NCBI GenBank assembly: GCA_013316395.1
Contig: WSMU01000002.1
Span: 1 to 43,836, forward strand
Length of the DNA stretch: 43,836 nt
Origin: Alphaproteobacteria bacterium
GTDB lineage: Bacteria > Pseudomonadota > Alphaproteobacteria > Rs-D84
Reading direction: 5' to 3'
Shown here: one piece after another, positions 1-43,836 of the stretch
Layout: each line of letters starts with the position of its first letter
Numbering within the stretch: position 1 is the first letter of the stretch
Notes under the pieces: model-generated
Databases searched by the model: none
Told to the model about the DNA's origin: nothing
Seen by the model: the letters and a program-made list of their open reading frames with translations, nothing else
Program-made: the position numbers and the translations under genes

Positions 1-17906: not shown

Positions 17907-19448
17907 ATGAAATTCGCAAGCGCAATTAAGTTAAATATTTCCATATTCTGCCTGGGGGTATTTTGCATTACCGCAATGCCCGCCGTGGCGGCGCAAAGCG
18001 CATGGGACAATCCGAATGCCAATATGGCCGCCGGCAGTACAAAGCCCGGCTATGCACAGTTGGCCTGGACATCGGGCAGTGTTTTACCCATAAAGCTGCG
18101 CAATGGTATGGCGACAATGATAACCCTGCCTAATGGTGAGCAGATTGCCGATGTTATCGTTGGTAACAGCGCTATGTTTAATATTGATGCATCCCAGGGT
18201 GCCCGCACAATGTTTATCAGCCCCGAAAGCTCTCCCCAGGGTGGGGACACAAACATGATTGTCCAGGGTAAATCAGGCAACACATATTTGTTTTATCTGC
18301 GGGCAGAGCCTGCAAATTCCGGCGAGATTACATATTCCCAAGTCGATGTTGTTTTGGACGGCAACGGTGTACTGCCCACGGCGACGGGGGCGGCCACAAC
18401 ATCGGGCAGCATGAATTCCATATTTGCAAAAAAATCCAGCTCTGCCAGCACGGTTGGTGTTGACGGCGAAGATTATGGATGGATAAAATCAATGAAAATT
18501 GACCCGTCGGAATTCCGCTTTGATTTGGATATTTTCGTACCGAACCCCGATGACTATGTAATCGCACCCGAACGCGTATGGCGCGACCGCATATTCACAT
18601 ATATAGACTTTGGCGACAAGGTTATCGCAATGACCCAGCGTCCGGTTGTGTCGCTGCTGGTTGAGGGGGGCGAGTCGCCCGTTGGTTTCCGTACTGACGG
18701 CGAAGACGGCAGACTGCTGATTGTGGAGGCTGTTGGCGATATGATTCTGCGCAGTGGTCAACGCATCGTTTGTATTAAAAAGCGCGAAAAACCGTTCCTG
18801 ATTGCAGACACTGCGTCGGTTATGGCCCTGGCGGAGGCGAATGTGGCACAATCAATGATGTCGGGCCAGTCGCTGAATAACATTTCATATCAAATGGATG
18901 TAAACGCCATGAATATGGCGGGAACAAACTATACAGGCACCCCTGTCTATGTCGGCCAGGGCGCAAACGCCGCAACAGGTGCGGGAACATACATGCCCAT
19001 GGGATATGGACAAAATGCATACGGCCAGGCATCCCTGGCCGGTGGGGCGGTTGCGACCAGCGGCGGCGTTACAATGATGCCGACACAGCGCAATACCGCG
19101 GGCAGCTATCTGCCGCAGTCAAACATACCGCTGATATCCAGTAACCAAAGCGGCGTTGCGGTTGAACTGAAATCTGATACATCTGTAAAAGCCTTGGATG
19201 ATTACTGGACCGGGTTGCTGGCTAAGTTTAGCGGCGAAGACGGCCAGGGCCTGCTGACACCGTATAAAGACATGGTCTTCTTTGCAGTGGATGAGCAAGG
19301 GGTCGGCGACCTGGGGGCGGGATCGTCCACGGCGCGGCTATACCGTCTGCGCATTGGGCCGATGGGCGATATTGATACGGCCCAAAAGCTATGCGACCAG
19401 TTGCTAAAGTTCAGCGGCGCCAGCTGCCATGTTGTTCGGATTCAGTAA
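17907..19448 (+). CDS. VirB9/TrbG/CagX-like outer-membrane core protein with a ~200-aa C-terminal extension ending in a SPOR-like domain
   Basis: Signal peptide ending AVAAQS. An N-terminal VirB9-like domain (MITLPNGEQIADVIVGNSAMFNI...TNMIVQGKSGNTYLFYLRA) and a second VirB9-like domain (VWRDRIFTYIDFG...RLLIVEAVGDMILRSGQRIVCIKK). The tail contains LYRLRIGPMGDIDTAQKLCDQLLKFSGASCHVV. Confidence 0.7.
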   Translation: MKFASAIKLNISIFCLGVFCITAMPAVAAQSAWDNPNANMAAGSTKPGYAQLAWTSGSVLPIKLRNGMATMITLPNGEQIADVIVGNSAMFNIDASQGARTMFISPESSPQGGDTNMIVQGKSGNTYLFYLRAEPANSGEITYSQVDVVLDGNGVLPTATGAATTSGSMNSIFAKKSSSASTVGVDGEDYGWIKSMKIDPSEFRFDLDIFVPNPDDYVIAPERVWRDRIFTYIDFGDKVIAMTQRPVVSLLVEGGESPVGFRTDGEDGRLLIVEAVGDMILRSGQRIVCIKKREKPFLIADTASVMALAEANVAQSMMSGQSLNNISYQMDVNAMNMAGTNYTGTPVYVGQGANAATGAGTYMPMGYGQNAYGQASLAGGAVATSGGVTMMPTQRNTAGSYLPQSNIPLISSNQSGVAVELKSDTSVKALDDYWTGLLAKFSGEDGQGLLTPYKDMVFFAVDEQGVGDLGAGSSTARLYRLRIGPMGDIDTAQKLCDQLLKFSGASCHVVRIQ

Positions 19449-19467
19449 AAAATAACGCGGATAGTTT

Positions 19468-21927
19468 ATGAGCAAAATAAAACAGCAATTTTCGGATTTG
19501 CGCAAAACAACACCACGACATGTGCAGTGGTTGTTGCTGGCGGCGGCGTTTGTCGTTGTGCTGATACTGCTGACGCTGCTGATTGGCGGCTGGCGCAAGA
19601 CAAGCGACGATATCAAAGAACCGGAAGACAACAAGCTGCAGTTGTTTATTGACCCGTCTGAAACACTGGACTGGTCGGCGACAAATGTTGGGACCGAGCA
19701 AACCGCAAAATTTATCGTTACCGCCAGCGCACCTGTAAAAATTTTGAAAGTACGCACCAATAGCGATATTGCCGGGCTGTCAACAACGGACCAATGCTCG
19801 ACCGCGACACTTACAATCGATAAGACCAACGGATGTGTCATAACTGTTAAATATGCCCCGGATGCCGATATGGCTAAAACAGGCGCATCGCTGTTTGTTG
19901 ACTGGCGCGGCGTGCGTGAAACAGACAGTCTTAAAAAAACAGATAAAATTACAATGGTGCTGGGCGCGGTTGGTGGCAAGGCATCTGTGGCCAAGAAAGA
20001 AGAAAGCGCAAAGAAAGCAAAAGCAGACAATGCTTCTAAACCTGTACCGGCGGCCGTCACAATGCCCGAGCCAGAACCGGAGCCAGAAGATACCCCCGCG
20101 CCGGTAAAGGAGCCCGAACCGGTACCGGTAAAAAAAGAAATTAAGCAAAACATAGAGGCTATTGCGCCGGATGATATTTTTGCCGCCCCGAAGAAAGCGG
20201 AGCCGGCACCCGTCAAGCAATCAAAAACCGAAGCCAATGTGCCGGCGACAGAAGAGTCTTGCTCAGACTTTGCGTTTCCGGGCTATAACACATCGGGACG
20301 CCAGATTGGCTGGATAAAGCCGGAGCGTGGTGCATATTATTTTCACCCGTTTTCTGACAAAAGCTGTGACAGTCCGACCGGTGTTTACAACCCTGATAAC
20401 GGTATTATAACGGATATAAAAGATGCATCGAAAAAGATTGGAACAGATGCAGAACATATTGGATATGCGTCTATAACAAACGGTGCACTGCCGCAGTTGG
20501 CACCGATGCCGGGGTCTAAGTCTGCTGTATCTGCCGCGCCCGCGACAGCGACAGTCAATGGCGGAATGGCAATAAACGGCCAGACAGTGGCGGGAATAAA
20601 TATAACAAAGCCCCAGTCGGATGTTCTTTATACATCCAGTGGTGAATATTTGCAAAACACACAGCCATATGACAGAAGCTTTGTACTGCGCCAGTATAAG
20701 CCGATTCCGGCAACAATAGTATCAGATGTTCGCGCAGACCCGGAAGCGTTGGCAAACAATACACTGCCGGTACGTGCGACAGTAGATCGCAATGTATATG
20801 CTGACAATGGCCGTACGGTCATAATCCCGGCGGGAACATTGCTGATGGGATATGTATCCGGCAAGTTACCGGGGCCCTATACATCCATTGGCCGCATGGA
20901 TATCAGATGGTATCAGTTCATATTGCCCAGCGGTGTTGAATTTAATTTCCCCGGCGAAGGCGCAGACCCATTTTCAGCCGACGCCCAGGGCCGCAGTGGC
21001 GTGCCAGGACGCGGCAGCACAGATTATCTGGAACAGTTTGTTATGCCCATGCTGACGGCGATTGTACCGGCGGCGGTAAACATGATTGCACCGGTTGCGG
21101 ACAAGTTTGTAAATCAAATAGACCTGGATAATAATACGGTTGTACAAAGTGGTACTGTGCGCTCATCAGAATTGGCAAAGAATGAGATTATCACCGCATG
21201 GAATCAGGTTGCGCAAAAACTGTTGGTAGATATGATGGACAACACAACACCGCCGTTTTCCATTGCGGCCGGCACGCGTATTACTGTTTACTCGCCCTTG
21301 GATTTACAGATTACATGCGGCAATCCGGATGACCCGAACAATGTTGGTAAAAAGTGTGCCGTTGCACCGTATAGCACGAACCCACGCGGCAGAAGAGCCA
21401 ACAGCACAGAGAGAGCAGACGACGGCTCTTGGGTGGGTCAGGTGCGCAGCTTTAACATGCAGCAGTATTGCACAAAGGATAAAAACGGAAACTGGACCGC
21501 AAATGAATCCTGTGCGACAACTGACTGTGGTGGTTATGACTATCGGACAATATTGTTCTATTGCCAGTCAATTAACTATCAGGCGATAAACAATGCAAAG
21601 CAAGATGCCCTGTTTAAAAATCAGCAGCAACAGTTCAATCAGAATTACGAAGTAAACTCTGGTGCGGGGGGGCTGACCGGGATAGCAGGTAATCAGGCAT
21701 ACAACGAAGATGTTTTGGGTCTGAAATATGATGAAGATACGGGGGCGATTGTAAACCCGTTCCAAACACTGCCCAAGGAAGAGGCACCGGCAACCATTAC
21801 ATGTGAAGACGGTACCAACCCGGATGCAAACGGATGCTGTACCGGTGAAATTTACACAGATATGGGCGACCAGGGTTTCAACTGCTGTCCGGAAACAGGT
21901 GGCGATTGTTTCCCGCCGATACTCTAA
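19468..21927 (+). CDS. VirB10/TrbI/DotG-like envelope-spanning protein with an extra N-terminal periplasmic module and a Cys-rich C-terminal tail
   Basis: 819 aa. It has a TM (WLLLAAAFVVVLILLTLLIGGW), a Pro/Glu-rich linker (PEPEPEPEDTPAPVKEPEPVPV), and a VirB10 core (VRATVDRNVYADNGRTVIIPAGTLLMGYV...RMDIRWYQFILPSGVEF...DAQGRSGVPGRGSTDY...AAGTRITVYSPLDL). A ~205-aa tail with 12 Cys follows. Confidence 0.75.
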   Translation: MSKIKQQFSDLRKTTPRHVQWLLLAAAFVVVLILLTLLIGGWRKTSDDIKEPEDNKLQLFIDPSETLDWSATNVGTEQTAKFIVTASAPVKILKVRTNSDIAGLSTTDQCSTATLTIDKTNGCVITVKYAPDADMAKTGASLFVDWRGVRETDSLKKTDKITMVLGAVGGKASVAKKEESAKKAKADNASKPVPAAVTMPEPEPEPEDTPAPVKEPEPVPVKKEIKQNIEAIAPDDIFAAPKKAEPAPVKQSKTEANVPATEESCSDFAFPGYNTSGRQIGWIKPERGAYYFHPFSDKSCDSPTGVYNPDNGIITDIKDASKKIGTDAEHIGYASITNGALPQLAPMPGSKSAVSAAPATATVNGGMAINGQTVAGINITKPQSDVLYTSSGEYLQNTQPYDRSFVLRQYKPIPATIVSDVRADPEALANNTLPVRATVDRNVYADNGRTVIIPAGTLLMGYVSGKLPGPYTSIGRMDIRWYQFILPSGVEFNFPGEGADPFSADAQGRSGVPGRGSTDYLEQFVMPMLTAIVPAAVNMIAPVADKFVNQIDLDNNTVVQSGTVRSSELAKNEIITAWNQVAQKLLVDMMDNTTPPFSIAAGTRITVYSPLDLQITCGNPDDPNNVGKKCAVAPYSTNPRGRRANSTERADDGSWVGQVRSFNMQQYCTKDKNGNWTANESCATTDCGGYDYRTILFYCQSINYQAINNAKQDALFKNQQQQFNQNYEVNSGAGGLTGIAGNQAYNEDVLGLKYDEDTGAIVNPFQTLPKEEAPATITCEDGTNPDANGCCTGEIYTDMGDQGFNCCPETGGDCFPPIL

Positions 21928-21932
21928 GTCAT

Positions 21933-21959
21933 ATCCCCGCCATGCGGGGATTTTATTTT
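21933..21959 (+). terminator. Intrinsic terminator after the virB10-like gene
   Basis: TCCCCGC (21934-21940), loop CAT, GCGGGGA (21944-21950), then TTTTATTTT. Confidence 0.8.
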
Positions 21960-22082
21960 AAATAAGAAAACCTAAAAATGAACACAACAAAACAATAATG
22001 AAAACTTTAACAAACGCAATTATTTCGCGTGCCATTTGGCGCGCATTTTTTTATGCCAGGCCACCGCCAAAGTAAAATCACC

Positions 22083-22187
22083 GAATCGGTGTTTTTTGGC
22101 GATTCGCTTGCGACTTTATAAAAACGCGTAACGAATCAGAAAACCGATTCGCAGTTCAACCCTCGGTTGTAATAATTCACAGGATTC
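22083..22187. promoter_or_regulatory. Cluster of five GANTC (CcrM-type methylation) sites in the promoter region of ORF 22245
   Basis: GAATC at 22083 and 22133; GATTC at 22101, 22146 and 22183. A candidate promoter is TTCGCA, 17 nt, AATAAT preceded by TGt, and its -35 overlaps the site at 22146. Confidence 0.6.
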
Positions 22188-22244
22188 TATTCTTAGTCTA
22201 TATAACTAAAACATAACCGTCATACTTTACGAAGGAGAAAACAT

Positions 22245-22598
22245 ATGACATCGCAAACAGCACAGACCTTTATCAACGCAGAAAAATTCCAAAATGCGGA
22301 ACAACTGTGGTTCTGGTTCCTGTATTCAAAATCTGTTCGTGCCGGCTATATCCACAGTCATACAAACGCCAATCAATCACGACGAATATGCGAGCTTATC
22401 GATGTCGAAACGCTGATTACAAAGCTATATCTGGCGGGCAGAATCAGCGATGAACAACTGCGCATTATGAAGCAGTTCGGCGATAAGCGCCGTGCACCGC
22501 ATCAGTATATCTGGACGGAAAACAAAGCCGCCGCCCTGTGGCGTGATGCAATGAATACTTTGCAGCATGCGGCTGCGACGCGTGGTTGGATTGATTAA
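22245..22598 (+). CDS. Hypothetical protein, 117 aa, helix-rich, possibly DNA-binding; no family recognised
   Basis: Strong RBS GAAGGAG 7 nt upstream of the ATG. The composition looks coding. Confidence 0.6.
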   Translation: MTSQTAQTFINAEKFQNAEQLWFWFLYSKSVRAGYIHSHTNANQSRRICELIDVETLITKLYLAGRISDEQLRIMKQFGDKRRAPHQYIWTENKAAALWRDAMNTLQHAAATRGWID

Positions 22599-22631
22599 AA
22601 GCATAATATACAAAACAGACAGGTATCAAAT

Positions 22632-22967
22632 ATGGTTATTATTGCATTTTCTGAAAAGACATCAAAAATCTTGCCGCGCATAATATGTCGCAGGTTTAGA
22701 CATTGCGCCCCGATTACCCCAGTGGGCCGCGGTATGATTTTGCACCAGTTTTCATCACCGGGGCATATTACAAAAATACCTATTAACATCAGGGGCATCG
22801 GCCGGTTGCAGAAACAAGGCTGGCGTTTTATATATCTGCCGATTGATGCCCCCGGAAATCTTGGGAGCCATGCCTTCAGTTGTGTTGACTTATCGAAACG
22901 CGCACTTCGATTAAGTGCGCCACATATCCAAACCCCCGATGCTTTGTACAGGCATCTGCGCAAATGA
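22632..22967 (+). CDS. Hypothetical protein, 111 aa, with a weak resemblance to permuted papain-like (YiiX/C92, NlpC/P60-superfamily) amidases
   Basis: The N-terminal IIAFSEKTSKILPRIICRRFRHCAPI and the later SHAFSCVDLSKRAL...TPDALY resemble the His-then-Cys order of permuted NlpC/P60 enzymes. The RBS is weak and the ORF is short for that family. Confidence 0.4.
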   Translation: MVIIAFSEKTSKILPRIICRRFRHCAPITPVGRGMILHQFSSPGHITKIPINIRGIGRLQKQGWRFIYLPIDAPGNLGSHAFSCVDLSKRALRLSAPHIQTPDALYRHLRK

Positions 22968-22993
22968 AAAAGGCCCCCTGTCGGGGGCCCTTA
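22968..22993. terminator. Bidirectional terminator between ORF 22632 and yidC
   Basis: GGCCCCC (22972-22978), loop TGTC, GGGGGCC (22983-22989). There is an A-run on the left (a U-run for yidC on the minus strand). Confidence 0.8.
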
Positions 22994-24571
22994 TTATTTG
23001 GCGGCACGCTTTTTCAAAATATACATTTGACCGATACCGAACAAATTAGACACAGTCCAATACAAAACCAATCCCGCCGGCATCCATGCAAACAGTATTG
23101 TGAACAATAACGGCATCCATTTCATAAAACGCATGCTCTGTGCGACTGCGTCATTGCCAGTCGCGGCGGTATTTGCGGTCTGAAGATATGACTGCAGCCA
23201 CATTGTCGCACCCATTAAAACTGGCAGAATAAAGTACGGGTCCATAGCTGCTAAATCCTTTATCCACAGGAAATGCGCACCACGCATCGGAACAGATATC
23301 AGCAGTGCCTTGTAGAGCGCAAAAAATATCGGAATCTGTAGCAGCATCGGCAGGCATCCCGACATGGGCGACGTCTTATGCGTTTGATACAAGCGCATCA
23401 TTTCCATTTGCAGGCGCGCCTTGTCATTTGCATACAGCTTTTGTATGCGTGACATTTCAGGCTGCATTTTTTGCATTGCAATCATGGATGTATAAGACTT
23501 GCGTGTCAACGGCCACATCAGCAAACGCAGCAATATTGTCATGATAATTATCGCAACACCGTAATTCATAACAACAGAATGTATCGCATTTAGCAACATT
23601 AGCATCGGGCGCGCCAGGAACCAGAACCAGCCGTAGTCAACAGTCTTGTTAATCCCCGCAATAAGGGCCGCAGCAGCATTCAGCACAGACTGGTCACGGG
23701 GGCCGGCAAATATGCGTGTGGTAATAGTTGAAGATGCACCGGGTGCAACAGAAACCGCCGCAGCCGCGGTATCGGCCTCATAGTTATCTGCGCTTTTTCT
23801 AGCACGCATTGTTTGGTCGGGCGAATCTATTGATGCAACTGTTTCCCAGTACTGGTCTGCAAAGCCCACAAAGCCGTTTGTGGTTGTGTATGCATAAGAC
23901 TTTTTATCCAAATCGCGCCAGTCTTCATGTTCTATGTCACTGTTGGCAAAGGCAATGGCACCGGTATAAACACCGGCCGATGATGCCTTGTCCGCGGGGC
24001 GAACCAGACGTGCATACGGCGCAACCGCAACAGGCGCATTCGACGCGTTGCGTACGGTATCCGTTATCGTTATAACATAACCATCCGTGGTAACATTACG
24101 GCGGAATTCCACACCCGCATTATTGCGCCACAGCATTTCGCCATCTGTGCTGCGCCATACGGCATCAGCCGCCGGAACGATTGTATTCTGGGATACAAAG
24201 CCCGCCTCTATAAACGCGCCTTTGTCTGTCGGCATCAATATTACGCGCGCATCATTATCATTCGCATCTGCGGAAAAATCGTTCAATGCGATATTAGAAA
24301 CACGCAGCCCCTGGATATCAAAGTTAATTTTTTCAGATGTAACTGCTGATACCGGAACTTTTGACAGGTCAACAACCGGCGCATTATCTGCGGCGGTGAC
24401 AACTTCTTGCTTGGCCGGGCGCATCCATATACCAATCAACCACCAGCATGCAACAAATATCGCAAACCACCACAGAAAAGATGACAGCCATGACTTTTTA
24501 CGCGGCACGGCATCGGTGGCGGCACGCCACTGTTTAAAACCAGAATTTACATTATTTAAATATTTTACCAT
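22994..24571 (-). CDS. yidC: Membrane protein insertase YidC
   Basis: N-terminal TM, a large periplasmic domain, and a C-terminal 60-kDa IMP core (GCLPMLLQIPIFFALYKAL). The likely start is ATG 24571 (MVKYLNN). Confidence 0.93.
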   Translation of the reverse strand: MVKYLNNVNSGFKQWRAATDAVPRKKSWLSSFLWWFAIFVACWWLIGIWMRPAKQEVVTAADNAPVVDLSKVPVSAVTSEKINFDIQGLRVSNIALNDFSADANDNDARVILMPTDKGAFIEAGFVSQNTIVPAADAVWRSTDGEMLWRNNAGVEFRRNVTTDGYVITITDTVRNASNAPVAVAPYARLVRPADKASSAGVYTGAIAFANSDIEHEDWRDLDKKSYAYTTTNGFVGFADQYWETVASIDSPDQTMRARKSADNYEADTAAAAVSVAPGASSTITTRIFAGPRDQSVLNAAAALIAGINKTVDYGWFWFLARPMLMLLNAIHSVVMNYGVAIIIMTILLRLLMWPLTRKSYTSMIAMQKMQPEMSRIQKLYANDKARLQMEMMRLYQTHKTSPMSGCLPMLLQIPIFFALYKALLISVPMRGAHFLWIKDLAAMDPYFILPVLMGATMWLQSYLQTANTAATGNDAVAQSMRFMKWMPLLFTILFAWMPAGLVLYWTVSNLFGIGQMYILKKRAAK

Positions 24572-24573
24572 TT

Positions 24574-25104
24574 TTATTTCCCACCTTTTGCTGTGGCGCG
24601 ACGACGCGCCATGTACCAGTTTAATATGTATAACCCAACCCCCACACAAATGAATATATCTGCGACGTTAAAGGCCGGCCAATGAATGGCACCGATATGA
24701 AAATCTAAAAAATCGACAACCGCGCCAAAGCGTATGCGGTCAATCAAATTACCGATGGCACCACCCAGTATTAGCGCCAATGACCAACGCTCGTACCCGG
24801 CGCAACGTCTGAAGGTATAATAGCCAATAAAGCCTATTATGGCACCGGTTGCAATTATAATCAGAAGGGGCGCCCCCTCGCCCAGGGCGCGGAATAAAGA
24901 AAATGAAGCCCCCGGATTCCATGTAAATACAATATTAAAGAAATCTGTTACGTGCGCCATTATATAGGGCATTGGCACAATCTGCCAGGCGGGGCCAAAC
25001 ATCGGAATACCGCCGGTAATTAAATAAAGTAAAGTCCCCTTGGTTATTTGGTCCAGCGCCACTACACCAAAAACAACCGCCAATATTTTAAAAATATTTT
25101 TCAT
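24574..25104 (-). CDS. lspA: Lipoprotein signal peptidase (signal peptidase II)
   Basis: 176 aa with four TM segments and the conserved WNPGASFS and FNVADIFI motifs. Confidence 0.92.
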   Translation of the reverse strand: MKNIFKILAVVFGVVALDQITKGTLLYLITGGIPMFGPAWQIVPMPYIMAHVTDFFNIVFTWNPGASFSLFRALGEGAPLLIIIATGAIIGFIGYYTFRRCAGYERWSLALILGGAIGNLIDRIRFGAVVDFLDFHIGAIHWPAFNVADIFICVGVGLYILNWYMARRRATAKGGK

Positions 25105-25186
25105 ATACCTTTCCCTTTGCCAGATGCCAATATAACATACAAGCCGGCAAAAGCAAATAATAATCGCCCCAAAAGGGGCGAGGAAA

Positions 25187-34554: not shown

Positions 34555-35361
34555 TTATTCTCCTATTTTAATTTCCGCCCCACGCAGACCGTTTACAAAA
34601 CTTTTCCAGTCCATGGGCTTTTTACCGGCCGGCTGCAGCCGAACGATTTGTAATTCGCCATCTGATATTTTTGTTTCCAAAATCTTTACATCGATGCCGC
34701 TGATTTTTGTTCGACCCGCCCCCAGGGCGCGAACCTGATTATGAATATCGCGAGGGTCACGCGTCCAGTCTATTATTTCATCATCGCCGGTAAACTTGCG
34801 CGTGAATGTCGGCGTGCCCGTTTGTGCCACGGGCGAATATTTTTCCGGCGACGCCAGATATTGCACCAGCATATCACCGCCGATTTCAGATACACGGTTT
34901 TCTATATCCGCATTCGTATCGTTCTCGCCGATTTCAAATGCACGGCGCATGTAAACATCACCCGCATCCAGTTCGGGCGTTACCTGCATCAGGCAGACCG
35001 CGGACGCGGCATCACCGTTGTAAATCGCGCTGCGTATCGGCGACGGGCCGCGATATTTTGGCAGGTCGCTGGGGTGAATGTTTATACAAGGCGCAGAACC
35101 TAACACATTGTCGCGCAGTATCGCACCATAAGACACAACAACAACCATATCGGGGTGCATGTCATATTCACGCGGATTATGATAAACCGCAATACCCCGA
35201 CCCGCGGCCCAGTCATGGACCGGCGACGGCGTCAGCACATGCCGACGTCCCACAGGTTTGGGTGCCCGGGTATATACCGCCATGATTTCATGACCGGCAT
35301 TTGCTATTTTTTCAAAAATTGGAACGACGAATCCATTCGTTCCCATTAAAACCAGCTTCAT
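34555..35361 (-). CDS. fmt: Methionyl-tRNA formyltransferase
   Basis: 268 aa with HPSDLPKYRGPSPI (the HxSLLPxxRG motif). It overlaps def by 4 nt. Confidence 0.92.
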   Translation of the reverse strand: MKLVLMGTNGFVVPIFEKIANAGHEIMAVYTRAPKPVGRRHVLTPSPVHDWAAGRGIAVYHNPREYDMHPDMVVVVSYGAILRDNVLGSAPCINIHPSDLPKYRGPSPIRSAIYNGDAASAVCLMQVTPELDAGDVYMRRAFEIGENDTNADIENRVSEIGGDMLVQYLASPEKYSPVAQTGTPTFTRKFTGDDEIIDWTRDPRDIHNQVRALGAGRTKISGIDVKILETKISDGELQIVRLQPAGKKPMDWKSFVNGLRGAEIKIGE

Positions 35362-35858
35362 TTGCGTTTCCGTACCTTTCGCATAACCATTTCACGGCGA
35401 ACAGGCGCCAGCAAATCGATGAACAAACGCCCGTCCAGGTGGTCTGTTTCATGCTGCACAATTCGGGCCGGGACGCCGCTCATTTCGGCACCCTGTTTTT
35501 GGCCGTTTTCATCCGTCCATTCGACAACAACCGCCGCCGGGCGAGTTACGTGTGCAAACACCGGCAGATTATCCGGCCCCAGCACGGACAGGCATCCTTC
35601 CTCCATGCAGCATGTTTCATCCGAGACAGAAACAATACGTGGATTTATCATCTTATATACTGTTTCAGTGTCCGGGTCCATCATTACCAGGAATCGTTTT
35701 AAAATTCCAACCTGGGGCGCGGCCAGGCCGACGCCGTTTTGCGCATGCATCATGGAAACCATTTCATCCAATATTCCCAAAATATCGGGTGTGATAGCGT
35801 CAACCGTTGCGCACGTTTCACGCAGCATCATATCCCCGCAAAGTTTCATTTGCAACAT
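35358..35858 (-). CDS. def: Peptide deformylase
   Basis: The three Def motifs are present: GVGLAAPQVG, EGCLS and HETDHLDG. Confidence 0.95.
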   Translation of the reverse strand: MLQMKLCGDMMLRETCATVDAITPDILGILDEMVSMMHAQNGVGLAAPQVGILKRFLVMMDPDTETVYKMINPRIVSVSDETCCMEEGCLSVLGPDNLPVFAHVTRPAAVVVEWTDENGQKQGAEMSGVPARIVQHETDHLDGRLFIDLLAPVRREMVMRKVRKRK

Positions 35859-35900
35859 CTATAAATCCTTTTATAATCGATATTAGCAAAGGATTGGAAA

Positions 35901-36782
35901 ATGACAACTTATATTTTGATATTATTAGTGCTGATTGTTATTCTGCAACTGGCACTTTTGATGCGCCGGCCGGCGATGCCGGATTTGTCCCCCCTGCATG
36001 AAAGCAACACCCGCCTGCGCGAGGTTTTGGCCGACCGCCTGGGGAAGCTGACGCAGAATGCGGCGGAACTGAAAAACATCAGCGGCGATATTGCAAACTT
36101 TAAAAATATCCTGATGGGCAACAAACAGGCACGCGGCACATTTGGCGAACGCCAGCTAGAAGACCTGATTGCAGATATTATGCCGCCGGAAAGCTATGCG
36201 TTTCAATGCGTGCTAAGCACGGGTGTGCGACCGGATTGTGTTATACGCCTGCCGTATCCGCCGGGCGACATGGTAATAGACAGCAAGTTTCCACTGGAAA
36301 GTTACACACGTATGAGTGCGGAGCAAAACGACGGCATGGCACGAAAACAGTTTGAACTGGACGTGCGAAAGCATATTGACGCAATCGCCGAGAAATACAT
36401 TATCCCGGGCACGACCGCAGAATCGGCAATGATGTTTATTGCATCGGAATCGATTTTTGAAATGCTGCATCGCGAGTTTGGGGCGACCGTTGATTATGCG
36501 GCGCGCAAAAAAGTCTTTATCGTATCGCCATCGACCCTGTGGGCGACGCTTAACACGGTGCGTGCGGTATTGTCGGATATAAAAATCAAACGTGTTGCGG
36601 CGCAAATACGCAAGGAGTTGGACCTGCTGCTGACAGACCTGTCGCGGCTGGCGGATAGGGCGGAAAATCTGGGGCGGCACTTTGCCCAGACCAGCACGGA
36701 CATAGACCAGTTGCAGACATCTGTACGAAAAATATCAACGCGGTCGGAAAAGCTGCGCGATATGGATTTTGGCGAGAATTAA
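35901..36782 (+). CDS. rmuC: DNA recombination protein RmuC (short form)
   Basis: N-terminal TM, a coiled coil, then an RmuC nuclease-like core (PDCVIRLPYPPGDMVIDSKFPLESY...MFIASESIF). Confidence 0.85.
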   Translation: MTTYILILLVLIVILQLALLMRRPAMPDLSPLHESNTRLREVLADRLGKLTQNAAELKNISGDIANFKNILMGNKQARGTFGERQLEDLIADIMPPESYAFQCVLSTGVRPDCVIRLPYPPGDMVIDSKFPLESYTRMSAEQNDGMARKQFELDVRKHIDAIAEKYIIPGTTAESAMMFIASESIFEMLHREFGATVDYAARKKVFIVSPSTLWATLNTVRAVLSDIKIKRVAAQIRKELDLLLTDLSRLADRAENLGRHFAQTSTDIDQLQTSVRKISTRSEKLRDMDFGEN

Positions 36783-36806
36783 AAACGGGGCGGCGCCCCG
36801 TTTTTT
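36781..36806. terminator. Bidirectional terminator between rmuC and the second XRE gene
   Basis: AAAAA, then CGGGGC-GGC-GCCCCG, then TTTTTT (stem 36786-36800). Confidence 0.8.
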
Positions 36807-37059
36807 ATAAATCACGTTCGCACCAGAAATCCAGCCCAAACATAAATATTTTTAACATCATGCTATCTGGAATCCGCAGCGCACCGTTTTCATATTTAAT
36901 CCATATATTTTTGGGTATCCCCAGACGCGTGGCCAGGCGGTCCTGGGATATTCCCAGCATAACACGCGCATAGCGTAGTGTCTTGCATGCGGGCGAATAC
37001 GCGTCTAATTCGCTGGCATAGTTCTTAAGCTGAGCTTTACGCTTTTTTGATATTGCCAT
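36805..37059 (-). CDS. Small XRE/Cro-like helix-turn-helix protein (84 aa), paralogue of 3264..3482
   Basis: GGAGGA RBS upstream of ATG 37059. The core LRYARVMLGISQDRLATRLGIPKNIWIKYENG is a typical XRE HTH. Confidence 0.8.
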   Translation of the reverse strand: MAISKKRKAQLKNYASELDAYSPACKTLRYARVMLGISQDRLATRLGIPKNIWIKYENGALRIPDSMMLKIFMFGLDFWCERDL

Positions 37060-37081
37060 TTTTATCCTCCATCGGTTTTAT

Positions 37082-37241
37082 AAAAAAACGTACCGCCCGT
37101 GACGAATGGGCGGTTGGAGGTTCACAACTACTAGAACAATAGTGTTGCTTATTCAATATATTCGCAACCCTCCAACCGGTTGTGGAGTTTTTTTGGTTCT
37201 AAGAGGTTGTGACACCTCACACCGGGGGTCACCCGATGCAA
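37082..37241 (-). ncRNA. Unclassified structured RNA / attenuator-like leader, copy 2
   Basis: Same order of elements as copy 1. Identical blocks lie at 37108-37122, 37168-37190, 37212-37226 and 37229-37240. Helix GUUGC/GCAAC (37144-37168). Terminator CCGCCC-N9-GGGCGG followed by UACGUUUUUUU. Ends are estimated. Confidence 0.65.
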
Positions 37242-37246
37242 TATGG

Positions 37247-37255
37247 ATTATATCA
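37247..37255 (-). promoter_or_regulatory. Extended -10 promoter element (TGaTATAAT) driving RNA copy 2
   Basis: Minus strand reads TGATATAAT. It sits at the same distance from the conserved UGCAUCGGGUGA start block as in copy 1. Confidence 0.55.
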
Positions 37256-37276
37256 TAAAAGTTTTTGCAATCCAGT

Positions 37277-37306
37277 AAAAACGGCGGGTTATTTCCGCCG
37301 TTTTTT
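37277..37306. terminator. Bidirectional terminator overlapping the last codons of ORF 37289..37576
   Basis: ACGGCGG (37281-37287), a 7-nt loop, CCGCCGT (37295-37301). It is flanked by A4 and T6. Confidence 0.7.
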
Positions 37307-37576
37307 CGTTTGCACTTTTGCTTTCTCTTTTTCTTTTCCCAATATATCCAACTGCATTTCTAAAATCGTGCTTTCTTTCTCTTTTATTATATCTAGCAGG
37401 CGGGCGTTTTCCAGTTGCTGCTTTTTCAGGTCCTGCTGGCTGGCCATTACGCGGTCAGAGAGCGTCTTGTTACGGCCACGGCTGAACAGGCCGGTTACAA
37501 CGGCACCGACCAGTGCGCCACTGGACGCGCTAAGCAAATCTGTCAAAGTGTCTATCAATGGAATTGCCATGCGCAC
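37289..37576 (-). CDS. Hypothetical small protein: hydrophobic Gly/Ala-rich N-terminus plus a charged coiled coil
   Basis: 95-aa ORF (GTG start, or ATG at 37570). No clear RBS. The coiled-coil region reads QQDLKKQQLENARLLDIIKEKESTILEMQLDILGKEKEKAK. Confidence 0.4.
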   Translation of the reverse strand: MRMAIPLIDTLTDLLSASSGALVGAVVTGLFSRGRNKTLSDRVMASQQDLKKQQLENARLLDIIKEKESTILEMQLDILGKEKEKAKVQTKKRRK

Positions 37577-37601
37577 ATTATAACGCGCATGGCATATAAT
37601 A

Positions 37602-38207
37602 TCAGCAGGATGCTTTTCTTAAACCCGTTTTGCGGTCAACCCATACGCGGTCGGCGGCAATTTCCATCATCGGCATGTCGGAACGACTGTCGGAATAGCT
37701 GCGAACAACGCGGGGAATATATTTGTTATCACGCGCCCAGTTATCCAATGCGCGGACCTTGTTTTCACCCCAGCACAAGAACTTATATTTCCATGGACGC
37801 GCCGCATCCATTTGCGAGCACATAACCGCATCAAACTTTATATCACGGACCAATGCCGGCAGCAAAAAGTCCGGCGCCGCAGATATCAAAACAACCGTGC
37901 GACCCGCATTACGCTCGGCGGCAACCTGCTCTTTGGCCCAGCCAAAACGCTCCTTTTTATGCAGGCGGATAAAATCCGGTGCAAATTTCTTTACCATTTC
38001 CGGCGTTGTAAAGAGACGTATCGCCTGGCGCCACCAAATGCCATCCGGCTTTACCCAGCGAACAACACCGCACACCGCCATCAGCGGCAGAAAAAGCCAC
38101 GGACGCACCGAATGGCGAAAGCAGTACTTTGCAAACGCCACATTGCAATCATGCGCCGACAGTGTGCCGTCAAAATCAAATACAACAATGTCTTTTTTCT
38201 GTAACAT
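37602..38207 (-). CDS. HAD-IB family hydrolase (PgpC/phosphoserine-phosphatase-like)
   Basis: Motif I DFDGTLS, motif II ISAAPD, motif IV SDSRSDMPM. The likely start is ATG 38207 (MLQKKDIVVF). Confidence 0.8.
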   Translation of the reverse strand: MLQKKDIVVFDFDGTLSAHDCNVAFAKYCFRHSVRPWLFLPLMAVCGVVRWVKPDGIWWRQAIRLFTTPEMVKKFAPDFIRLHKKERFGWAKEQVAAERNAGRTVVLISAAPDFLLPALVRDIKFDAVMCSQMDAARPWKYKFLCWGENKVRALDNWARDNKYIPRVVRSYSDSRSDMPMMEIAADRVWVDRKTGLRKASC

Positions 38208-38309
38208 AACTAACCTTTTGATACTTGTAACGGCGGCATTATAGCAACCTTTTGGGCACACCGCAAATTTTATTACCCTAAAAAAAACGGGGCCATGGGG
38301 CCCCTGTTT

Positions 38310-41300
38310 TTACTTTTTCTTTCTGTGTCTTTTCAGCATTATTTTAACGCGGATACGCGTGCGTTCCAGCAAGAAGAACAGCGCAGGCGTCAGCGTAAAC
38401 GTCCAAATCAACGACGCCAGCATACCACCAATCATAACCGCGGCCATTGCAACCTTCATACCGTCGGTTGACCACAACTGGGGCAGCATACCGGTAATAA
38501 CTGCAATTGATGTCATTAAAACCATGTTCTTTTTGTCCGTTAACTCTGTCCACAATGCGACGCGCGCAACGGCACCTTCGGAGATGCGCTTTATAGTGGG
38601 CTCTAGCACCAGAATGTTATTATTAACCACCAGACCCACCAACATAACGAACGCCAACATCGCACCAACGTTCATAGACGCCCCCGACAGGAACAGCATT
38701 ATGAACACACCGGCAAAGCTGGTTATGATTGACGTTGCAATTGTGAACGGATGCGTTAGCGAATTCAATATAGCCGCCAACAACATGAACGTCAGAATAG
38801 TCGCCAGCAAGAACGCCTGGCCAATTTCGGATGTTGTTTCATCCTGGGTTTCGGACATACCGCCGAACTGAGCGTAATAGCCCGGCTGCCATTCCATTTT
38901 ATCCATGGCGGCCTGAATCTTTTGCTGAACCGGGCCCATTGTCGATTTACCAATATTTATATCGATTTCGGTAATGCGGCTCTTGTCCAGGCGACGTATT
39001 TCAGATGTCGCGGGAACTGTTTGAATGTCACCCAACTGCGACAGTGCAACCATGCCTTTTTGAGAGTTTACATATACATTATCAAACAGAGAACCATTTT
39101 TAAACGGACGCGCAAATTCCAAGATTATCGGATATTCTTCGCCGCGCTCTTTGTACTTGTAATCATCATTACCATACAGTGCGGCACGCAACGACGTTCC
39201 GGCATAGGAATTCTGAACACCCCAGAAGTTCATTTTTTCCTGATTTGGGATAAAGCGAATTTCATTATTCGGTGTCTGCTGAGCCAGGACTGCGGTCGCA
39301 ACCTCCGGTATTTCGTTTATCATGGCAAGGACCTTGGACGCATAACCCTCACGGATGGCATCATCTTCGCCATAGATATTTAACACCATGTCCGATGTCG
39401 ATGATGACGACATGCCCTTGCCGGCCATTACCTGAATTTCAGCGTCGGGAATCTCAGATAATTTTGGCAGCATCTGACGTGCCAGTTTTTTATCGGAGAT
39501 GCGGCGCTCGCCCAGCTCGCGCAGGTCGACCTTTACCGTAATATTCTGCAGACCGTTTTCACCGATTTTTGTCGTTGTCGCGACAACATCCGGAAAATCT
39601 TTCAGCTTTTCTTCTATCTGCTGTGAAATCTGAGCCGACTTTTCATACGTCGCACCCATTGGCGCACGCGCCGTGACCGTGATTTCATTTGTATCGGTTG
39701 ACGGTGAAAATTCGTTACCAACAAACCGAACCAGCATAGAAGATGCAATCAGTACCACAAACGCCATACCAACAACACGCCCCGGATGACGGAACTGATA
39801 ATCAAACCACAGACGCAGCGGTGTTTTTTCCGGAATATCTTTTTCCAATGCGCGCGACTTTGCTTCCTTTGGCGCTGCCAGACGCAAAAACTTTGCAATC
39901 ATCATAGGCGCCAGCGTGAACGAGAACATCAGCGACAACAGTGTCAGATATACAACAGTCATACCAAACTGAGCCATGAACTGGCCGGCGATTCCGCCCA
40001 TAAAGGCCAACGGCAAGAACACAACGACGTTGGTTCCAACACCGGCCAAAACGGAAACGGCGACTTTTTTCGTACCGTCGATGGCGGCATCATCGGGATG
40101 CTTGCCCGCGCGCATTTCCTGGAGGGCGGACTCAATCAAAATAATCGCGTTCGATACCAATGTACCCAGCGCAGAAGAATACGCCAGCAATGTCATCGCA
40201 TTGATTGTAAAGCCAGAGCCATCCATAAAGAAGAAGCCTGCAATCAACGATGCGGGTATCACGACGCCCGCGATAATGGTTGAGCGCCAGTTCCCCGTAA
40301 ACGCCAGCAAAACCAAAACTGTGAATATAATACCCAGTACGATACCCCAGATTGTGCTATATGTTTCATCCAAAACAGATATCGATGAATCCGATGTAAT
40401 CATCATTTCCGCCCCGGGGAAACGTGTCTGCATGTCCGTGGTCAGTGCTGGAAGACGCTCGCGCAGAGCCCTTGAAATTTTAATGGCATTACCGTCATCG
40501 GCCTTTACCACGGATGCAACCACAACATCTTCGCCGTTATAGCGCGCACCGGTTTCCGCATCACGCGCCGCATCGGTTACCGATGCAATATCGGATACTT
40601 TGAAGCGCTGGCCCTCGGCGTTTACTATCTGCAGATTCTCTATTTCAGAAATGGATGCAAATTCACCGATAAAACGAACATTTGACGAATTCGCACTTGA
40701 TTCAATTTTACCACCCGGCACGTTCAAGTTCTTTGACCCCAGGGCCGATACAATATCTACAATCGTAACACCGCGGGCCGCCATTAAATCCGGGTCCATG
40801 GCGATGCGAACCGCGCGCTCGCGCCCACCAAAGACATCAACGCTGGCAACACCAGGTATAGCGGTAATTTTGTTGGACAAGATATTATCCACATACTCTT
40901 CCAAGTCACGCGCCGACGCACCACGCAGAACAATGTCTACAACAGATTCCTGTAGCGGGTTCAGCTTTTCTACAACCGGTTGCTTTAGCGCATCAGGGAA
41001 ATCCGACGCCAAGGAATCGATTTTTGTTTTAACCTCGGCCGCTTTGTCGTTTACATTTACACCCAGATTAAACTCAGCCATTACATAACCGCCGTTCTCA
41101 AACGCACGAGATGTCAGCTTTTTTAAACCCGCAACCTCTGCGATTGCATCTTCGGCCTTTTTAATTACCTGGGATTCTATTTCCGCAGGTTCAGCACCAG
41201 GATATACAAATGTTGCCGTTACCATTGGGAAATCCAGTGACGGTGTTTTTTCAATATTCATTTTCGGGAACGATACCAACCCCAGAACCACCCAGAACAA

Positions 41301-41348
41301 TACAAACATCAATGTTGTAATCGGGCGCCGCACGAAAAAGTTTAGCAT
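38310..41348 (-). CDS. RND-family efflux transporter permease (AcrB-like)
   Basis: 1012 aa with the typical RND N-terminus (FFVRRPITTLMFVLFWVVLG), two large periplasmic loops and 12 TM segments. Confidence 0.93.
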   Translation of the reverse strand: MLNFFVRRPITTLMFVLFWVVLGLVSFPKMNIEKTPSLDFPMVTATFVYPGAEPAEIESQVIKKAEDAIAEVAGLKKLTSRAFENGGYVMAEFNLGVNVNDKAAEVKTKIDSLASDFPDALKQPVVEKLNPLQESVVDIVLRGASARDLEEYVDNILSNKITAIPGVASVDVFGGRERAVRIAMDPDLMAARGVTIVDIVSALGSKNLNVPGGKIESSANSSNVRFIGEFASISEIENLQIVNAEGQRFKVSDIASVTDAARDAETGARYNGEDVVVASVVKADDGNAIKISRALRERLPALTTDMQTRFPGAEMMITSDSSISVLDETYSTIWGIVLGIIFTVLVLLAFTGNWRSTIIAGVVIPASLIAGFFFMDGSGFTINAMTLLAYSSALGTLVSNAIILIESALQEMRAGKHPDDAAIDGTKKVAVSVLAGVGTNVVVFLPLAFMGGIAGQFMAQFGMTVVYLTLLSLMFSFTLAPMMIAKFLRLAAPKEAKSRALEKDIPEKTPLRLWFDYQFRHPGRVVGMAFVVLIASSMLVRFVGNEFSPSTDTNEITVTARAPMGATYEKSAQISQQIEEKLKDFPDVVATTTKIGENGLQNITVKVDLRELGERRISDKKLARQMLPKLSEIPDAEIQVMAGKGMSSSSTSDMVLNIYGEDDAIREGYASKVLAMINEIPEVATAVLAQQTPNNEIRFIPNQEKMNFWGVQNSYAGTSLRAALYGNDDYKYKERGEEYPIILEFARPFKNGSLFDNVYVNSQKGMVALSQLGDIQTVPATSEIRRLDKSRITEIDINIGKSTMGPVQQKIQAAMDKMEWQPGYYAQFGGMSETQDETTSEIGQAFLLATILTFMLLAAILNSLTHPFTIATSIITSFAGVFIMLFLSGASMNVGAMLAFVMLVGLVVNNNILVLEPTIKRISEGAVARVALWTELTDKKNMVLMTSIAVITGMLPQLWSTDGMKVAMAAVMIGGMLASLIWTFTLTPALFFLLERTRIRVKIMLKRHRKKK

Positions 41349-41375
41349 TTTATTTTCTCCTGTCTCTTTCGAATC

Positions 41376-42005
41376 TTACTTTTCTACCCTTATCTTGTCA
41401 CCCGCAGAAACACGCGACAAAATCACAATATCACCGTCATCTAATCCGGATGTAATGTATGCCGTATCCGCGTCCGTGCGCGAAACACTAACTGTTACCG
41501 GAACCGCAACACCGTCACGGGCAACAAATACAACGCCGTTGTTTACTGCATAAACAGGGACAAAATATCCTGTGGCACTAAACTCTGCAAACTGCATGCC
41601 GTCTGTGACACCGCGCGTACGAACAACATGCATACCGGTATCTAAATCTATGTTTGATGACACAGATACAATTTCACCACCACCAACTTTTTGCCCCGCA
41701 CGCAACAGCGCCGCACGCGCACCAGAAACATAAGAGCGGTTGTTTTTTACCGTCAGCGGCTCGCGTACGATGCCGGGGGCGCGACGGATTTCCAGCACTT
41801 CGACCGGGACACCGTTTAATGCCGCATCGCGCGCAGGATTAAATACCTGAAGGCGATTCTGGGCACCGATTACGGCAAAGCGAAACAATACCCAGCACGC
41901 CAGTGCAACAACAAAACAAATATAAAACGTTTTTTTGCCGCGCGGCGTTTTAGCCCATTCGCCAACGCGTATTAGTTTTTCTTTCATTCCTTCCATTTTA
42001 CTCAC
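41376..42005 (-). CDS. Unusually short periplasmic adaptor (membrane-fusion protein-like), 209 aa
   Basis: An N-terminal TM anchor followed by beta-rich sequence. Its position between the TolC-like and RND genes and the 8-nt overlap with the upstream gene support the call. It is too short to hold the lipoyl and alpha-hairpin domains. Confidence 0.6.
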   Translation of the reverse strand: MSKMEGMKEKLIRVGEWAKTPRGKKTFYICFVVALACWVLFRFAVIGAQNRLQVFNPARDAALNGVPVEVLEIRRAPGIVREPLTVKNNRSYVSGARAALLRAGQKVGGGEIVSVSSNIDLDTGMHVVRTRGVTDGMQFAEFSATGYFVPVYAVNNGVVFVARDGVAVPVTVSVSRTDADTAYITSGLDDGDIVILSRVSAGDKIRVEK

Positions 42006-43329
42006 CCAGTTTTTTTACCGCTTCCGCAGACATTAAAATATTGTACTTTGCATTCAACAGCGCCATATCCAGCTGGTACAGACCGGCGGAAACCTCGGCC
42101 AGTTCGATGGCTGATGTCTGGCCTGCGGCAAAACGTTCGGTTGAAAACTGATATGTTTTCGCCGCCAGATTACGCGCATTCTCTAGCGTGGCCAGATTTC
42201 CGCGCAAATGATTATATTTCTTTATTGCATTGTCATATTCTTCCGTTTTCAGTTTTTTGGACTTATCAAGGTCTTGGCGCGCGGCCTCTGCGTCCATGGC
42301 ATCGATTGTTGCATTTGCGCGAATTGCACCACCGTGGAATATCGGCATCTGAAGCGCCAGCCCCCAATAAGCAGACTGCGAACCCTTGGAGTCAAACATA
42401 GTGTCAAATTCATGACCCATACCCATATAATTATAGGATGCAGTCGCCGCCAATGTCGGCAGATACTCTGCGCGCGATGATTTTGCCTTGGACTCGTACA
42501 TCTGAACCTGCTGGGTCAGGATGTCCCATTCCGGATTGCTTTTCAGCGGAGCACCGTCAATCGCCGCAAACGTTTTTGGAAAATTATCCGTCAGCGTTAT
42601 TTCTTCGTCCATGTCAATACCGGCCAAAATCTTTAACATCCGATACGCCGTATCACGGTTAAATTCCGCATCCGAAAGATTGATTTCTTTTGATGCGATA
42701 TCCGATTCTATCTTTACCAGATTTATTCTGTTGGCACGACCGGCCGCCGCCAAATTACGACGTGCAGAACGCGCCGCATCCAAATCAGCGCGCGCAATTT
42801 TTACAATATCATCCGTCATTTTTGCGGTCCAGTAAATATCCGCCGCGCTGTACTTTACCTCGCGCAGGGTCAGCTCGCGGCTGCTTTCTGACATCTTTAT
42901 CGCCGCCTTGACGCTTTTTACCGCATTACCTATTTTACCAAAAGTATAAATAGGCTGGGACGCGGTAATGCCGGCCATAAATATATTATCGGGAATTTGG
43001 ATATTAACCGACTGGTCTTTTAGCGATTCAGAAATAAGCCCACCAAATGCAGGCGGCAAATCAATGCTTTTTGACTTTGACGGGTTTTCTACATTTATCA
43101 GGTTCATGTATGACGCACTGCCGTCGATTTTCAACCAGCGATTTGCATTCGCAGCCGACAACTGAGCCTGAGCCTTTTTTACATTTGCATCAGCCTTTTT
43201 TACATCTTGTGATTCTGCGACAATTTTATCCACCGCCGCCGACAACGATAAATCCATCGCCGCGGCCGGCATGGTAAACAAAACCACCCCCAGGGCCCCT
43301 AGGCCGCATATTTTTTTTGCATTATGCAT
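41998..43329 (-). CDS. TolC-family outer-membrane efflux protein
   Basis: 443 aa with a signal peptide (LFTMPAAAMD) and two OEP-type repeats with long helical segments. Confidence 0.88.
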   Translation of the reverse strand: MHNAKKICGLGALGVVLFTMPAAAMDLSLSAAVDKIVAESQDVKKADANVKKAQAQLSAANANRWLKIDGSASYMNLINVENPSKSKSIDLPPAFGGLISESLKDQSVNIQIPDNIFMAGITASQPIYTFGKIGNAVKSVKAAIKMSESSRELTLREVKYSAADIYWTAKMTDDIVKIARADLDAARSARRNLAAAGRANRINLVKIESDIASKEINLSDAEFNRDTAYRMLKILAGIDMDEEITLTDNFPKTFAAIDGAPLKSNPEWDILTQQVQMYESKAKSSRAEYLPTLAATASYNYMGMGHEFDTMFDSKGSQSAYWGLALQMPIFHGGAIRANATIDAMDAEAARQDLDKSKKLKTEEYDNAIKKYNHLRGNLATLENARNLAAKTYQFSTERFAAGQTSAIELAEVSAGLYQLDMALLNAKYNILMSAEAVKKLGE

Positions 43330-43335
43330 ACTGTA

Positions 43336-43773
43336 CTACTCCATATTTTTCAAAATGCTGTTTATTGTTTTTAGCGCACCGGACATGGTGCGCTCGTCCG
43401 CGGACGAGAGCGTTGTAAACATAGACGCTATTCCGGCACGAAAATTTTCAAGAACACGCTGCGCCAGTTCACAGCCCGCCTCTGTTACTGAATACCAAAC
43501 GTTACGGCGATCGTTTTCATCCATTATTCGCCGAATTAGACCGTCCCGCTCCAGCTTGCGGAAAGACGCACACAGATTTGGTGTCGATACCCCCTCGCGG
43601 CGGGCAATATCTTTTAGACGACCACGACCACCCAAATACAAACGCACCAGCACAACCATCTGATTGCGCGGATAGCCAGACACGTGCGCGGGATTTACAT
43701 GCAGTCTGTCCGCCAAGCGGTCCAGAAGCATAACATTTTCTTCCATTAAGTTAACAAATTCCTTGCGCGGCAT
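43336..43773 (-). CDS. MarR-family transcriptional regulator
   Basis: Winged-helix core RLKDIARREGVSTPNLCASFRKLERDGLIRR. AAGGA RBS upstream of ATG 43773. It is first in the efflux operon. Confidence 0.88.
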   Translation of the reverse strand: MPRKEFVNLMEENVMLLDRLADRLHVNPAHVSGYPRNQMVVLVRLYLGGRGRLKDIARREGVSTPNLCASFRKLERDGLIRRIMDENDRRNVWYSVTEAGCELAQRVLENFRAGIASMFTTLSSADERTMSGALKTINSILKNME

Positions 43774-43836
43774 ATTTATTTCCTTTATACTCACGACGGT
43801 TGGACGCGATAATTAAAAATCTGAATAATTATATAT

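Follow-up and report, generated by a model that had tools for sequence, protein, structure and literature searches.

The window, by which we mean the whole 43,836 nt stretch of DNA that was analysed, carries two copies of a leader on its minus strand, copy 1 at 3502-3659 and copy 2 at 37082-37243. Either copy begins with a promoter, continues through a structured RNA into an intrinsic terminator, and ends with a small Cro/C1-type HTH gene preceded by a GGAGGA ribosome-binding site. The copies are chromosomal, positioned amongst housekeeping genes and not on a prophage. As the original prediction had stated, their flanks are unrelated, with plsX at copy 1, and a HAD gene and a small ORF, with RmuC further out, at copy 2. 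The RNA is described here in terms of two folds: fold T, which comprises P1, a long P2/P2a rod, P3, P4 and the terminator, and fold AT, which comprises the local hairpins Y and X plus a helix, B:C, that seizes the terminator 5' arm. The parts of the copy 2 locus are as follows.

37247..37255, minus strand: promoter with an extended -10 element (TGATATAAT), read from the sequence; TGnTATAAT is conserved amongst the close copies
37082..37243, minus strand: leader RNA, beginning at the approximate start site and extending through the terminator U-run (fold z-score -4.0)
37219..37239, minus strand: P1 hairpin (GCAUCGGG UGACC CCCGGUGU), from covariation
37203..37218, minus strand: GAGGU-G-U-CACAAC-CUC, the P2 5' strand in fold T and hairpin Y (GAGGU...ACCUC) in fold AT
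37196..37202, minus strand: P2a 5' strand UUAGAAC, from covariation; a hypervariable cassette, replaced between orthologues
37183..37187, minus strand: segment A (CUCCA), the P3 5' strand (A:B 93% paired, 127 copies)
37169..37179, minus strand: segment B (CCGGUUGGAGG), the partner of A in P3, or of C as anti-terminator
37144..37168, minus strand: P4 hairpin (GUUGC - GAAUAUAUUGAAUAA - GCAAC), with four of five pairs changed on both sides
37127..37143, minus strand: X5' ACUAU, P2a 3' strand UGUUCUAG and X3' UAGU, giving hairpin X of fold AT
37111..37128, minus strand: P2 3' strand (GUUGUGA ACCUC) running into segment C (CCUCCAACCG), from covariation
37082..37113, minus strand: intrinsic terminator, CCGCCC, loop AUUCGUCAC and GGGCGG, then UACG and U7, from covariation
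37065..37070, minus strand: ribosome-binding site GGAGGA, read from the sequence
36805..37059, minus strand: 84-aa Cro/C1 (XRE)-type HTH protein (Pfam HTH_19, 6e-8; HTH_3, 1.7e-5)
36781..36800, minus strand: terminator after the XRE gene (CGGGGCGCCGCCCCG, then a U-run), read from the sequence

Given the terminator at 36781..36800, the XRE gene of copy 2 is monocistronic. Its product has only six homologous clusters amongst 5.8 billion proteins, too few to widen the family by the protein route. Within the leader, the terminator 5' arm and segment C overlap by 3 nt, and the loops of P1 (GUGAC) and the terminator (GUCAC) are complementary to each other. The corresponding parts of copy 1 are listed below.

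3664..3691, minus strand: promoter, TTGCAA, a 16-nt spacer and TGgTATAAT
3502..3659, minus strand: leader RNA (fold z-score -4.7)
3636-3656, minus strand: P1
3587-3597, minus strand: segment B
3530-3539, minus strand: segment C
3514-3532, minus strand: terminator stem
3487-3492, minus strand: ribosome-binding site
3264..3482, minus strand: 72-aa HTH-like protein, from similarity to the copy 2 protein and paralogues

A small XRE gene had been predicted at each copy. Pfam supported this at copy 2, whereas the copy 1 ORF has no Pfam match of its own and is called HTH only by its similarity to the copy 2 protein and the paralogues. The predicted promoters stood as far as TGnTATAAT is concerned, but copy 2 has the extended -10 only; a -35 hexamer of good quality was looked for there and was not found. 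A promoter palindrome, ATTTGCAAAT, is also conserved. Searching with model R1 (cmsearch) gave 175.8 bits for copy 1 over 3508-3660, and 165.4 bits for copy 2 over 37087-37243.

The two leaders are far more alike than the genes that follow them. Four blocks were base-identical exactly where this had been claimed (3527-3541/37108-37122, 3586-3608/37168-37190, 3629-3643/37212-37226 and 3646-3657/37229-37240), and both an 18-mer, CTCCACAACCGGTTGGAG, and a 28-mer, GCATCGGGTGANNCCCGGTGTGAGGTGT, had exactly two occurrences in the window, where 0.01 and 0.00 would be expected, respectively. Copies 1 and 2 share 78% identity across 182 nt, and in a self-BLAST of the window the similarity was confined to the leader. 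The ORFs could not be aligned as DNA, and their proteins are 28% identical over 57 aa (E 3e-5), in agreement with the proposal that the proteins diverged while the RNA was kept. A longer mobile element with equally conserved ORFs was not what we found, as the similarity ends at the leader. The anticipated compensatory changes were present in P4, where GCUGU/ACAGC of copy 1 corresponds to GUUGC/GCAAC of copy 2, and the terminator stem, at 5 bp, is indeed one pair shorter in copy 1 than in copy 2 (6 bp). The U-G pairs count as standard only when read on the minus strand, consistent with the predicted minus-strand transcription.

The repeat is a real, strongly structured leader RNA of ~165 nt. 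Amongst 29 close copies, 97.2% of cells pair, compared with 34-47% in slid controls, and 16 pairs are changed on both sides; none of 500 shuffles matched the observed covariation score. These values bear out the original view that the RNA is selected for pairing and is not the product of a recent duplication. In P2a, all six pairs show changes on both sides amongst the same 29 copies, and the terminator variants of other copies are compensated (CCACC/GGUGG and CCGUC/GACGG). The P4 motif GAAUA...AAUAAG is retained even in copies with an inserted hairpin. A leader peptide was considered and rejected, as there is no conserved ORF and the changes maintain pairing, not codons.

The original prediction proposed a single fold. 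Its helices do covary, but two competing folds exist, and the terminator is part of the switch between them. Three segments are central to this arrangement, A = CUCCA(AC), B = GGUUGGAGG and C = CCUCCAACC, with B complementary to both A and C. The pairs of fold AT were counted on the alignment fitted to fold T, and hence without bias towards fold AT. Under these conditions, 91% were paired and 12 pairs were changed on both sides, and neither this pair count, nor the paired percentage, nor the covariation score was reached in any of 500 shuffles. Helix X is paired in 93.9% of cases, whereas slid controls reached 27-44%; at its middle pair, 64 copies have A-U and 60 have U-A. Pair 2 of hairpin Y is A-U in 47 copies, G-C in 46 and G-U in 20, with no A-C. 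It should be noted that B and C were fixed by the search patterns, so that their invariance is partly built in, and only ~12 copies were sampled without that bias; in the copies lacking the search pattern, all changes in B:C are compensated save one. Locus L096:3277 shows a concerted change of A, B and C, and L100:409 a G-C to A-U change in B:C.

Further pairings accompany the two folds. For the loop-loop contact between columns 16 and 146, 21 copies have U-A and eight have C-G, with no exception, which suggests that the terminator loop probably kisses the P1 loop. A third pairing, Z (columns 29-32 with 103-106), shows perfect covariation at one pair and is compatible with neither fold. A joint pseudoknot of X and P2a was rejected on geometry, as linkers of 0-1 nt would need to cross a 7-bp helix.

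For transcripts that end before the terminator 3' arm, the minimum-energy structure of both window copies is fold AT with B:C. Averaged over the 29 copies, the energies of this truncated transcript are -41.3 for T and -43.8 for AT; at full length, T plus terminator has -49.2 and AT -46.8. Folding at growing length gave T at ~126 nt, AT at 132-144 nt, and T plus terminator from 147-150 nt. Folds T and AT are shown to be both under selection, mutually exclusive and nearly isoenergetic at the decision point, and the leader has the mutually exclusive terminator and anti-terminator of a riboswitch-type expression platform. Against a switch, B:C overlaps the terminator arm by only 2-3 nt.

The leader RNA is not an orphan. 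The RNA sRNA-Xcc1 (RF02221) is an 88-nt RNA of Xanthomonas campestris, found in integron cassettes upstream of symE and in multiple copies in Xylella, Aeromonas and phages. The Xanthomonas RNA is reportedly trans-acting. The mapped Xanthomonas RNA is an 88-nt species that begins at B (PMC2996969). At the Rfam gathering threshold, a scan of the window returned tRNA only, and 11 loci of the broad family returned no family. Below that threshold, copy 1 matched RF02221 with 31.2 bits over 3523-3595 and locus L078 with 34 bits (gathering score 53), both spanning model positions 1-87; copy 2 gave no match to RF02221 at E up to 10. A BLAST search of the Rfam consensus against plasmids gave no matches.

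The resemblance is clearest at the level of the fold. The RF02221 consensus corresponds to fold AT (B:C, P4 and X), with a 9-bp closing helix and two hairpins, the first of which bears the AAUA motifs; its closing helix is G-rich/C-rich and is followed by GCC/CCC. Compared with GGCCGGGGG:CCCCCGGCC in RF02221, the closing helix of the window family, GGUUGGAGG:CCUCCAACC, shows three compensated pair differences, and in both an AACC precedes and a GCC follows the 3' strand of this helix. In the reverse direction, R2, a model of fold AT, recovered two of seven genuine RF02221 members at 26.7 bits each, L235 (E 7e-4; one of the loci L163-L242, pre-selected for the closing helix) and L255:2096-2177 (E 9e-6), whose RF02221 scores are 66.7 and 74.5 bits, respectively. 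The second L255 copy reached 12.1 bits, and the three L254 copies and one L256 copy were unmatched at E up to 1. The three genuine RF02221 loci that were examined, including L235 and L255, have the same 5' domain with P2, P2a and A:B, in addition to a terminator-like hairpin downstream of C. The Rfam family and the literature found treat the 3' domain of sRNA-Xcc1 only, as a trans-acting sRNA, and our literature search returned no description of the window RNA, of the sRNA-Xcc1 5' domain or of the alternative fold. Judging by these comparisons, the leader RNA is a distant, previously unrecognized relative of the phage and integron sRNA-Xcc1, and the element an AT-rich, expanded branch of the sRNA-Xcc1 superfamily.

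The branch has features of its own. Both the window family and sRNA-Xcc1 form tandem arrays and occur in many copies. The window RNAs, however, are AT-rich, chromosomal and alphaproteobacterial, precede XRE or secreted-protein genes instead of antirepressor or symE genes, and differ from sRNA-Xcc1 in having a separate, clear intrinsic terminator after C. Position and spacing agree, with 52 nt from C to the ATG in window copy 2 and 40-56 nt between the genuine phage RF02221 copies and the antirepressor genes downstream of them, although the window copies are chromosomal and surrounded by housekeeping genes.

We found 19 further copies ahead of small HTH genes in five genomes of 'uncultured Alphaproteobacteria', and a small HTH-like ORF follows 18 of the 18 close copies with a readable downstream region. 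Gut and rumen metagenomes yielded >110 further copies, mostly preceding signal-peptide proteins. The broad search reached >116 loci and cmsearch gave 158 matches, and viral contigs contained only two copies of the AT-rich type. The proposed pairing of the RNA with XRE genes was therefore upheld for the close, alphaproteobacterial subtype, to which it is limited, and did not extend to the wider family.

We hold with moderate confidence that the element is a terminator/anti-terminator leader of the sRNA-Xcc1 superfamily, placed once before each of the two small XRE genes. A strong promoter of the sigma-70 type would drive minus-strand transcription of the leader and the XRE gene. In fold T, the P2 and P2a rod would bear an apical three-way junction of P3 and P4, with B sequestered by A in P3 and, at the base of P2, the CCUC of C sequestered by the 5' GAGG. 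The terminator hairpin would then form, its loop probably kissing the P1 loop, and transcription would halt ahead of the gene. In fold AT, B (GGUUGGAGG) would pair with C (CCUCCAACC[G]) and remove 2-3 nt of the terminator 5' arm; the freed strands would collapse into hairpins Y and X, and polymerase would read through into the XRE gene. We infer that such a switch would set the level of termination.

An unlikely alternative is that the element is a free-standing gene for a trans-acting small RNA, as reported for sRNA-Xcc1. The functional molecule would then be the terminated 150-190-nt RNA or a processed B-to-C product, pairing with mRNAs via segments such as CCUCC, which is anti-Shine-Dalgarno-like, or GGAGG; the downstream gene would be a mere neighbour or be expressed by leak-through, and the folds would tune sRNA activity, not termination. 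The tandem arrays speak for this reading, as each unit has its own promoter and terminator and ORFs are absent between the units (five in L096, three in L138), as do the copy numbers of RF02221 (seven in Xylella and 15 in Aeromonas). The conserved terminator loop, seemingly docked on the P1 loop, is what would be expected of a stable mature RNA, and sRNA-Xcc1 gave a Northern blot band of ~100 nt (PMC2996969). On the other hand, a co-oriented ORF with a ribosome-binding site nearly always follows the RNA at a distance of 25-60 nt, and the genuine RF02221 members likewise precede antirepressor genes. Furthermore, B:C is sited exactly to invade the terminator arm, the folds are balanced in energy, and there is no known target for such an sRNA.

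The terminator/anti-terminator reading has a precedent in phage P4, where pairing within the leader of the CI system (seqA - CI/seqB - seqC) decides early termination (PMC4825925). P4 CI and the window leader share a central segment complementary to one upstream and one downstream segment of the same untranslated leader, and the genuine RF02221 relatives occupy phage loci ahead of antirepressor genes, the same kind of locus as P4 CI. One Xylella genome has annotations for C4, isrK and sRNA-Xcc1 next to one another. The c4 RNA of P1/P7 (RF01695) and the IsrK of Gifsy-1 (RF01394) are alike by logic and not by sequence: neither family matched the window RNA at the gathering threshold or at E up to 10. 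The polarity also differs, as B:C in the window leader is predicted to prevent termination in cis, whereas pairing causes termination in P4 CI.

Candidate effectors of the switch are a protein, a ligand and, as P4 CI would suggest, an RNA acting in trans. The near-invariance of A, B and C, set against the hypervariability of the purely cis-acting P2 and P2a, favours a shared trans partner, and from the same contrast we infer a leader-derived small RNA that would act in trans on nascent transcripts. By analogy, the partner is most likely the pool of terminated or processed leader RNAs themselves; alternatively, a protein or small ligand may bind at the P2a/P3/P4 junction.

The last of these options leads to a further and distinctly improbable alternative, a new class of riboswitch for a metabolite or second messenger, in which a ligand at the P2a/P3/P4 junction would stabilize fold T and turn the gene off. 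XRE regulators and surface proteins would then form a riboswitch regulon that resembles the gene sets of c-di-GMP riboswitches. The c-di-GMP-I riboswitches also precede many surface-protein genes. Riboswitches and T-box leaders share with the window family a structured 5' leader, exclusive terminator and anti-terminator helices of the classical type, near-isoenergetic folds and many copies per genome, here before surface proteins and regulators, and both the junction and the P4 internal loop are conserved. In contrast, ligand- or tRNA-binding features are not evident, and there was no Rfam match to T-box, c-di-GMP, ANTAR, PyrR, c4 or isrK even at E up to 10. Conservation of the platform segments A, B and C exceeds that of the remaining RNA and also what is usual for a riboswitch expression platform. 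The genes controlled are regulators and secreted proteins and not a pathway; metabolic or transport genes are not associated, and the gene context indicates no metabolite. Finally, the phage-borne position of the genuine relatives before antirepressor genes is a setting of RNA-RNA immunity, not of metabolite sensing.

The variable stems differ between loci with near-identical proteins (L007/L011, L029/L031 and L017/window copy 2), which led us to reject autoregulation through co-evolution of protein and stem. The variable cassettes recur across copies in a mosaic pattern that nested gene conversion can account for, so that no dedicated diversification mechanism is needed. The constant parts of the leader are 100% identical between loci whose flanks are only ~91% identical, a difference that fits concerted evolution. 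That the element is repeated or mobile DNA of MITE- or REP-like kind, or a product of duplication and gene conversion without function at the RNA level, is highly improbable: its multiple copies, mosaic cassettes and identical constant parts would suit such DNA, but terminal inverted repeats and target-site duplications were not found, the similarity stops at the leader, the orientation relative to the downstream gene is fixed, and selection on RNA pairing is clear from compensatory double changes numbering in the dozens and from G-U pairs that are standard on a single strand, gene conversion accounting for the movement of cassettes and not for their staying paired. A 3.7-kb mobile element around copy 1, delimited by a 47-nt repeat (1-47 and 3722-3768), was also considered and discarded, as it would enclose an M13 peptidase, MraZ and other housekeeping genes, and the repeat is missing from related genomes.

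Returning to the terminator/anti-terminator leader, we tentatively extend it to a wider scheme, which is on the whole rather doubtful. The sRNA-Xcc1 superfamily would be an RNA 'immunity' switch of the P4 CI kind, adopted by gut and rumen Alphaproteobacteria as a genome-wide regulon. Dozens of leaders with identical A, B and C would produce terminated RNAs that act on each other's nascent transcripts, so that read-through would be set jointly for a family of XRE regulators and for secreted surface proteins, whose repertoire is large and modular, while the private, fast-changing P2/P2a stems would keep the folding of each copy separate.

The sRNA-Xcc1 family is found in integrons, Stx and other temperate phages, Xylella and Aeromonas, and is linked to virulence regulators. 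From our analysis, this widespread but poorly understood RNA gains a concrete architecture that can be tested: a bistable leader of ~160-250 nt, whose 3' half is represented in Rfam by a single conformer. The analysis also links the family with the classic logic of RNA-based immunity known from P4, P1 and Gifsy. The combination of invariant switch segments with stems that are replaced wholesale represents a natural experiment on the cis and trans parts of an RNA switch, and should the shared partner be a small molecule, the family would constitute a new riboswitch class. For the uncultured Alphaproteobacteria of gut and rumen, the presence of this device in many copies before regulators and surface proteins offers a handle on the control of the cell surface.

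Read on the minus strand, both loci of the window have the element order given in the original prediction: a promoter, a GC-poor structured stretch of ~160 nt, a hairpin with a U-run, GGAGGA and the start codon (ATG) of a small ORF. The promoter elements are as follows.

3664-3691, minus strand: promoter of copy 1, TTGCAA, 16-nt spacer, TGgTATAAT
37247-37255, minus strand: extended -10 of copy 2, TGATATAAT

The four identical blocks predicted between the copies were found in place, and the downstream proteins showed the expected scattered similarity (28% identity over 57 aa). The copies were not part of a longer repeat, as the alignment was conserved only between the -10 box and the start codon; self-BLAST of the window returned 78% identity across 182 nt and nothing further. 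Two long sub-patterns of the leader occurred exactly twice each in the window, against ~0 expected, and both RNAs were far more stable than shuffled sequences (z-scores of -4.0 and -4.7). The copy-2 protein belongs to Pfam HTH_19/HTH_3; a Pfam search with the copy-1 protein alone gave no match.

Among close copies collected from other genomes, L001, L003, L007, L011, L019, L021 and L072 have a common TCCAGTAAATATTTGCAAAT upstream of the -35, including a palindrome, ATTTGCAAAT, over the -35 hexamer, which may be an operator for the XRE proteins. In window copy 2 (37266-37277), ACTGGA, the reverse complement of TCCAGT, abuts TTGCAA instead. The plsX coding sequence ends in 47 nt (3722-3768) that recur with 100% identity at window positions 1-47, and L034 and L116, from related genomes, align to the window only from position 76 onward; the repeat may be an artefact of assembly, or it may mark the border of an upstream flank that was duplicated. 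An ordinary minus-strand tRNA with anticodon CCA (Trp) lies at 16867-16937, beside two ORFs of ~1380 aa that we take to be rpoB and rpoC.

Joint folding of 29 close copies (RNAalifold with explicit counting) recovered helices P1, P2, P2a, P3, P4 and the terminator, together termed fold T, in which P2 comprises a GAGG/CCUC base and seven variable pairs. Pairing across this set was 97.2%, with 16 pairs changed on both sides. The covariation score was 0.342, a value reached by 0/500 shuffles, compared with 0.151 in the shuffles and ~0.05 when partner columns were slid.

A competing fold, AT, consists of hairpins Y and X, helix B:C and P4. Segment B (GGUUGGAGG) is able to pair either with A (CUCCAAC), forming P3, or with C (CCUCCAACC), and helix B:C takes in the first 2-3 nt of the terminator 5′ arm. 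B and C were fixed by the search patterns used for collecting copies; copies escaping the pattern show concerted change, as in L096:3277 (A=CUCCUGGCC, B=GGUCAGGAGG, C=CCUCCUGGCC), and in L100:409 a B:C pair changes from G-C to A-U and the terminator is CCACC/GGUGG. Hairpin X, which flanks the P2a 3′ strand, varies among copies (ACUAU:AUAGU, ACAAUU:AAUUGU, ACCA:UGGU, GAUA:UAUC, CAAU:AUUG), its middle pair being A-U (n=64) or U-A (n=60). Hairpin Y occurs as GAGGU...ACCUC, GGGU...ACCC and GAGU...ACUC, with a covarying pair that is A-U 47 times, G-C 46 times and A-C never. Both hairpins draw on nucleotides of P2 and P2a, with which they cannot coexist because linkers of 0-1 nt would have to span a 7-bp helix. 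In an alignment built to fit fold T, pairing in the fold-AT helices reached 91%, compared with no more than 51% after sliding, and 12 pairs had changed on both sides, a count reached by 0/500 shuffles.

For transcripts of both window copies ending just before the terminator 3′ arm, the unconstrained minimum-energy structure was exactly Y, B:C, P4 and X, and the mean energies of the two folds changed rank with transcript length.

Mean folding energies of 29 copies
Cut before terminator 3′ arm: fold T -41.3 kcal/mol; fold AT -43.8 kcal/mol
Full length: fold T with terminator -49.2 kcal/mol; fold AT -46.8 kcal/mol

When folded at growing lengths, Y, P3 and P4 appeared first, then P2a at ~111 nt and P2 at ~126 nt; fold AT formed at 132-144 nt, before a return to fold T and the terminator from 147-150 nt. 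As modelled, this length-dependent order is the design of a kinetic terminator/anti-terminator switch.

A mutual-information scan identified two covarying pairs beyond these folds. The first, columns 16-146, joins the P1 and terminator loops (UGAY:RUCA; U-A 21, C-G 8, 0 exceptions), and in L106 and L118 these loops differ in sequence yet stay complementary; a basal three-way junction of P1, P2 and the terminator, with kissing loops, is therefore probable. The second is the central pair of a short helix designated Z.

37212-37215 with 37142-37145 (alignment A3 columns 29-32 with 103-106): helix Z, GUGU:ACAC

This pair, columns 30-105, was U-A in 22 and C-G in 7 close copies (71 and 23, with 3 mismatches, in the wide set). 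Helix Z is incompatible with P2, Y, X and the base of P4 and fits neither fold; it may reflect a tertiary contact, an intermediate in folding or a third conformer.

Variation between near relatives is concentrated in the stems. In L007 versus L011, and in window copy 2 versus its orthologue L017, constant columns differed at 0/127 positions and variable-stem columns at 17/32 and 18/32, respectively, compensated every time. The flanks of L017 and the window share ~91% identity, and 2/84 residues of the two proteins differ. Copy 1 and L034 differ in one compensated pair. Stem cassettes reappear elsewhere (GAUUAC in L017 and L029; UUAGAAC in copy 2 and L021), and gene conversion nested among paralogues, with selection for pairing as the filter, would therefore suffice to explain the variation. 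That purely cis helices are free to vary, whereas A, B and C are not, points to a partner common to all copies.

An exact 18-mer from the RNA, searched against one-genome-per-species contigs, occurred in 35 places: 16 were chance matches inside genes and 19 were full-length copies spread over five MAGs (2-6 per MAG), each titled "uncultured Alphaproteobacteria". A looser two-block pattern, GGTTGGAGG...CCTCCAACCGCC, extended the family to metagenomes of gut and rumen, where more than 116 loci matched, a lower bound. All collected loci, earlier copies included, hold 139 distinct RNA sequences, and covariance model R1 of the family made 158 matches in them, including copies that escape the two-block pattern. 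Identity to the window is ~99% for L108 and 82-91% for the CATOOF MAG.

The proposed link to small XRE-type genes held for close copies, as all 18 with a readable downstream region have a terminator, an RBS and an ORF of 70-106 aa, from several distant Cro/C1-HTH subfamilies. It failed in the wider set, where ~60 copies precede signal-peptide proteins made of recurring modules, with only weak Flg_new matches, and ~47 precede small ORFs lacking a signal peptide, mostly encoding HTH proteins; many wider-set copies have an extra hairpin. Both subtypes occur together in the alphaproteobacterial MAG locus L006. Homologues of the copy-2 protein formed only six clusters among 5.8 billion proteins, and in contigs from three of these the leader was present wherever upstream sequence exists.

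The secreted proteins (e.g. L058, L090, L121, L125, L129, L133, L136) are mosaics of a few modules, nearly devoid of Pfam matches: LPxGYTxLEYIExTGTQYIDTG, IKIATTxYN...KQTRP..CP..CLLVE, a Cys-rich YCWC...WVF C-terminus and GYTFxGW repeats. In L119, L122, L052, L129, L048 and L157, the terminator-to-ORF gap of 130-275 nt holds CCCC...GGGG hairpins, which seem to be another recurrent element, unrelated to the first. RNA units also occur in tandem arrays of 2-5 at L096 8456-9381, L138 3291-3816, L150, L072 and L100; every unit carries a TATAAT promoter and a terminator of its own, and some units are degenerate.

We consider it somewhat better than an even chance, given the modelled switch, that each leader would act as a cis terminator/anti-terminator for its downstream gene. 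A purely trans-acting sRNA, supported by the tandem units with their own promoters and terminators, is an unlikely explanation, and a small-molecule riboswitch is more doubtful still. A functionless repeat is contradicted by the covariation and is highly improbable.

Rfam scans at the gathering threshold found no family for the leader RNA. A permissive scan aligned the entire sRNA-Xcc1 model (RF02221) to L078 (34 bits) and to window copy 1 (31.2 bits), and fold AT is the consensus structure of that model; neither window copy reaches the threshold of 53 bits. Genuine members were recovered by a pattern scan of viral contigs for the GC-rich closing helix followed by Rfam (L235, 66.7 bits), and by BLAST of the Xcc1-like leader L227 against phage and E. 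coli collections (six members, 69-77 bits, from Xylella phage Xfas53, E. coli phage Lyz12581Vzw and an E. coli O121 prophage). Reciprocally, covariance model R2 of fold AT matched two of the seven, L235 and L255:2096, at 26.7 bits each; at E up to 1 it gave no match to the O121 copy or to any of the three in Xfas53. R2 also matched, along its entire length, six sub-threshold relatives.

The 5′ domain of L235 resembles that of the window RNA, with P2 (GCUAGC) and P2a (CACAAAG...CUUUGUG). L255 has GAGGC-UCGAAAC...GUUUCGA-GCCUC, CCCAAAAG...CUUUUGGG and an A:B hairpin, and downstream of C a CACCAC...GUGGUG hairpin, RBS and ATG. In the three annotated records, each RF02221 copy that adjoins an annotated gene is followed, 40-56 nt downstream, by an antirepressor gene (Ant, BRO-N). 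The Xfas53 copies lie within three tandem repeats of ~380 bp, one in each annotated 'repeat_region' (L254 690-1723); ORFs annotated there as 'repeat-encoded protein' and 'anti-repressor' overlap the RNAs and may be mis-called. In the GC-rich and enterobacterial relatives L227 (~3465-3495), L233, L236 and L255 (~1510-1535 and ~2022-2050), the 5′ domain and segment B are separated by a terminator-like hairpin with a U6-U7 run at its end. The 5′ and Xcc1 domains might therefore arise as separate RNAs pairing in trans.

The title of Chen et al. 2011 reportedly calls sRNA-Xcc1 "trans-acting". On Northern blots, it is an 88-nt RNA (PMC2996969). Xylella has seven copies, five in tandem (PMC12189769), and Aeromonas has 15 (PMC8780938). 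In APSE phages the RNA precedes an ORF6N gene (bioRxiv 10.1101/2020.03.17.996009), and in integron cassettes it is found upstream of symE, where it is not Pc-driven (bioRxiv 10.1101/2025.06.18.660453).

In phage P4 immunity, termination is controlled by CI, an RNA processed from the leader, whose seqB pairs with seqA and seqC (PMC4825925). The A-B-C layout of the window leader and the antirepressor setting of its phage relatives match this logic. By analogy, and given the near-invariance of A, B and C, sampled with B and C fixed by the search patterns, our preferred effector for the cis switch would be a pool of leader RNAs working in trans.

Rfam covers the 3′ domain only, in one of two conformers. 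From the sub-threshold and reciprocal matches, the genomic position and the 5′ domain, we therefore infer, from architecture as much as from score, that the window RNAs are an AT-rich, chromosomal and expanded branch of the sRNA-Xcc1 superfamily.
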